This document shows, piece after piece, positions 1 through 61,111 of a stretch of 61,111 nt of DNA (its first letter is position 1; every line of letters starts with the position of its first letter). Source of the stretch: an uncultured Acidobacteriota bacterium (GTDB taxonomy: Bacteria > Acidobacteriota > Polarisedimenticolia > Polarisedimenticolales > DASRJG01); assembly GCA_964628935.1 (NCBI GenBank), contig CAZVOE010000001.1, positions 28,769 to 89,879 on the forward strand, in the 5' to 3' direction. The notes beneath the pieces were generated by a model that made no database searches, was not told where the DNA came from, and saw only the letters and a program-made list of their open reading frames with translations. The position numbers and the translations under genes were made by a program.

Positions 1-224
1 CCCCCCGCCACGAGGAGGGTGTGTACGTCGTCGAGGACGGCGTGGTCCGTTTTCAGAAGGTCGAGACCGGTCTCCTCGGCGAGCTCTCCCTCGAGGTCCT
101 CGCCGGCCTCGAAGGGGGGGAGACGATCGTCATCGGTCCGTTCCGCGCGCTCCGGACGTTGAAGCCCGGGGATCGCGTGCGGGAGGAGACCGAATCGGAG
201 CGCGGCGCGGACGCCGCGTCGTGA
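1..224 (+). CDS. C-terminal end of an efflux periplasmic adaptor (HlyD/MacA-type membrane fusion protein), 5' end outside the window
   Basis: The frame is open from the window edge to the TGA at 222-224. The tail VVRFQKVETGLLGELSLEVLAGLEGGETIVIGP..LKPGDRV resembles the C-terminal barrel of MacA/HlyD adaptors. It sits 1 nt upstream of two FtsX/MacB-type permease genes. Confidence 0.55.
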   Translation, partial: PRHEEGVYVVEDGVVRFQKVETGLLGELSLEVLAGLEGGETIVIGPFRALRTLKPGDRVREETESERGADAAS

Positions 225-225
225 C

Positions 226-1449
226 ATGGCCCCCGGCGAGCAGCTCCGCGCCGCGATGGAATCGATCCGCGCGCACACGCTCCGTAGCTTCCTGACCCTG
301 CTCGGAATCATCATCGGCGTCACGACGATCGTCGGGGTGGCGTCGGTGATCTCGGGACTCGAGACCTACGTCCGGGAGAAGCTCATCCTCCTCTCCCCCG
401 ACGTCTACGTGGTGACGAAGTTCGGGATCATCATGAGCCGCGACGAGTTCTTCGAGGCGCTCAAGCGGCCCGACCTCGACTTTCGCGACTACGAGGTCCT
501 ACGCGAGCGCTTGACGAAGGCCTCGGCCGTGGGGGCCGACATCTCGACCGGAGGTCCCGTGAAGCACCGGGACCGCCGGCTCGCCGACGTTCGGATCCAC
601 GGCACCACCGCGAATTTCGGGGAGCTTCTGAACCTCGACATCGAGGCCGGGCGTTACTTCTCCGAGGCGGAGGCGTTCGCCGGACAGAACGTCGTCGTGA
701 TCGGCTACGACGTCCGCGACGAGTTGTTCGGAAACCTCGACCCGCTCGGTCGCGACCTCCTCGTCGGGAACGGGACCTACCGGGTCGTCGGGCTCGTCGC
801 GGAGCAGGGGCAGGTGCTCGGCCAGAACCAGGACAACCAGGTGTGGATCCCGATGGAAGCCTTTCGCCGGGCGTACGGACGAAGGGACTCCGTCGACATG
901 CTGGTCAAGGCGCGTGGAGGCGTCCTGGGGGTCGAGGCGTCCGTCGACGAGGTGCGGGCCGTGCTGCGGGCGCTCCGGCACACGCCGTTCCGCGATGGCG
1001 ACCCTTTCGCCATCGTCACGGTCGAAAACGCCCAGCAGGTTTGGAGGCAGATCTCGGGAGCGGCATTCCTCCTCACCCTCCTGATCTCCGGCGTCTCGCT
1101 CGGCGTCGGAGGGGTCGTGATCGCGAACATCATGCTCGTCGGGGTGGTGGAACGGACGCGCGAGATCGGCGTCCGCATGGCGATGGGGGCGCGGAAGAAG
1201 GACATCCGCAGGCAGTTCCTCCTCGAGGCGGCGCTCCTCTCGACCGCGGGAGGGCTGGTCGGGATCGTCCTCGGGGCCGCCGCGGCGACGGCGGTCGAGG
1301 GCATCCTCGACTTCCCTTCGCAGGTGACCCCCGCGATCCTCGCGGCGGGCTTGCTCCTTTCGACGATCGTGGGACTCGTGGCGGGCTACTGGCCGGCGCG
1401 GAGCGCCTCGAATTTGATCGTCGTGGACGCGCTCCGGGAGGAGACTTGA
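226..1449 (+). CDS. ABC efflux transporter permease, MacB/FtsX family
   Basis: 407 aa. It has an N-terminal TM helix (FLTLLGIIIGVTTIVGV), a large extracytoplasmic loop and a C-terminal FtsX block with TREIGVRMAMGARKKDIRRQFLLEA. Confidence 0.85.
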   Translation: MAPGEQLRAAMESIRAHTLRSFLTLLGIIIGVTTIVGVASVISGLETYVREKLILLSPDVYVVTKFGIIMSRDEFFEALKRPDLDFRDYEVLRERLTKASAVGADISTGGPVKHRDRRLADVRIHGTTANFGELLNLDIEAGRYFSEAEAFAGQNVVVIGYDVRDELFGNLDPLGRDLLVGNGTYRVVGLVAEQGQVLGQNQDNQVWIPMEAFRRAYGRRDSVDMLVKARGGVLGVEASVDEVRAVLRALRHTPFRDGDPFAIVTVENAQQVWRQISGAAFLLTLLISGVSLGVGGVVIANIMLVGVVERTREIGVRMAMGARKKDIRRQFLLEAALLSTAGGLVGIVLGAAAATAVEGILDFPSQVTPAILAAGLLLSTIVGLVAGYWPARSASNLIVVDALREET

Positions 1450-2708
1450 GGCGCTGGGGCTCGGGCTGGATCGAGAACGCGCGCCTGGCCCTCGGGGCGA
1501 TGCGGGAGCAGAAGCTCCGCTCGTTCCTCACGCTCCTCGGGATCATGGCGGGAGTGGCGACGGTGATCATGATGGTGTCGTTCGTCACCGGCTTCAACCG
1601 CCAGGTGACGGCGGCGTTCACGTCGTTCGGCTCCCATCTCGTTCAGTTCCAGAAGTTCGAGCCGCGGTTCCACGGACCGGGGGGAGTCCCGGAGGAGGAG
1701 CGCAACCGCCGCGACCTGACGATCGAGGACGCCGACGCGCTCAAGCGTCTTTCGCGGCACGCGAAGGCGGTCTCCCAGGAGCGTTACCTGTTCAACCGGA
1801 CGGCCGTTGTGCGCGCCGGAGAGAACGAGGTCCAGGGAGCGGTGATCCTCGGGACGAACCCCGACTACTCCGAGGCCAACGTCCACTTCGCGGAGGAAGG
1901 ACGATTCCTCACCGACGCGGACGTCCTGCACGCCGCGCGTGTCTGTGTCGTCGGCCCCGAGGTCGCCGACACCCTCTTCCCCATGCGCGACCCGATCGGC
2001 CAGATCCTGACGGTCGACGGCCGCACCTATCAGATCGTCGGCATCTTCGAGCACAAGGGTGGGTTCATGGGGGGCAGCAACGACTCCCACGTCGCGATCC
2101 CGATCTCGGCATTCGACGACCAGTTCCCCGAGGTCAAGAACGGGGGAGGCGACACGATCCACATCGCGACGGTCCCGAAACGGCCAGAGGACGTCCAGGC
2201 GCTCATCGAGGAGGAGACCGCGATCCTGCGGGCGCGGAGGGGGCTCCGGCCCGACCAGGAGAACGACTTCGCGATCTTCACGAGCGCCGGGCGGCTCCGG
2301 CAGTTCCAGCAGATCACGGGGGGGGTCGCCGCGGCGATGATCGTGATCGCGGGGATCGCGCTCTTGGTCGGCGGTGTCGGGGTCATGAACATCATGCTGG
2401 TCAACGCCACGCAACGGACGCGGGAGATCGGCCTGCGGAAGGCGGTCGGGGCCACGCGGCGCGACATCGCCGCGCAGTTCCTGATCGAGGCGGTCACCCT
2501 GACGGCGGTGGGGGGCGCGCTCGGAATCGGCTTCGGGCTCGGCGCGGCGTTTTTCGTCCGCGCGACCCTCGACTTCGAGGCGGCGGCGCCGCTGTGGTCG
2601 GTGGGACTCGGCTTCGGAGTGTCGACGGCGGTGGGTTTGATCTTCGGAATGTGGCCGGCGGTCAAGGCCTCTCGGCAGGATCCGATCGAGGCGTTGAGAT
2701 ACGAGTAG
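1446..2708 (+). CDS. second ABC efflux transporter permease, MacB/FtsX family
   Basis: Same architecture as the upstream permease (LRSFLTLLGIMAGVATVIMMV ... TREIGLRKAVGATRRDIAAQFLIEA). I place the start at TTG 1446, overlapping the upstream TGA (TTGA). ATG 1500 is an alternative. The upstream part of the 843..2708 ORF is Arg/Gly-rich off-frame readthrough of the previous gene. Confidence 0.8.
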   Translation: MRRWGSGWIENARLALGAMREQKLRSFLTLLGIMAGVATVIMMVSFVTGFNRQVTAAFTSFGSHLVQFQKFEPRFHGPGGVPEEERNRRDLTIEDADALKRLSRHAKAVSQERYLFNRTAVVRAGENEVQGAVILGTNPDYSEANVHFAEEGRFLTDADVLHAARVCVVGPEVADTLFPMRDPIGQILTVDGRTYQIVGIFEHKGGFMGGSNDSHVAIPISAFDDQFPEVKNGGGDTIHIATVPKRPEDVQALIEEETAILRARRGLRPDQENDFAIFTSAGRLRQFQQITGGVAAAMIVIAGIALLVGGVGVMNIMLVNATQRTREIGLRKAVGATRRDIAAQFLIEAVTLTAVGGALGIGFGLGAAFFVRATLDFEAAAPLWSVGLGFGVSTAVGLIFGMWPAVKASRQDPIEALRYE

Positions 2709-4737
2709 GAGGAAAAGGGACGACTCCCGACGCCCGGTACGCCGCGACCGCGCGTTCGTACGCCGACCGGCATTCCTCCCCTCCCGGCTCCCCCGGCGAG
2801 TCCTCCATTCCCCCCAAGCGGTCGGAAAACTCCTTCCCGACGGCGTCGGTTCCGCACCGCTCGAAGAGCCATAGGTTCGCCCCGAGATAGACCTCGTCGG
2901 GTCCGGCGGCGACGAATCCGCTCAGCAGGGTCGGAAGGAGCGACGCGGGGGGAGCGACGGAACAGCATTCGATCCGGCGGAGGCTCCTCGACGCATACAA
3001 ATGGAAGAACGTCTCGCGTGGGTCGGACCGTTCCCGTAGCGGTCCGTAATCGTATTGGAATCCCCCCGTGCCGGTGAACGTGTGGGGCTGGTGGTCGCCG
3101 AACACGAGCAGGACGAACGGGCGACCGGTCCGCGCCTCGAGGTCGGCGAGGTACGCGACGAGACCTTCCACCGCCTCGGTCGTGGAGCCGAGCCGCCGCA
3201 GGTACTCGTGGAGCGCGCAGTGGGGCTCGAACTCGTCGGTGTCGGCGAAACGGACCGGGAACTCCCCGGGGTCCTCGAGACCGCACGCGTGCGGCGCGTG
3301 GTTCTCGATCAAGAGAACGTAGCCGAAGAAGGGGGCCTCGGGGGACGGTCCAAGCCGTTCGCGAACCGTCGCTGCGATCTTCGCGTCGGTCTCTTCCCAT
3401 GCGCTCCGGAGCCCGAGGTCCGCGTTGTCGAGGACGCTCTCGAAGCCGTAGCGCTCGTAGGCGCGGCGGCCGCCGTAGAAGTTCCCCGGGTGCGGGAAAA
3501 ACGCCCAGGTGCGATACCCGCGGTCGCTGAGCCACGTCGCGAAACTCCGACGGACGAAGGGCGAGAGCGATGCGTGGGTGTACATCCCCGAGTACCCGAA
3601 GAGCCGCGAGTCGAGTCCGACGATCGTCTCGAACTCCGCGATCCAGGTGCCTCCGCCGATCGAGTTCACCCGGAGCGGCCCCTCCGCAGCCGTGAGATCG
3701 CCGGGCTCGAACAGCCGGTTGTCCCAACTGCCCCGGAGCCGGAACGCCGCCCCGGGATCGAAGGTCGACTCGGCGAGGACGACGAGGATGTTCGGGAGCC
3801 CCGCGTTCTCCGTCTCCGTGCCGAAACGGACGTGCCGAAGGACGGCCTCGCGGATCTCTTCGGGACCCGGAGCGGGGCCGTCGAGGTCGGCGCGGTAGAT
3901 GTCTCCGGTCCCTTCGGCCTCGAGCATCCGGGAGTACGCGAGGAACGGCAGAATCCCCATGCGCTCCGCGAGGCGAGCGACTCCCTCCGGGCGCCAGGTC
4001 GACTTGTCCCTTGCGGCTTCGCGAAAGAGGGAACGGACGTGCGTCGCGGCGAGGAACACGAAGCCGCACGCGACGACGGCCCGCGCGAAGGCGTCGAGAC
4101 CGCGGCGGCGGTCCCATCGCCCGGCCGCAACGCGCGACGCCGCGAGGATCACGGCGGAGGTCCACCCCGCGAGCGCGAGCCCGATCGCCCCCAGCGTCGG
4201 GTAGCGCGTCCATTGCGGAAGGGACATCGCGTCCCACAACCCCGCGGGATCGGAAAGAGCGATCCTCAGATCGAGCGCCGTGAGTGGGAGGCCGGTGAGC
4301 GCGATCTTCGCGTCGCTGACCCAGGCCAGAAAGGCGTGCGCGCTCACGAGCCCGAACAGCGTCGCGACGCCGAGACGAAGGGGGAGGAGCGCGCAGAAGA
4401 CGGCCGCGCAGCCGAACAGGAGCCGCGGGGACGTCCCCTTCCCCGCGACCCAAATCGCGAGCGTCGCGAAGGCGAGGACGATCGCGACGACCCAGCGAAG
4501 GCGCGGTCGCTCCGCCCGGGAGGCGACGGGAGAAAAAAGCCCGGGGAGGGCGACGAGCGCCGTCCCCGCGAGGATCGCGATCAAGCGCAGTCCGCGGATC
4601 CCGGGGTCGTCCGCGTCGAGGAACCGGCCGGAGACGAGGGCGGAGGCGAGGAGCACGAGACCGCCGGAGATCGACGCGATCCAGGTCCCTCGAACGCGGC
4701 GAGACGGGACATCCGGAGGGCCGCCCGAGCCGTTCAA
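2662..4737 (-). CDS. polytopic membrane protein with a C-terminal sulfatase-like (alkaline-phosphatase superfamily, LTA-synthase/phosphoglycerol-transferase-like) domain
   Basis: Several hydrophobic helices (IASISGGLVLLASALV, LIAILAGTALVALPGLF, VVAIVLAFATLAIWVA ...) precede a soluble domain with NILVVLAESTFDP ... LIENHAPH ... VFGDHQPH, typical of Sulfatase-fold transferases. The start is inferred at TTG 4737, which overlaps the stop of the upstream SGNH gene (TTGA). The ORF part upstream of 4737 overlaps that gene and is Arg-rich. Confidence 0.6.
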   Translation of the reverse strand: MNGSGGPPDVPSRRVRGTWIASISGGLVLLASALVSGRFLDADDPGIRGLRLIAILAGTALVALPGLFSPVASRAERPRLRWVVAIVLAFATLAIWVAGKGTSPRLLFGCAAVFCALLPLRLGVATLFGLVSAHAFLAWVSDAKIALTGLPLTALDLRIALSDPAGLWDAMSLPQWTRYPTLGAIGLALAGWTSAVILAASRVAAGRWDRRRGLDAFARAVVACGFVFLAATHVRSLFREAARDKSTWRPEGVARLAERMGILPFLAYSRMLEAEGTGDIYRADLDGPAPGPEEIREAVLRHVRFGTETENAGLPNILVVLAESTFDPGAAFRLRGSWDNRLFEPGDLTAAEGPLRVNSIGGGTWIAEFETIVGLDSRLFGYSGMYTHASLSPFVRRSFATWLSDRGYRTWAFFPHPGNFYGGRRAYERYGFESVLDNADLGLRSAWEETDAKIAATVRERLGPSPEAPFFGYVLLIENHAPHACGLEDPGEFPVRFADTDEFEPHCALHEYLRRLGSTTEAVEGLVAYLADLEARTGRPFVLLVFGDHQPHTFTGTGGFQYDYGPLRERSDPRETFFHLYASRSLRRIECCSVAPPASLLPTLLSGFVAAGPDEVYLGANLWLFERCGTDAVGKEFSDRLGGMEDSPGEPGGEECRSAYERAVAAYRASGVVPFPPTRISTPRSDPAERP

Positions 4738-5861
4738 CCTCGTGGACCCTCTCGCGCCGTGGCTTCGGACCCGCCGAGCACGGAGCGTAGCGCGTCGAAG
4801 AAGGCGCTCGCCACGGCGCGGTTCCCCTTTGGGGTGAAGTGGCAGTGGTCGACGAGGTGCTCCCCGTCCGGAACGATCGATCGGGCCAGGTCCACGAGGA
4901 CGATGTCCGGCCGCTCCGCCGCGAGCGCGCGAATCGCGTCGTTCTGGAGGTCGATGCACCGCTCCCACGCGGCGGCCCAATCGCTCCCCTGCTCCGCTTC
5001 CGCCAGGTCCCTCGAGTACACGAACGTCGCCAGAACGAGCCGGGCCCCGTGTTCGCGGCACAAAGCGTGCATCGAAGCCAGATTTCTGCGAAAGGTTTCG
5101 ACTCCGAACGGACCGTTCGCGAAATCGAGCCGGACCGGGAATCTCGTGTAGAGGTTCCACAGGTTGCCTCGGTCGCCGACCAAGGCATAGCGGATCGCGA
5201 CGAACACCGAGGAGTAGTCGAGTCGGCGCGAGAGCCGATCGAACACGGGATACGGGGTAGCGCCGATGTCCTTTTTCCGATGAGCGTAGTCGGAGCGAAA
5301 CCCCGTGCCGTAGGAAGGCGCGACGTCATTGGTACCGTGATAGACGATGACGAAGTCCGGTTTCAGGTCGACGTGGATCAGCGCGAGCTTCACGAGACTG
5401 TCGGCGGTGGTCGCTCCGCTCTGTCCCGCGTTGATCACCTCGTAGCGGCCGGCGCCGAGCATTTCCTGGAGCTGGCCCGGCCAGGTCTCCTCCCAACGAT
5501 GGTCGGCATCGAGCGTGGTCGAACCGCCCAGACACACGATCCGGATTCGTCTCTTGGGATTCTCCGGCTCCGGCCCGCGATTCCCCATCGAATCGAATTC
5601 GACGAATCCGCTTCCTCCTTTCTTCGCGAGAAACGGGAGGAATGGATGGTCGGTCATGTAGAGCCTTGGAACTCGAAACGTCCGCTCGCCGAAAGCGCGC
5701 GGGGTCTCTCCCGACGCGATCCAGAACGCGAGGTAGCCAAGACCCTCCGCGACGAGCCCGACCGTCAGGAGCAAGACCGCCCAGAAGAGAACCCTCTTGA
5801 GCCGGGACATGCGGCGGATTCTACGACCGATCGGCCCCCTTCGGGTCCCCGTCGGTTGCAC
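4734..5861 (-). CDS. membrane-anchored SGNH/GDSL-family hydrolase
   Basis: 375 aa with an N-terminal TM helix (VLFWAVLLLTVGLVAEGLGYLAFWI). The SGNH blocks are visible: IVCLGGSTT, NAGQSG, YHGTNDV and DHCHFTPKGN. Confidence 0.75.
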   Translation of the reverse strand: MQPTGTRRGPIGRRIRRMSRLKRVLFWAVLLLTVGLVAEGLGYLAFWIASGETPRAFGERTFRVPRLYMTDHPFLPFLAKKGGSGFVEFDSMGNRGPEPENPKRRIRIVCLGGSTTLDADHRWEETWPGQLQEMLGAGRYEVINAGQSGATTADSLVKLALIHVDLKPDFVIVYHGTNDVAPSYGTGFRSDYAHRKKDIGATPYPVFDRLSRRLDYSSVFVAIRYALVGDRGNLWNLYTRFPVRLDFANGPFGVETFRRNLASMHALCREHGARLVLATFVYSRDLAEAEQGSDWAAAWERCIDLQNDAIRALAAERPDIVLVDLARSIVPDGEHLVDHCHFTPKGNRAVASAFFDALRSVLGGSEATAREGPRG

Positions 5862-5957
5862 CCACCCCGCGACTCGCGAATCTGCTTCGCCCCGCCGGAT
5901 CGGTTGCGCTCCGCTAGGCGCTCACGTTCTTGGAATCCGAGCGCCGGAAGCCACATC

Positions 5958-6723
5958 TGGAACATCTTCGTGAACGCCGACTTCCCCGATCGGAACGTCA
6001 GCCTCTCGACCGGCAAGACGGTCCGTCTCGATGCGGCCGCCTACACCCGGTACCGGTCGGTCACAAACCGCGAGGACAGAAGGAAGGTCTTCGAGGCGTG
6101 CTGGACTCGATGCAACGAGTACGCGCGGATCCAGGGAACCGCCCTCAACGAAGAGGTCCGCAGTCACGACTTCCAGCGCGACGTGCGCAGGTTCGACTCG
6201 TGCCTCGAGGCTGCGCTCTTCGCCGACAACATTCCGGTGAAGGTCTACATCGAACTCCTCGAGGACTGGTCCACGACATGGTGAAGAACGCGAAGAGCGA
6301 CGAGGCGCGCCTTCTCGACCTCGCGAGCAACCTCGACGGCCTCCGGACCACCCCGCTCCGCCAGACCCAGTTGCCGAGTCCGAGCTTCGAATTCACGAGA
6401 TGGTGGAGCGCGGGGAGCCGCTCACGGAAGAGAGCCTGAGCCCCCTCTACCTCGACATCCGAGGAAGTACTACGGCCACGACTGCGGCGTCACCGACATC
6501 CGGGACCTCTACGGCGCGGAGTGAGCCTTTACCCCGCACTTCTATTTCAACTTCCACGTACTACAAGTACGCGACGAGCGTGGCCGCGGCCGTGTCGCTC
6601 GCCGACCGGATCCGCAGCGAGGGGACGGCGGAGGACTACCTCGCCATGCTCTCGGCGGGCTCGTCGCGCTACGCCTTCGATCTCCTGAAGGGCGCAAGCG
6701 TCGACATGACGACGGCGAAGATG
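5958..6723 (+). pseudogene. degraded M3B oligoendopeptidase F (PepF-like) gene: two homologous pieces in at least three frames, catalytic middle missing
   Basis: Frame A reads WNIFVNADFP..VRLDAAAYTRYRSVTNREDRRKVFEACW..FDSCLEAALFADNIPVKVYIELL, which is the PepF N-terminal third. Frames B and C read DEARLLDLASNLDGLRTTPLRQTQL / HEMVERGEPLTEESLSPLYLDIR / YYKYATSVAAAVSLADRIRSEGTAEDYLAMLSAGSSRYAFDLLKGASVDM, which is the PepF C-terminal third. No HEXXH segment is present and the whole remnant is about 0.77 kb, against about 1.8 kb for an intact gene. Confidence 0.6.
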
Positions 6724-6814
6724 CTGAACCGGCAGAAGGGGGCGCAGGGAACCTCACCGCTCCCGCGAACCCGATCCGGGGCCGGGGGACGGCCCATGAC
6801 CGTTTTGACACGGC

Positions 6815-7159
6815 GTGCACGACATCCCCGGAACCTACCCGATGACCGTCGACGTCCTCGCCCTCGCCGCTTCGGGTGACGTGACGATCGCCGCCGGACT
6901 GCTCCCCGCGGGACCTTACGACGCCCTCGAGGTCGTGATCCTCGGGGCGTCCGCGACGTTCGACGACGCCACGGAGATCACGGTCGACTTCCCGCCCCCG
7001 GGCCGCGCCGTGATCCTTCCGGTCGGGTTCGAGGTCGTGGAAGGCGAACCGGTATTCCTCGACATTCGCCTCGACGTCGACCTTTCGTTCGCGCTCGCCG
7101 GAGGTTCGCTCGAGTTCGAGCCCGAGTTCGAGGTCGAGATCGACGCGGAGGACGACTGA
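6815..7159 (+). pseudogene. DUF4382-like C-terminal fragment, probably a 5'-truncated or frameshifted remnant
   Basis: The 114-aa ORF has no signal peptide. The sequence DVLALAASGDVTIAAGLLPAGPYDALEVVILGASATFDD..ITVDFPPPGRAVILPVGFEVVEGEPVFLDIRLDVDLSF resembles the distal two thirds of DUF4382 lipoproteins. The expected N-terminal part is absent or out of frame upstream. Confidence 0.35.
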
Positions 7160-7312
7160 GCGATCGCGTCGCCCTCTGCCTCCCTGCGCGTCCGCGAACG
7201 TTTGTCGCGAGAGGTCGAGGGGGCAGAGGAACCCCGTTCGTGAGAGTTTCGCGACGGTCGGCGTCAGGGGGGCCTCCTGTCCGGACGGGAGACGGTAGCC
7301 GGGGCCCGGCGT

Positions 7313-7912
7313 TCATTCGGTGGGCTGGCGCGAAATGAGCTTCCCCGAGAACTCCGCCCGCACCCTCGCCTCCTTCGCAACGCGGAGGACGAAGACACTC
7401 GGATCTTCGAGACCCCACGCGACGTAGGGGACCGAAAACTCGCTCACGGCGGAGATCGACGACCCGTCCACGGTGATCCGGACCGGTAGGGTGAGTTCGT
7501 GCTCTCCGCCGTGGAAGAGCAAGACCCCCTCGATCTCGAGGCTCGCCGACCCTTCCGTCGGCACTTTCCCGAGGAGCCTCCCCGGCCGGAAGGTCGCGAC
7601 GGGGTACTTCGCGGTCTCGAGGACCTCCTCGTGCATCTTGGCGTCACGACGGCCATTCCCGGTCCTCCCGCTCGCGAGGTCGACGACGACCTCCCCGGCG
7701 AGCGTCCCGTTGTCGGGCTCGAACGTCACGGAAGTCGAGCGTACGGTGAAGGCACCCTCGACCGTGTGGGCGGTCGCGTCGAGGGTGAAGGTGACGCGGC
7801 TTCGCGCGCCGTCCAACGAGAGGACCGCAGCGCCGGCATCCGGAGCGCACGACAGGATCCCGAGACAGACTGTGAACGTCCCCGACGCGACTCCGCGCAT
7901 TCGACCTCCCAT
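7313..7912 (-). CDS. YceI-family periplasmic polyisoprenoid-binding-like protein
   Basis: 199 aa with a signal peptide. The sequence SRVTFTLDATAHTVEGAF...DLASGRTGNGRRDAKMHEEVLETAKYPVATF...GVLLFHGGEHELTLPV is a typical YceI-like domain. Confidence 0.75.
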   Translation of the reverse strand: MGGRMRGVASGTFTVCLGILSCAPDAGAAVLSLDGARSRVTFTLDATAHTVEGAFTVRSTSVTFEPDNGTLAGEVVVDLASGRTGNGRRDAKMHEEVLETAKYPVATFRPGRLLGKVPTEGSASLEIEGVLLFHGGEHELTLPVRITVDGSSISAVSEFSVPYVAWGLEDPSVFVLRVAKEARVRAEFSGKLISRQPTE

Positions 7913-10492
7913 CTACCAGCTCAGTCGGACCGCGTCCCCGACTCGATCGACGAGAACGAATGCCGGCGCCCCTCCGCCGTCGTCGACGAGGTAGTACCGG
8001 TCGACGCCGTCGAACGGCGCCGGCTCGTCCCAGACCTGCCCCTCTGCGACGTCGAACGCGTCGCGTTCGGTCGCCGACGACCGCGCGTCCGTCGCCGTCA
8101 TCTCGCGGAAGACTCGGTAGAGGCATGCCGGGCCGGCGCACGATTCGGGCTTCGCCTCGAGCAGGACGGGGCTCCGCGAGGGGAGTGGGAGGTCGAGGCT
8201 CCGCACGCCCGAGAACACCCCCAGCTCCTGTCGCCCCGAATCCTCCACTCGCGCGAGGGAGTAGTTGAGGAACGGAAGGCCGTGCCGGCCGGGATCGATT
8301 TCGACGGTGACCGAGGACGGCATCGAGCCCACGTTCACGAAGAAGAGCCCGAGAGCGCGCCCGCCATCGTCCCATCCCGACCGCACGATCGGATCGATCG
8401 ATCGGGTCCCGGTCTCGAAGAACTCCGGGCCGCGCTCCACACCGCTCGAGGTGTCGGTCGCGCGCTGGAAGGTGTTGTAGAGGCGCCAATCGACCGAGAC
8501 CGGCCCGGGCCCGGACAAGATGCGCGGCTCGCGGGTCATCCGCCCGTAGGCGAGGTACGGCCGCGCGAACCCTGTGCGCGCCCGGCCGAGCCGGCCGAGG
8601 AAAGTTCCCCGCTCCGCGACCGCTGGGTACGGCGAGTCGTCGATCACGTGGTAGGTCGCCTTGTAGGTCTCGTACCACGTGAAGAAATCGCTCATACCGG
8701 GGAACTTCTCGAGCGCCGAGAGTTCGTAGTTCAGTTCCGGAAGCCCTCCCCAGGCCACGACACGCGCGGCGATCCACCAGAAGATCTCGCCGAACTGCGC
8801 GGCCGCCTTGAGGTTCCCGTCGAGGGCGACTGGCCCGAGGTCGTGGTAGAGGTAGGCGAAGAGCGGGATCTTCTCCTTCCACCCCGCCTTCTCCCCCGCG
8901 CGGTGCTCGTCCCCTTCGAGCATCGACATCACGGAGCCCCCCGCACGCGCCTGGTAGAAATCGAAGTCGGGGAGGTACGGCTCCGAAAGCAGCTCGGTTC
9001 CGGCGGCGATCCTCCGTCCCGCCGCCTGATGCAGTTCCTCTCGGCGCGCCGCGTGCATCGCCCGGTAGCCGTCGATCATCCACCGCCCCGAGCCGGGAGG
9101 GTGGCCGTGCGACTCGACGTCGCAGCGGACCCGGCCGAGCCCGGCGCCGATGTCGTAGTAGCTCGCGTCGAAGCCGTAGCCGCCGAACAGGGTGAGGTTT
9201 CGCCAGCCGTGGAACGCTTGCCAGGCGGGGGTCGCGGGACACATGTAGGCCCAAGGATCGCTCTCGGGGTCCGGGATCATCTCGTACGGTTGCCACGGCG
9301 CGACCGGATCGGTCCCGGGGTCGGGCGCGGGAGCGTCCCACTCCGTCGCACCTCGGGAAAAGTGCAGGTCGAAGAGAAACAGCGCCCAACGGTCCCCGTT
9401 GTCCCGGATCGCCGCCAGGTTCGCGGCGTTGACGCGCCCGTCCGACCAGTCGTTGTATCCGCCGTACCACTCGCTCGCCGTCGTTCCCCCCGGCCACCAG
9501 AACCCGGACACGTGGAAGAGGGGCCCCCCGACCCAATCGTGGAGCGCGCGGTACCACCTCGCCTGGTCGAGGTTGATCGAGATTCCGAAGGTCGACCCGA
9601 GAACCTCCTCGTAGAGCCAACGAGGGACCTCGCCTTCCGGTCGATCCGCCACCCGGCCGCCCGAGGTCCACGGTTGCGCGAGCGCCCACATGCGGTATCG
9701 ATCGGCTGCCTCCTCCCAGTCCCCTTTCGCAAGGGAGGCGATTCTCACCTCGTAGCCGGGGTCCATGTCCCGACCCGCTCGGCGGTCCCACGCGAGGGTC
9801 TCGACGCTCCAGCGTAGATCGCCGTTCATCGGGTCCTTGTAGAAGGAGATGTTCTTCGCGGTGCCCGAGGAGTCGCGCGCCTCCATCGCGAAACCGCCCA
9901 CGCCCTCTCGGAAGTAGGCCGAGAGCTGGACGCACGCCCCGCCGTATGCGTCGGGGTAAAGACGCTTCGTCACCTGGGCCGGGAGGTTCGTCCAAGGGTC
10001 GCGGAACAGATAGCCCATCGCGACCGGCTGGAGGGCGAGGTCGGTCCCGCTTTCCGGCTGGAGCCTGCGGATCCCGGCGACGACGGGATACTCGAATGCG
10101 TGGACGGCGAGCGCCTCGTCCGCGTTGACGACCCGAGCCGTGAACCGCGCGTCGCTCGCGGCTTCGGGAAGCTCGATTCGCCCCATCACCGTGACGCCGG
10201 GCCGCGAGGTCGTCCACTGCAAGTCGACCGCACTCCCCGGATAGTCCGGATCCGACGAGAAAGAGAAGGTGGAGGGCGCGACGGTTCCCGCAGAAGTCGT
10301 GAGAACGAAGGCGGGACCGGCGCCGGGAACCGCGACCAGGTCGAGAGCGCGTTCAACGTTTCGAACCTGCCGGATCGCGCCGTTCCGGTCGTCGAGGCGA
10401 ATCTCGAGCCTTGCGTTCGCGACGACGATCTCACCCGCCCCGGCGGGGAAACAGACAGCGAGCGCGAGAGCCGGTCCAGCAAGCTGACGCAC
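7913..10492 (-). CDS. large secreted protein, DUF6259-like / putative glycoside-hydrolase-like
   Basis: 859 aa with a signal peptide (LAGPALALAVCFPAGAG). Composition is balanced and rich in W/Y/F, whereas the two overlapping alternative ORFs (7499..9817 + and 7644..10217 -) are Arg/Pro/Gly-rich. The function call is from memory of the family only. Confidence 0.55.
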   Translation of the reverse strand: MRQLAGPALALAVCFPAGAGEIVVANARLEIRLDDRNGAIRQVRNVERALDLVAVPGAGPAFVLTTSAGTVAPSTFSFSSDPDYPGSAVDLQWTTSRPGVTVMGRIELPEAASDARFTARVVNADEALAVHAFEYPVVAGIRRLQPESGTDLALQPVAMGYLFRDPWTNLPAQVTKRLYPDAYGGACVQLSAYFREGVGGFAMEARDSSGTAKNISFYKDPMNGDLRWSVETLAWDRRAGRDMDPGYEVRIASLAKGDWEEAADRYRMWALAQPWTSGGRVADRPEGEVPRWLYEEVLGSTFGISINLDQARWYRALHDWVGGPLFHVSGFWWPGGTTASEWYGGYNDWSDGRVNAANLAAIRDNGDRWALFLFDLHFSRGATEWDAPAPDPGTDPVAPWQPYEMIPDPESDPWAYMCPATPAWQAFHGWRNLTLFGGYGFDASYYDIGAGLGRVRCDVESHGHPPGSGRWMIDGYRAMHAARREELHQAAGRRIAAGTELLSEPYLPDFDFYQARAGGSVMSMLEGDEHRAGEKAGWKEKIPLFAYLYHDLGPVALDGNLKAAAQFGEIFWWIAARVVAWGGLPELNYELSALEKFPGMSDFFTWYETYKATYHVIDDSPYPAVAERGTFLGRLGRARTGFARPYLAYGRMTREPRILSGPGPVSVDWRLYNTFQRATDTSSGVERGPEFFETGTRSIDPIVRSGWDDGGRALGLFFVNVGSMPSSVTVEIDPGRHGLPFLNYSLARVEDSGRQELGVFSGVRSLDLPLPSRSPVLLEAKPESCAGPACLYRVFREMTATDARSSATERDAFDVAEGQVWDEPAPFDGVDRYYLVDDGGGAPAFVLVDRVGDAVRLSW

Positions 10493-10496
10493 GGGA

Positions 10497-11027
10497 TCAG
10501 TCGACGAACCGATAGTCGAGGACGAACGACTTGATCTGGCCGAGACAGATCGAGATCTGCGCCTCGGTGTGGAGCTCCGCCTGCACCTTGCGGCCGAGGT
10601 TCGCCGGATCGCACAGGTCCGTTCCGAAGTCCTCGCAATTGTAGATCCGGTAGTCCTGCCCCGCGGCCTCGATCATGTAGCCCGGACACTCGATGAGGGT
10701 ACGGAAGACGAGCGTTCCGTTGACGCGCTTGGCTCCGTCGGCCTCGAGCAGGCAAACCCGGATCGCGGGGTCCGCCGTGCAGGCGCCGTCCCCCGCGAAC
10801 TCCGCCCAGACCACGCCGGACAGGCCATCCCGGTACGCCCCTTTTGGATTCGAGATCTCGTAGAAGTTCCCGAGAACGTCCTCGAAGACGAGGCACCGGT
10901 CAGGACTCGAAGCGAGCTCGTGGAACGTGCCGCGGGTTCCCAGTTGGAAGGAGCAAGGTGCCGCCGAAGCAGGCGAGGCCACGAACGACAAGACGGCGAT
11001 CGCGAACAGCGTTCCGGGTTTCATCAT
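10497..11027 (-). CDS. secreted cysteine-rich protein of unknown function
   Basis: Start at ATG 11027, preceded by GGAGG. The signal peptide is MMKPGTLFAIAVLSFVASPASA. The mature part of about 155 aa contains 10 Cys and no motif I recognise. Confidence 0.6.
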   Translation of the reverse strand: MMKPGTLFAIAVLSFVASPASAAPCSFQLGTRGTFHELASSPDRCLVFEDVLGNFYEISNPKGAYRDGLSGVVWAEFAGDGACTADPAIRVCLLEADGAKRVNGTLVFRTLIECPGYMIEAAGQDYRIYNCEDFGTDLCDPANLGRKVQAELHTEAQISICLGQIKSFVLDYRFVD

Positions 11028-11349
11028 GGCACCTCCCCGGGGGGTTGTGAGAATCGTACTCCGAGGTCCTTCTCGGCGCAGCATGGATGGAGGTCTTCCT
11101 GGAAGCGGTGCTGCGGGGCGAGGAGGCGGCGGCCCGCGCGGCGGCGAACGGTCGCGGCATCCCTTGACGCCTCACCGCAAGAGGGGTAGAAGGTCACGCG
11201 CGGCGGTTGGGGAACGCCGATGGCCGCAGTCGGTGGGTGGCGCCGCGACGTCGGGAGCGCTCGAGGTGGAGCGCCCGCACGAACCCCTTGCATTTTTTGG
11301 CCCGGTTCGAGGCCGTGGGGGCCTCGTTGGGTTCTTAGGGGGGTTTTCC

Positions 11350-11928
11350 ATGAACGAGTGGAGGTCTGTCTGGCGGGCAGCCGCGGCGATCGCGGTCGTC
11401 GCGGCGGCGTTGTCCCCCGCAGGGGCGACGACCTTGATCCGCATGGGCGTCGACCACTTGGTGGCATCGAACGAGGCGGTCGTCTTGGGTCGCGTCGTCG
11501 ACGCGCAGGCGTACTGGAACGCGGAGGGAAGTTTCATCCTTTCCGACGTGAAAGTGCAGGTGCTCGACGTGCTCAAGGGAATCGTCGCGGACAACGAGAT
11601 CACGATCACGTTGATGGGTGGAAACGTCGGGGATTTGACGACCTTGATCGTGGCCGGACCGGATATGGCGGTCGGTAGCGAGTACGTCTTGTTCCTGAAT
11701 CGCGAGGACCTTCCCGGTGCCTCGGGGGTCCGTACCGTCCGCGATCTCGCCCAGGGGATCTTCGACGTTGTTGACGGCGGCGATGGCCCGCGTGCCGTCA
11801 GCCAGGCGTCGCGTCATCCGCTCCTTCCGGACGGCAGGGGGATCTCCGAGGCCCCCGGCGGGCAGGCGGGGATTCCGCTCGAGAACCTGATTCGCCAGGT
11901 CCGTGACCTCGCAAGCGCCGGGCGCTGA
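11350..11928 (+). CDS. secreted protein of unknown function, probably co-transcribed with the downstream matrixin
   Basis: ATG at 11350. Signal peptide WRAAAAIAVVAAALSPAGA. Normal amino-acid composition. Its stop lies 27 nt before the next gene. Confidence 0.6.
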   Translation: MNEWRSVWRAAAAIAVVAAALSPAGATTLIRMGVDHLVASNEAVVLGRVVDAQAYWNAEGSFILSDVKVQVLDVLKGIVADNEITITLMGGNVGDLTTLIVAGPDMAVGSEYVLFLNREDLPGASGVRTVRDLAQGIFDVVDGGDGPRAVSQASRHPLLPDGRGISEAPGGQAGIPLENLIRQVRDLASAGR

Positions 11929-11955
11929 GCGCCGCGGAAGAGGAAGGAGAAGACG

Positions 11956-12606
11956 ATGCGAAGAGGAATGCTCGTCCCCGCAGCCGCCCTCGTTGCCGTA
12001 ACGCTCGCCGCAACCTCGCCTTCTTGGGCGTTTCGCATGATCCAGAACACGACCGTCGGGCGCGTGAGCGCCGGCGCCGCGGTTGCCTGCAACGCTTCCG
12101 GCGGGTTCACCCACTGGACCGTCGCGAACATTCCCTGGTACCACAACACGTCGGGCCAGGGCTCTGGAAAGGCGACTGCCATCCAGAACTCTCTCGCGGC
12201 CTGGACCAACGTCACCAATGCAGACCACAATCTCACCTACGCTGGCACGACGTCGAATGGGTTCGTCACCGACGGACTCAACACGATGCTCTGGGCTCGA
12301 GGAAACGGGTGTACCGGCTCTTGCCTCGCGATTACGGCGCTCGTGCTGACCTCTGGCCAGGTGATCGTCGAATCCGATATTTCGTTTAACAGCCGATACA
12401 CGTGGAACACGAACGGTTCGAACTACGACACCCAGGCGGTCGCCACGCACGAGTTGGGACACGGGTTGGGGATCCATCATACGGAACTGACGAGTACGCC
12501 GCGTCCGACGATGTACGCCGCGTACTTCGGAACCGACGGACGCACCCTGGAAGCCGACGACAACTCGGCGCTTCAGTGCGCGGAGAGCCGGTACCCCTTG
12601 CCGTAG
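11956..12606 (+). CDS. secreted zinc metalloprotease, matrixin (M10) family
   Basis: 216 aa with a signal peptide. It carries the extended zinc motif HELGHGLGIHH followed by a Met-turn candidate (PTMYAAY). Confidence 0.8.
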   Translation: MRRGMLVPAAALVAVTLAATSPSWAFRMIQNTTVGRVSAGAAVACNASGGFTHWTVANIPWYHNTSGQGSGKATAIQNSLAAWTNVTNADHNLTYAGTTSNGFVTDGLNTMLWARGNGCTGSCLAITALVLTSGQVIVESDISFNSRYTWNTNGSNYDTQAVATHELGHGLGIHHTELTSTPRPTMYAAYFGTDGRTLEADDNSALQCAESRYPLP

Positions 12607-12929
12607 AGCGGTCGCACCGGAACGTGCTTCCCGCGAGGCCTGCCCCCTTCCGGGGGGCCGGCCTCGCCAATTCGGTCGGCTCGTCTTCCGTCTTCGTCCT
12701 TTTGGTGAGTCGACGGGCCGCGAAGGAGGCAGAACCGGCGGTCGTCGGCGACCTCGCCATCTACTGCGGGGTCGACCCCCGAAGCCGCGTCCGGGTCGAT
12801 CTCGGGCGGCACCGTGCTCGAAGCGGGCGCGGGCCGAGGGGGCTTCGCCTGGCACGGTGACCAGCTCCGGATCCACGACGGAACGGGTACGGGCAACGGG
12901 TCGACCGGAAAGAGGTGCTTGCCCCGTTG

Positions 12930-13982
12930 TCACTTCGCCAACGCGACGAGTGCGTAGGTCAGAGCGCCGAGGAGGGCCGACATGGGTACCGTGAGGACCC
13001 AGGCCCACAACACCCGCGCGGCGATCCCCCACCGTACCGCCGAAAGGCGTTGAATCGCTCCGACGCCGATGATCGCCCCGGTGATCGTGTGCGTCGTGCT
13101 CACGGGGATGCCGAGGTTCGCGGAGGTGAACAGGGAGATCGCGGCCGCGGTCTCCGCGCAGGCTCCCCCGTGCGGCTTGAGCCGGGTGAGCTTCATTCCC
13201 ATCGTTTTCACGATTCGCCAGCCTCCCGCCGCCGTTCCGAGTGCGATCGCGAGGTGACATGCGAGCACGATCCAGAACGGGAACTCGACCGCCCCCGTCT
13301 CGAAGGCCTGCTGCTGGCCCTTCCAGATGCTCGCGAAAAGGAGCGCTGCGATGATCCCCATCGTCTTCTGGGCGTCGTTCGTGCCGTGGCCAAGGCTGTA
13401 CAGCGCGGCCGAACCGAGCTGCACCACGCGAAAGACCCGATCGAGTCTCGCGGGTGAATGTTTCTGAAACGTCCAGACCACGATCAGGATGAGTCCGAGA
13501 CCCAGGGCGAAGCCCATCACGGGGGCAATGACGATGAACTCCAGCGTCGCCATCAGCCTCCCGATCCGGACGACTCCCTCGATCGTTCCGGCGAACGCGA
13601 TCGCCGCTCCCGCGAATCCGCCGAGGAGCGCGTGAGACGAGCTGGTCGGCAGACCCACGGACCACGTGATCAGATCCCAGACGATGGCTCCTACGAGCCC
13701 CGCGAGGATCACGTCGGCATTGACGAACTCCGGAAAGACGAACTTTGCGACGGTGTTCGCCACGGCCACGCCGAAGAACCACGCGGCTGCGAAATTCCAC
13801 CAGGCCGCCCAGAGGACGGCGGCGCCGGGCCGGAGCACCCGGGTTCCGACGATCGTCGCGATCGAGTTCGCGGCGTCGTGGAACCCATTGACGAAGTCGA
13901 AAAGGAGGGCCACAGCGACGATGGCGAGGACGTACGGCTCTCCGGCCAGGGCCCGCAACGTCTCGACGATGCCGAACGACAC
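12930..13982 (-). CDS. pitA: inorganic phosphate transporter, PiT family
   Basis: 350 aa, polytopic. It has the duplicated PiT signatures GFHDAANSIAT and GTNDAQKTMGII. Confidence 0.9.
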   Translation of the reverse strand: MSFGIVETLRALAGEPYVLAIVAVALLFDFVNGFHDAANSIATIVGTRVLRPGAAVLWAAWWNFAAAWFFGVAVANTVAKFVFPEFVNADVILAGLVGAIVWDLITWSVGLPTSSSHALLGGFAGAAIAFAGTIEGVVRIGRLMATLEFIVIAPVMGFALGLGLILIVVWTFQKHSPARLDRVFRVVQLGSAALYSLGHGTNDAQKTMGIIAALLFASIWKGQQQAFETGAVEFPFWIVLACHLAIALGTAAGGWRIVKTMGMKLTRLKPHGGACAETAAAISLFTSANLGIPVSTTHTITGAIIGVGAIQRLSAVRWGIAARVLWAWVLTVPMSALLGALTYALVALAK

Positions 13983-14004
13983 GACCGAGGTCCGTCTCTC
14001 GCGC

Positions 14005-14637
14005 TCAGGAGTACTTGACGAGGACCGTTTGGATGACGTCCGCGACGTCCTCGCACTTGTCGGTCGCGAGCTCGAGGTGCTCGTAGACGTCCTTCCACTT
14101 GATGATTTCGAGCGTGTCCCGCGGCTCCCCGTTGAACAGGCGGTTCAAGGCATCCCGCATCACCTGGTCGGCCTCGTTCTCGAGCTGATTGATTCGGGCG
14201 CACTGACGGACGATTTCGTCCTGCCGACCGAGATCGCGCAAGAGCCGGACGCCGGCTTCGACTTCCGACGCGGAGCACTCGATGATCTTCGCGAATTCCG
14301 CCGCGTGATGGGTGGGCTCGGTGATGCGGAATGTGACGAGACGCTTCGCGACGGCATCCACGTAGTCGAGGATGTCGTCCATGCGCACGCAGAGTTCGTA
14401 GATATCCTCTCGATCGAGCGGCGTCAGAAAGGTCTTGTTGAGCTTGTCCATCAGCTGGTGGACCAGCTCGTCCCCCTCCTGCTCGACCTCGTGGATGCGC
14501 TCGCTCGCCTTGCGGATCTCGGCAAGATCTCCCCGATCCAGGATGCAGCGCGCGAGGAGATTCGCCCCCTTCACCACGACCGCGGCTTGGGCTTCCAGCA
14601 AGTCGAAGAAACGTTCCTCGCGCGGGATGAATCTCAA
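14005..14637 (-). CDS. DUF47 (PhoU-like, TIGR00153-type) phosphate-transport accessory protein
   Basis: 210 aa, starting MRFIPREERFFDLLEAQA, with helical composition. It has the canonical position directly upstream of a PiT gene. Confidence 0.85.
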   Translation of the reverse strand: MRFIPREERFFDLLEAQAAVVVKGANLLARCILDRGDLAEIRKASERIHEVEQEGDELVHQLMDKLNKTFLTPLDREDIYELCVRMDDILDYVDAVAKRLVTFRITEPTHHAAEFAKIIECSASEVEAGVRLLRDLGRQDEIVRQCARINQLENEADQVMRDALNRLFNGEPRDTLEIIKWKDVYEHLELATDKCEDVADVIQTVLVKYS

Positions 14638-14756
14638 CGCCTGCCTCCGTTCGGACCGCTGTCGCGGAGCGCAGGTCTAGCACCGTAACGGAACCGTGAC
14701 AAGAGATTCGGGGCAATTTCGCCCTGGATTCGGCCCGGGCTCCCGTGGGAGGGGCG

Positions 14757-15158
14757 TCAGATCCCCTTGTGTTCCTCTTCCTGCTTGTAGAGGTACCGGA
14801 TGGCGTGCTTGAAGACGAGTAGGTTCGGCGCGTCGTCGCGGTTGACCTTGATGCAGTTGCGGTCGTACCACTCGATGTGGCCGCGAAGCTGCTGTCCGTC
14901 GTCGAGAACGACGACCATCGGAGTCCGCGCGTTCATCTGTTTCAGGTAGTAGAACGCCTCCGCGCTCGTGGCGTCGGGGGGTGCGGATCGGCGCCTCGGC
15001 CCTCCGGGTTGAGGGGCGGACTGGCCCGGGGGGGGTTCTGTCCGCTCCCGGGGCGGCGGTCCTTGGATCGCCGGGGTAAGGACGCCGCCGCTCCGGCCGT
15101 TACCGAGCCTCTCCTTGAGTTCGGCGAGATTGGGTCGCACGAGCTTCCGGTTCATCAT
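14757..15158 (-). CDS. hfq: Hfq-like Sm-fold RNA chaperone with a Pro/Gly-rich N-terminal extension
   Basis: The C-terminal 65 aa, AEAFYYLKQMNARTPMVVVLDDGQQLRGHIEWYDRNCIKVNRDDAPNLLVFKHAIRYLYK, match the Hfq helix-Sm1-Sm2 layout, including the KHAI Sm2 motif. Start inferred at ATGATG 15158/15155, preceded by GGGAG. Confidence 0.6.
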   Translation of the reverse strand: MMNRKLVRPNLAELKERLGNGRSGGVLTPAIQGPPPRERTEPPPGQSAPQPGGPRRRSAPPDATSAEAFYYLKQMNARTPMVVVLDDGQQLRGHIEWYDRNCIKVNRDDAPNLLVFKHAIRYLYKQEEEHKGI

Positions 15159-15343
15159 GGTGGCTCCCGAATCGCCTGGCCCCGCCGCCAGTTCTACCAA
15201 ATTGAATTCGTATAATTACGCTTTTTCGTGACCACATCGTCCCCCGACGGCAGCGGGGTCCGCTTCGCCATTCGCGGGAAACGATCCAATTCTCAAAAAT
15301 CCTACTGGCAGACGCATGTCGGCGCAAGCCGCTTCTGAAGGTT

Positions 15344-16336
15344 TTAGGGTTTTGAAAGCCTGGCCGCGTACTTCGGGGAAACCCAGACCTCCGCCTCCTC
15401 CCAAGCCCGTTTCATGAACGCATTGTTGAGGTCCCGGTATCGCTGATTCCAAATCTCCCTTCGAATCGACTCCTTCACCTCTTCGAACGGTTGTATCGCG
15501 TCGTCCCGCCGGGACTCCACCATGAGCAGGTGAACCCCGTAGTCCGTCTCGATCGCCGGGCCCACCTCTCCGACCGCAAGACTGAAAGCCTGCGCTTCGA
15601 GGGCGGGCGCGAGATCGCCCCGCCGGACCTTCCCGAGCAGCCCCCCTTGCGCCCGGGTGCCGGCCTCCGAGACTTCGGACGCGATCGCCGCGAAGTCGGC
15701 GCCCGGCGTCGTCGCTCGGGCGCGCACCGCCTCGGCGAGCTCGAGCGCCGCTGCGCGACCGCGCTGTGCGGAGAGGATCACGATTTCCCGGACCACGGCC
15801 TCGGCGGCCACGCGGAAACGCTCCGGATCGGCGTCGTAGGCCTGCCGGACCTCCGCCTCGGAGACCGAGACGCGGCTCCGCACCTCGTAGTTTTCCACCT
15901 CCTGCGGGGCATACATCTCGATCAGGCGCTTGCGCAGGTCCTCCTCGGTGAGGCCCTCCGCCGCCAGCAGACGCGCCAACTCGTCGCGGTTCGGGATCCC
16001 CTGCTGTTCGAGGAACGAGTCAATCAGGGCCGATCCGAGCTTGTCGACATCGTACATCCGCATCGCGCGATGCAAGAGGATCTTACGTTGGATCATGTCG
16101 CGGAGAAGTTCCCTGCGCATCCGGTCGATCTCGCGATCGAGTTCGGCCCCGCTCAGGCGCCGGTACGCTTCGGCGACGCTCTCCTGCTCCGCCGCCTCGA
16201 ACTCCGACCGGGTAATGATGTCGTCGTTGATCTTCGCGACGATCTCCTCGACGACTTCCCCTCTCGCCGGTGCGAGGACGAGGAGGAAGCACGTGCAGAG
16301 AATCGCCCGGACAATCGAACTCCGAAAGCCTCGCAT
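15344..16336 (-). CDS. periplasmic peptidyl-prolyl isomerase/chaperone, SurA-like with a single PpiC parvulin domain
   Basis: 330 aa with a signal peptide. SurA N-terminal domain (IVAKINDDIITRSEFE) and a parvulin domain (GGLLGKVRRGDLAPALEAQAFSLAVGEVGPAIETDYGVHLLMV). Confidence 0.8.
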   Translation of the reverse strand: MRGFRSSIVRAILCTCFLLVLAPARGEVVEEIVAKINDDIITRSEFEAAEQESVAEAYRRLSGAELDREIDRMRRELLRDMIQRKILLHRAMRMYDVDKLGSALIDSFLEQQGIPNRDELARLLAAEGLTEEDLRKRLIEMYAPQEVENYEVRSRVSVSEAEVRQAYDADPERFRVAAEAVVREIVILSAQRGRAAALELAEAVRARATTPGADFAAIASEVSEAGTRAQGGLLGKVRRGDLAPALEAQAFSLAVGEVGPAIETDYGVHLLMVESRRDDAIQPFEEVKESIRREIWNQRYRDLNNAFMKRAWEEAEVWVSPKYAARLSKP

Positions 16337-16340
16337 GAGG

Positions 16341-17006
16341 TTAGTGTACGGGCGCTCCCGCCGATTCGGCCACGTACCGGAACGGAAGGTTCTCGGGTAC
16401 GACCCGGAGGGGGGTGGAGGACGTCACCCGCGCAACGAGCGCGGCGACGGCGCGTTCCGCCTTCTCGTGCTCGATGTGCTCGCGCGCGCTCCGGCGGACC
16501 GACTCCGGATCCCCCGTACCGGCCGCGCCCGCGACGTACGCGTCGAGTTCCTCGTCGGTCACGATCGAGGCAGCGCGAGCCTCCGATTCGAGGAGCTTCT
16601 GCACGAGAATTTCCCTTCGCGCTCGTTTTCGACGCGCCTCCTCCTCGGCGGCGGATCCCTCCTTCCCCACCGCTCCTCCGGTGAGCCAGGCGTCGATCTC
16701 CTCCGGATCGACGTCGAGGCCGACGGATTCCGCCTCGGCGGCGAGGGCGATCTCCTTCGCGAGATCATCGAGCAGTCGGCTCTGAACCTCCGCCGTTACC
16801 GCTTCGGCCTCCCACGCTCCCTCGTCGTCCATCTGGAGCTGCGAGGCGAGGTAGTCGTCGAGTTCGCCGCGCGTGATGGCTCGCTCCCCGAGAAATGCCA
16901 CCGGGAGATCGGCGATCTTCGCCTTGTCTTCGCCTTCGCATGCCGCGAGCGCCATCACGGCGACCACGGCGAGGACCCCTCGGAGAACCCAACCGACACG
17001 GCTCAC
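16341..17006 (-). CDS. lipoprotein with a SurA-N-like chaperone domain
   Basis: 221 aa with lipobox VMALAAC and an acidic helical body. The GTG start at 17006 overlaps the mfd stop (GTGA). Confidence 0.55.
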   Translation of the reverse strand: MSRVGWVLRGVLAVVAVMALAACEGEDKAKIADLPVAFLGERAITRGELDDYLASQLQMDDEGAWEAEAVTAEVQSRLLDDLAKEIALAAEAESVGLDVDPEEIDAWLTGGAVGKEGSAAEEEARRKRARREILVQKLLESEARAASIVTDEELDAYVAGAAGTGDPESVRRSAREHIEHEKAERAVAALVARVTSSTPLRVVPENLPFRYVAESAGAPVH

Positions 17007-20000
17007 GCGGCCCCCTTTCCCAGGACCGCCTCCACGACGTCCCTCGCCGCCCGAATCCGCTCCGAGGCCCTGGCCGGAGCCGGAAGGACCATCATGCCCG
17101 AGGGGGCGAGCGAGCCCCGCCGGATCCTCACCAGATCCACGAGCCGTGCGGCGTCGACCGGCGATCGCTCGTGGAATCGGACCCGCATCCTGCCGTCGGC
17201 CACGTCGATCGAGCGCACCCCCGCGGCCTCGGCGAGTAGGCGGAGCCGGGCGACCGCGAACAAGTTCCGCCCCGACGGAGGAAGATGCCCGCTGCGATCC
17301 TCGGTATCGGCCTCGAGTCGGTCGATCTCCGACTCGTCGCGCGAGGCCGCGAGTCGCTTGTATAGGGCGAGGCGATCGCCGACGTCAGGGAGGTAGCTCT
17401 CCGGGATCTTGATATCGACGCCGAGGTGGACGGCGGCCGGGGTCCGCTCGACGACGGGTTCGCCCTTGAGTTCGCGCACGGCCCGCTCGAGCATCTGGAC
17501 GTACAGATCGAAACCGAGCGCGGCGATGTGGCCATGCTGCCGGGACCCGAGGAACTCCCCGGCGCCTCGGATCTCGAGGTCGGCCGCTGCGAGGCGGAAG
17601 CCCGAGCCGAGTTCCTGAAACTCCTGGAGCGCCTTGAGGCGCCGCTTCGACGTCTCCGTTAGGACGTGCCGTCCGGGCACGAGGAAGTAGGCGTAAGCCC
17701 GCTCCTCGCTGCGCCCCACCCGCCCGCGGAGCTGGTAGAGCTGCGCCAGCCCGAAGTGGTCGGCTCGATTGACGAGGATCGTGTTCGCCTTCGGAATGTC
17801 GAGACCGTTCTCGATGATCGTGGTCGTCACCAGCACGTCGGCCTCGTGGCGCACGAACCGGAGCATCACCGTTTCGAGTTCGCGCTCGCGCATTTGACCG
17901 TGGGCGACCGCCACTCTCGCTTCCGGGGCCATCTCCCGCAGCGCCCGCACGAGCGGAGGGATCGTCTCCACCCGATGATGGACGAAGAAGACCTGCCCTC
18001 CGCGCCGCAACTCCTGGCGGATCGCCTGAGCGACGATGCCCTTCCGGAACGGAACAACGTAGGTCTGGATCGCCGACCGTCCTGTCGGAGGCGTTTCGAT
18101 GATGGAGAGGTCGCGGGCCCCGGCGAGCGACATCTGGAGCGTGCGGGGGATCGGCGTCGCGGTCATGGAGAGGACATCGATCCCCACCGAGAGCCTCTTG
18201 AGACGCTCCTTGTCGGAAACGCCGAATCGTTGCTCCTCGTCGACGATCAACAGCCCGAGCGCCCGGAACCTCGCGTCGCTCGACAAGAGCCGGTGCGTCC
18301 CCACGACGAGGTCGACCTCTCCGCGCGCGACGGCGTCGAGGACCCTCCGGGTATCGGCGCCGGACCGGAATCGCGAGAGCATCTCCACCTTGACGGGGAA
18401 GGGCGCGAATCGCTCCCGGATCGTCTGGTGGTGCTGCGCGGCCAGGACGGTCGTGGGCGCCAGGAACGCGACCTGCTTGCCGTCCATGATCGCCTTGAAG
18501 GCGGCTCGGATGGCGACTTCAGTCTTGCCGAATCCGACGTCCCCGACGACGAGGCGGTCCATGGGGCGATCCGATTCCATGTCCTCCTTGATCTCGCGGA
18601 GTGTCCGCCTTTGGTCCTCGGTCAGCTCGAACGGGAACGCCGCCTCGAGTTCGCGCTGCCACGCTCCGTCGGGGGAGAACGCGTGTCCCTTCGCAGCGCG
18701 CCGCTCGGCGTAGAGCTCGAGCAGGTCCTTCGCGAGCGATTCGACCGACTTTCGGACCCGGGTCTTGACCCGGTCCCACCCCGGACCGCCGAGCTTGTCG
18801 AGCGGCGGTCTCTGCCCCGCGACCCCGCTGTACTTTTGCACGAGATCCAGCCGGTCGACGGGAACGAACAGGCGGTCGCCGCCCTGAAACTCGAGCACCA
18901 TGAAGTCCCGGTTGAGGCTCCCGCCCTTCGGCCGGCCGAGCCCCACGTATCGCGCCACGCCATGGTCGGTGTGCACCACGAGGCCGCCGGGCTCGAGGTC
19001 GCGGAAGTCGGAGACGAACGCTCCCTTCCCACGCCCCCTCTGTTCCGCACCCTTCGGCTCCTCGCCGAAGATCTCGCGCTCGGCGAGGATGGAGATCGCC
19101 TGGTCGGGAAGGTCGAACCCGTGGCGGAGACCCCCGACCGTCACGAAGAGTCCGCCCCGGACGGAGAGTTCCTCGCCGGGAGCGGCTCTCTCGCTCCCCA
19201 TCGCCGGGTGGAGCCCGTACTCGGAGAGGATCTCGGCGAGTCGCTCGGCCCCTCCCGTCGCCCGGAGGACGCAGATCGTTCGGACCCCGTGCGACCCGTC
19301 GTCGCGGAGCTTCGCCGCGAGCTCGTGGATCCGCCCCGACCAGCTCCGCGCCCGCCGAGTCGGTAGAAGCACGGCGTCCCGTCCGGGTGGATTCTCGAAA
19401 CGTTCCAGTTCCTCGAGAGCGACGAGTGCCATCGAGGCCTCCTGGGCGGCCACCGCCGGATCCCGCCAGAGCGCCTCGGGTGGCGGAAGGGTACGGTTGC
19501 TCCCCTGCTCCCAGGCCGCGGTCCGCTCGTGCGACGCCCGTGCGATCTCCTCGCCGGCCCTTTCCGGCTCCTCGCAGACGACGATCCCTCCGTGCAGATG
19601 CTCGAGGAGCGTCGAGGGGCGCGTGGCGACCAGCGCGGCGAGCGCCTCGAAGCCGGGAAGCCACCCTTCCGTTCGAAGTCGCTCGAGCCGCTCGCGGAAC
19701 GGGAGGACCGGCCGGTCGTCTGTCCGCGCGCGTGCCGCCCCGCCTTCGAGGTGCTGCGCGAGACGCGCGACGGCTTCGTCGTTCGCCGGGACCTCGACTG
19801 CGGGGCCGTACGCCGCCTCGGAAAGCATCCCCGTCGAACGCTGATGATCCGTGTCGAACGAGCGAATCGTCTCGACCGTGTCCCCGAAGAACTCGATGCG
19901 CACGGGCTCCTCGGCGTCGGGAGCGAAAAGGTCGACGATCCCCCCCCTTCGGCTGATCTCTCCACGCGCCGCGACGACGTCGACGCGCCGGTACCCGCCC

Positions 20001-20497
20001 CGGAGCGCCTGGAGGATCAACGCGTCGGGGGGAAGAACGTCGCCCGGACGGATGACTCGGCTCGCGGCGCGAATCTCGTCCGGCGACGGGAGCCACTCGA
20101 GGAGCGCGCGCGCCGGGGCGAGCAGGAGGAGCCGCTCCCGTCGCGCCATACGGCCAAGCGCGACGACGCGCTGGCGGGAGACCTCCGGATGCGGCGGGAT
20201 GTCGTCGTACGGGTCGGCGTCGAGGGCCGGGAACACCGCGATCGAGCGACGGTCGCCGCAGCCGAGTTCGAGGAACGCCCCGAGGTCGCGCCTCCTCGCG
20301 TCGAGTGCGGCGTCGTCGGGGACCAGTAGGAGGAGGCGCCGTTCGAGCGATCGGAAGAGAAGCGCCTCGACGAGAGCCTTCGCGCCGTCGACCAGCCCCG
20401 AAACGACGACGTGTCGACCCGCGCGACCCGATTCCTCGATCCGGCGCCACGCGTCCGAATCGAGAAGCGGCGCGAACAGGGCCGGCCCCCGCCTCAC
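17003..20497 (-). CDS. mfd: transcription-repair coupling factor Mfd
   Basis: Walker A GDVGFGKTEVAIRAA, DEEQRFGV, and the helicase C and TRCF domains are recognisable. Start inferred at GTG 20497, overlapping the rfaE2 stop, giving 1164 aa. The ORF part upstream of that is Arg/Gly-rich overlap. Confidence 0.9.
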   Translation of the reverse strand: MRRGPALFAPLLDSDAWRRIEESGRAGRHVVVSGLVDGAKALVEALLFRSLERRLLLLVPDDAALDARRRDLGAFLELGCGDRRSIAVFPALDADPYDDIPPHPEVSRQRVVALGRMARRERLLLLAPARALLEWLPSPDEIRAASRVIRPGDVLPPDALILQALRGGYRRVDVVAARGEISRRGGIVDLFAPDAEEPVRIEFFGDTVETIRSFDTDHQRSTGMLSEAAYGPAVEVPANDEAVARLAQHLEGGAARARTDDRPVLPFRERLERLRTEGWLPGFEALAALVATRPSTLLEHLHGGIVVCEEPERAGEEIARASHERTAAWEQGSNRTLPPPEALWRDPAVAAQEASMALVALEELERFENPPGRDAVLLPTRRARSWSGRIHELAAKLRDDGSHGVRTICVLRATGGAERLAEILSEYGLHPAMGSERAAPGEELSVRGGLFVTVGGLRHGFDLPDQAISILAEREIFGEEPKGAEQRGRGKGAFVSDFRDLEPGGLVVHTDHGVARYVGLGRPKGGSLNRDFMVLEFQGGDRLFVPVDRLDLVQKYSGVAGQRPPLDKLGGPGWDRVKTRVRKSVESLAKDLLELYAERRAAKGHAFSPDGAWQRELEAAFPFELTEDQRRTLREIKEDMESDRPMDRLVVGDVGFGKTEVAIRAAFKAIMDGKQVAFLAPTTVLAAQHHQTIRERFAPFPVKVEMLSRFRSGADTRRVLDAVARGEVDLVVGTHRLLSSDARFRALGLLIVDEEQRFGVSDKERLKRLSVGIDVLSMTATPIPRTLQMSLAGARDLSIIETPPTGRSAIQTYVVPFRKGIVAQAIRQELRRGGQVFFVHHRVETIPPLVRALREMAPEARVAVAHGQMRERELETVMLRFVRHEADVLVTTTIIENGLDIPKANTILVNRADHFGLAQLYQLRGRVGRSEERAYAYFLVPGRHVLTETSKRRLKALQEFQELGSGFRLAAADLEIRGAGEFLGSRQHGHIAALGFDLYVQMLERAVRELKGEPVVERTPAAVHLGVDIKIPESYLPDVGDRLALYKRLAASRDESEIDRLEADTEDRSGHLPPSGRNLFAVARLRLLAEAAGVRSIDVADGRMRVRFHERSPVDAARLVDLVRIRRGSLAPSGMMVLPAPARASERIRAARDVVEAVLGKGAA

Positions 20498-21009
20498 GGA
20501 AGTGAGCCCGAGCCCCGCCCCTCTCGGATCCGGGCGACCAACTCGGTCGTCGACGAGCCCGGCTCGAGGGGAATGGACACGACCCTTCCCCCCCTTCCCT
20601 CCACGAAGTCTCTTCCGACGATCCGGTCGGGCGTCCAGTCGCCCCCTTTGACGAGCACGTCGGGGACAACCTCCCGGATCAGCGCCTCTGGCGTGTCCTC
20701 CTCGAACCCGACGACCCAATCGACGACCGAGAGCCCCCCGAGGAGTCGCGCGCGCTCCTCGAACGCGAGGATCGGTCGCGCTGGACCCTTGAGCCGACGC
20801 ACCGACGCGTCCGTGTTGATGCCGACGACGAGGACATCCCCCAGGACCGCGGCCGCCTCCAAGAGGTGAAGGTGGCCGGCGTGGAGAAGGTCGTAGCATC
20901 CGTTGGTGAAGACGACCGTTCGCCCGCTCCGCCGGTCGGCGGCGAGTGTCGCGCGGATCGACCCCCGCGGGACGACCTTTTCCGAAGCGACCCGCGCCGG
21001 CCGACTCAC
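20494..21009 (-). CDS. rfaE2: D-beta-D-heptose 1-phosphate adenylyltransferase-type cytidylyltransferase (RfaE domain II)
   Basis: TVVFTNGCYDLLHAGHLHLL (HxGH nucleotidyltransferase motif) and VKGGDW. GTG 21009 overlaps the stop of the upstream GT2 gene. Confidence 0.75.
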   Translation of the reverse strand: MSRPARVASEKVVPRGSIRATLAADRRSGRTVVFTNGCYDLLHAGHLHLLEAAAVLGDVLVVGINTDASVRRLKGPARPILAFEERARLLGGLSVVDWVVGFEEDTPEALIREVVPDVLVKGGDWTPDRIVGRDFVEGRGGRVVSIPLEPGSSTTELVARIREGRGSGSLP

Positions 21010-21773
21010 GGGGTCTCCCGACGCCCCGTCTTCGGGGCGTAAAGGCCGCGGCGGAAACGCCACCGCACGCGAGCCACGTCGAGGAGCATGTTCATCGGAT
21101 CCCGGAGGAGGCTCACCGTGGAGCCGGGCGCGTTCCGCCAAACGACCGGGACCTCGGCCACTCGCAGCCCGAAGCGCAAGCAGAGGAAGAGGAACTCGAC
21201 GTCGAACGCGAACCGGTCGACGACCATCGTCTCGAAGAGGGGCCGGACGCGAACGCGGTCCATGAGCTTGAAGCCACACTGCGTGTCGCGGAACGGGAGG
21301 CCCGTCATGGCGCGAATGGCCAGGTTGAACGCCTTGCCCATCGACTGGCGGACGATGTTCTGCCGGATTTCGACCTTGGCGGAATCGAGCGCCCGCGAGC
21401 CGATCGCGACGTCCAAGTCTCGGTCTCGGACCGCAGCGGCGAGCACCTCATGCTCCTCAATCGGCGAGGACAAGTCCGCGTCGGTCAGGAGAACCCACCG
21501 CCCCGAGGCTTCCAGAACTCCTCTTCGGACGGAGTACCCCTTTCCCCGGTTCGCGGCGTTTCGGAGCAGTCGTCCGTGTCCGCCCGCGAGTCCTTCGGCG
21601 GCGACGCGGGCCGTTCCGTCGGCCGATCCGTCGTCCACGACGAGGATTTCGGCGTCGAGCGACCGGGAGTCCACGTATTCGGCGATCCGGTTGAGCGTCG
21701 CGGGGAGCCGCCGCTCCTCGTTGTACGCCGGAACGACGATGGTGAGATGGGTCTTGCCGACGCGGCCGGTCAC
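21006..21773 (-). CDS. family 2 glycosyltransferase (dolichyl/polyprenyl-phosphate glycosyltransferase-like)
   Basis: VVPAYNEERRLPATL, LVVDDGSADGT and LLTDADLS motifs. 255 aa. The GTG start overlaps the stop of the upstream binding-protein gene. Confidence 0.85.
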   Translation of the reverse strand: MTGRVGKTHLTIVVPAYNEERRLPATLNRIAEYVDSRSLDAEILVVDDGSADGTARVAAEGLAGGHGRLLRNAANRGKGYSVRRGVLEASGRWVLLTDADLSSPIEEHEVLAAAVRDRDLDVAIGSRALDSAKVEIRQNIVRQSMGKAFNLAIRAMTGLPFRDTQCGFKLMDRVRVRPLFETMVVDRFAFDVEFLFLCLRFGLRVAEVPVVWRNAPGSTVSLLRDPMNMLLDVARVRWRFRRGLYAPKTGRRETP

Positions 21774-22906
21774 GGTCCCCTCCCCGGGGGAGCGAGGATA
21801 CCTCCCTCGGAGACGACGCGGTCGTACGGAACGATCTCCCGGCGGCGGACCACGAGGAGTCGAGGGTAGCGCATCACGTCCCCGTTCGCGTCGAACGCCG
21901 TGGGACCCGCGGCGCCGTCGAAGTCGTCGATTGCGGCGAGCGCGTCCCGGAGCGCCTCGGGACGGAGGCGAGGGGCGTCCCGGAACGCCCGCAGCGCAAT
22001 CCGCAGGGCGTCGTACCCGTGGGCGGCCCAGGCATCGGGATCTTCGCCGTACCTCTTCCGGTATCGCTCGACGAAAAGGCTCACCGCCGGGTCATCGTCG
22101 TCGACGTCGAACGTCGCACCGGGGAAGACCGCCCCCTCCGCCGCCGGCCCCGCCGAGCGAAGGAACTCCTCACCAAGCGCCGAGGTTCCGAGCAGGCGTG
22201 CCCCGACCCCGAGTTCGTCGAGGCGCCTCGCGACTTGCGCGGTCTCTTTCGGGTAGGCGGCGACGTAGACCGCTTGCGGCGAAAGCGCTGCGATCGCGCG
22301 CACCGCGCGCTCCAGTTCTTCCTCGTTGCCCTCATGGAACATCGCGACCCCGGCGAGTTCGAGCCGTACCTCGGCGATCCGGTCGACGAACGTGTCGCGC
22401 AGTCGGACGCCGTTCCGGTCCTCCACGCCGATCACGGCGACCCGCAGGAACCCCTGATCGCGGGCGAAGTCGGCCATCGAGACCGCCTCCGCCCCGTCCG
22501 CGGGATGGATGCGGAAGACCCAGTCGCCCGCATCGGTGATCTCCGGAGCCGACGCCGTCGGGGACAGCAGGACGATCCCCCGGCGCTCGCACGCTCGGGC
22601 GAGCGCGAGGGTCACCGAGGACGAGACCGCACCGATCACGAATGGGACGCGCTCGCGGCTCGCCAGCTCCTCGAGGGCGCGGACCCCGACCTCGGGGTTC
22701 GTGGCGTCGTCCCGAAAAACCAAGGAGACGGGGCCGGGAAGGTCGCCCAATTCCGTTTCGACTTCGAGCGCCAGGTCGATCCCCTTCCGCACTTGGTCGC
22801 CGTAGCTCGCGGCTGCGCCGGTGGACGAAAGGACGCATCCGATGCGGACGTCCTGTGAGCAGCCGAGGGCAGCCGGGAGGAGCAGGAAGGCGAGAGAGGG
22901 TTTCAC
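21770..22906 (-). CDS. type-1 periplasmic binding-protein-fold lipoprotein (LivK/Peripla_BP_6-like), orphan
   Basis: Start inferred at GTG 22906, overlapping the atpC stop. The short lipoprotein signal is (M)KPSLAFLLLPAALGC. The body (IGCVLSSTGAAASYGDQVRKGIDLALE ... AHGYDAL) is typical of branched-chain amino-acid-type binding proteins. No permease or ATPase gene is adjacent. Confidence 0.7.
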   Translation of the reverse strand: MKPSLAFLLLPAALGCSQDVRIGCVLSSTGAAASYGDQVRKGIDLALEVETELGDLPGPVSLVFRDDATNPEVGVRALEELASRERVPFVIGAVSSSVTLALARACERRGIVLLSPTASAPEITDAGDWVFRIHPADGAEAVSMADFARDQGFLRVAVIGVEDRNGVRLRDTFVDRIAEVRLELAGVAMFHEGNEEELERAVRAIAALSPQAVYVAAYPKETAQVARRLDELGVGARLLGTSALGEEFLRSAGPAAEGAVFPGATFDVDDDDPAVSLFVERYRKRYGEDPDAWAAHGYDALRIALRAFRDAPRLRPEALRDALAAIDDFDGAAGPTAFDANGDVMRYPRLLVVRRREIVPYDRVVSEGGILAPPGRGP

Positions 22907-23316
22907 TCCGTCCGAGAAGCGGCTTCGATGCGCGCGAGCGCTCGCTTCAAACGCGCCTCCGCAAGCCGCAGCGCGCGATCGTCGGAGGCGCGTTCCTTGA
23001 GCTCGACCTCCGCTCGGTGCTTCGATTCGCGGGCGCGGGCGACGTCGATTTCCTCCGCCCGCTCGGCCGTCTCGGCGAGAACGGTGACCCGCTCGCGCAG
23101 CACCTCCGCGAATCCGGCCGAGATCGCGACGGCCCCCTTTCGAGTCCCCGACCTCCACCGCAACACGCCGGCGTCGAGCGCCGTCAAGAGCGGGGCGTGG
23201 CCGGGAAGCACACCGAGGTACCCCTCGGCCCCCGGGAGGATCACCTCGTCCACCGGCTGCGCGAAGACCCGCCGGGCCGGCGTCACGACCTGGAGTTCGA
23301 CCGTCGAGGAAGCCAT
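22903..23316 (-). CDS. atpC: F1 ATP synthase epsilon subunit
   Basis: 137 aa, VELQVVTPARRVFAQPVDEVILPGAEGYLGVLPGHAPLLTAL, located downstream of atpD. Confidence 0.9.
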   Translation of the reverse strand: MASSTVELQVVTPARRVFAQPVDEVILPGAEGYLGVLPGHAPLLTALDAGVLRWRSGTRKGAVAISAGFAEVLRERVTVLAETAERAEEIDVARARESKHRAEVELKERASDDRALRLAEARLKRALARIEAASRTE

Positions 23317-23323
23317 CGATCCC

Positions 23324-25630
<2,307 letters not shown>

Positions 25631-27193
25631 TCACCGGGCCGGAATGCGTTGCGCGACGAACTCGGCCTTGAACGCGTCGATCGCCTTGCCGATCCGCGTC
25701 CGAAGGTCGTCGTCCAGGGCGCCCTTCTTCAGGATCTCGTCCTGGAGGTCGCGGTGGTGCAAGTCGAGGAATCGGTTGAGACCGTCCTCGAAGGGACGGC
25801 ACTCCTCCACCTCCAGGTCGTCGAGGTACCCGTTCGTCCCGGCGAAGACGATGATCACCTGTTTCTCGACCGGAACCGGGCTGTACTGCGACTGCTTGAG
25901 GATCTCGGTGAGCCGTTTTCCGCGCGCGAGCTGCGCTTGCGTCGCCTTGTCGAGGTCCGACCCGAATTGGGCGAACGCGGCGAGTTCACGATACTGCGCG
26001 AGGGAAAGACGAAGCGTTCCGGCCACCTGCTTCATCGCCTTGATCTGGGCGTTACCGCCGACCCGGCTGACCGAGAGGCCGACGTTGATGGCGGGACGGA
26101 CGCCCGAGTAGAAGAGATCGGCCTCGAGGAAGATTTGCCCGTCGGTGATCGAGATCACGTTCGTCGGGATGTAGGCGGAGATGTCGCCGGCCTGAGTCTC
26201 GATGATCGGAAGAGCCGTCAGCGACCCGCCTCCCCCGCCATCGTTGAGTTTCGAGGCGCGCTCGAGCAGCCGAGAGTGCAGGTAAAAAACGTCCCCGGGG
26301 TAAGCCTCGCGACCCGGCGGCCGCCTCAGGAGGAGAGAGATCTCGCGGTACGCCGCCGCGTGCTTCGAGAGATCGTCGTAGATCAAGAGGACGGCGCGGC
26401 CCGGGTTGTCCTTACCGGCGGGTCGACCATTCGAGCCGTGGAACTGGAAGTACTCCCCCATCGCGCAGCCGGCGTAGGGGGCGAGGTACTGGAGCGGCGC
26501 GGGAGTCGAAGCGGCAGCGGCGACCACGATCGTGTAGTCCATGGCACCGTAGTCCTCGAACGTCTTCACGACCTGGGCCACCGTCGATTGTTTCTGCCCG
26601 ATCGCCACGTAGATGCAGATGACCCCTTTTCCCTTCTGGTTGAGGATCGTGTCGACCGCGATGGCGGTCTTCCCCGTCTGCCGGTCGCCGATGATCAACT
26701 CGCGTTGCCCGCGGCCGATCGGAATCATCCCGTCGATCGCTTTGAGGCCGGTCTGAAGGGGCTCCTTCACCGGCGTCCGCTCGACCACGCCGGGGGCGAT
26801 GCGCTCGATCGGCATCGTATGGGTCGCCGCGATCGCGCCCTTTCCGTCGAGCGGCTCGCCGAGCGGGTTGACGACCCGGCCGACGAGGGCGTCCCCGGCC
26901 GGCACCTGCATGATCCGCCCGGTGCGGCGAACCTGGTCACCCTCTTTGATCAGGGTCGTCTCGCCGAGAAGGACGGCGCCGACCGAGTCTTCCTCGAGAT
27001 TGAGCGCCATCCCCATCACGCCGTGGGGCAGCTCGAGTAGCTCGCCGGCCATCACCCGCTCGAGGCCATAGATGCGGCCGATCCCGTCGCCGACGGAGAG
27101 GATCGTTCCGACTTCGGCGAGGTCCGTCGCGCGATCGTACCCCTCGATCTGCTGCCTCAGGATCTTCGTGATCTCGTCGACCTTGATCTGCAT
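25631..27193 (-). CDS. atpA: F1 ATP synthase alpha subunit
   Basis: 520 aa with Walker [10 protein letters not shown] and a typical N-terminus, [19 protein letters not shown]. Confidence 0.95.
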
Positions 27194-27199
27194 GCGCGG

Positions 27200-27742
27200 C
27201 TACTCCTGGGACATGCGGCGCCTGAGGCGCTCGAGCTGCGTCTTGAGGCTTCCGTCGTACACCATCGACCCGACGCGGGTCACCGCTCCGCCGAGGAGGG
27301 AGTTGTCCACGTGCTCTTCGAGGCGCACCTTCTTGCCGGATAGGCGTGCGATCGAGTGCTCTGCTTGACGGCGAAGCTCGGGCGGAAGCGGCCGGACGGA
27401 GGTGATCGTGGCCTTGATGATTCCGCTTGCCGCTTCCCGTTCCTCCCGGAACACCGCGGCGATCGAGGGGAGCAAGGGGAGGCGACCATTCTCGAGGAGG
27501 ATCCCGAGGAACCTCCCCACCTCGGCGGGAACTCCGTGGACCGCCGCGAGGTCGGCGAGGACCTTTCTGCGCGCCGATCGCGGGTGTGCGGGGTTCAGGA
27601 GGACGTCTCTCAGGGCCTTCGATTCATCGAAGTGTTTCGCGAGCGCCGTGAGGAACGCGTCGGTCTGCGCGGCCCGTTGAGGATCCGGGAGCGACGCCAG
27701 CAACGCCTTGGCGTAGCGCGTCGCGAGTTTTCGGTCCGTCAT
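27200..27742 (-). CDS. atpH: F1 ATP synthase delta (OSCP) subunit
   Basis: 180 aa, LATRYAKALL..., located immediately upstream of atpA. Confidence 0.85.
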   Translation of the reverse strand: MTDRKLATRYAKALLASLPDPQRAAQTDAFLTALAKHFDESKALRDVLLNPAHPRSARRKVLADLAAVHGVPAEVGRFLGILLENGRLPLLPSIAAVFREEREAASGIIKATITSVRPLPPELRRQAEHSIARLSGKKVRLEEHVDNSLLGGAVTRVGSMVYDGSLKTQLERLRRRMSQE

Positions 27743-27877
27743 CCGCGCCTCGGAGATTCCCGCCCCGTCGGGTCCGAACGGCGCCCCTCCTCGCTCGACG
27801 CCGGTCAGCGATCGGGTTGCCGGTTCTTCCTTTTGATCACGGAAGGCGCGGAAGATAGCACGGCCGCGGCGAACGGT

Positions 27878-28315
27878 TCAAGCCGAGGCGGGCTTCTCGA
27901 CCAAGGTCGGTCGGCGGGTCGGATTCTCGGCCCGCGCATCGTCGCCATCCGGCATCGAGACCGTCCCCTCGAAGAGGCCCCCCGAATCGATTCGAAGCGC
28001 CCGTCGGCCCAGGTGGACGTGGCCGAGGACCTTGCCGCCGGAAAGGATATCGAGCCTTTGCTCGATGTGAAGGTTCCCCTTCACCGTGCCGCTGACGGTC
28101 ATCTCCGAAGCCCGAATCTCCTCGCCGGCGATCTCTCCCTTCGGACCGACGACGAGGATCGCCTCGGAGCGGACGCGGCCGTGGATCTTCCCGTCGACCC
28201 GGAACCCTCCCTGCAGGTTGAGGTCGCCCTCGAGGACCGTGCCTTCGCCGAGGAACCCGTGGATCTCCTCGCTTCCGGACGTCGAGTCTCCCCGCTTACG
28301 GCGCTTTCCGAACAT
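27878..28315 (-). CDS. bactofilin (polymer-forming cytoskeletal protein, DUF583)
   Basis: ATG at 28315, preceded by GGGAGG. 145 aa with a basic N-terminus (MFGKRRKRGD). The beta-helical repeat core is FLGEGTVLEGDLNLQGGFRVDGKIHGRVRSEAILVVGPKGEIAGEEIRASEMTVSGTVKGNLHIEQRLDILSGGKVLGHV. Confidence 0.85.
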   Translation of the reverse strand: MFGKRRKRGDSTSGSEEIHGFLGEGTVLEGDLNLQGGFRVDGKIHGRVRSEAILVVGPKGEIAGEEIRASEMTVSGTVKGNLHIEQRLDILSGGKVLGHVHLGRRALRIDSGGLFEGTVSMPDGDDARAENPTRRPTLVEKPASA

Positions 28316-28500
28316 CCAACCTCCCTCGCGAGCGGGCGTCCGACCCGGCGGCGGGCGACGGTCTCGCGTCGTCGCGTCTAGCCAGGGGCGTACCAGGGGA
28401 GAGAGGTGGTTTTTCTGAAGGAAAACGCGTGTCCACCTCGGGAAGCATCCCGTGGGATGACGGTTTCGGCAGGTCGATGACGAAAGGGTGCCGCTGGGTC

Positions 28501-28520
28501 TGCCGACATGAACGTCGGCG
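28501..28520. promoter_or_regulatory. 20-bp palindrome, copy 1 (tGCCGACA-tgaa-cGTCGGCG)
   Basis: Read directly from the sequence. One mismatch per arm to the consensus CGCCGACA-N4-TGTCGGCG. It lies in the parB-bactofilin intergenic region. Confidence 0.5.
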
Positions 28521-28560
28521 AAGCCAAACATGCAGACAAAACGGTCGGCGGATGAGACAT

Positions 28561-28580
28561 CGCCGACAAGATTGTCGGCG
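28561..28580. promoter_or_regulatory. 20-bp palindrome, copy 2 (CGCCGACA-agat-TGTCGGCG, perfect arms)
   Basis: Read directly from the sequence. It lies 4 nt downstream of the parB stop and 60 bp from copy 1. Confidence 0.5.
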
Positions 28581-28583
28581 CGA

Positions 28584-29492
28584 CTAGCGGCTTCCCTGTC
28601 CCTTCGGGCTAGCCCGTACGAGCAGCTGGTACAGCCGGTCGAGCTCGTCGGCGCTGTAGTACGCGAGTTCGATCCTCCCCCGCTTCGGACCGCCGACGAT
28701 CCGCACCTTGGTGCCAACCGCTCGCTGGAGGTTCTGCTCCGCGGCCACGACGTTCGGGTCGCGCTCCGAGGGACGCCCTGCCTTCGATCGCTTCGGACCG
28801 CTCAATCGGGCGACGATCGCTTCGACCTGGCGGACCGACAGCCCCTCGCGGACCGTCCGCTCGGCGAGCGAGGTCTGGTCGGCCGCCGAGGCGAGGCCGG
28901 CGATCGCCTTTCCGTGCCCGGCGCCGAGGCGCCCGGCCCGAAGATCGTCCTGCACTTTCCGTGGGAGGCCGAGGAGGCGAAGGGCGTTCGTGACGCTCGT
29001 GCGCTGCTTCCCCACCCGAGAAGCGACCTCCTGCTGCGTGAGGCCGAGATCGTCGAGGAGAAGCTGGTAGCCCTCGGCCTCCTCGATCGGGTTGAGGTCC
29101 TCCCGCTGGAGGTTCTCGATGAGAGCGAGTTCCAGGAGCTTCTCGTCGGGAACCTCGCGAATCACCGCGGGAACCCGGTGGAGACCGGCCCGCTGCGCGG
29201 CCCGCCAGCGTCGTTCTCCGGCGACCAACTCATACGTCCCGCCCCCGAGCGGGCGCACGATGATCGGCTGGAGAAGCCCCTGGACCTGGATCGAGGCCGC
29301 CAGTTCCTCGAGGGCGGCCTCCTCGAACGCCTTTCGGGGTTGGCGGGGGTTCGGCCGGATCCGGTCGATATCCAGCTGGACTTCGCCGGATCTCGCGACC
29401 GGACTGGCCTCGGGGGGCGGTGGAGCCGGGGTCCGCGGGGGGGCCTTGGGAATGAGACTTCCGAGCCCCTTACCGAGCGCCTTGCGTTTCAT
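28584..29492 (-). CDS. parB: chromosome partitioning protein ParB/Spo0J
   Basis: 302 aa, starting MKRKALGKGLGSLIP. It has the GERRWRAA (CTP-binding/ParB box) motif and an HTH (LTQQEVASRVGKQRTSVTNALRLL). Confidence 0.95.
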   Translation of the reverse strand: MKRKALGKGLGSLIPKAPPRTPAPPPPEASPVARSGEVQLDIDRIRPNPRQPRKAFEEAALEELAASIQVQGLLQPIIVRPLGGGTYELVAGERRWRAAQRAGLHRVPAVIREVPDEKLLELALIENLQREDLNPIEEAEGYQLLLDDLGLTQQEVASRVGKQRTSVTNALRLLGLPRKVQDDLRAGRLGAGHGKAIAGLASAADQTSLAERTVREGLSVRQVEAIVARLSGPKRSKAGRPSERDPNVVAAEQNLQRAVGTKVRIVGGPKRGRIELAYYSADELDRLYQLLVRASPKGQGSR

Positions 29493-30249
29493 GCTCCATC
29501 ATCTCCTTGGCGAGCCCGAGGTAGGCCTCCGCGCCCTTCGACCGGATGTCGTAGAGGAAGATCGCCTTGCCGTGACTCGGGGCCTCGCCGAGCCGGACGT
29601 TCCGCGGGACGACCGTCCGGAAGACCTGATCCCCGAACACGTTTCGGACCTCGTCGACGACCTGGCGGGAGAGGTTGGTCCGGTCGTCGTACATGGTCAG
29701 GACGACCCCCTCGATCTCGAGGCGCGGATTGAGCGACTCCCGGACCCGGTCGATCGTCTCCATCAACTGGGAGATCCCCTCGAGGGCCAGGTACTCGCAC
29801 TGCACCGGCACCAGAACCGAGTCCGCGGCCGAGAGGGCATTGACCGTGAGGAGGCCGAGCGACGGGGGGCAGTCGAGGAAGATCCGGTCGAATCGCCCCC
29901 TGTAGGGCTCGAGAAGGTCCCGAAGCCGGAACTCCCTCGATTCGACCTCCACGAGCTCGACCTCGGCCCCGTAAAGGTCGCGATCCGAGGGAATGAGGTG
30001 GAGGTGAGCCAGATCGGGGCAAGCGAGAGCGATCTCTCCGAGACCGACGTCGCCCGACAGGGCGTCGTACAGCGACGGCCGGTCGACGTCGGGCGCGAAA
30101 CCGAGGGCGCGCGTCGAGTTCGCCTGTGGGTCGGTATCCACGAGGAGGGTGGGACGCTCGGCGATGGCGAACGCTGCGGCCAGGGAGACTGCGGTCGTGG
30201 TCTTGCCGACTCCCCCTTTTTGATTCGCGATGGCGACGACTCGGCCCAT
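29470..30249 (-). CDS. parA: chromosome partitioning ATPase ParA/Soj
   Basis: ATG at 30249 (MGRVVAIANQKGGVGKTTTAV, deviant Walker A). 259 aa. Its 3' end overlaps the parB start by 23 nt. Confidence 0.95.
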   Translation of the reverse strand: MGRVVAIANQKGGVGKTTTAVSLAAAFAIAERPTLLVDTDPQANSTRALGFAPDVDRPSLYDALSGDVGLGEIALACPDLAHLHLIPSDRDLYGAEVELVEVESREFRLRDLLEPYRGRFDRIFLDCPPSLGLLTVNALSAADSVLVPVQCEYLALEGISQLMETIDRVRESLNPRLEIEGVVLTMYDDRTNLSRQVVDEVRNVFGDQVFRTVVPRNVRLGEAPSHGKAIFLYDIRSKGAEAYLGLAKEMMEHETQGAR

Positions 30250-30297
30250 GGATGTCCCGCGGGAAAGGTCGGAATCTACCACAGCGGGGGAGGCGAG

Positions 30298-30311
30298 GTT
30301 CCACGTGGAAC
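30298..30311. promoter_or_regulatory. parS: parS centromere site (GTTCCACGTGGAAC)
   Basis: A perfect 14-bp palindrome matching the conserved parS core (tGTTNCACGTGAAACa family). It lies 49 bp upstream of the parA start. Confidence 0.8.
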
Positions 30312-30333
30312 GTGGGTATGCCGGGTCTCCACC

Positions 30334-30347
30334 GTTCCACGTGGAAC
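30334..30347. promoter_or_regulatory. parS: parS centromere site (GTTCCACGTGGAAC), second copy
   Basis: An identical 14-mer, 36 bp from the first copy. Confidence 0.8.
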
Positions 30348-30550
30348 ATGAGGTGACGGATCGGTGCTCGCTTCGGGAGAAGGCGCGGGCCGAAGTTCCC
30401 GTGGGCCCTTGGGTTTGCCGTTCCGATCTCGACAGGACCCCCGGCTCGACGCTTCATGGTGCGGGCATCGCGATGGAGATGGAACTCCAGAACCCACCGC
30501 GTTTTCCGCCTGGTACGCCCCCACATCGGCGGCCGGGCCCGCTGCCAACA

Positions 30551-30570
30551 CGCCGACATTATTGTCGGCG
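30551..30570. promoter_or_regulatory. 20-bp palindrome, copy 3 (CGCCGACA-ttat-TGTCGGCG, perfect arms)
   Basis: Read directly from the sequence. It lies in the divergent region between parA/parS and the giant exoprotein gene. Confidence 0.5.
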
Positions 30571-30580
30571 TGCGCCTTTT

Positions 30581-30600
30581 TGCCGACAGATATGTCGGCG
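30581..30600. promoter_or_regulatory. 20-bp palindrome, copy 4 (tGCCGACA-gata-TGTCGGCG)
   Basis: Read directly from the sequence. It lies 30 bp from copy 3 and 70 bp upstream of the ATG at 30670. Confidence 0.5.
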
Positions 30601-30669
30601 GCGTTACGGTGGGGGAATCACACCGTCTGGTCCGTCTACTTCCCGTAGCACAAGCAGGGGAGGTAGGCG

Positions 30670-33600
30670 ATGCCAACGACAAAAGAGCGACGGTTCTTCT
30701 TCCACGCGCTTCCGCTCGCGATCATCGCGCTCGGCGGACCGGCGGTCGCCCAGACGACCGTTCCCGGCGGGACGATCTCGACGGACACGACTTGGACGCT
30801 CGCGGGCTCCCCGTACACATTGACCGGCACCGTCGTCGTTGTGGGAGCCGACGGCCCGGACGGAATCACGACCCTCACGATCGAGCCCGGCGTCGAAGTA
30901 CGCGCGAACAGCGGCGTTCAGCTTCAGATTGGAGGAACGACCACCGGAAACCCCGGAGCCCTCGTCGCCGATGGTAACGCCGCGGGCGGGCCGGCCCAGA
31001 TCCTCTTCACCACCTCGAGCCCCACGCCGGGACCGGGAAGCTGGAGTGGTCTCCATTTCCGCACGGGGGCGCGCGCGTCCACCCTCCGAAACGCCAAGAT
31101 CGAGTACGGCGGAGGAGGAGGTTGGGCCGGAGTCTACGTCTCGACCGCCGCGTCCACCGTCCTCACCCTCGACCAGGTCGTCGTGCAGGACAACGCCGGG
31201 AACGGCCTTCAGCTCCAGGGCCCGGTCACGCTCGCCTTGTCCGACTCGACGATCACCTCGAACTCCGCGGACGACCTCGGGATCGGGAGCAACGCGTCCA
31301 TCACCGGAACGGTCACCGGCTGCACGATCTCGAGCGTCAATTACGCCGCGAGCAACGCGCAGATCGATTGGTCCGGGAACGCCTTCGTGAGTTGGGGTAC
31401 GCGTGTCTCCCGCATCCCCGCGAACGAGATCGGGGACTTCGGGGTCGACAACTCGTTCGCGAAGGTCCCGAGCGCCCTCGTAAATGTCCTCAGCGATACG
31501 GTTTCCCTGGACGCCGCCTTTAAGACTGCCACGGCGGACGCCTACGTCCTCCTCAACAGCGTCTCGGTCTTCGGAACCGACGGTCCCGACGGGATCACGA
31601 CGCTGACGCTCGAACCGGGTGTCGTCCTGCGCGCCAACAGCGGCGCCCAGGTTCAGATCGGCGGCACCTCCGCGGGGAGCCCGGGGGCGCTCATCGCGGA
31701 CGGAAACGCCACGGGGGGGCCTGCCCAGATTCTCTTCACGTCCTCCAGCGGAACGCCGTCACCTGGGAGCTGGGCCGGGCTGTACTTCCGAGCGGGCGCT
31801 CGCTCGTCGACGATCCGCAACGCCCGTGTCGAGTACGGCGGCGGGGGCGGCTGGGCCGGGATCTACGTCTCGACTGCCGCCGCGACGGTCCTCACCCTCG
31901 ACCAGGTCGTCGTGCAGGACAACGCCGGGAACGGCCTTCAGCTCCAGGGCCCGGTCACGCTCGCCTTGTCCGACTCGACGATCACCTCGAACTCCGCGGA
32001 CGACCTCGGGATCGGGAGCAACGCGTCCATCACCGGAACGGTCACCGGCTGCACGATCTCGAGCGTCAATTACGCCGCGAGCAACGCGCAGATCGATTGG
32101 TCCGGGAACGCCTTCGTGAGTTGGGGTACGCGTGTCTCCCGCATCCCCGCGAACGAGATCGGGGACTTCGGGGTCGACAACTCGTTCGCGAAGGTCCCGA
32201 GCGCCCTCGTAAATGTCCTCAGCGATACGGTTTCCCTGGACGCCGCCTTTAAGACTGCCACGGCGGACGCCTACGTCCTCCTCAACAGCGTCTCGGTCTT
32301 CGGAACCGACGGTCCCGACGGGATCACGACGCTGACGCTCGAACCGGGTGTCGTCCTGCGCGCCAACAGCGGCGCCCAGCTTCAGATCGGCGGCACCGTC
32401 GTGGGAACCCCCGGCGCGCTCGTCGCCGATGGGAACGCCGCGGGGGGGCCTGCCCGGATCGTCTTCACCTCCTCGAGCGCGACTCCCACGCGCGGGAGCT
32501 GGACCGGGCTCTACTTCCGCGCAGGGGCACGTCCCTCCCTGATCCGGAACGCGCGCATCGACTACGCCGGCGCGGGAGGATGGGCGGCCGTCTACGCGCA
32601 GCACGCGAGCGGGAACACGCTCACCCTCGATGACCTGATCATCACCGAGAGCGCGAGCTACGGCGTCTATCAACAGGGGCCGATCGCGATGAGCCAGATC
32701 GCGATCACCGGGACGACCGACAACGCGATTCGCTTCAACTCCGATCCGGTCTCGGTCGCTGAGTGCGATCTGAACTCGGGGTCCACCTTCGACGTCTATC
32801 TCGGCAACGGTTCGAGCGTCTCCGGTTCGATCCAGAACTGCAGCGCGATCCGGAGCGTGTTCTACGCGGGAAGCCTGCCGGCGGTCTTGTGGACAGGAAA
32901 CACTTTCGAGAACTGGGGCGCCCGAACGTCCCGCGTGCCGATCGCGACGCTCGACGGCTTCTCCCGGAACAACACGTTCAACGTCATCCCGGGCGCAGTC
33001 CTCGAAGTCATCGGCGGAGCACTCTCGGCCGACGCCACATGGTCCGCAGCACCCGGTCCGTTCGTTTTCACTCTCGTCGACGTCACGGTGCAGGGAACCG
33101 ACGGACCGGACGGGCGCACCACCCTCACGCTCCTCCCCGGTGTCGCCATCCGGATGCAGGCGGGCCGGTCGTTCTACGTGGGGGGGACCAGCACCGGAAA
33201 CCCCGGCGAGTTGATCGCCGATGGCCGGACGGGCGGGGGGACGTTCCAGACGATCAACTTCGGATCCGCCGCCCCGTCGCCCGCCGCCGGAGACTGGGAG
33301 GGACTCCACGTTCGCGCGTTCGGACGGGCGGAGCTGTACGAAACGCAGGTGCGTCACGCGACTTCTTGCGTCCACGTCCAGGGAACTCTCGGGCCCGTCG
33401 ACAAGCTGAGCTTGAGCCGCTGCAACGTCGGACTGGATCTCTCGAACGCCGTCCTCGAGGGGACCCTGTCCCGGGTCCTGACGGGAAACAGCGGGACGGG
33501 TGTCCGCTCTTCGGGAACCTCTGCGGTCTTTCGCGACAGCACGTTGGCGGGAACCGTTTGGGGGGTGGAGAACGTCACGCCGGCGACCGCTTGTGTCGAC

Positions 33601-35184
33601 GCGGTCTCGAATTGGTGTGGGGCGGCGAGCGGACCCTCGGGGGATCCGCCGCTCCAAGGATGCGAGACGGAAGACCCGGACGGAGCGGGATCCCGGGTCA
33701 GCGACGGCGTGCTCTTCGGGTCGTTCCTCGGGGCGCCCGGGGACGACGGCGATCCGGTCGCCTGCGACGACGGGGACGGCTTCCCCGACCCGTGCTCGGG
33801 CGGAAACACCGTCGACTGCGACGACAACTGCTGCCTCGTCGCGAACGCCTCCCAGGACGACGAGGACGGGGACGGCGTCGGAGACGCGTGCGACGCGAAC
33901 CCGGTGCTCCGGGTGTCGAGCGATCCGCTGGACGGGGCCGACTTCGCCGTCGTGCAGGACGCCGTCGACGCGACCTTCCAGTCGGGCACGCGGATCGAGA
34001 TCTATCCCGGACTCGGGCCGTACCTCGAGGCCGTCCGCGTCGACCGGAACCAGGTGTACACGTTCGAGCGAATCGACGACGGGACGGGCGACCCGGTCGT
34101 CGTTGACGGCCTCTCCGACGCCGCCTTCCGGTTCCTCAACAAGGCGGGCACGGTGCCGATGGTGGTCCGCGACTTCACCCTTCGCGGAGGCCAGGGGATC
34201 CGTAGCGCCGTGGACACTCTCGCCGAAGACATCGTCTTCGACATGATCTCCTTCGAGGCCTACCAGGCGGACGCCGGTGCGCACACGCTGCGCCGCGCGA
34301 CGGTGGGCGAGCTCGCGGCGGTGGGCGCACGGGTCGCCTTGGGCGCCTCGCTCGACGCATCGCGCGTCGAGATGCGCGGCCCCACGACCGCGGGGGTGAT
34401 CGCCGAGGGGAGCGTCGTCCTCCGGAACGTCCTCGTCGCCGACGGGACGAGCGGCGCGGACGGGATCCGTCTCGGGTCCGGTGCCTCCGTGACCGCCCAG
34501 TACGTGACGATCGAGGGGAACGCCGGCCGCGGGATCGACAACACGGCGGGCGGATCTGTCGCCGTCGACCGCTCGATCGTTTGGGGGAACGCGGGAGGCG
34601 ACCTCGCGAACGCCTCCTGCGCCGGCATCTCGTGGAGCGACACGGGCGATCCAGCCTGCACCCCGGGGAACGGCAACCTCTCGCAGGACGCCCTTCTCGG
34701 CCTCGATTCGAGGCCGCAGGCCGGTTCGCCCTGCCTCGACCACGGTCCTTCCGCGTCCGGGTACGCCGGGATCCCGCCGACCGACCTCGCGGGCGAGCCT
34801 CGCCTGCGTGACTTCGACGGGGACGGGATCGCGGTGAACGACTGCGGGGCCTACGAAGTGGACAATGGAGCCCTCGTCCCGGGAGAGGTCGTGAACCTGC
34901 GATTCGACTTCAACGACTTCCGGCTGTTGTGGAACCCCGAACCCTCGGCGGCGGAGTACCACGTCTACAGGGACCTCCTCTCGAACCTCTCGTACGGGTC
35001 GTTCGGCGTCTGCCGCGACGACCTCGACGGCGACCGCACCGATGCGCAACTCGAGGACTTCGAAGAGCCGCTCGCGGGGCAGGGGTTCTTCTACCTGATC
35101 ACTGCGGAGAGTCTTGGAGGAAACGAGGGGACTCTGGGGCTGGCCGCGGCGGCCGAGCGGAGCAACTTCAGCCCGTGCCCGTGA
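30670..35184 (+). CDS. giant secreted right-handed beta-helix (PbH1-like) repeat protein with thrombospondin type-3 calcium-binding repeats
   Basis: 1504 aa with SD GGGGAGG and signal peptide [20 protein letters not shown]. It contains four tandem modules, each with [34 protein letters not shown]....G.W.GL.FR.GAR ..N..I.Y.G. A TSP3 segment follows ([27 protein letters not shown]). The C-terminus is a further beta-helix region and a domain of about 90 aa. Confidence 0.85.
31159..31650 (+). repeat. 492-bp segment identical to 31888..32379
   Basis: I compared the two segments line by line and saw no mismatch. The identical 63-aa antisense ORFs at 31341..31532 and 32070..32261 in the ORF track confirm the 729-bp offset. 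Confidence 0.9.
31888..32379 (+). repeat. second copy of the 492-bp perfect repeat
   Basis: Same evidence as for 31159..31650. Identity breaks at 31651/32380 (g versus c) and upstream of 31159/31888. Confidence 0.9.
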
Positions 35185-37336
35185 CGATCCGCCAAACCTG
35201 GGCGACGAGGAAGCAGACGACGAACCCGAGGACGAGGGGGAGCGCGACCGAAAGCGTGGTCCAACGCGCGCTCCCCGTTTCCCGGTAGATCGTGTAGATC
35301 GTCGTCGAGCAAGGGTTGTGGAAGAGGCTGAACAGCATCAGGTTGATGCCCGTCAGCGTTGTCCATCCCGACTGGCGCAGGAGCGACGCCACCGCGTCGG
35401 CTTCGTCCAGCTCGAACATCACTCCCGCGCCCGCTCCGACGCCGGTGATCCCCCCCGTGAGGACCGTGAGCATCAGGATCGTCGGGATCACGATCTCGTT
35501 CGCCGGAATCGCGACGACGTAGGCGAGCAGGATCACGCCGTTCAGCCCGATCAGAAATCCGATCGGATCGAGACCGGCCGCGAGATGATGGGCGAGGCTC
35601 GCCCCGCCGACCTCGATGTTCCCGACGAGCCAGGTGACCGCTCCCGCCGGTGCGGCGAAGAGGACCGCACGCCCGAGGACGATGAGCGTGCGATCGATCA
35701 GGGAGGTGTACAGGGTCTGCAGGATCCTCGGAGGCCGATAGGGCGGCAGCTCGAGGCTGAACGAGGTCGGCTCTCCGCGCAGGACCGTCCGCGTGAGCAA
35801 CCATGACGACGCGAGGGCGGCCGCCACGCCGAGGAGAGTCACCGCCACGACCGCGGACGCCGCCACGACCCCGGCGAGCGCAGGCGGGGCGAGCGCACCG
35901 AGGAAAATCGAGGCGATCAGGATCTGCGTCGGCCAGCGCCCGTTGCAGAGGGAGAAGTTGTTCGTGAGGATCGCGACGAGGCGCTCCCGAGGGCTGTCGA
36001 TCACCCGAGTCGCCACGACCCCCGCCGCATTGCACCCGAATCCCATGCACATCGTCAGGGCCTGCTTTCCGTGCGCGCCGGCTTTCCGGAAGAGCGGGTC
36101 GAGGTTGAAAGCGACACGCGGGAGGTACCCGAAGTCCTCGAGAAGGGTGAACAGCGGGAAGAAGATCGCCATCGGGGGGAGCATCACGCTCACGACCCAC
36201 GCTGTCGCGAGGTAGACCCCGTCAATCAGCACTCCCTGGAGCCATGCGGGGAAGGCGAACGAATCGGCGACCCCTCGGAGAAACGGATGGCCGCTGTCGA
36301 CGAGGAGAGAGGCAAGAAGCGAGGAGGGAACGTTCGCCCCGGCGATCGTCAGCCAGAAAACGAGCGCGAGCAACGCGATCATCACCGGAAATCCCCAGAC
36401 TCGGCTCGTCAGGATGCGGTCGAGGGTCCGGTCGAGATCGAAGCCTGCCTTGCGCAGGCCGGTCAACTGGACGCGCGCCGTGATCCGCTCGGCTTCCCGG
36501 TAGATCGCCTCCGTGATCTTGTCGTGGAAGTCGGCGGGAAGCCGCCAACGCGCAGCGCTCGCCGCCGCGATCACCGCATCGGCGGCTCCGGGCGCTCGCG
36601 GGATTCCGAACTCCCCCTTGCGGATCGCTTCCGCGACACGCTCGTCGGCGTTCAAGAGGCGCAGGGCGACCCAGCGGGCGTTCGGAAGGCCGGGAAAAGC
36701 GCGCTCGACCGCCTCGCGGATTTCCCCAATGTGTTCCTCGATCGCAGCGGCGTGGCGAGCGATCCGGAACGGACGCGGCGTCTCAGCTCCGGTCGCGACG
36801 CGTTGGATCGCCTGTCGCAGCTCCGCGATCCCTTCCCCGCGTCGCGCCGAGGTCGGGATGACCGGCACTCCGAGCTCACGGGCGAGCGCCCGAGGATCGA
36901 TGCCGATCCCGTGTCGCTTCGCCTCATCCATCAAGTTCAAGCAGACGACGACCCGGTCGGTCACCTCGAGCACCTGCAGGGCCAGATTCAGATTCCGTTC
37001 GAGCCGTGTCGCATCGAGGACGACCACGGTGACGTCGGGCCGCCCGAAGAGGAGGTAATCGCGCGCGACCTCCTCGTCGACACTACCGGCCTGGAGGGAA
37101 TAGGTTCCAGGTAAGTCTATGAGACCAAAGATCTTACCGGATTCCTCAAACCTCCCTTCGGCGCGGGCGACCGTCTTTCCCGGCCAGTTCCCGGTGTGCT
37201 GGCGGAGTCCGGTGAGCGCGTTGAAGACGGTGCTCTTTCCGGTGTTCGGGTTCCCCGCGAGCGCGACCGTGTGATCGACGGGAGCGCTCCGGTTGGAGAT
37301 CTGCACGAGGGGGACGGGGGCGCGGGATCCCTTCAT
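35168..37336 (-). CDS. feoB: ferrous iron transporter FeoB
   Basis: 722 aa with an N-terminal G domain ([19 protein letters not shown]) and a polytopic C-terminal permease. The ATG at 37336 overlaps the stop of the upstream gene (ATGA). Confidence 0.95.
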
Positions 37337-38373
37337 GCGGCGCCTCGCTGCTCCGCGGGCTCGATCTCGATCGCCCGCGCCTGCGCGCGGCGGAGAGCGA
37401 TCAGTGCGCCGCGGATGCGGTAGGCGACGGGATCTCCCGAGGCGTTCGCGTACTCCGCTCGGATCTCCGTGCCGGGTACGACGCCGAGATCGAGAAGTCG
37501 GCGGCGTTCCGACCCGGTGCAGACGGGGGAGATGCGGGCGACGTGCCCCGACTCGCCGGGATTGAGGTCGGCAAGGGTTCGAGGTCTCGCGGTCGTCCGA
37601 CCGGGATGAGACGCCACGCTCACTGCCGGCCCGAGGACTCTGGGAAGGGAGACGGTTCGCCCTTCGAGTTCGATTTCGAGGGAGGACTCACCGACTGCGC
37701 GGACGATGAGGGTCTTTCCCAGGTCGAGCCCGAGCCCGCGAAGGTGCTCGAACATCTCCCGCGGCTCGTCCTCGAGGTGGATGACCGTCCCTGCTTCCCC
37801 CGGCCTGACGGCGGAGAGCGGAAGGCCGCTCGTTTCCGGGAGCTCACCGGCGGAGGTGGGAATCGGATCGCCGTGCGGGTCGTACCGCGGATGACCCATT
37901 CTCGCGGCGAGGACCTCCACCTCGGCTGTCGTCAACGCGTGCTCGCGTTCCTCGGCGAGATCGTGCCAGTCGGCCGGGCGGACGCCGGTCCGATCGGCAA
38001 GATAGCGCTCGACGAGCCGATGGCTCCGAAGGACGCGCAGCGCATAAGCCCTTCCGTCGTCGGTGAGCACCGTGCCTTGGCCCTCTGGCCTCGCGAGTCC
38101 GTCCGCCTGGAGCCGGGTGACCAGGCCCAGCACCCGGTCCCGCGGCACCTCCATCGAGCCGGCAAGGCGTTCGACGCTCGCAGGACCTCCGTCGGCGGTG
38201 GCGTGAAAGAGATGCTTGAGGGCGTCCTCGAGCCGGACCCGGTCGGTGAGCCGGCGGCGGCGGGCGAGGCGGGGGATGAGGCCCTGGCGCGGCCAAAACA
38301 GAAGCAGACCAACGCCGACCGAAGTGGCGAAGATCGCGAGCGCGAGCCAAGGGTCCGGGGTCGATTGGTTCAT
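37333..38373 (-). CDS. DtxR/MntR-family metalloregulator fused to an SH3-like domain plus a FeoA domain, with an N-terminal hydrophobic helix
   Basis: ATG at 38373. Residues 8-28, [21 protein letters not shown], are hydrophobic. The DtxR core is [71 protein letters not shown]. Two FeoA/SH3-like segments follow ([15 protein letters not shown]... and [16 protein letters not shown]...[10 protein letters not shown]). Confidence 0.75.
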
Positions 38374-38382
38374 GGCGGCTCT

Positions 38383-38400
38383 TTTTTGATGACTCAAAAA
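38383..38400. promoter_or_regulatory. AT-rich inverted repeat TTTTTGA-tgac-TCAAAAA, candidate metalloregulator operator
   Basis: Read directly from the sequence. It is the only AT-rich palindrome in this GC-rich divergent region and lies about 10 nt upstream of the DtxR-FeoA start. Confidence 0.3.
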
Positions 38401-38682
38401 TAGCCGCCTCACGAACGCTTGTCAACGGGGGCCGCTCAACCCGGTCCCGTCGTTCTCGGCCAAACTCCCGCGACACGAACCGGGAGGCACAGCAGGGCGA
38501 CGGCTCCCCTGAACAGGAGACGGAACCCCATCGTGGATGCAGAGGAATCCGACTTTCCCCCCTCCGATCGTCGCTCGGGTTGAGCGCGGCTGCTCTTCCG
38601 TCGCCAGGCGGATTGAGACGATGTGAATTCCGGTAGACTCCTCCGCTCCGGCCAATCCCGCACCGAACCCCAGGAGGTTCCC

Positions 38683-40770
38683 GTGGACGCCCATCCCGAC
38701 GAGAAGCCCGCCACGCTTCCCGAGAACGCCTATCGAGAGTTGAGGCCCGGCGAGACCTACGTCCCGATGGTCCCGGCCTCCGTGACCGTCCCCGAGATCA
38801 CCCGGCGCTCGATCGTCGTCGGGATCCTCATGAACGTGATCTTCTCGGCCGCGGCCACCTTCGTCGCCCTCAAGGTGGGGCAGGGGATCGAGACGGCGAT
38901 CCCGATCTCGATCGTGGCGATCGGGGTGTCGGGAATCCTCCTGTCGATGGGCCGGAGGCGAAGCTCGCTCCTCGAAAACGTCAACATTCTCGCGATCGGT
39001 ACGACCTCGGGGATCGTCGCCGGCGGCACCGTGTTCACGATGCCCGCGATTTACATCCTGAATCTCGACGAGAAACTGTCGATGGGAAGCGGGACGCTCT
39101 TCCTCCAGATCTTCCTGGTGCCGTTCCTCGGCGCGGTGCTCGGCGTCCTCTTCCTCGTCCCGTTCCGCCGCTACTTCGTCAAGGAAATGCACGGGAAACT
39201 CCCGTTCCCGGAGGCGACGGCCACGAACGAGATCCTCGTGACCGGCGGGGGAGGCGGAAGCGTCGCGCAGGTGATGATTCTCACCTACTCGTTTGCGGTG
39301 GGTTTCGTCTACAACGCGCTCGCGGGGGTCTTCAAGGTCTTCTCGGAGACCTTCACCACGGCCGCAGCCCGAATGTGGGACGGCGTCACGACGCAGACCA
39401 AGGCGATCTTCTCTCTCGGGACCGGCGCCGAATTCGTCGGCCTCGGGATGATCATCGGTCTGCGTTACGCGACGATCATCGTGGCCGGGTCGTTCCTGTC
39501 CTGGTTCGTCTTCATCCCGATGCTCGCGCCGTTCGGTCTGGACACGCTCCAGTCCCTAAACTCCGCGATCACCGGAACGGGCCCGGGGGACATTTTCCGG
39601 GCGATTCCGCGCAACATCGGGATCGGCTGCATCTTCACGGCGGGGCTCATCTCGATTCTCAAGATGAGCAAGGTGATCATCACCGCCCTCAAGGAGGCCC
39701 TCGGGGGCCTCCTGAAGGGCGGCTCCGCGGTGCAACGGGCGCACGACCGCACGGACGAGGACATGAGCTATCCCACGCTCCTCGTGATCGGCGCGATCAC
39801 GGCCGTGGCGATCTTCCTCTACTTCCGGTTCGTGGTGATGGCCAGCCTGGAAAACGCGACATCGCTCTCATTGCTGGCGCTGATCCTGGCCCTCGTCGTC
39901 GCGTTCCTCTTCACGACCGTGTCGGCCTGGGCGATCGCGACGATTTCCGTGACGCCGATCTCGGGCATGTCCGTGACCACGATCATCATCACCGCCGTCG
40001 CGCTCCTCGCGGCCGGCCTCCCGAAGGGAGACGCGGGGATGCTGATCGTCCTCCTCGTGGGAGGCGTGGTGGCGTCCGCGCTCTCGATGGCGGGAACGCT
40101 CGTGACCGAGTTCAAGATCGGCTACTGGACGGGAGCGTCGCCCAAGAAGATCCAGTGGAGCGCCCTCCTCGCGTCGCTCCTCGCCTCGGTCCTGGTCACC
40201 TTGACGATCATGGTGCTCGCGACGACCTACGGCTACGACTCGACCGTGAAGCAGGACGCCCTGCAGGCGCCGCAGGCGAACATGATGGCGAGCGCGCTCC
40301 AAAGCTTCATCGGCGGCGGGAGCGTCCCTTGGCGGATGTACGGGGTCGGGGTCGTCATCGCGTTCCTCATGAACCTGCTCGGCGTGTCGCCCCTGGCGTT
40401 CGGGCTCGGGATGTACCTCCCGATGGAACTGAACACGCCGATCCTCGCCGGGGCGATCGTCGCCCACTTCATCGGCAAGAGCTCGAGCGACGCGGCGGTG
40501 TCGAAGACGCGCACCGACAAGGGGATCCTCATCGCCTCCGGCCTCATCGCGGGTGCCGCGATCCTGGGAGTCGTGAAGAGCCTTCTCTTGAGCGTCGAGG
40601 GCACGAAACGCGTCGTGGAAAGTCTCGACCTGAGCCACCTTGTGGGAGGCGAGACCTCTTCGCTCTTCAACACCCTCGGACTCGTCGCGTTCGTCGTCCT
40701 GTGCGCCGTCGTCTATCTCGACTGTCGTCGGGCGAAGCCGGAGGGACCGCAAGTCAGCGGCAGGTCGTGA
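38683..40770 (+). CDS. OPT-family (oligopeptide / metal-chelate) transporter
   Basis: GTG at 38683, preceded by AGGAGG at 5 nt. 695 aa, polytopic. The N-terminal region RELRPGETYVPMVPA..ITRRSIVVGILMNVIFSAAATFVALKVGQGIETAIPISI is typical of bacterial OPT proteins. Confidence 0.75.
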   Translation: MDAHPDEKPATLPENAYRELRPGETYVPMVPASVTVPEITRRSIVVGILMNVIFSAAATFVALKVGQGIETAIPISIVAIGVSGILLSMGRRRSSLLENVNILAIGTTSGIVAGGTVFTMPAIYILNLDEKLSMGSGTLFLQIFLVPFLGAVLGVLFLVPFRRYFVKEMHGKLPFPEATATNEILVTGGGGGSVAQVMILTYSFAVGFVYNALAGVFKVFSETFTTAAARMWDGVTTQTKAIFSLGTGAEFVGLGMIIGLRYATIIVAGSFLSWFVFIPMLAPFGLDTLQSLNSAITGTGPGDIFRAIPRNIGIGCIFTAGLISILKMSKVIITALKEALGGLLKGGSAVQRAHDRTDEDMSYPTLLVIGAITAVAIFLYFRFVVMASLENATSLSLLALILALVVAFLFTTVSAWAIATISVTPISGMSVTTIIITAVALLAAGLPKGDAGMLIVLLVGGVVASALSMAGTLVTEFKIGYWTGASPKKIQWSALLASLLASVLVTLTIMVLATTYGYDSTVKQDALQAPQANMMASALQSFIGGGSVPWRMYGVGVVIAFLMNLLGVSPLAFGLGMYLPMELNTPILAGAIVAHFIGKSSSDAAVSKTRTDKGILIASGLIAGAAILGVVKSLLLSVEGTKRVVESLDLSHLVGGETSSLFNTLGLVAFVVLCAVVYLDCRRAKPEGPQVSGRS

Positions 40771-41530
40771 TCGACGGGTTGTCGAACCCGACGTCCCACA
40801 TCGCGAACGCCGAGAGCCATTCGATCGAGAGCCAGCTCACGTACACCTGGTCGACGTTCTCGATTACCGTCCTCCAAGTGAGGTCGAAATCGTGGAGGGT
40901 CGGACAGTTCGTCCCCTTCCAGACGCCCCAGCACGGCTTTCCTGTGGGATCGGGGTCGCCAGGTAGGATGCACGTCTCGCAGAATCCTCCCGGGCACGGG
41001 TCGCCGTTATTCGGCTCCGGAAGGGTCGGGCTTGCCGACGGGACCGGAAACGAATACTTGACCCAAGTGATCGACGGCTGGTTCGCGGGCGGCATGTCGA
41101 GCCCGCTCTGGAAGAAGACGATGCAGTCGTCGTCGGGAACGTCGGGGGTGCCCATCCCGTTGAGGAGGACGAGCGTCGGAGAGTGGAAGGTGTGGTCGCG
41201 ATTCACGTACTGGACGGTCGCGAGCTCCACGCCGAACTCGGTCACGCGCCGCTCGCTCCAGTTCCCCGTGAACACAGAGGGCTCTGTCGTGATGGCGATC
41301 GGGTAAAACGTGTCGAGACCCGCCGCGTGCAGGAACTCCTTGTTGCGCCCCCGCTGGTCGTCGAAGAATTCCCCCTCGTAGCCGAAGCTCCACCCTCCCT
41401 CGTTCGACCCCGACGCGAACGTCTCGACGCGCGTGTCCGTGAACTTGCAGTCGATGGCGGGCGGCGCGGCGGCGACGGCCCCGGCCACCGCCGCGCAACA
41501 CACGAGAATCCCTGCGATTCGAAGCTTCAT
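40754..41530 (-). CDS. secreted protein of unknown function
   Basis: 258 aa with signal peptide MKLRIAGILVCCAAVAGAVAAA. Balanced, W/F/N-rich composition with several Cys. I recognise no motif. Its 3' end overlaps the OPT gene by 17 nt (convergent). Confidence 0.6.
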   Translation of the reverse strand: MKLRIAGILVCCAAVAGAVAAAPPAIDCKFTDTRVETFASGSNEGGWSFGYEGEFFDDQRGRNKEFLHAAGLDTFYPIAITTEPSVFTGNWSERRVTEFGVELATVQYVNRDHTFHSPTLVLLNGMGTPDVPDDDCIVFFQSGLDMPPANQPSITWVKYSFPVPSASPTLPEPNNGDPCPGGFCETCILPGDPDPTGKPCWGVWKGTNCPTLHDFDLTWRTVIENVDQVYVSWLSIEWLSAFAMWDVGFDNPSITTCR

Positions 41531-41596
41531 GATCCCCCTCCGCCGGGCCCCGAGACCGTGCCCACCCGCCGAGGAATGTACGCCGAAGGGGCGCGC

Positions 41597-42253
41597 TCAG
41601 CGCTCGACCGGCCGCGCGATCCGGGCGAAACTCCAGAGAAGGCCCTGCTCGAGACCGGGCAGCGGCCGGGTGTCGACGAGGCGGTAGCGCTTCCAGACCT
41701 CCCGCTTCGAGACCTGCTCCACCTCCGGACCCGCCCACAGAAGCACCCGTCCCTCGGCGGCGAGGGCCGGCGCGAGGCGGGGGAGGACGCGCTCCCAGTT
41801 CCCCATCGCCCGGCACGTGACGAACGCGAACGGCCCGGGCTCGGGGAGGTCGCCGGGACGCTGCACGTGGGCGTGGAGGACGTCGAGGTTCGCAAGCCCC
41901 AACTCGCGGACGAGGTCGCGAAGGAACTCGGCCTTCTTGCGGGACGCTTCTGTCATCGTGACGCGGAGTCCCGGTCGTGCCACCGCGAGTGGGATCGCCG
42001 GATACCCATTTCCGCTCCCGAGATCGAGGACACGCCCTTGCGCCTCGGGGGGGATGAGGGGCAGGGCGGAGAGCGATTCCGCGACGTGCCGGTCGGCGAA
42101 CTCGTCGGGATCGGTGATCGTCGTGAGGTGGAGGCGTTCGTTCTCCTCGAAAACGCGCCTCGCCTGAAGCACGAGCGGCCCGAGCCACTCCGCCGGCTGC
42201 CCGGCGAGCACGCGGGACCGGAGGGCGTCCTCGACGCCGGGGACCTCGATCAC
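41597..42253 (-). CDS. rsmG: 16S rRNA (guanine527-N7)-methyltransferase RsmG (GidB)
   Basis: 218 aa with the SAM motif VLDLGSGNGYPAIPLA and RKKAEFL. It has the conserved position downstream of mnmG. Confidence 0.9.
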   Translation of the reverse strand: MIEVPGVEDALRSRVLAGQPAEWLGPLVLQARRVFEENERLHLTTITDPDEFADRHVAESLSALPLIPPEAQGRVLDLGSGNGYPAIPLAVARPGLRVTMTEASRKKAEFLRDLVRELGLANLDVLHAHVQRPGDLPEPGPFAFVTCRAMGNWERVLPRLAPALAAEGRVLLWAGPEVEQVSKREVWKRYRLVDTRPLPGLEQGLLWSFARIARPVER

Positions 42254-42415
42254 TTCCTCGTTCCTCCGCGGTCCGCGCCGCGCTCGAATCCTCGGGACGC
42301 GGAAGACCCGACACGGATCTCGGTCACGGTGGCGGCGTCACGCGGGTCGATCGGGTCCGTCACGCGGCGGAGCGTACGTTGCTCGACATGTCGGTGCAAG
42401 CGGGAGCGGGGCGCC

Positions 42416-42731
42416 TTGTCCGTGCTGGCTCGCACGCGGATCGCCGCCACTCGCCGCCGGACGCTTGCCGCCGTCGCCGCGGCCGCGCGTCCCCCCCGAG
42501 GTCTCGCCGGACGCGACCTTTCGTGCCGACAAGATCACCCGGAGCTGGTCGGAAACGACGGACGCCGATGCGTACAACGTTCCCAGCGGCATCGACCCGA
42601 GCGCGGCCGACCAGACCTGCCTCGTGTATCGCACCAACGCGACCGAAGCCGCGCTCGACGAAGCGCCGGCGCCCGGCGCTCTCATCCTTCAAGGACTTTC
42701 CCGTGGACTGATGCGGCGTCGCTCGAGGTAG
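42416..42731 (+). pseudogene. possible frameshifted small ORF or domain remnant in the mnmG-rsmG gap
   Basis: Frame 0 (42465..42731) reads DATFRADKITRSWSETTDADAYNV..DQTCLVYRTNATEAALDEAPAPGALI. This loosely parallels the C-terminal domain of the giant protein ([35 protein letters not shown]). A C7 run at 42491-42497 separates it from an upstream TTG-initiated frame. It is very uncertain. Confidence 0.2.
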
Positions 42732-44572
42732 GCCGCGAGAAGCGCGAGGGCCGCCGGAGTCATGCCGTCGATCCTCCCCGCTCGACCCAACGTCTCCGGG
42801 CGCACGCGTTCGAGCTTCTCGACGATCTCGGCGGAGAGCCCGGCGAGGCCGCGGTAGGAGAACCCGGGCGGGATCCTCCGCTCTCCCGCGCGCCGCATGC
42901 GCTCCGCCTCGCGCTTCTGCCGCTCCACGTACCCTTCGTACCGGAAGGCATCGCCGGCGAGCGCCCGGTCGCGCGGGTCCATCCCCGCGAGGATGGGACT
43001 CAGCGGGACGAGTGTTTCGGGGTCGATCTCGGGCCGCCGGAGCAGGTCGCCGGTCGTGGCGGGCTGCTCGAGGAGGATGCCGTGAGTCGCCAGCCGCGCG
43101 CGCGTCGCGGCATCGGGAAGCCATCTCTCCCGGCCCAGCGCCTCGACCGTCGCCGCGAACTCCGTCCATCGCGCCTCCATTCGATCGGCCCGCGCGGCAT
43201 CGAGAAGCCCGATGCGCCGGCCGTGCGGAGCGAGCCGCCGCGTCGCGGTGTCGATGCCGAGGAGGAGACGGTACTCGGCGCGAGCGGTGAACATCCGGTA
43301 GGGCTCGGTCGTGCCGCGCGTGACGAGATCGTCGACGAGGACGCCGATGTAGGCCTCCTCCCGACCGAGCTCGAGCGGCGGCTCGGAGCGTGCGGCGAGG
43401 GCGGCGTTGATCCCGGCCATCAGTCCGAGAGCGGCCGCCTCCTCGTACCCCGTCGTGCCGTTGATCTGACCCGCGAGGTAGAGTCCGCGCACCCGTTTCG
43501 TTTCGAGCGTCGGGAGGAGCTCCGTCGGATCGACGTAGTCGTACTCGACGGCGTAGCCGGGACGGACCATCTGCGCGTCCTCGAGTCCGCGCACCGACCG
43601 GATCATCGCGAGTTGCACGTCGGGGGGGAGCGAAGTCGAAAAGCCGTTGACGTAGATCAGTTCGCTCTCGAGACCCTCCGGCTCGAGGAACAGTTGGTGC
43701 CGCTCCCTGTCGGAAAACCGGACGACCTTGTCTTCGAGCGACGGGCAATAGCGCGGGCCGCGGGCGGTGATGGCGCCGGAGAAGAGCGGGGAGCGGTCGA
43801 GGTTCGCATGGATCAGGCGGTGAACGTCGCCGTTCGTGTAGGCCACGTGACACGAGACCTGGGGGAGCGCGGGTTCGATCGTCTCCTCCGAGAAGAAGAC
43901 GGGAGCCTGGTCTCCCGGCTGTTCCTCGAACCGCTCGAGGCGCACGCTCTCCCGCGCCAATCGCGGGGGGGTTCCGGTCTTGAACCGGCCGAGGCGGAAG
44001 CCGAGCGCCGCGAGAGAAGCCGACAGCCGGTTCGACGGCCGCTCGCCGACTCTGCCCCCCGGCGTGCGATCGCTTCCGACGTGGAGGAGCCCCCGGAGAA
44101 ACGTTCCCGTCGTGACGACGACGCGCTCCGCGGCGATCTCCCGCCCGTCTCCGAGGCGGACGCCGCGCACGCTTCCGTCCTCGACGAGAAGCGACGCGAC
44201 CTCCCCTTCGACGAGCGTGAGCCGCGGCCGGCCGAGCAGCTCCGCGAGCATCGCGAGGTGGTATCGCTCCTTGTCCTGCTGGGCCCGCGGCCCGCGCACG
44301 GCGGGCCCCCGGCTGCGGTTCAGGAGGCGAAACTGGATCCCGCAGCGGTCGGCGAGGCGCCCCATGACCCCTCCGAGGGCGTCGATCTCCCGGACGAGGT
44401 GCCCCTTGGCGAGTCCGCCGATCGCAGGGTTGCACGACATGCGTGCGACGGCGTCGCGGCTGAGCGTCACGAGAACGGTATCGAGCCCCATCGTCGCGGC
44501 GGCGAGGGCGGCTTCCGACCCGGCGTGCCCGGCCCCGACGACGACGACGTCCGCGCGAACGGTGTGCTCCAT
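42689..44572 (-). CDS. mnmG: tRNA uridine 5-carboxymethylaminomethyl modification enzyme MnmG (GidA)
   Basis: ATG at 44572 ([29 protein letters not shown] fold). 627 aa. The rest of the 1206-aa ORF is off-frame readthrough of mnmE and jag. Confidence 0.95.
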
Positions 44573-44574
44573 CG

Positions 44575-45918
44575 TCACTTCCCGATGCAGAAGGTCGCGA
44601 AGACCCGTTCGAGGAGATCGTCGCTTCCGACGTCGCCGGTGATTTCTCCGAGGCGCCGCATCGCCTCGCGGACGTCCTCGAGGACCGCCTCCTCGGAGAG
44701 CCCGGCCGCGAAGGCCCGAAGGCCTCGCGCGAGCGCCTCCGCGCAGCCCTCGATCGCGGCGCCGTGGCGCGCGCCGGAGAGCACGGCGTCTTCGAGGCTC
44801 CCTCCGCCGAGGGCCTTCTCCCGGAGCGCGGCGCGGAGCGCGGCGAGTCCCGCCCCCGAACGCGCGCTCACCTCGAGGACGCCTTCGGGAAGCGGGCCCG
44901 CCGACTCCGGGAGGTCGACCTTGTTCGCGACGATCACCGCGCGATGGGGGTCGAGCTCTTCGAGGGCGCCTCGCTCCGCCGGATCGATTGGACGCGAGGC
45001 GTCGAGGACGAAAAGCACGAGGTCCGACTCGGCGAGCGCCGCCTTCGCCCGGCGCACACCCTCGGAATCGTTCGGATCGGTGGGGCGCAGCATCTCGGCG
45101 GTGTCGACGAGGCGCACGGGCAAGCCGTCGAGATCGACGACATCCTCGAGGGTGTCGCGCGTCGTTCCCGGGATCTCCGAGACGATCGCCCGCTCCCGCG
45201 CGAGGAGGGCGTTGAAGAGCGACGACTTCCCCACGTTGGGAAGGCCGGTGATCGCGACCTGGACTCCCTCGCGCGCGACCCGGCCCGTGCTCATCGCGCG
45301 GCGGAGCGCCGCCGCTCGCTCGGCGGCCGCGGCGAGGGCCCGGCCGAAGCTCTCGGACGCCTCCCGCGTCTCCGGTTCCTCGACGAACTCGACCGCGGCC
45401 TCCGCGCGCGCCGCGAGATCGAGGAGCGCCTCTCGGAGCGGGGCGAGGCGCCGCGCCAGGCTCCCCTCGCTCTGCGCGAAGGCGGTCCGCGCCTGCCAAA
45501 GAGTGCGCGCCTCGACGAGGTCGCGCACCGCCTCGGCACGGGTGAGGTCGAGCCGGCCGTGCCGGAGCGCCCTGTAGGTGAACTCCCCGGGCCCCGCCGC
45601 CCGCGCTCCGGCGGCGAGCGCCGCGTCCACGAGTTCCCGAAGGACCGCGGGACTGCCGTGCGCCCAAAGTTCCGCCGTCGGCTCCCCGGTGAAGGAGCGG
45701 CCAGCCTCGAAGCGGACCAGGTACCCGCGATCGACGGGATCGCCGTCCCGCCCGACGAAGCGGCCGAACCGGAGCGCCCCTCCGGCCCGCGATCCGCCGG
45801 GCCGGAAGAGACGCTCGGCGACCGCGTGCGCCTGCGGTCCGCTCAGCCGTACGCAGCCGATGCCGCCTCGCCCCGGGGGGGTCGCCACGGCGACGATCGT
45901 CTCTTCGAGATCGTGCAT
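44575..45918 (-). CDS. mnmE: tRNA modification GTPase MnmE (TrmE)
   Basis: 447 aa with G1 motif [14 protein letters not shown] and the C-terminal CIGK. Confidence 0.95.
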
Positions 45919-45930
45919 GAAACCGGGCCG

Positions 45931-46662
45931 TCAGCCGCGGCGCCTCCCGCGGCGGCGCCCTTCGCGCTCCACGGTCACGCGCTTCAAGAACCCTTCGCCC
46001 TCCGACCGCGACGTCAGTCCCGGAAACTCCCGGATGGTCACGTGCACGATCCGGCGCTCGTACGGGTTCATCGGGTGAAGCTTCCTCGGCTTCCCCGTGC
46101 GCGCGACGACCGACGCGACCTCTCGCGCGAGCTCGACGATCTCGCCGTCGTCCCCTCCGCGCTCCTCTCCGCAGCGGACCCGGACCGGGCCCGCATCGGG
46201 CCACCCTCGACGGGCCATCCGGTGGAGGAGGAATTCGAGCGCGTGGAGGAGTTCCGCCTCCCGCTTGAGGAAAAGGTCCTCGTCCTCTCCTTCGAGGAAG
46301 ATCGACCACCCCGTCCCGTCGCGCACGATCCGGGGCGCCACCGCGAACCCGCCCCCCTCCAAGATCGCCCGAACGGTCTCGACGAGCGCCCTCGGCGGCT
46401 CGGAGGCGACTTCGGTCGCCTCGGCCGACGCACCCTGGGATTCGACCCGAGGCGGCTGGGGCTCCGGCGCCGGCGGGGGCGCGGCGCGGTCGGGAGTGTC
46501 GACGGAGATGCGAACGGGCCGGGCGCCGAAGCCGAGAACCCCGAGCCGGCCCTCATCGACGAGACGGTAGTGCACCGCCTCCTCGGCAACGGAGAGAAAG
46601 CGGGCGGCCTCGGAGATCGCCTCCTCTAGGGTGCGCCCCTGGAACTCTCGCTCCCCGCCCAC
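45931..46662 (-). CDS. jag: Jag/KhpB RNA-binding protein (Jag_N, KH, R3H)
   Basis: 243 aa with an R3H segment ([26 protein letters not shown]). It has the conserved position after yidC. Confidence 0.85.
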
Positions 46663-46666
46663 GGCC

Positions 46667-48397
46667 TCACGCCTCCCGCGCCGCCGCGGCCTCGGTGCGG
46701 GCGACGTGCCTGTTGACGAGCCACTGCTGCCCGATTCCGAGGAGGTTGTTCACGAACCAGTAGAGGACGAGACCAGAGGGAAGATTGAGGAACATGACGG
46801 TGAAGATGACCGGCATCATCAGCATCATGCGCTGCTGCACCGGATCGGCCCCCGCCGCCGGGGTCATCTTCTGCTGCACGAACATCGTGGCCCCCATGAG
46901 GATCGGGGTGACGTAGAAGGGATCCTTGAGGGTGAGGTCGCGGATCCAGCCGAAGAACGGTGCCCCCTTGAGCTCGACCGCGACGGTCAACACGTTGTAG
47001 AAAGCGATCAGGATCGGGAACTGCGCGAGGAGCGGAAGGCACCCGGTCACGCCTCCGAGGGGGTTGACCCCCTCCTTGCGGTAGAGGGCCATCGTTTCCT
47101 CGTTCATCTTGAGCTTGGCCTGCGGGTCCTTGCTCTTCTTGTACTTCGCTTGAATCGCCTTGAGCTTCGGCTGGAGCTTCTGCATTTGCTGAGCCGTGCG
47201 GCGCATCCTCACCATCGAAAACTGGTTGAGCGGGAAGAGAACGATCCGCAGGGCGAGCGTGGCGAGGATGATGGCGAGGCCGTAATTGCTGACGACGCGG
47301 TCGTGGATCCACATGAGCGCGAGGAAGAGCCACTTCGCGATCGCGTAGATCAACCCGTTGTCGGAGAACCACACGACCTCGTCGAGACCGTCGCCGTAGT
47401 CGCGGAGCAGCCGGAATTCTTTCGGGCCGACGAAGAGCCGGCCGCTCCCCTTCGGCATGCCGACCGCGACGATGTACTCGGGCTCCGGCTCTTGGTCCCC
47501 GTTCGGCCCACCGGGGACCATCGCGGAACTCAACGTGACGGGCCCGCGCGGCCCGTCGGGGAGGAGGAGCGCGGCGAAGTACTGCTCCTCGAGACCGGCC
47601 CATCCCGGAGAACCGTCGGGTGCGTACAGGAGCGGCACCTCGAGTTCGTCCGGCTTGATTCGCTCCGCGGTGTCGCCCGGCCGGCGGAGCACCGCCTGCC
47701 CGGTGTAGTGGATGTACCCGCCGCCGTCGTGGTCGTCCGCCCGGAGCCCCGGCCCCCACGTGACCGCGACCGGCCGCTCTCTCCCGCGGTCCACGACGCG
47801 CGCCGAGAGCCCCGTCAGGTACGATCCCTCGCGGAAGGAGAGGGACTTCTCGGCCTCGAGTCCCTGACCGTCCGACCACCGGAAGGTCAGCGCCTCTCCT
47901 CCTCCCTCCAGAGGCCGGCGCTCGACCACGAAGAGCGCCTCGCGGAGCGCGCGGTCGATCGCGTCGTCGCCGGTCCGGAATTCGAGCGGGAGCACCCCGG
48001 TTTGCCGCGCACCGGCCGGAACGAGATCGGGATACGTCCGTTCGTCCCGCGCGAAGCGCTTGAGCTTCCAGGAGGTGACCCGTGCCCCCTGGTTCGTGAA
48101 GACGATCTCGTACAGATCGGTCTCGACGCGGACCGCCTCGACGGAGGGCGCGGCGACCGCGTCCCTCGCCGAGGAGGGGGCCCCTTCCGCCTGGGCGGGC
48201 TCGGAGGGCTCGGCTTGGGCCGTCTTCACGGGGTCTGCCGGCGCCGGGATCTCGGCGGGAGCTGGCGCGGCGGGGGGAGGAACGGCGGTCGGGAAGAAGT
48301 ACTGCCAGCCGAAGAGGACCGCCATCGAGAGCACGAGCGCCAAGATCATCCGGCGGTCCATGAACGGATCGTCTTGTTGCGGTCCCTGGGGGTTCAT
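46667..48397 (-). CDS. yidC: membrane protein insertase YidC
   Basis: ATG at 48397 overlaps the yidD stop (ATGA). 576 aa with an N-terminal TM helix, a periplasmic domain and a conserved C-terminal 5-TM core ([22 protein letters not shown] ... [16 protein letters not shown]). Confidence 0.95.
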
Positions 48398-48663
48398 CGG
48401 ACGTTTGTCTCCGGTCGGCCGGCGGCGTTGCCGGCGGAAGAAGGCGCTGGGGGCACCGGATCGAAACCCCCCGCCCCCCAAGGATGGCAGCGCGCGAGGC
48501 GGCGGAGTCCGAGCCAGAGACCGCGGGCGACGCCGTGGGTGTCGACCGCCTCCGCGGTGTAGACGGAGCACGACGGGTAAAAGCGGCACGCGGAGGGAAG
48601 AACCGGAGACACAACGAGCTTGTAGGCGCGCAGGAGCGCGAGCGTGCATCGCTTCGCGATCAC
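48394..48663 (-). CDS. yidD: membrane protein insertion efficiency factor YidD
   Basis: GTG at 48663 overlaps the rnpA stop. The sequence [31 protein letters not shown] is the YidD signature. Confidence 0.85.
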
Positions 48664-49076
48664 CGCTCGACCTTTCGCGCGAGTTCTCGGGCCAGGCGCA
48701 GGAACTCGGCTTCGATCCTCGAGAACGCGACCCGTTCCGCTCCCCGGCGCACGTTGACGACGAGGTCTAGCGGGATCGAGATCTCCTCTCGGTGAAGCCG
48801 GTAAATCTCGCGGATGCGTCGCTTCATGAAGTTGCGGATCACGGCCCCTCCGCACTTTCGGGTCACCGTGACGCCCAGCCTCCCGAGGCCGTCGCGGCTT
48901 GTCCTCCCGAACAGGACCAGGTTGGGGCCGGAGACCCGGAGGCCGGTCTCGTAGATCGCGAGAAAGTCTTTCCGTCGCTTGAGCCGCGCCGCACGGGGAA
49001 ACGTCTTGCGACCGGTACGGGCGCGGTCAGACGACGAGTCGCTTGCGCCCCTTCCGGCGGCGTCGGGAAAGGACAA
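48660..49076 (-). CDS. rnpA: RNase P protein component
   Basis: The conserved core is [26 protein letters not shown]...[20 protein letters not shown]. The only in-frame ATG/GTG/TTG upstream of the core is TTG 49076, which lies 50 nt inside rpmH. Confidence 0.8.
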
Positions 49077-49161
49077 GACGGCCTCCCTTGGTGGACATGC
49101 GCTCCCGGAAGCCGTGCTTCTTCTTGCGCCTGCGGTTGTTCGGCTGAAAAGTCCGCTTCAT
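49027..49161 (-). CDS. rpmH: 50S ribosomal protein L34
   Basis: Absent from the ORF track, which appears to list only ORFs of about 60 aa or longer. Manual translation of the minus strand from ATG 49161 gives [44 protein letters not shown], then TGA at 49029-49027. Confidence 0.9.
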
Positions 49162-49593
49162 GGGCTCGAATCCTCGATCGGGCCTTCGGAAAACACCGCA
49201 TGGTAGGGACGGGTCTCCGAGGTGTCAAGAGACCCCGTCCGGTTCACTTTCGTCCTACTGCGGATTGATTCGCGCTTTCGCGTTGTGGTAGCGTCGCGCG
49301 TCGCATCCAACGTCATTCGGATTCACTCGGGTCGTGGGGGAGAACCGTCACGTGACCGCGGGAGCCTTTGCCTTCCGACGCGGGCAACGTTTTCAGGAAG
49401 TTCTTTCCTATCAGGGACTTAACATCGCTCGACCCGAGGTTGACCGTTTTGTTACGGATGCGTGGCGCCCCCTCCGCGGCAACCCCGGCCGGTGCTTCAC
49501 TTACGTCGAGCGCCCACCGTCCACAGTTGTGGAAAACTTGTGCACGCATATCCCCGCCCCCTCGCATCCATAGACACCCAGGAGGAACTTCCC
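49162..49593. other. oriC: candidate oriC / dnaA control region
   Basis: This 432-bp divergent gap between rpmH and dnaA marks the strand switch of the whole window. An inverted pair of DnaA-box-like elements, CCGTCCACA (49517-49525) and TGTGGAAAA (49528-49536), is present. A locally AT-richer stretch lies at about 49381-49460. Confidence 0.45.
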
Positions 49594-50937
49594 TTGCAAT
49601 CCCAGGACACCAAGAACACGTGGGACCGCGTGCTCGGAAAACTCGAGGAGCGGATCAACCCGCACTCGTTCCGCACCTGGTTCAAGCCGACCGTGCTCCT
49701 GGACGACTCCGGCTGCAGCCTGACGATCGGGGTGCCGAACGTGTGGTTCGCAGAGTGGATCCGCGCGAACTACCTCGGCGCGATCCGCGAGGCGCTCAAA
49801 GACGTGGGCCGTTCCGAGCTTTCGGTCGACTTCGTGACCCCCACGCGCCCGGAGGCGCTCCAGGCCCCGCTCTCGCCCGGGCGGGCCGCGCCGGAGCCGA
49901 GCAAGGCGGAGCCTCCCACCCCGCTCGCGGGACTCAATCCGCGGTACACCTTCGAGAAGTTCGTCGTTTCCTCCTGCAACCAGTTCGCCCACGCCGCCGC
50001 GATGGCGGTCACCGAGCAGCCGCATCGAGCCTACAACCCTCTCTACATCTACGGAGGAGTCGGACTCGGCAAGACGCATCTCATGCAGGCGATCGGGAAC
50101 CGAATGGCCGCGCGGCGGCCGTCGCGACTTCGGTACATCTCGACCGAGCAATTCATGAACGAGCTGATCAACGCGATCCGCTTCGAGAAAACGCTCGAGT
50201 TCAAGGAACGGTACCGGAACGTCGACGTGCTCCTGATCGACGACATCCAGTTCCTCGCCGGGAAAGAGCGTACGCAGGAGGAGTTCTTCCACACCTTCAA
50301 CGCGCTCTACGACGCGCAAAAACAGATCGTGATCACGAGCGATTGCCCCCCGCGGCAAATTCCCACCCTCGAGGAGCGTCTGCGCTCCCGGTTCGAGTGG
50401 GGCCTGATCGCGGACATCCAGCCCCCGGATCTCGAGACGAAGATCGCCATCCTGCGGAAGAAGGCGGAAGCCGAGAACGCCTCGCTCCCCGACGACGTCG
50501 CCCTTTTCATCGCTTCTCACAGCAACTCGAACATCCGCGAGCTCGAGGGGGCGCTGATTCGCGTGATCGCCTACGCTTCGATGTCCGGGCGTCCCGTGGG
50601 CCTCGACCTCGCCAAGGAGACGCTCCGCGACCTCATTCACCCGGAGCGCCCGACGGTCACGATCGAGAGCATCCAGAAGCTCGTGGCGAACTACTACAAC
50701 CTCCGGGTCGGCGAGCTGAAGTCCCGGACGAACAGCCACCACGTCTCGTTCCCTCGACAAGTCGCCATGTACCTCGCGAAGCAGATGACCGGGGCATCGT
50801 TCCCCGAGATCGGAAAACGATTCGGCGGAAAGCACCATTCGACGGTCATCCACGCCGTCCAGAAGATCGAGCAGAAGCGCGCCGCCGAGAAAGAATTCGA
50901 CAGACTCGTCGAGAGCTTCGCCCAGAATCTTCAGTAG
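49594..50937 (+). CDS. dnaA: chromosomal replication initiator DnaA
   Basis: TTG at 49594, 8 nt after AGGAGG. 447 aa with Walker [11 protein letters not shown] and IDDIQFL. The C-terminal HTH is [34 protein letters not shown]. Confidence 0.9.
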
Positions 50938-51203
50938 GATGCGGGACGTTCACCGACCCATCCGCAGCTTCCGCAGTGGAAATCGTGTGGGCGCCCCTCG
51001 CCGGTCCACGATGGGGGTTGCCCCCGCGGAACCGCGCGGAAGAAGGGGGTTCGAGATCCGCGTGCGCTCGCGGCCCGAAATGACGGACAATACGGACGTT
51101 GGGCGGCCGTCCACAGATCCGCGCCCCCTGGTGCTAGTGCAACTGGTTCCCCTCCGGATCGAACCGACTTCGGTAGCGATCCGGAGGCGTTGAAGAGGCG
51201 GTC

Positions 51204-52355
51204 ATGGAATTCACGATCCGGAAAGAAGACCTCGTCCACGAGTTGCAGACCGTGACGGGGGTCGTCGAAAAGAGAGCCACACTCCCCATCCTCGCGAATC
51301 TCCTTCTCGAGACCGGGCCGGCAGGGCTCGAAGTGGGGGCGAGCGACCTCGAGGTCACGATTCGCGGGACGGCGAGGGCCGACGTCAAGCAGTCCGGCGG
51401 GATCACGCTGCCGGCGGGGAAGCTGTATGAGATCGCGCGATCCCTTCCGGACGCCGAAGTGAAATTCAAGTCGACCGAGCGGGGCCAGGTGGTGATCACC
51501 TGCGGCCGTGTCCGGTACAGGATCGCGGGACAGCCGAGGGACGAGTTCCCGAAGCTCCCCGAGGTGGACGCGTCCCGCGGGATGAGACTCCCCGCGCTCG
51601 TGCTCCGGGAAATGGTCGAGCGGGTCTCGTTCGCGATCACGACGGAGGACCCGCGTTATTCCCTGCGGGGGGCTCTCCTCCAGTTCGAGGGAGGTGAACT
51701 CACCCTCGTCGCGACCGACGGGTACCGTCTGGCGTTCGCGCGGCGGAAGGTAGACGCGGCCAAGGCGCCGGATCTCCGCCTCGTCGTGCCGCGCAAGGCG
51801 CTGGCGGAGGTCGCCAAGCTCGCCGCCGGGGTCGAGGACGGCGGGACCGTCGTCTTCGGGCGCGGGGCAGATCACATCTATTTCGTCGTCGGGGGCCACG
51901 TCCTGACCACGACCGTGCCGGAGGGGCAGTTCCCGAAGTACGAAGAGGTCATGCCGAAGGCCTGCGGCACCGCGGTCGTTCTCCCGACGCAAGAGCTTTC
52001 CGACGCCGTGCGGCGCGTGTCCCTCCTCGCGAGCGAGCGGTTCGGGAAGGCGGTGAAGTTCACGCTTTCGAGCGGGAAGCTCGAGTTGTCGAGCGAAACG
52101 GAGATGGGCGAGGCTCAGGAGGCGATGAGCGTCGAGTACGCCGGCGACGAGAAGGTGATCGGGTTCAACGCGCGGTACCTCAGCGAGTTCCTGGCGGTCG
52201 TCGGGTCCGCGTCCGTGCGGATGGAGCTCGACCCGAGAAAGCAGGGAGAGGATGACGGCGCTCCGAGAAAGGCGGGAGACAAGCCGGGACAATTCCGCCC
52301 TGAGCCGGCGGGAGAGATCGACTACCGCTACATCGTCATGCCGCGCGACATCTGA
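51204..52355 (+). CDS. dnaN: DNA polymerase III beta sliding clamp
   Basis: 383 aa, starting MEFTIRKEDLVHELQTVTGVVEKRATLPILANLLLE. Confidence 0.95.
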   Translation: MEFTIRKEDLVHELQTVTGVVEKRATLPILANLLLETGPAGLEVGASDLEVTIRGTARADVKQSGGITLPAGKLYEIARSLPDAEVKFKSTERGQVVITCGRVRYRIAGQPRDEFPKLPEVDASRGMRLPALVLREMVERVSFAITTEDPRYSLRGALLQFEGGELTLVATDGYRLAFARRKVDAAKAPDLRLVVPRKALAEVAKLAAGVEDGGTVVFGRGADHIYFVVGGHVLTTTVPEGQFPKYEEVMPKACGTAVVLPTQELSDAVRRVSLLASERFGKAVKFTLSSGKLELSSETEMGEAQEAMSVEYAGDEKVIGFNARYLSEFLAVVGSASVRMELDPRKQGEDDGAPRKAGDKPGQFRPEPAGEIDYRYIVMPRDI

Positions 52356-52361
52356 GGCTCG

Positions 52362-58489
<6,128 letters not shown>

Positions 58490-58493
<4 letters not shown>

Positions 58494-59134
58494 AATTCTT
58501 CATCGACACCGCGAACATCGACGAGATCCGCGAGGCCTCGTCCCTCGGGATCGTGGACGGCGTCACGACGAACCCGAGCCTCGTCGCGAAGGAGGGGCGC
58601 GACTTCGGCCAGGTCCTCCGAGAGATCGTGAGCCTCGTGAACGGCCCGATCTCGGCGGAGGTCACGGCGCTCGACGCCACCGGCATGGTCAGGCAAGGAC
58701 GCGAACTCGCGGCGATTCACCCGAACGTCGTGGTCAAGATCCCTCTCACGAAGGAGGGGCTCAAGGCCTGCAAGACCCTCCGCAGCGACGACATCCCGGT
58801 CAATGTGACCCTGTGCTTTTCGGCTTCGCAGGCGCTCCTCGCCGCGAAGTGCGGGGCGAGTTACGTCAGCCCGTTCGTCGGCCGGCTCGACGACGTATCG
58901 GAAGAAGGAATGGACCTCATCCGGACGATCCGGGCGATCTACGACAACTACGGCTTCGAGACGGAGATCCTGGCCGCGTCGATCCGCCACCCACTCCACG
59001 TGGTCGATTCGGCCCTCGCCGGGGCCGACGTCGCCACGATGCCGTTCAAGGTCATGATGCAGCTCTACGAGCACCCACTCACCGACGTCGGTCTCCGGAA
59101 GTTCCTCGCCGACTGGGAAAAGCTGAAGACGTAG
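58490..59134 (+). CDS. fsa: short-type transaldolase / fructose-6-phosphate aldolase
   Basis: 214 aa, [28 protein letters not shown] (Schiff-base Lys context). The GTG start overlaps the gyrA stop (GTGA). Confidence 0.85.
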
Positions 59135-59150
59135 AGCGCTCGAGGGGGCC

Positions 59151-60701
59151 ATGTCCGACTCACCGATGAGCGAGCTGAGGCGCCGTTACGCCCTGTCCCG
59201 GCAAGGCGGAGGGGCCGAGCGGGTCGCGAAGCAGCACGAGGCGGGGAAGCTCACGGCGCGGGAACGGCTCGAGGTCTTCCTCGACCCCGGCTCCTTCGAG
59301 GAACTCGACGCCCTCGTCGTCCACCGGAACCGCGACTTCGGGACCGACAAGATCCGGATCCCGGGCGACGGCGTCGTCACGGGCCACGGCCGCGTGGACG
59401 GTCGGCCGGTCTTCGTCTTCGCGCAGGACTTCACCGTCTTCGGCGGATCGCTTTCCGAGACCTTCGCCGCGAAGGTCTGCAAGATCATGGACCTCGCGAT
59501 GAAGGCGGGGGCTCCAGTCGTCGGCCTGAACGACAGCGGCGGCGCGCGGATTCAGGAGGGAGTGGTCTCGCTCGCGGGCTACGCCGACATCTTCCTCCGG
59601 AACACGCTCGCGTCGGGTGTGATCCCGCAGCTCTCCCTGATCATGGGGCCGTGCGCGGGGGGCGCGGTCTACTCCCCGGCGATCACCGACTTCACGATCA
59701 TGGTGCGCGACACGTCGTACATGTTCATCACGGGCCCCGACGTGATTCGGACCGTGACCCACGAGGAGGTCACGAAGGAAAAGCTCGGCGGCGCCATGAC
59801 CCACAACCAGGTCTCGGGGGTCGCGCACTTCGCCGCCGCCAACGACCGGGACGCCCTCCTCCTCGCGCGAGAGATTCTCTCCTACCTCCCCTCCAACAAC
59901 ATGGAGGACCCGCCGTTCGCGCCCACCGCCGACCCCGAGGACCGGGCGGACGCGACTCTCGACTCCCTCGTCCCGCCGAACCCGAACCAGCCCTACGACA
60001 TCAAGAAGGCGATCCGGGCCGTGGTGGACGACGGGAAGTTCCTCGAGGTCCACGAGCACTACGCGAAGAACATCGTGGTCGGTTTCGCGCGCCTCGGTGG
60101 AAAGTCGGTCGGGATCGTGGCGAACCAACCGGCTGTCCTCGCCGGGTGCCTCGACATCGACGCCTCGATCAAGGGGGCGCGGTTCGTCCGCTTCTGCGAC
60201 TGCTTCAATCTTCCGCTCATCACGTTCGAGGACGTCCCGGGTTTCCTCCCCGGGACCGAGCAGGAGTTCGGGGGGATCATCCTCCACGGTGCGAAGCTCC
60301 TCTACGCCTTCGCGGAGGCGACCGTTCCGAAGATCACCGTGATCACCCGGAAGGCTTACGGCGGCGCCTACTGCGTCATGAGCTCGAAGCACATCCGGGC
60401 CGACTTCAACTACGCGTGGCCCACGGCCGAGATCGCGGTGATGGGGCCCGAGGGGGCGGTGAACATCATCCACCGGAGCGCGATCGCCGCCGCCGGAGAG
60501 AAGGCGGAAGAGGTCCGCGCCGAGAAGGTCCGGGAGTACCGGGACAAGTTCGCGAACCCCTGGGTCGCGGCCGAGCGCGGTTACGTCGACGAGGTCATCG
60601 AGCCCGCGGCGACGCGGCGGAAGCTGATCACCTCGCTTCGCGTCCTCGAGCACAAGCGCGACTCGAACCCGCCCCGCAAGCACGGAAACATCCCCCTGTG
60701 A
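59151..60701 (+). CDS. acyl-CoA (propionyl/methylmalonyl-CoA) carboxyltransferase beta subunit
   Basis: 516 aa with the carboxyl-transferase domain signatures [16 protein letters not shown] and [11 protein letters not shown]. Confidence 0.9.
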
Positions 60702-61111
60702 GCGGAAAGGCGCCCTTCCAAAAGGTCCTCATCGCGAACCGGGGCGAGATCGCGGTCCGGATCATCCGCGCCTGCCACGAGATCGGGATCCGCACCGTCG
60801 CCGTCTACTCGGAGGCCGACCGCGACGCCCTCCACGTTCGTTTCGCCCACGAGGCGGTCCTCCTCGGGCCTCCCCCGTCGTCGGAGTCGTACTTGAGGAT
60901 CGACCGCATCGTCGAGGCGGCGAAGAAGACCGGCGCCCAGGCGGTCCACCCCGGCTACGGCTTCCTCGCCGAGAACCCCGATCTCCCCCGCGCCTGCGAG
61001 GAGGCCGGGCTCGTCTTCATCGGCCCTCCCGCCGAGGCGATGGAGGCGATGGGGGACAAGGTGCGGGCGCGCGCGAAGATGGTCGCGGCGGGGGTCCCGG
61101 TCGTTCCCGGC
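60698..61111 (+). CDS. biotin carboxylase domain of the acetyl/propionyl-CoA carboxylase alpha subunit, 3' end outside the window
   Basis: Manual translation from GTG 60698, which overlaps the upstream TGA, gives [46 protein letters not shown]...[10 protein letters not shown]. The frame is open to the window end. Confidence 0.85.

Follow-up and report, generated by a model that had tools for sequence, protein, structure and literature searches.

What is the role of a set of near-identical palindromes next to the chromosome partition genes of an uncultured acidobacterium? In a 61,111-nucleotide stretch of DNA from Polarisedimenticolia (the window), a first-pass annotation had listed four copies of the palindrome CGCCGACA-N4-TGTCGGCG around the parAB operon and had proposed the operator of a dimeric regulator, a second centromere-like or nucleoid-protein site, or a REP-like hairpin family. 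All four copies are present exactly as listed, at 28501 (2 mismatches), 28561 (none), 30551 (none), and 30581 (1 mismatch). With up to two mismatches allowed, the window contains five matches, compared to 0.15 expected from shuffled sequences, and none of 100 shuffles reached five, which rules out a chance origin. The fifth match (18071) is isolated within the mfd coding region. An additional degenerate copy with three mismatches, overlooked in the first reading, lies at 28531-28550 (TGCAGACAAAACGGTCGGCG) and fits perfectly the refined core GC[C/A]GAC-N6-GTC[G/T]GC. The locus therefore harbors five sites (28501, 28531, 28561, 30551, and 30581) instead of four. Likewise, the pair described as 30 bp apart stands, but the pair described as 60 bp apart is really a triple running in exact 30-bp steps via 28531, and all neighboring sites in both clusters are exactly 30 bp apart.

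The genes around the sites, namely, parAB, the bactofilin gene, the parS pair, and the exoprotein gene, are arranged as had been described. On the minus strand, parA (30249->29470; Pfam AAA_31 and CbiA), whose 259-aa gene model agrees with its relatives, is followed by parB (29492->28584; Pfam ParB_N, HTH_ParB, and ParB_C). The perfect site D1 (CGCCGACAAGATTGTCGGCG, 28561..28580) begins 3 nt past the parB stop codon and is followed by D2 (TGCAGACAAAACGGTCGGCG, 28531..28550), which combines the mixed half-sites GCAGAC and GTCGGC, and by D3 (TGCCGACATGAACGTCGGCG, 28501..28520). Further downstream on the same strand lie a gene for a 145-aa bactofilin (28315->27878; Pfam PF04519), with a start codon set from an alignment, and the predicted atpH gene (27742->27200). 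A conserved sigma-70 promoter for atpH, TTGAAC-N17-TGCTATCTT with an extended -10 element, was located on the minus strand at 27852..27881, and the bactofilin stop codon falls within its -35 element. On the other side of parA, two canonical parS sites (GTTCCACGTGGAAC, 30297-30312 and 30333-30348) overlap the upstream part of the parA promoter, of which the -10 element TGTGGTAGATT was matched at 30283->30273 on the minus strand. They are followed by site U1 (CGCCGACATTATTGTCGGCG, 30551..30570; perfect), site U2 (TGCCGACAGATATGTCGGCG, 30581..30600; one mismatch), a conserved exoprotein leader with a putative promoter (30601..30669, plus strand), and the predicted gene for a beta-helix exoprotein (30670-35184, plus strand).

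The palindromes are real and are conserved class-wide in Acidobacteriota at one locus. Arrays of 2 to 8 sites occur in every relative examined, amounting to about 56 non-redundant loci from Polarisedimenticolia-like Acidobacteriota, and when the parAB loci of relatives were compared, arrays were found at orthologous loci throughout the class. This includes a sample of eight organisms chosen by ParB homology alone (59 to 92% identical), hence unbiased as to the motif, in which all eight carry arrays starting 0 to 4 nt past the parB stop codon. More generally, arrays begin 0 to 30 bp beyond the stop codon of the upstream gene, which is usually parB and otherwise feoB (L002 and L004), gidB (L102), or an unknown gene (L076 and L144), and they lie upstream of the bactofilin gene and/or atpHAGDC. 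The first-pass annotation had reasoned that hundreds of scattered copies would speak for a generic repeat; in 385.5 kb of sequence from 56 non-redundant loci, we found 245 sites clustered here and only 3 isolated ones. Scans of genomes and metagenomes with the array pattern recovered arrays with AT-rich variable spacers in a ParA, ParB, bactofilin, or AtpH context at 14 genome and 32 metagenome loci, outside of which stands a single array on a short contig with too little sequence for gene context. With this pattern, the complete 5.99-Mb Mor1 genome gave a single locus, and each of the other genomes of the class gave one or two loci flanking parAB. Viral contigs were devoid of any array, and a phage or plasmid origin was rejected.

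The two clusters of the window differ in their distribution. The array upstream of the bactofilin gene or atpH is the class-wide element and is kept even where parB is not adjacent (L076 and L144), and most lineages have only this downstream array. Arrays on both sides of parAB are found only in the window clade, with orthologous U1/U2 pairs in L001, L002, L004, L005, and L071, and in the unrelated L102, while L054 has a single site on the parA side.

Across relatives, the motif can be refined to YGC[C/A]GACA-N4-TGTC[G/T]GCR with an AT-rich N4. As had been noted for the window, the arms are conserved and the spacer is free: the arms are invariant, while both the spacers and the 10-bp linkers between sites vary. 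Successive sites are spaced by 30 bp in 41 of 72 intervals and by 19 bp in 10 of 72. Half-site position 3 can be C or A independently on either side, and the corresponding pair was CG in 184 of 239 unique sites, mixed and unpaired in 45, and a compensated AT in 8. With half-sites that change independently of each other and with unconstrained spacers and linkers, the palindromes appear to be read by a symmetric dimer on double-stranded DNA and not as a hairpin; the sequence variation fits recognition of this kind.

The same variation bears on the possibility that the palindromes act as RNA or single-stranded DNA, in the manner of REP elements or terminators, and protect the 3' ends or terminate the transcripts of parB and feoB. 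Four of the five copies in the window do fold into stable RNA hairpins (-11 to -17 kcal/mol, z-scores of -3.4 to -6.4), the palindromes sit right behind stop codons, a plus-strand T-run comes after one copy, and REP/BIME families with an identical stem are present in other phyla. However, five of the eight stem pairs never vary, the sole variable internal position lacks pairing in 27 of the 33 variant cells, and the variants are transversions that never give G-U pairs. Furthermore, the hairpin of the in-phase D2, at -4.4 kcal/mol, is weak and does not exceed shuffled sequences in stability, and hairpins would not need a strict 30-bp phasing. The outermost pair shows a slight excess of symmetric double changes, reached by 1 of 500 shuffles; this could hint at pairing, and sequence relatedness can yield the same signal. 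The transcribed strand lacks a U-tract, and neither a known RNA family (Rfam) nor a tRNA was matched. An intrinsic terminator was rejected given that no T-run follows the hairpins on the minus strand, which carries parAB, and the sole terminator-like match (30549-30582) is on the plus strand, where no gene ends.

True REP families with exactly this stem were encountered in Planctomycetaceae, in Anaerolineae, and in another acidobacterium, and they offer a direct comparison. Like the arrays, REP/BIME elements are GC-rich, hairpin-capable intergenic palindromes that are often paired about 30 bp apart. They differ in having constant loops (GTCCYC/GRGGAC, CTTCAG/CTGAAG, or TTCT/GGAA) and a GGTAC flank, while the arrays have variable, AT-rich loops, no conserved flanks, independent half-site degeneracy, and a single locus per genome with orthologous conservation throughout the class. 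We therefore drop the REP-like family proposed earlier for this lineage, and consider a hairpin function in any form very improbable.

We identified a sigma-54-type promoter with a GG-N10-GC signature (TGGTACGCCCCTGGCT, 28395->28380, minus strand) about 80 bp upstream of the bactofilin ATG. It had escaped the first reading and gives the downstream triple a concrete mechanism. The motif TGGYAYG-N4-TBGCW has this one match in the window, compared to 0.04 expected. Each of 19 loci has a single copy, invariably placed between the array and the bactofilin gene, which is the presumed target of the promoter, and the motif is missing from all of the approximately 140 unrelated loci examined. The starts of the three window sites lie 124, 154, and 184 bp ahead of the sigma-54 promoter, with the core of the promoter-proximal D3 starting 124 bp before the -24 element. 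The proximal site lies 122 to 125 bp from the -24 element in the window clade and 174 to 178 bp from it in a second clade, so that the two clades differ by about five helical turns, whereas the intervening DNA is only 58 to 79% and 56 to 67% identical within the respective clades. An array-to-promoter distance held within ±2 bp across such diverged relatives appears to reflect enhancer geometry. The window thus has two of the features expected of a sigma-54 enhancer, namely, a GG-N10-GC promoter downstream and phased inverted repeats at a constrained distance from it.

NtrC-type enhancers such as that of glnAp2 consist of GC-rich arms around an AT-rich center, repeated at a three-turn spacing 100 to 200 bp upstream of a GG-N10-GC promoter. 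The arrays resemble these enhancers, including the three NorR sites at norV, in the inverted repeats, in the base composition of arms and center, in the presence of two to three or more copies about three turns apart, and in their distance from the promoter. The conserved promoter distance and a bend-prone segment between array and promoter were additional features of the arrays. In the window, this segment contains an inverted repeat with phased A/T tracts (GAGGTGG-N23-CCACCTC, 28403..28439) that is conserved in L005, L006, and L041 and could represent a bend or the site of a second factor. To our knowledge, the half-site GC[C/A]GAC fits no described enhancer-binding protein site, and literature searches returned no account of this motif or of sigma-54 control of bactofilins.

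We thus favor the hypothesis, with a probability of roughly 45%, that the palindromes are phased sites for a dimeric regulator encoded outside the window, most likely forming an enhancer of the sigma-54 bactofilin promoter. Each 20-bp site would take one dimer, and the fixed 30-bp spacing, about three helical turns, would allow adjacent dimers to touch. The sites after parB would be centered at about -142, -172, and -202 from the presumed sigma-54 start of the bactofilin gene, so that three dimers could assemble into one hexamer of a bacterial enhancer-binding protein and loop onto sigma-54 RNA polymerase. Directly observed are the phased motif, which is conserved and confined to one locus, the sigma-54 promoter, and the conserved distance between array and promoter; from these features we infer protein binding, the identity of the protein as an enhancer-binding protein, and the direction of regulation. 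Of the readings put forward in the first-pass annotation, the operator of a dimeric regulator is the one that fares best in its general form, in view of the invariant arms, the independent half-site degeneracy, the 30-bp phasing, and the orthologous conservation. Its details need to be changed, since the class-wide element is the array on the bactofilin/atpH side, the parA-side pair is clade limited, and the exoprotein gene was inserted recently.

Unlike NtrC-family enhancers, the arrays are also found in sister lineages without a sigma-54 promoter. About half of the lineages have perfect arrays without any sigma-54 motif. In lineages lacking the bactofilin gene (L014, L033, L042, L082, L118, L122, and others), the array is located upstream of the sigma-70 atpH promoter, and in some lineages with a bactofilin gene (e.g., L188, L192, and L198), it reaches within 15 to 60 bp of the ATG. 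Since the arrays persist without a sigma-54 promoter, the binding protein cannot be solely a sigma-54 activator. A fixed activator position at the sigma-70 atpH promoter was rejected as well, as the center of the proximal site ranges from -56 to -290 in the bactofilin-less lineages, which gives no consistent class-I geometry.

This variable geometry toward downstream promoters, whose class is sigma-54 or sigma-70 depending on the lineage, would be expected if the arrays were operators of some other type of regulator than an enhancer-binding protein, e.g., a TetR-like dimer of dimers serving as an operon insulator, a roadblock, or a repressor. Such a regulator would keep transcripts of feoB or gidB from running on into parS/parA, and those of parB from running on into the bactofilin gene and atpHAGDC, and a roadblock or insulator explains more naturally why arrays start 0 to 30 bp past the stop codon of whichever gene precedes them. 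The 6-N6-6 architecture xAGAC-N6-GTCTx is, moreover, known from two TetR-family operators, that of McbR (TAGAC-N6-GTCTA; PMC2723105) and that of CymR (ACAGAC-N6-GTCTGT; PMC3694467). The likeness, which is one of architecture only, extends to a half-site close to the GCAGAC variant. McbR and CymR operators lie across promoters of neighboring or regulon genes and usually have a linked regulator gene, whereas the arrays have no linked regulator, comprise 2 to 8 phased sites, and vary in their position relative to promoters. Indeed, no TetR-type gene was found in the window or the flanks, and no TetR_N match was obtained among the window open reading frames scanned. A general insulator would also be expected at many operon borders, but the arrays occupy just one locus per genome, and insulation leaves unexplained the ±2-bp constancy of the array-to-promoter distance in diverged DNA. 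A non-enhancer operator, roadblock, or insulator is therefore, in our view, unlikely, although it is the strongest of the alternatives. The site of CooA, a member of the CRP/FNR family (TGTCGGC-N2-GCCGACA; PMC545781), uses the same 7-nt words as the palindromes, but in inverted order, the constant unit here being GCCGACA-N4-TGTCGGC. A site of this type was discarded, as the junctions between units are N1 or N12 and never N2.

The location of the arrays raises another possibility, i.e., that they seed a structural nucleoprotein complex near the origin, which might be a boundary element, a polar tether, or a second centromere-like site. By enclosing the parS-parAB module, this complex might, for instance, stop ParB-CTP clamps from sliding further, and any role in transcription would be secondary. 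The arrays form a single locus per genome beside parS/parAB, about 20 kb from the rpmH-dnaA gene-orientation switch that places oriC near 49.3 kb, they flank parAB on both sides in the window clade and in L102, and they are multimeric and phased. In plasmid pB171, parC1 and parC2 flank the par operon, and sopC of the F plasmid consists of phased palindromes; the arrays resemble these plasmid centromeres as phased, multicopy protein-binding repeats. Unlike them, they belong to a locus that already has a canonical chromosomal parS and ParB, they can stand without parAB, and no gene for a centromere-binding protein is linked to them. In L076 and L144/L115, arrays lie upstream of atpH with other genes upstream and with neither parB nor parS within the contig, which excludes an obligate linkage to the partition module and weakens the earlier proposal of a second centromere or nucleoid-protein site, as does the presence of the downstream array alone in most lineages. 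We confirmed that the motif is not parS, since it shares no half-site with the 16-bp parS palindrome TGTTNCACGTGAAACA, and that it is not a DnaA box, the single DnaA-box-like match of the window being near dnaA. Overall, a structural complex of this sort seems improbable.

We attach an equally small likelihood to a related view that the arrays are dedicated to the chromosomal centromere module as its boundaries or insulators, bound by a phased multimer past the flanking stop codons. They would shield parS-parAB from RNA polymerase reading through and/or restrict the sliding of ParB-CTP clamps, and the neighboring bactofilin and atp promoters would be served secondarily. If this were true, it would amount to a class-wide, genetically encoded "centromere boundary" as yet undescribed in bacteria, and a protein with a structural instead of a regulatory role would define a new kind of origin-proximal boundary element.

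Returning to the favored enhancer-binding regulator, we looked for its gene near the arrays. Neither the window nor the 10-kb flanks of relatives encode a PF00158 enhancer-binding protein, and the only transcription factor encoded there is a DtxR-FeoA fusion. This fusion (37333-38412) was rejected as the binder because feoAB is missing from most array-bearing loci, and a cis-encoded regulator was likewise dismissed for the window and flanks. On the parA side, the same protein would also occupy the U1/U2 pair, which separates the parS/parA promoter from the inserted exoprotein gene, and would thereby place the parA and exoprotein promoters under a common signal. The pair was there before the exoprotein gene, which was inserted beside it recently, and in a comparison of the window with L071, the block at 30601..30669 shows far higher conservation than the flank toward parA. 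Exoprotein transcription may start near 30648, which would put the centers of U1 and U2 at about -88 and -58. A second sigma-54-like element in this region, the 12-mer CTGGTACGCCCC at 30510, was discarded, as it has no -12 GC and is not conserved in L071.

Regardless of which protein may bind them, the palindromes represent a well-defined cis-element that helps annotate these genomes without altering any paradigm, and a motif this sharp, multicopy, and confined to one locus is an excellent bait for finding its protein. If the enhancer hypothesis is true, a nearly uncultured class of Acidobacteriota would place a cytoskeletal bactofilin adjacent to parABS under sigma-54 enhancer control, and some genera would in addition wire parAB and a giant surface protein to the same regulator. 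Chromosome segregation, cell architecture, and an environmental signal would thus be linked in these bacteria.

The 20-bp palindromes that a first-pass annotation had placed on both sides of parAB are indeed found at 28501, 28561, 30551 and 30581. With up to two mismatches allowed, CGCCGACA-N4-TGTCGGCG matched five times in the window, compared with 0.15 matches expected, and none of 100 shuffles reached this number. A search at three mismatches identified an extra copy (D2, 28531-28550) exactly midway between 28501 and 28561. The parB-side cluster is thus a triple with 30-bp spacing and not the 60-bp pair initially described, while the 30-bp pair on the parA side was correctly recognized. Pfam matches show that the triple is flanked by the parB stop (28584) on one side and, on the other, by a bactofilin gene (28315 to 27878) with atpH-atpA-atpG after it. 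The pair has as its neighbors two canonical parS sites ahead of parA (30297-30348) and the opposite-strand gene of a 1504-aa beta-helix exoprotein (30670-35184, plus strand). The refined unit reads YGC[C/A]GACA, an AT-rich N4, and TGTC[G/T]GCR.

We reached contigs of eight other organisms via their ParB homologues (59 to 92% identical), a sample unbiased with respect to the motif. All eight carry 2 to 6 copies beginning 0 to 4 nt past the parB stop. As proposed from the single sequence, the arms are invariant in the alignment and the 4-bp spacers are free to vary. Across organisms, the spacers are unrelated, and so are the 10-bp linkers. The array nearly always starts directly past a stop codon, regardless of the upstream gene. 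Some lineages have a parB-downstream spacer of 0.5 to 1 kb (L046, 6840-7600; L054, 990-1950; L188, 11780-12260) with three separate 30-bp pairs 100 to 400 bp apart and, in L054, an inverted repeat of about 50 bp between pairs.

The first-pass annotation had also considered a REP-like family, expected as hundreds of scattered copies. The 56 non-redundant related loci, 385.5 kb in total, contain 245 sites clustered at this intergenic position and 3 isolated ones. When 185,579 species genomes were scanned for a full site accompanied by a half-site in 30-bp register, 73 loci emerged, 15 of which are Acidobacteriota parB/atpH loci (Polarisedimenticola(ceae), 'Acidobacteria bacterium Mor1' or similar names); in the complete Mor1 genome, this locus is the sole match. 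Two full sites in register were found at 120 or more metagenome loci. At least 32 of these have variable AT-rich spacers, all in a ParA/ParB/bactofilin/AtpH context among the matches listed; an additional short contig gave no clear context. All other matches with two or more sites, in the genome scan and among the metagenome matches listed, are REP/BIME-like families sharing the stem, with constant loops (GTCCYC/GRGGAC, CTTCAG/CTGAAG, TTCT/GGAA), conserved flanks and several loci per genome. Their carriers include Planctomycetaceae (L027, L064, L081) and Anaerolineae (L055, L061) MAGs, L072 and many metagenome contigs, and they show an identical GCCGAC..GTCGGC stem and GGTAC flanks. The remaining genome matches, which come from unrelated taxa and consist of one site with a GC-rich spacer, are consistent with chance. 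The viral contigs searched contained no array. In the sequences covered, neither of the two outcomes that the first-pass annotation had named as counter-evidence was seen: the motif is not scattered in hundreds of copies, and relatives do not lack it.

Of the five window copies, all but the in-phase D2 are predicted to form a stable RNA hairpin. At position 3 of the half-site, each arm has C or A irrespective of the other: among 239 unique sites, 184 are CG, 45 mixed and therefore unpaired, and 8 compensated AT. These variants are the same transversion on either strand, and G-U pairs never arise. In 144 sites, five of the eight putative pairs never vary, and among the variant cells of the one internal pair that does vary, 27 of 33 are unpaired. 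The outermost position shows a small excess of symmetric changes (matched in 1 of 500 shuffles), which kinship among the sequences can also yield. The sites keep a strict spacing (41 intervals of 30 bp, 10 of 19 bp), the centers are AT-rich against a 68% GC genome, the transcribed strand has no U-tract, and an Rfam search gave no match. These last features favor a symmetric dimer that recognizes double-stranded DNA and probably contacts neighboring dimers.

Aligned parB-bactofilin spacers share the invariant block CTGGTACGCCCCTGGCTAG. Upstream of the bactofilin gene, a putative sigma-54-type promoter, TGGTACGCCCCTGGCT (28380-28395, minus strand), fits the -24/-12 consensus GG-N10-GC. TGGYAYG-N4-TBGCW matches once in the window (0.04 expected) and once each in 19 of 204 fetched loci, in each case between array and bactofilin; the unrelated loci of this set lack it. 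In six window-clade organisms, the proximal site starts 122 to 125 bp upstream of the element; in seven organisms of a second clade with this promoter, the corresponding distance is 174 to 178 bp, longer by about five helical turns. Identity of the DNA in between is only 58 to 79% within the window clade and 56 to 67% within the second, close to the between-clade level. Common to both architectures is the 30-bp-spaced triple, which together with a downstream sigma-54 promoter shares the anatomy of an NtrC-type enhancer. Given an inferred transcription start near 28368, the window sites would be centered near -142, -172 and -202. Our literature searches found neither a description of the palindrome element nor published sigma-54 control of a bactofilin. 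Between array and promoter, the window and its close relatives share an inverted repeat, GAGGTGG-N23-CCACCTC (28403-28439), with phased T/A tracts; in the second clade, the corresponding position is taken by another palindrome (TCGAAAT..ATTTCGA). Either may represent a DNA bend or the site of a co-regulator.

The parA-side pair precedes the exoprotein ATG by 70 bp and is separated from parS by about 200 bp, a gap of only 10 to 11 bp in the relatives L002 and L004. In these two, the feoB stop is 6 to 7 nt before the pair and the exoprotein gene is absent, indicating that this gene is a later insertion beside a pre-existing pair; the insertion, between feoB and the pair, is common to the window and its relative L071. 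Between these two sequences, the pair-to-ATG segment is far better conserved than the parA-side flank; the pair may thus have come to serve the exoprotein promoter. A putative transcription start near 30648 would put the two site centers at about -58 and -88. A parA-side pair recurs in the distant locus L102, 1 nt past a gidB stop, and L054 has a single parA-side site. The parS sites overlap the upstream half of the parA promoter (30273-30348; -10 TGTGGTAGATT, invariant in relatives), which suggests autoregulation of parAB by ParB. The 12-mer CTGGTACGCCCC, the -24 half of the bactofilin promoter, has a second exact copy at 30510-30521 (plus strand), 30 bp from the site at 30551; we rejected it as a sigma-54 element, as the -12 GC is absent and it is not conserved in L071.

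An enhancer does not account for all arrays. Bactofilin-less lineages (L014, L033, L042, L082, L118, L122 and others) keep 3 to 4 perfect sites, and the sigma-54 motif was not found in them. Here the array lies, at variable distance, upstream of a sigma-70 atpH promoter with an extended -10 (TTGAAC-N17-TGCTATCTT; 27881 to 27852 in the window, minus strand) that is conserved in all lineages. The bactofilin stop TGA (27880-27878) falls inside its -35 hexamer. In other bactofilin lineages, the array extends to within 15 to 60 bp of the ATG. In L076 and L144/L115, it is upstream of atpH and preceded by a different, Pfam-less gene, and these contigs contain no parS; the array is therefore not obligately tied to parABS. 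Such observations, together with the starts past stop codons, keep alive a roadblock or insulator bound by a regulator other than an enhancer-binding protein. They also leave room for a structural 'centromere boundary', which would be considerably more interesting and which we regard as unlikely.

Neither the window nor the relatives' 10-kb flanks encode an enhancer-binding protein or a TetR-type regulator. The only regulator there, a DtxR-FeoA fusion, is absent from most array-bearing loci; in the window it joins a DtxR-type metal-repressor C-domain to FeoA domains (37333-38412, minus strand) upstream of feoB. There is also an Hfq-domain ORF (14757-15215, minus strand), whose open frame runs about 90 codons upstream of the domain. 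The palindromes resemble TyrR/NtrC-type boxes in their 6-N6-6 architecture. The TetR-family operators of McbR (PMC2723105) and CymR (PMC3694467) are of this type as well, and the CooA site has the same words in opposite order (PMC545781); all these likenesses are leads rather than tests.

Overall, we consider it likely that a specific dimeric DNA-binding protein binds the palindromes. The best-supported mechanism for the window, to which we assign a probability of roughly 0.45, is that the parB-side sites would act as an enhancer of the sigma-54 bactofilin promoter and the second pair would act at the parA/exoprotein control region. The element itself, class-wide in its distribution and confined to a single locus, is a phased array of protein-type DNA sites, and it belongs to a known class, the transcription-factor or enhancer site arrays.
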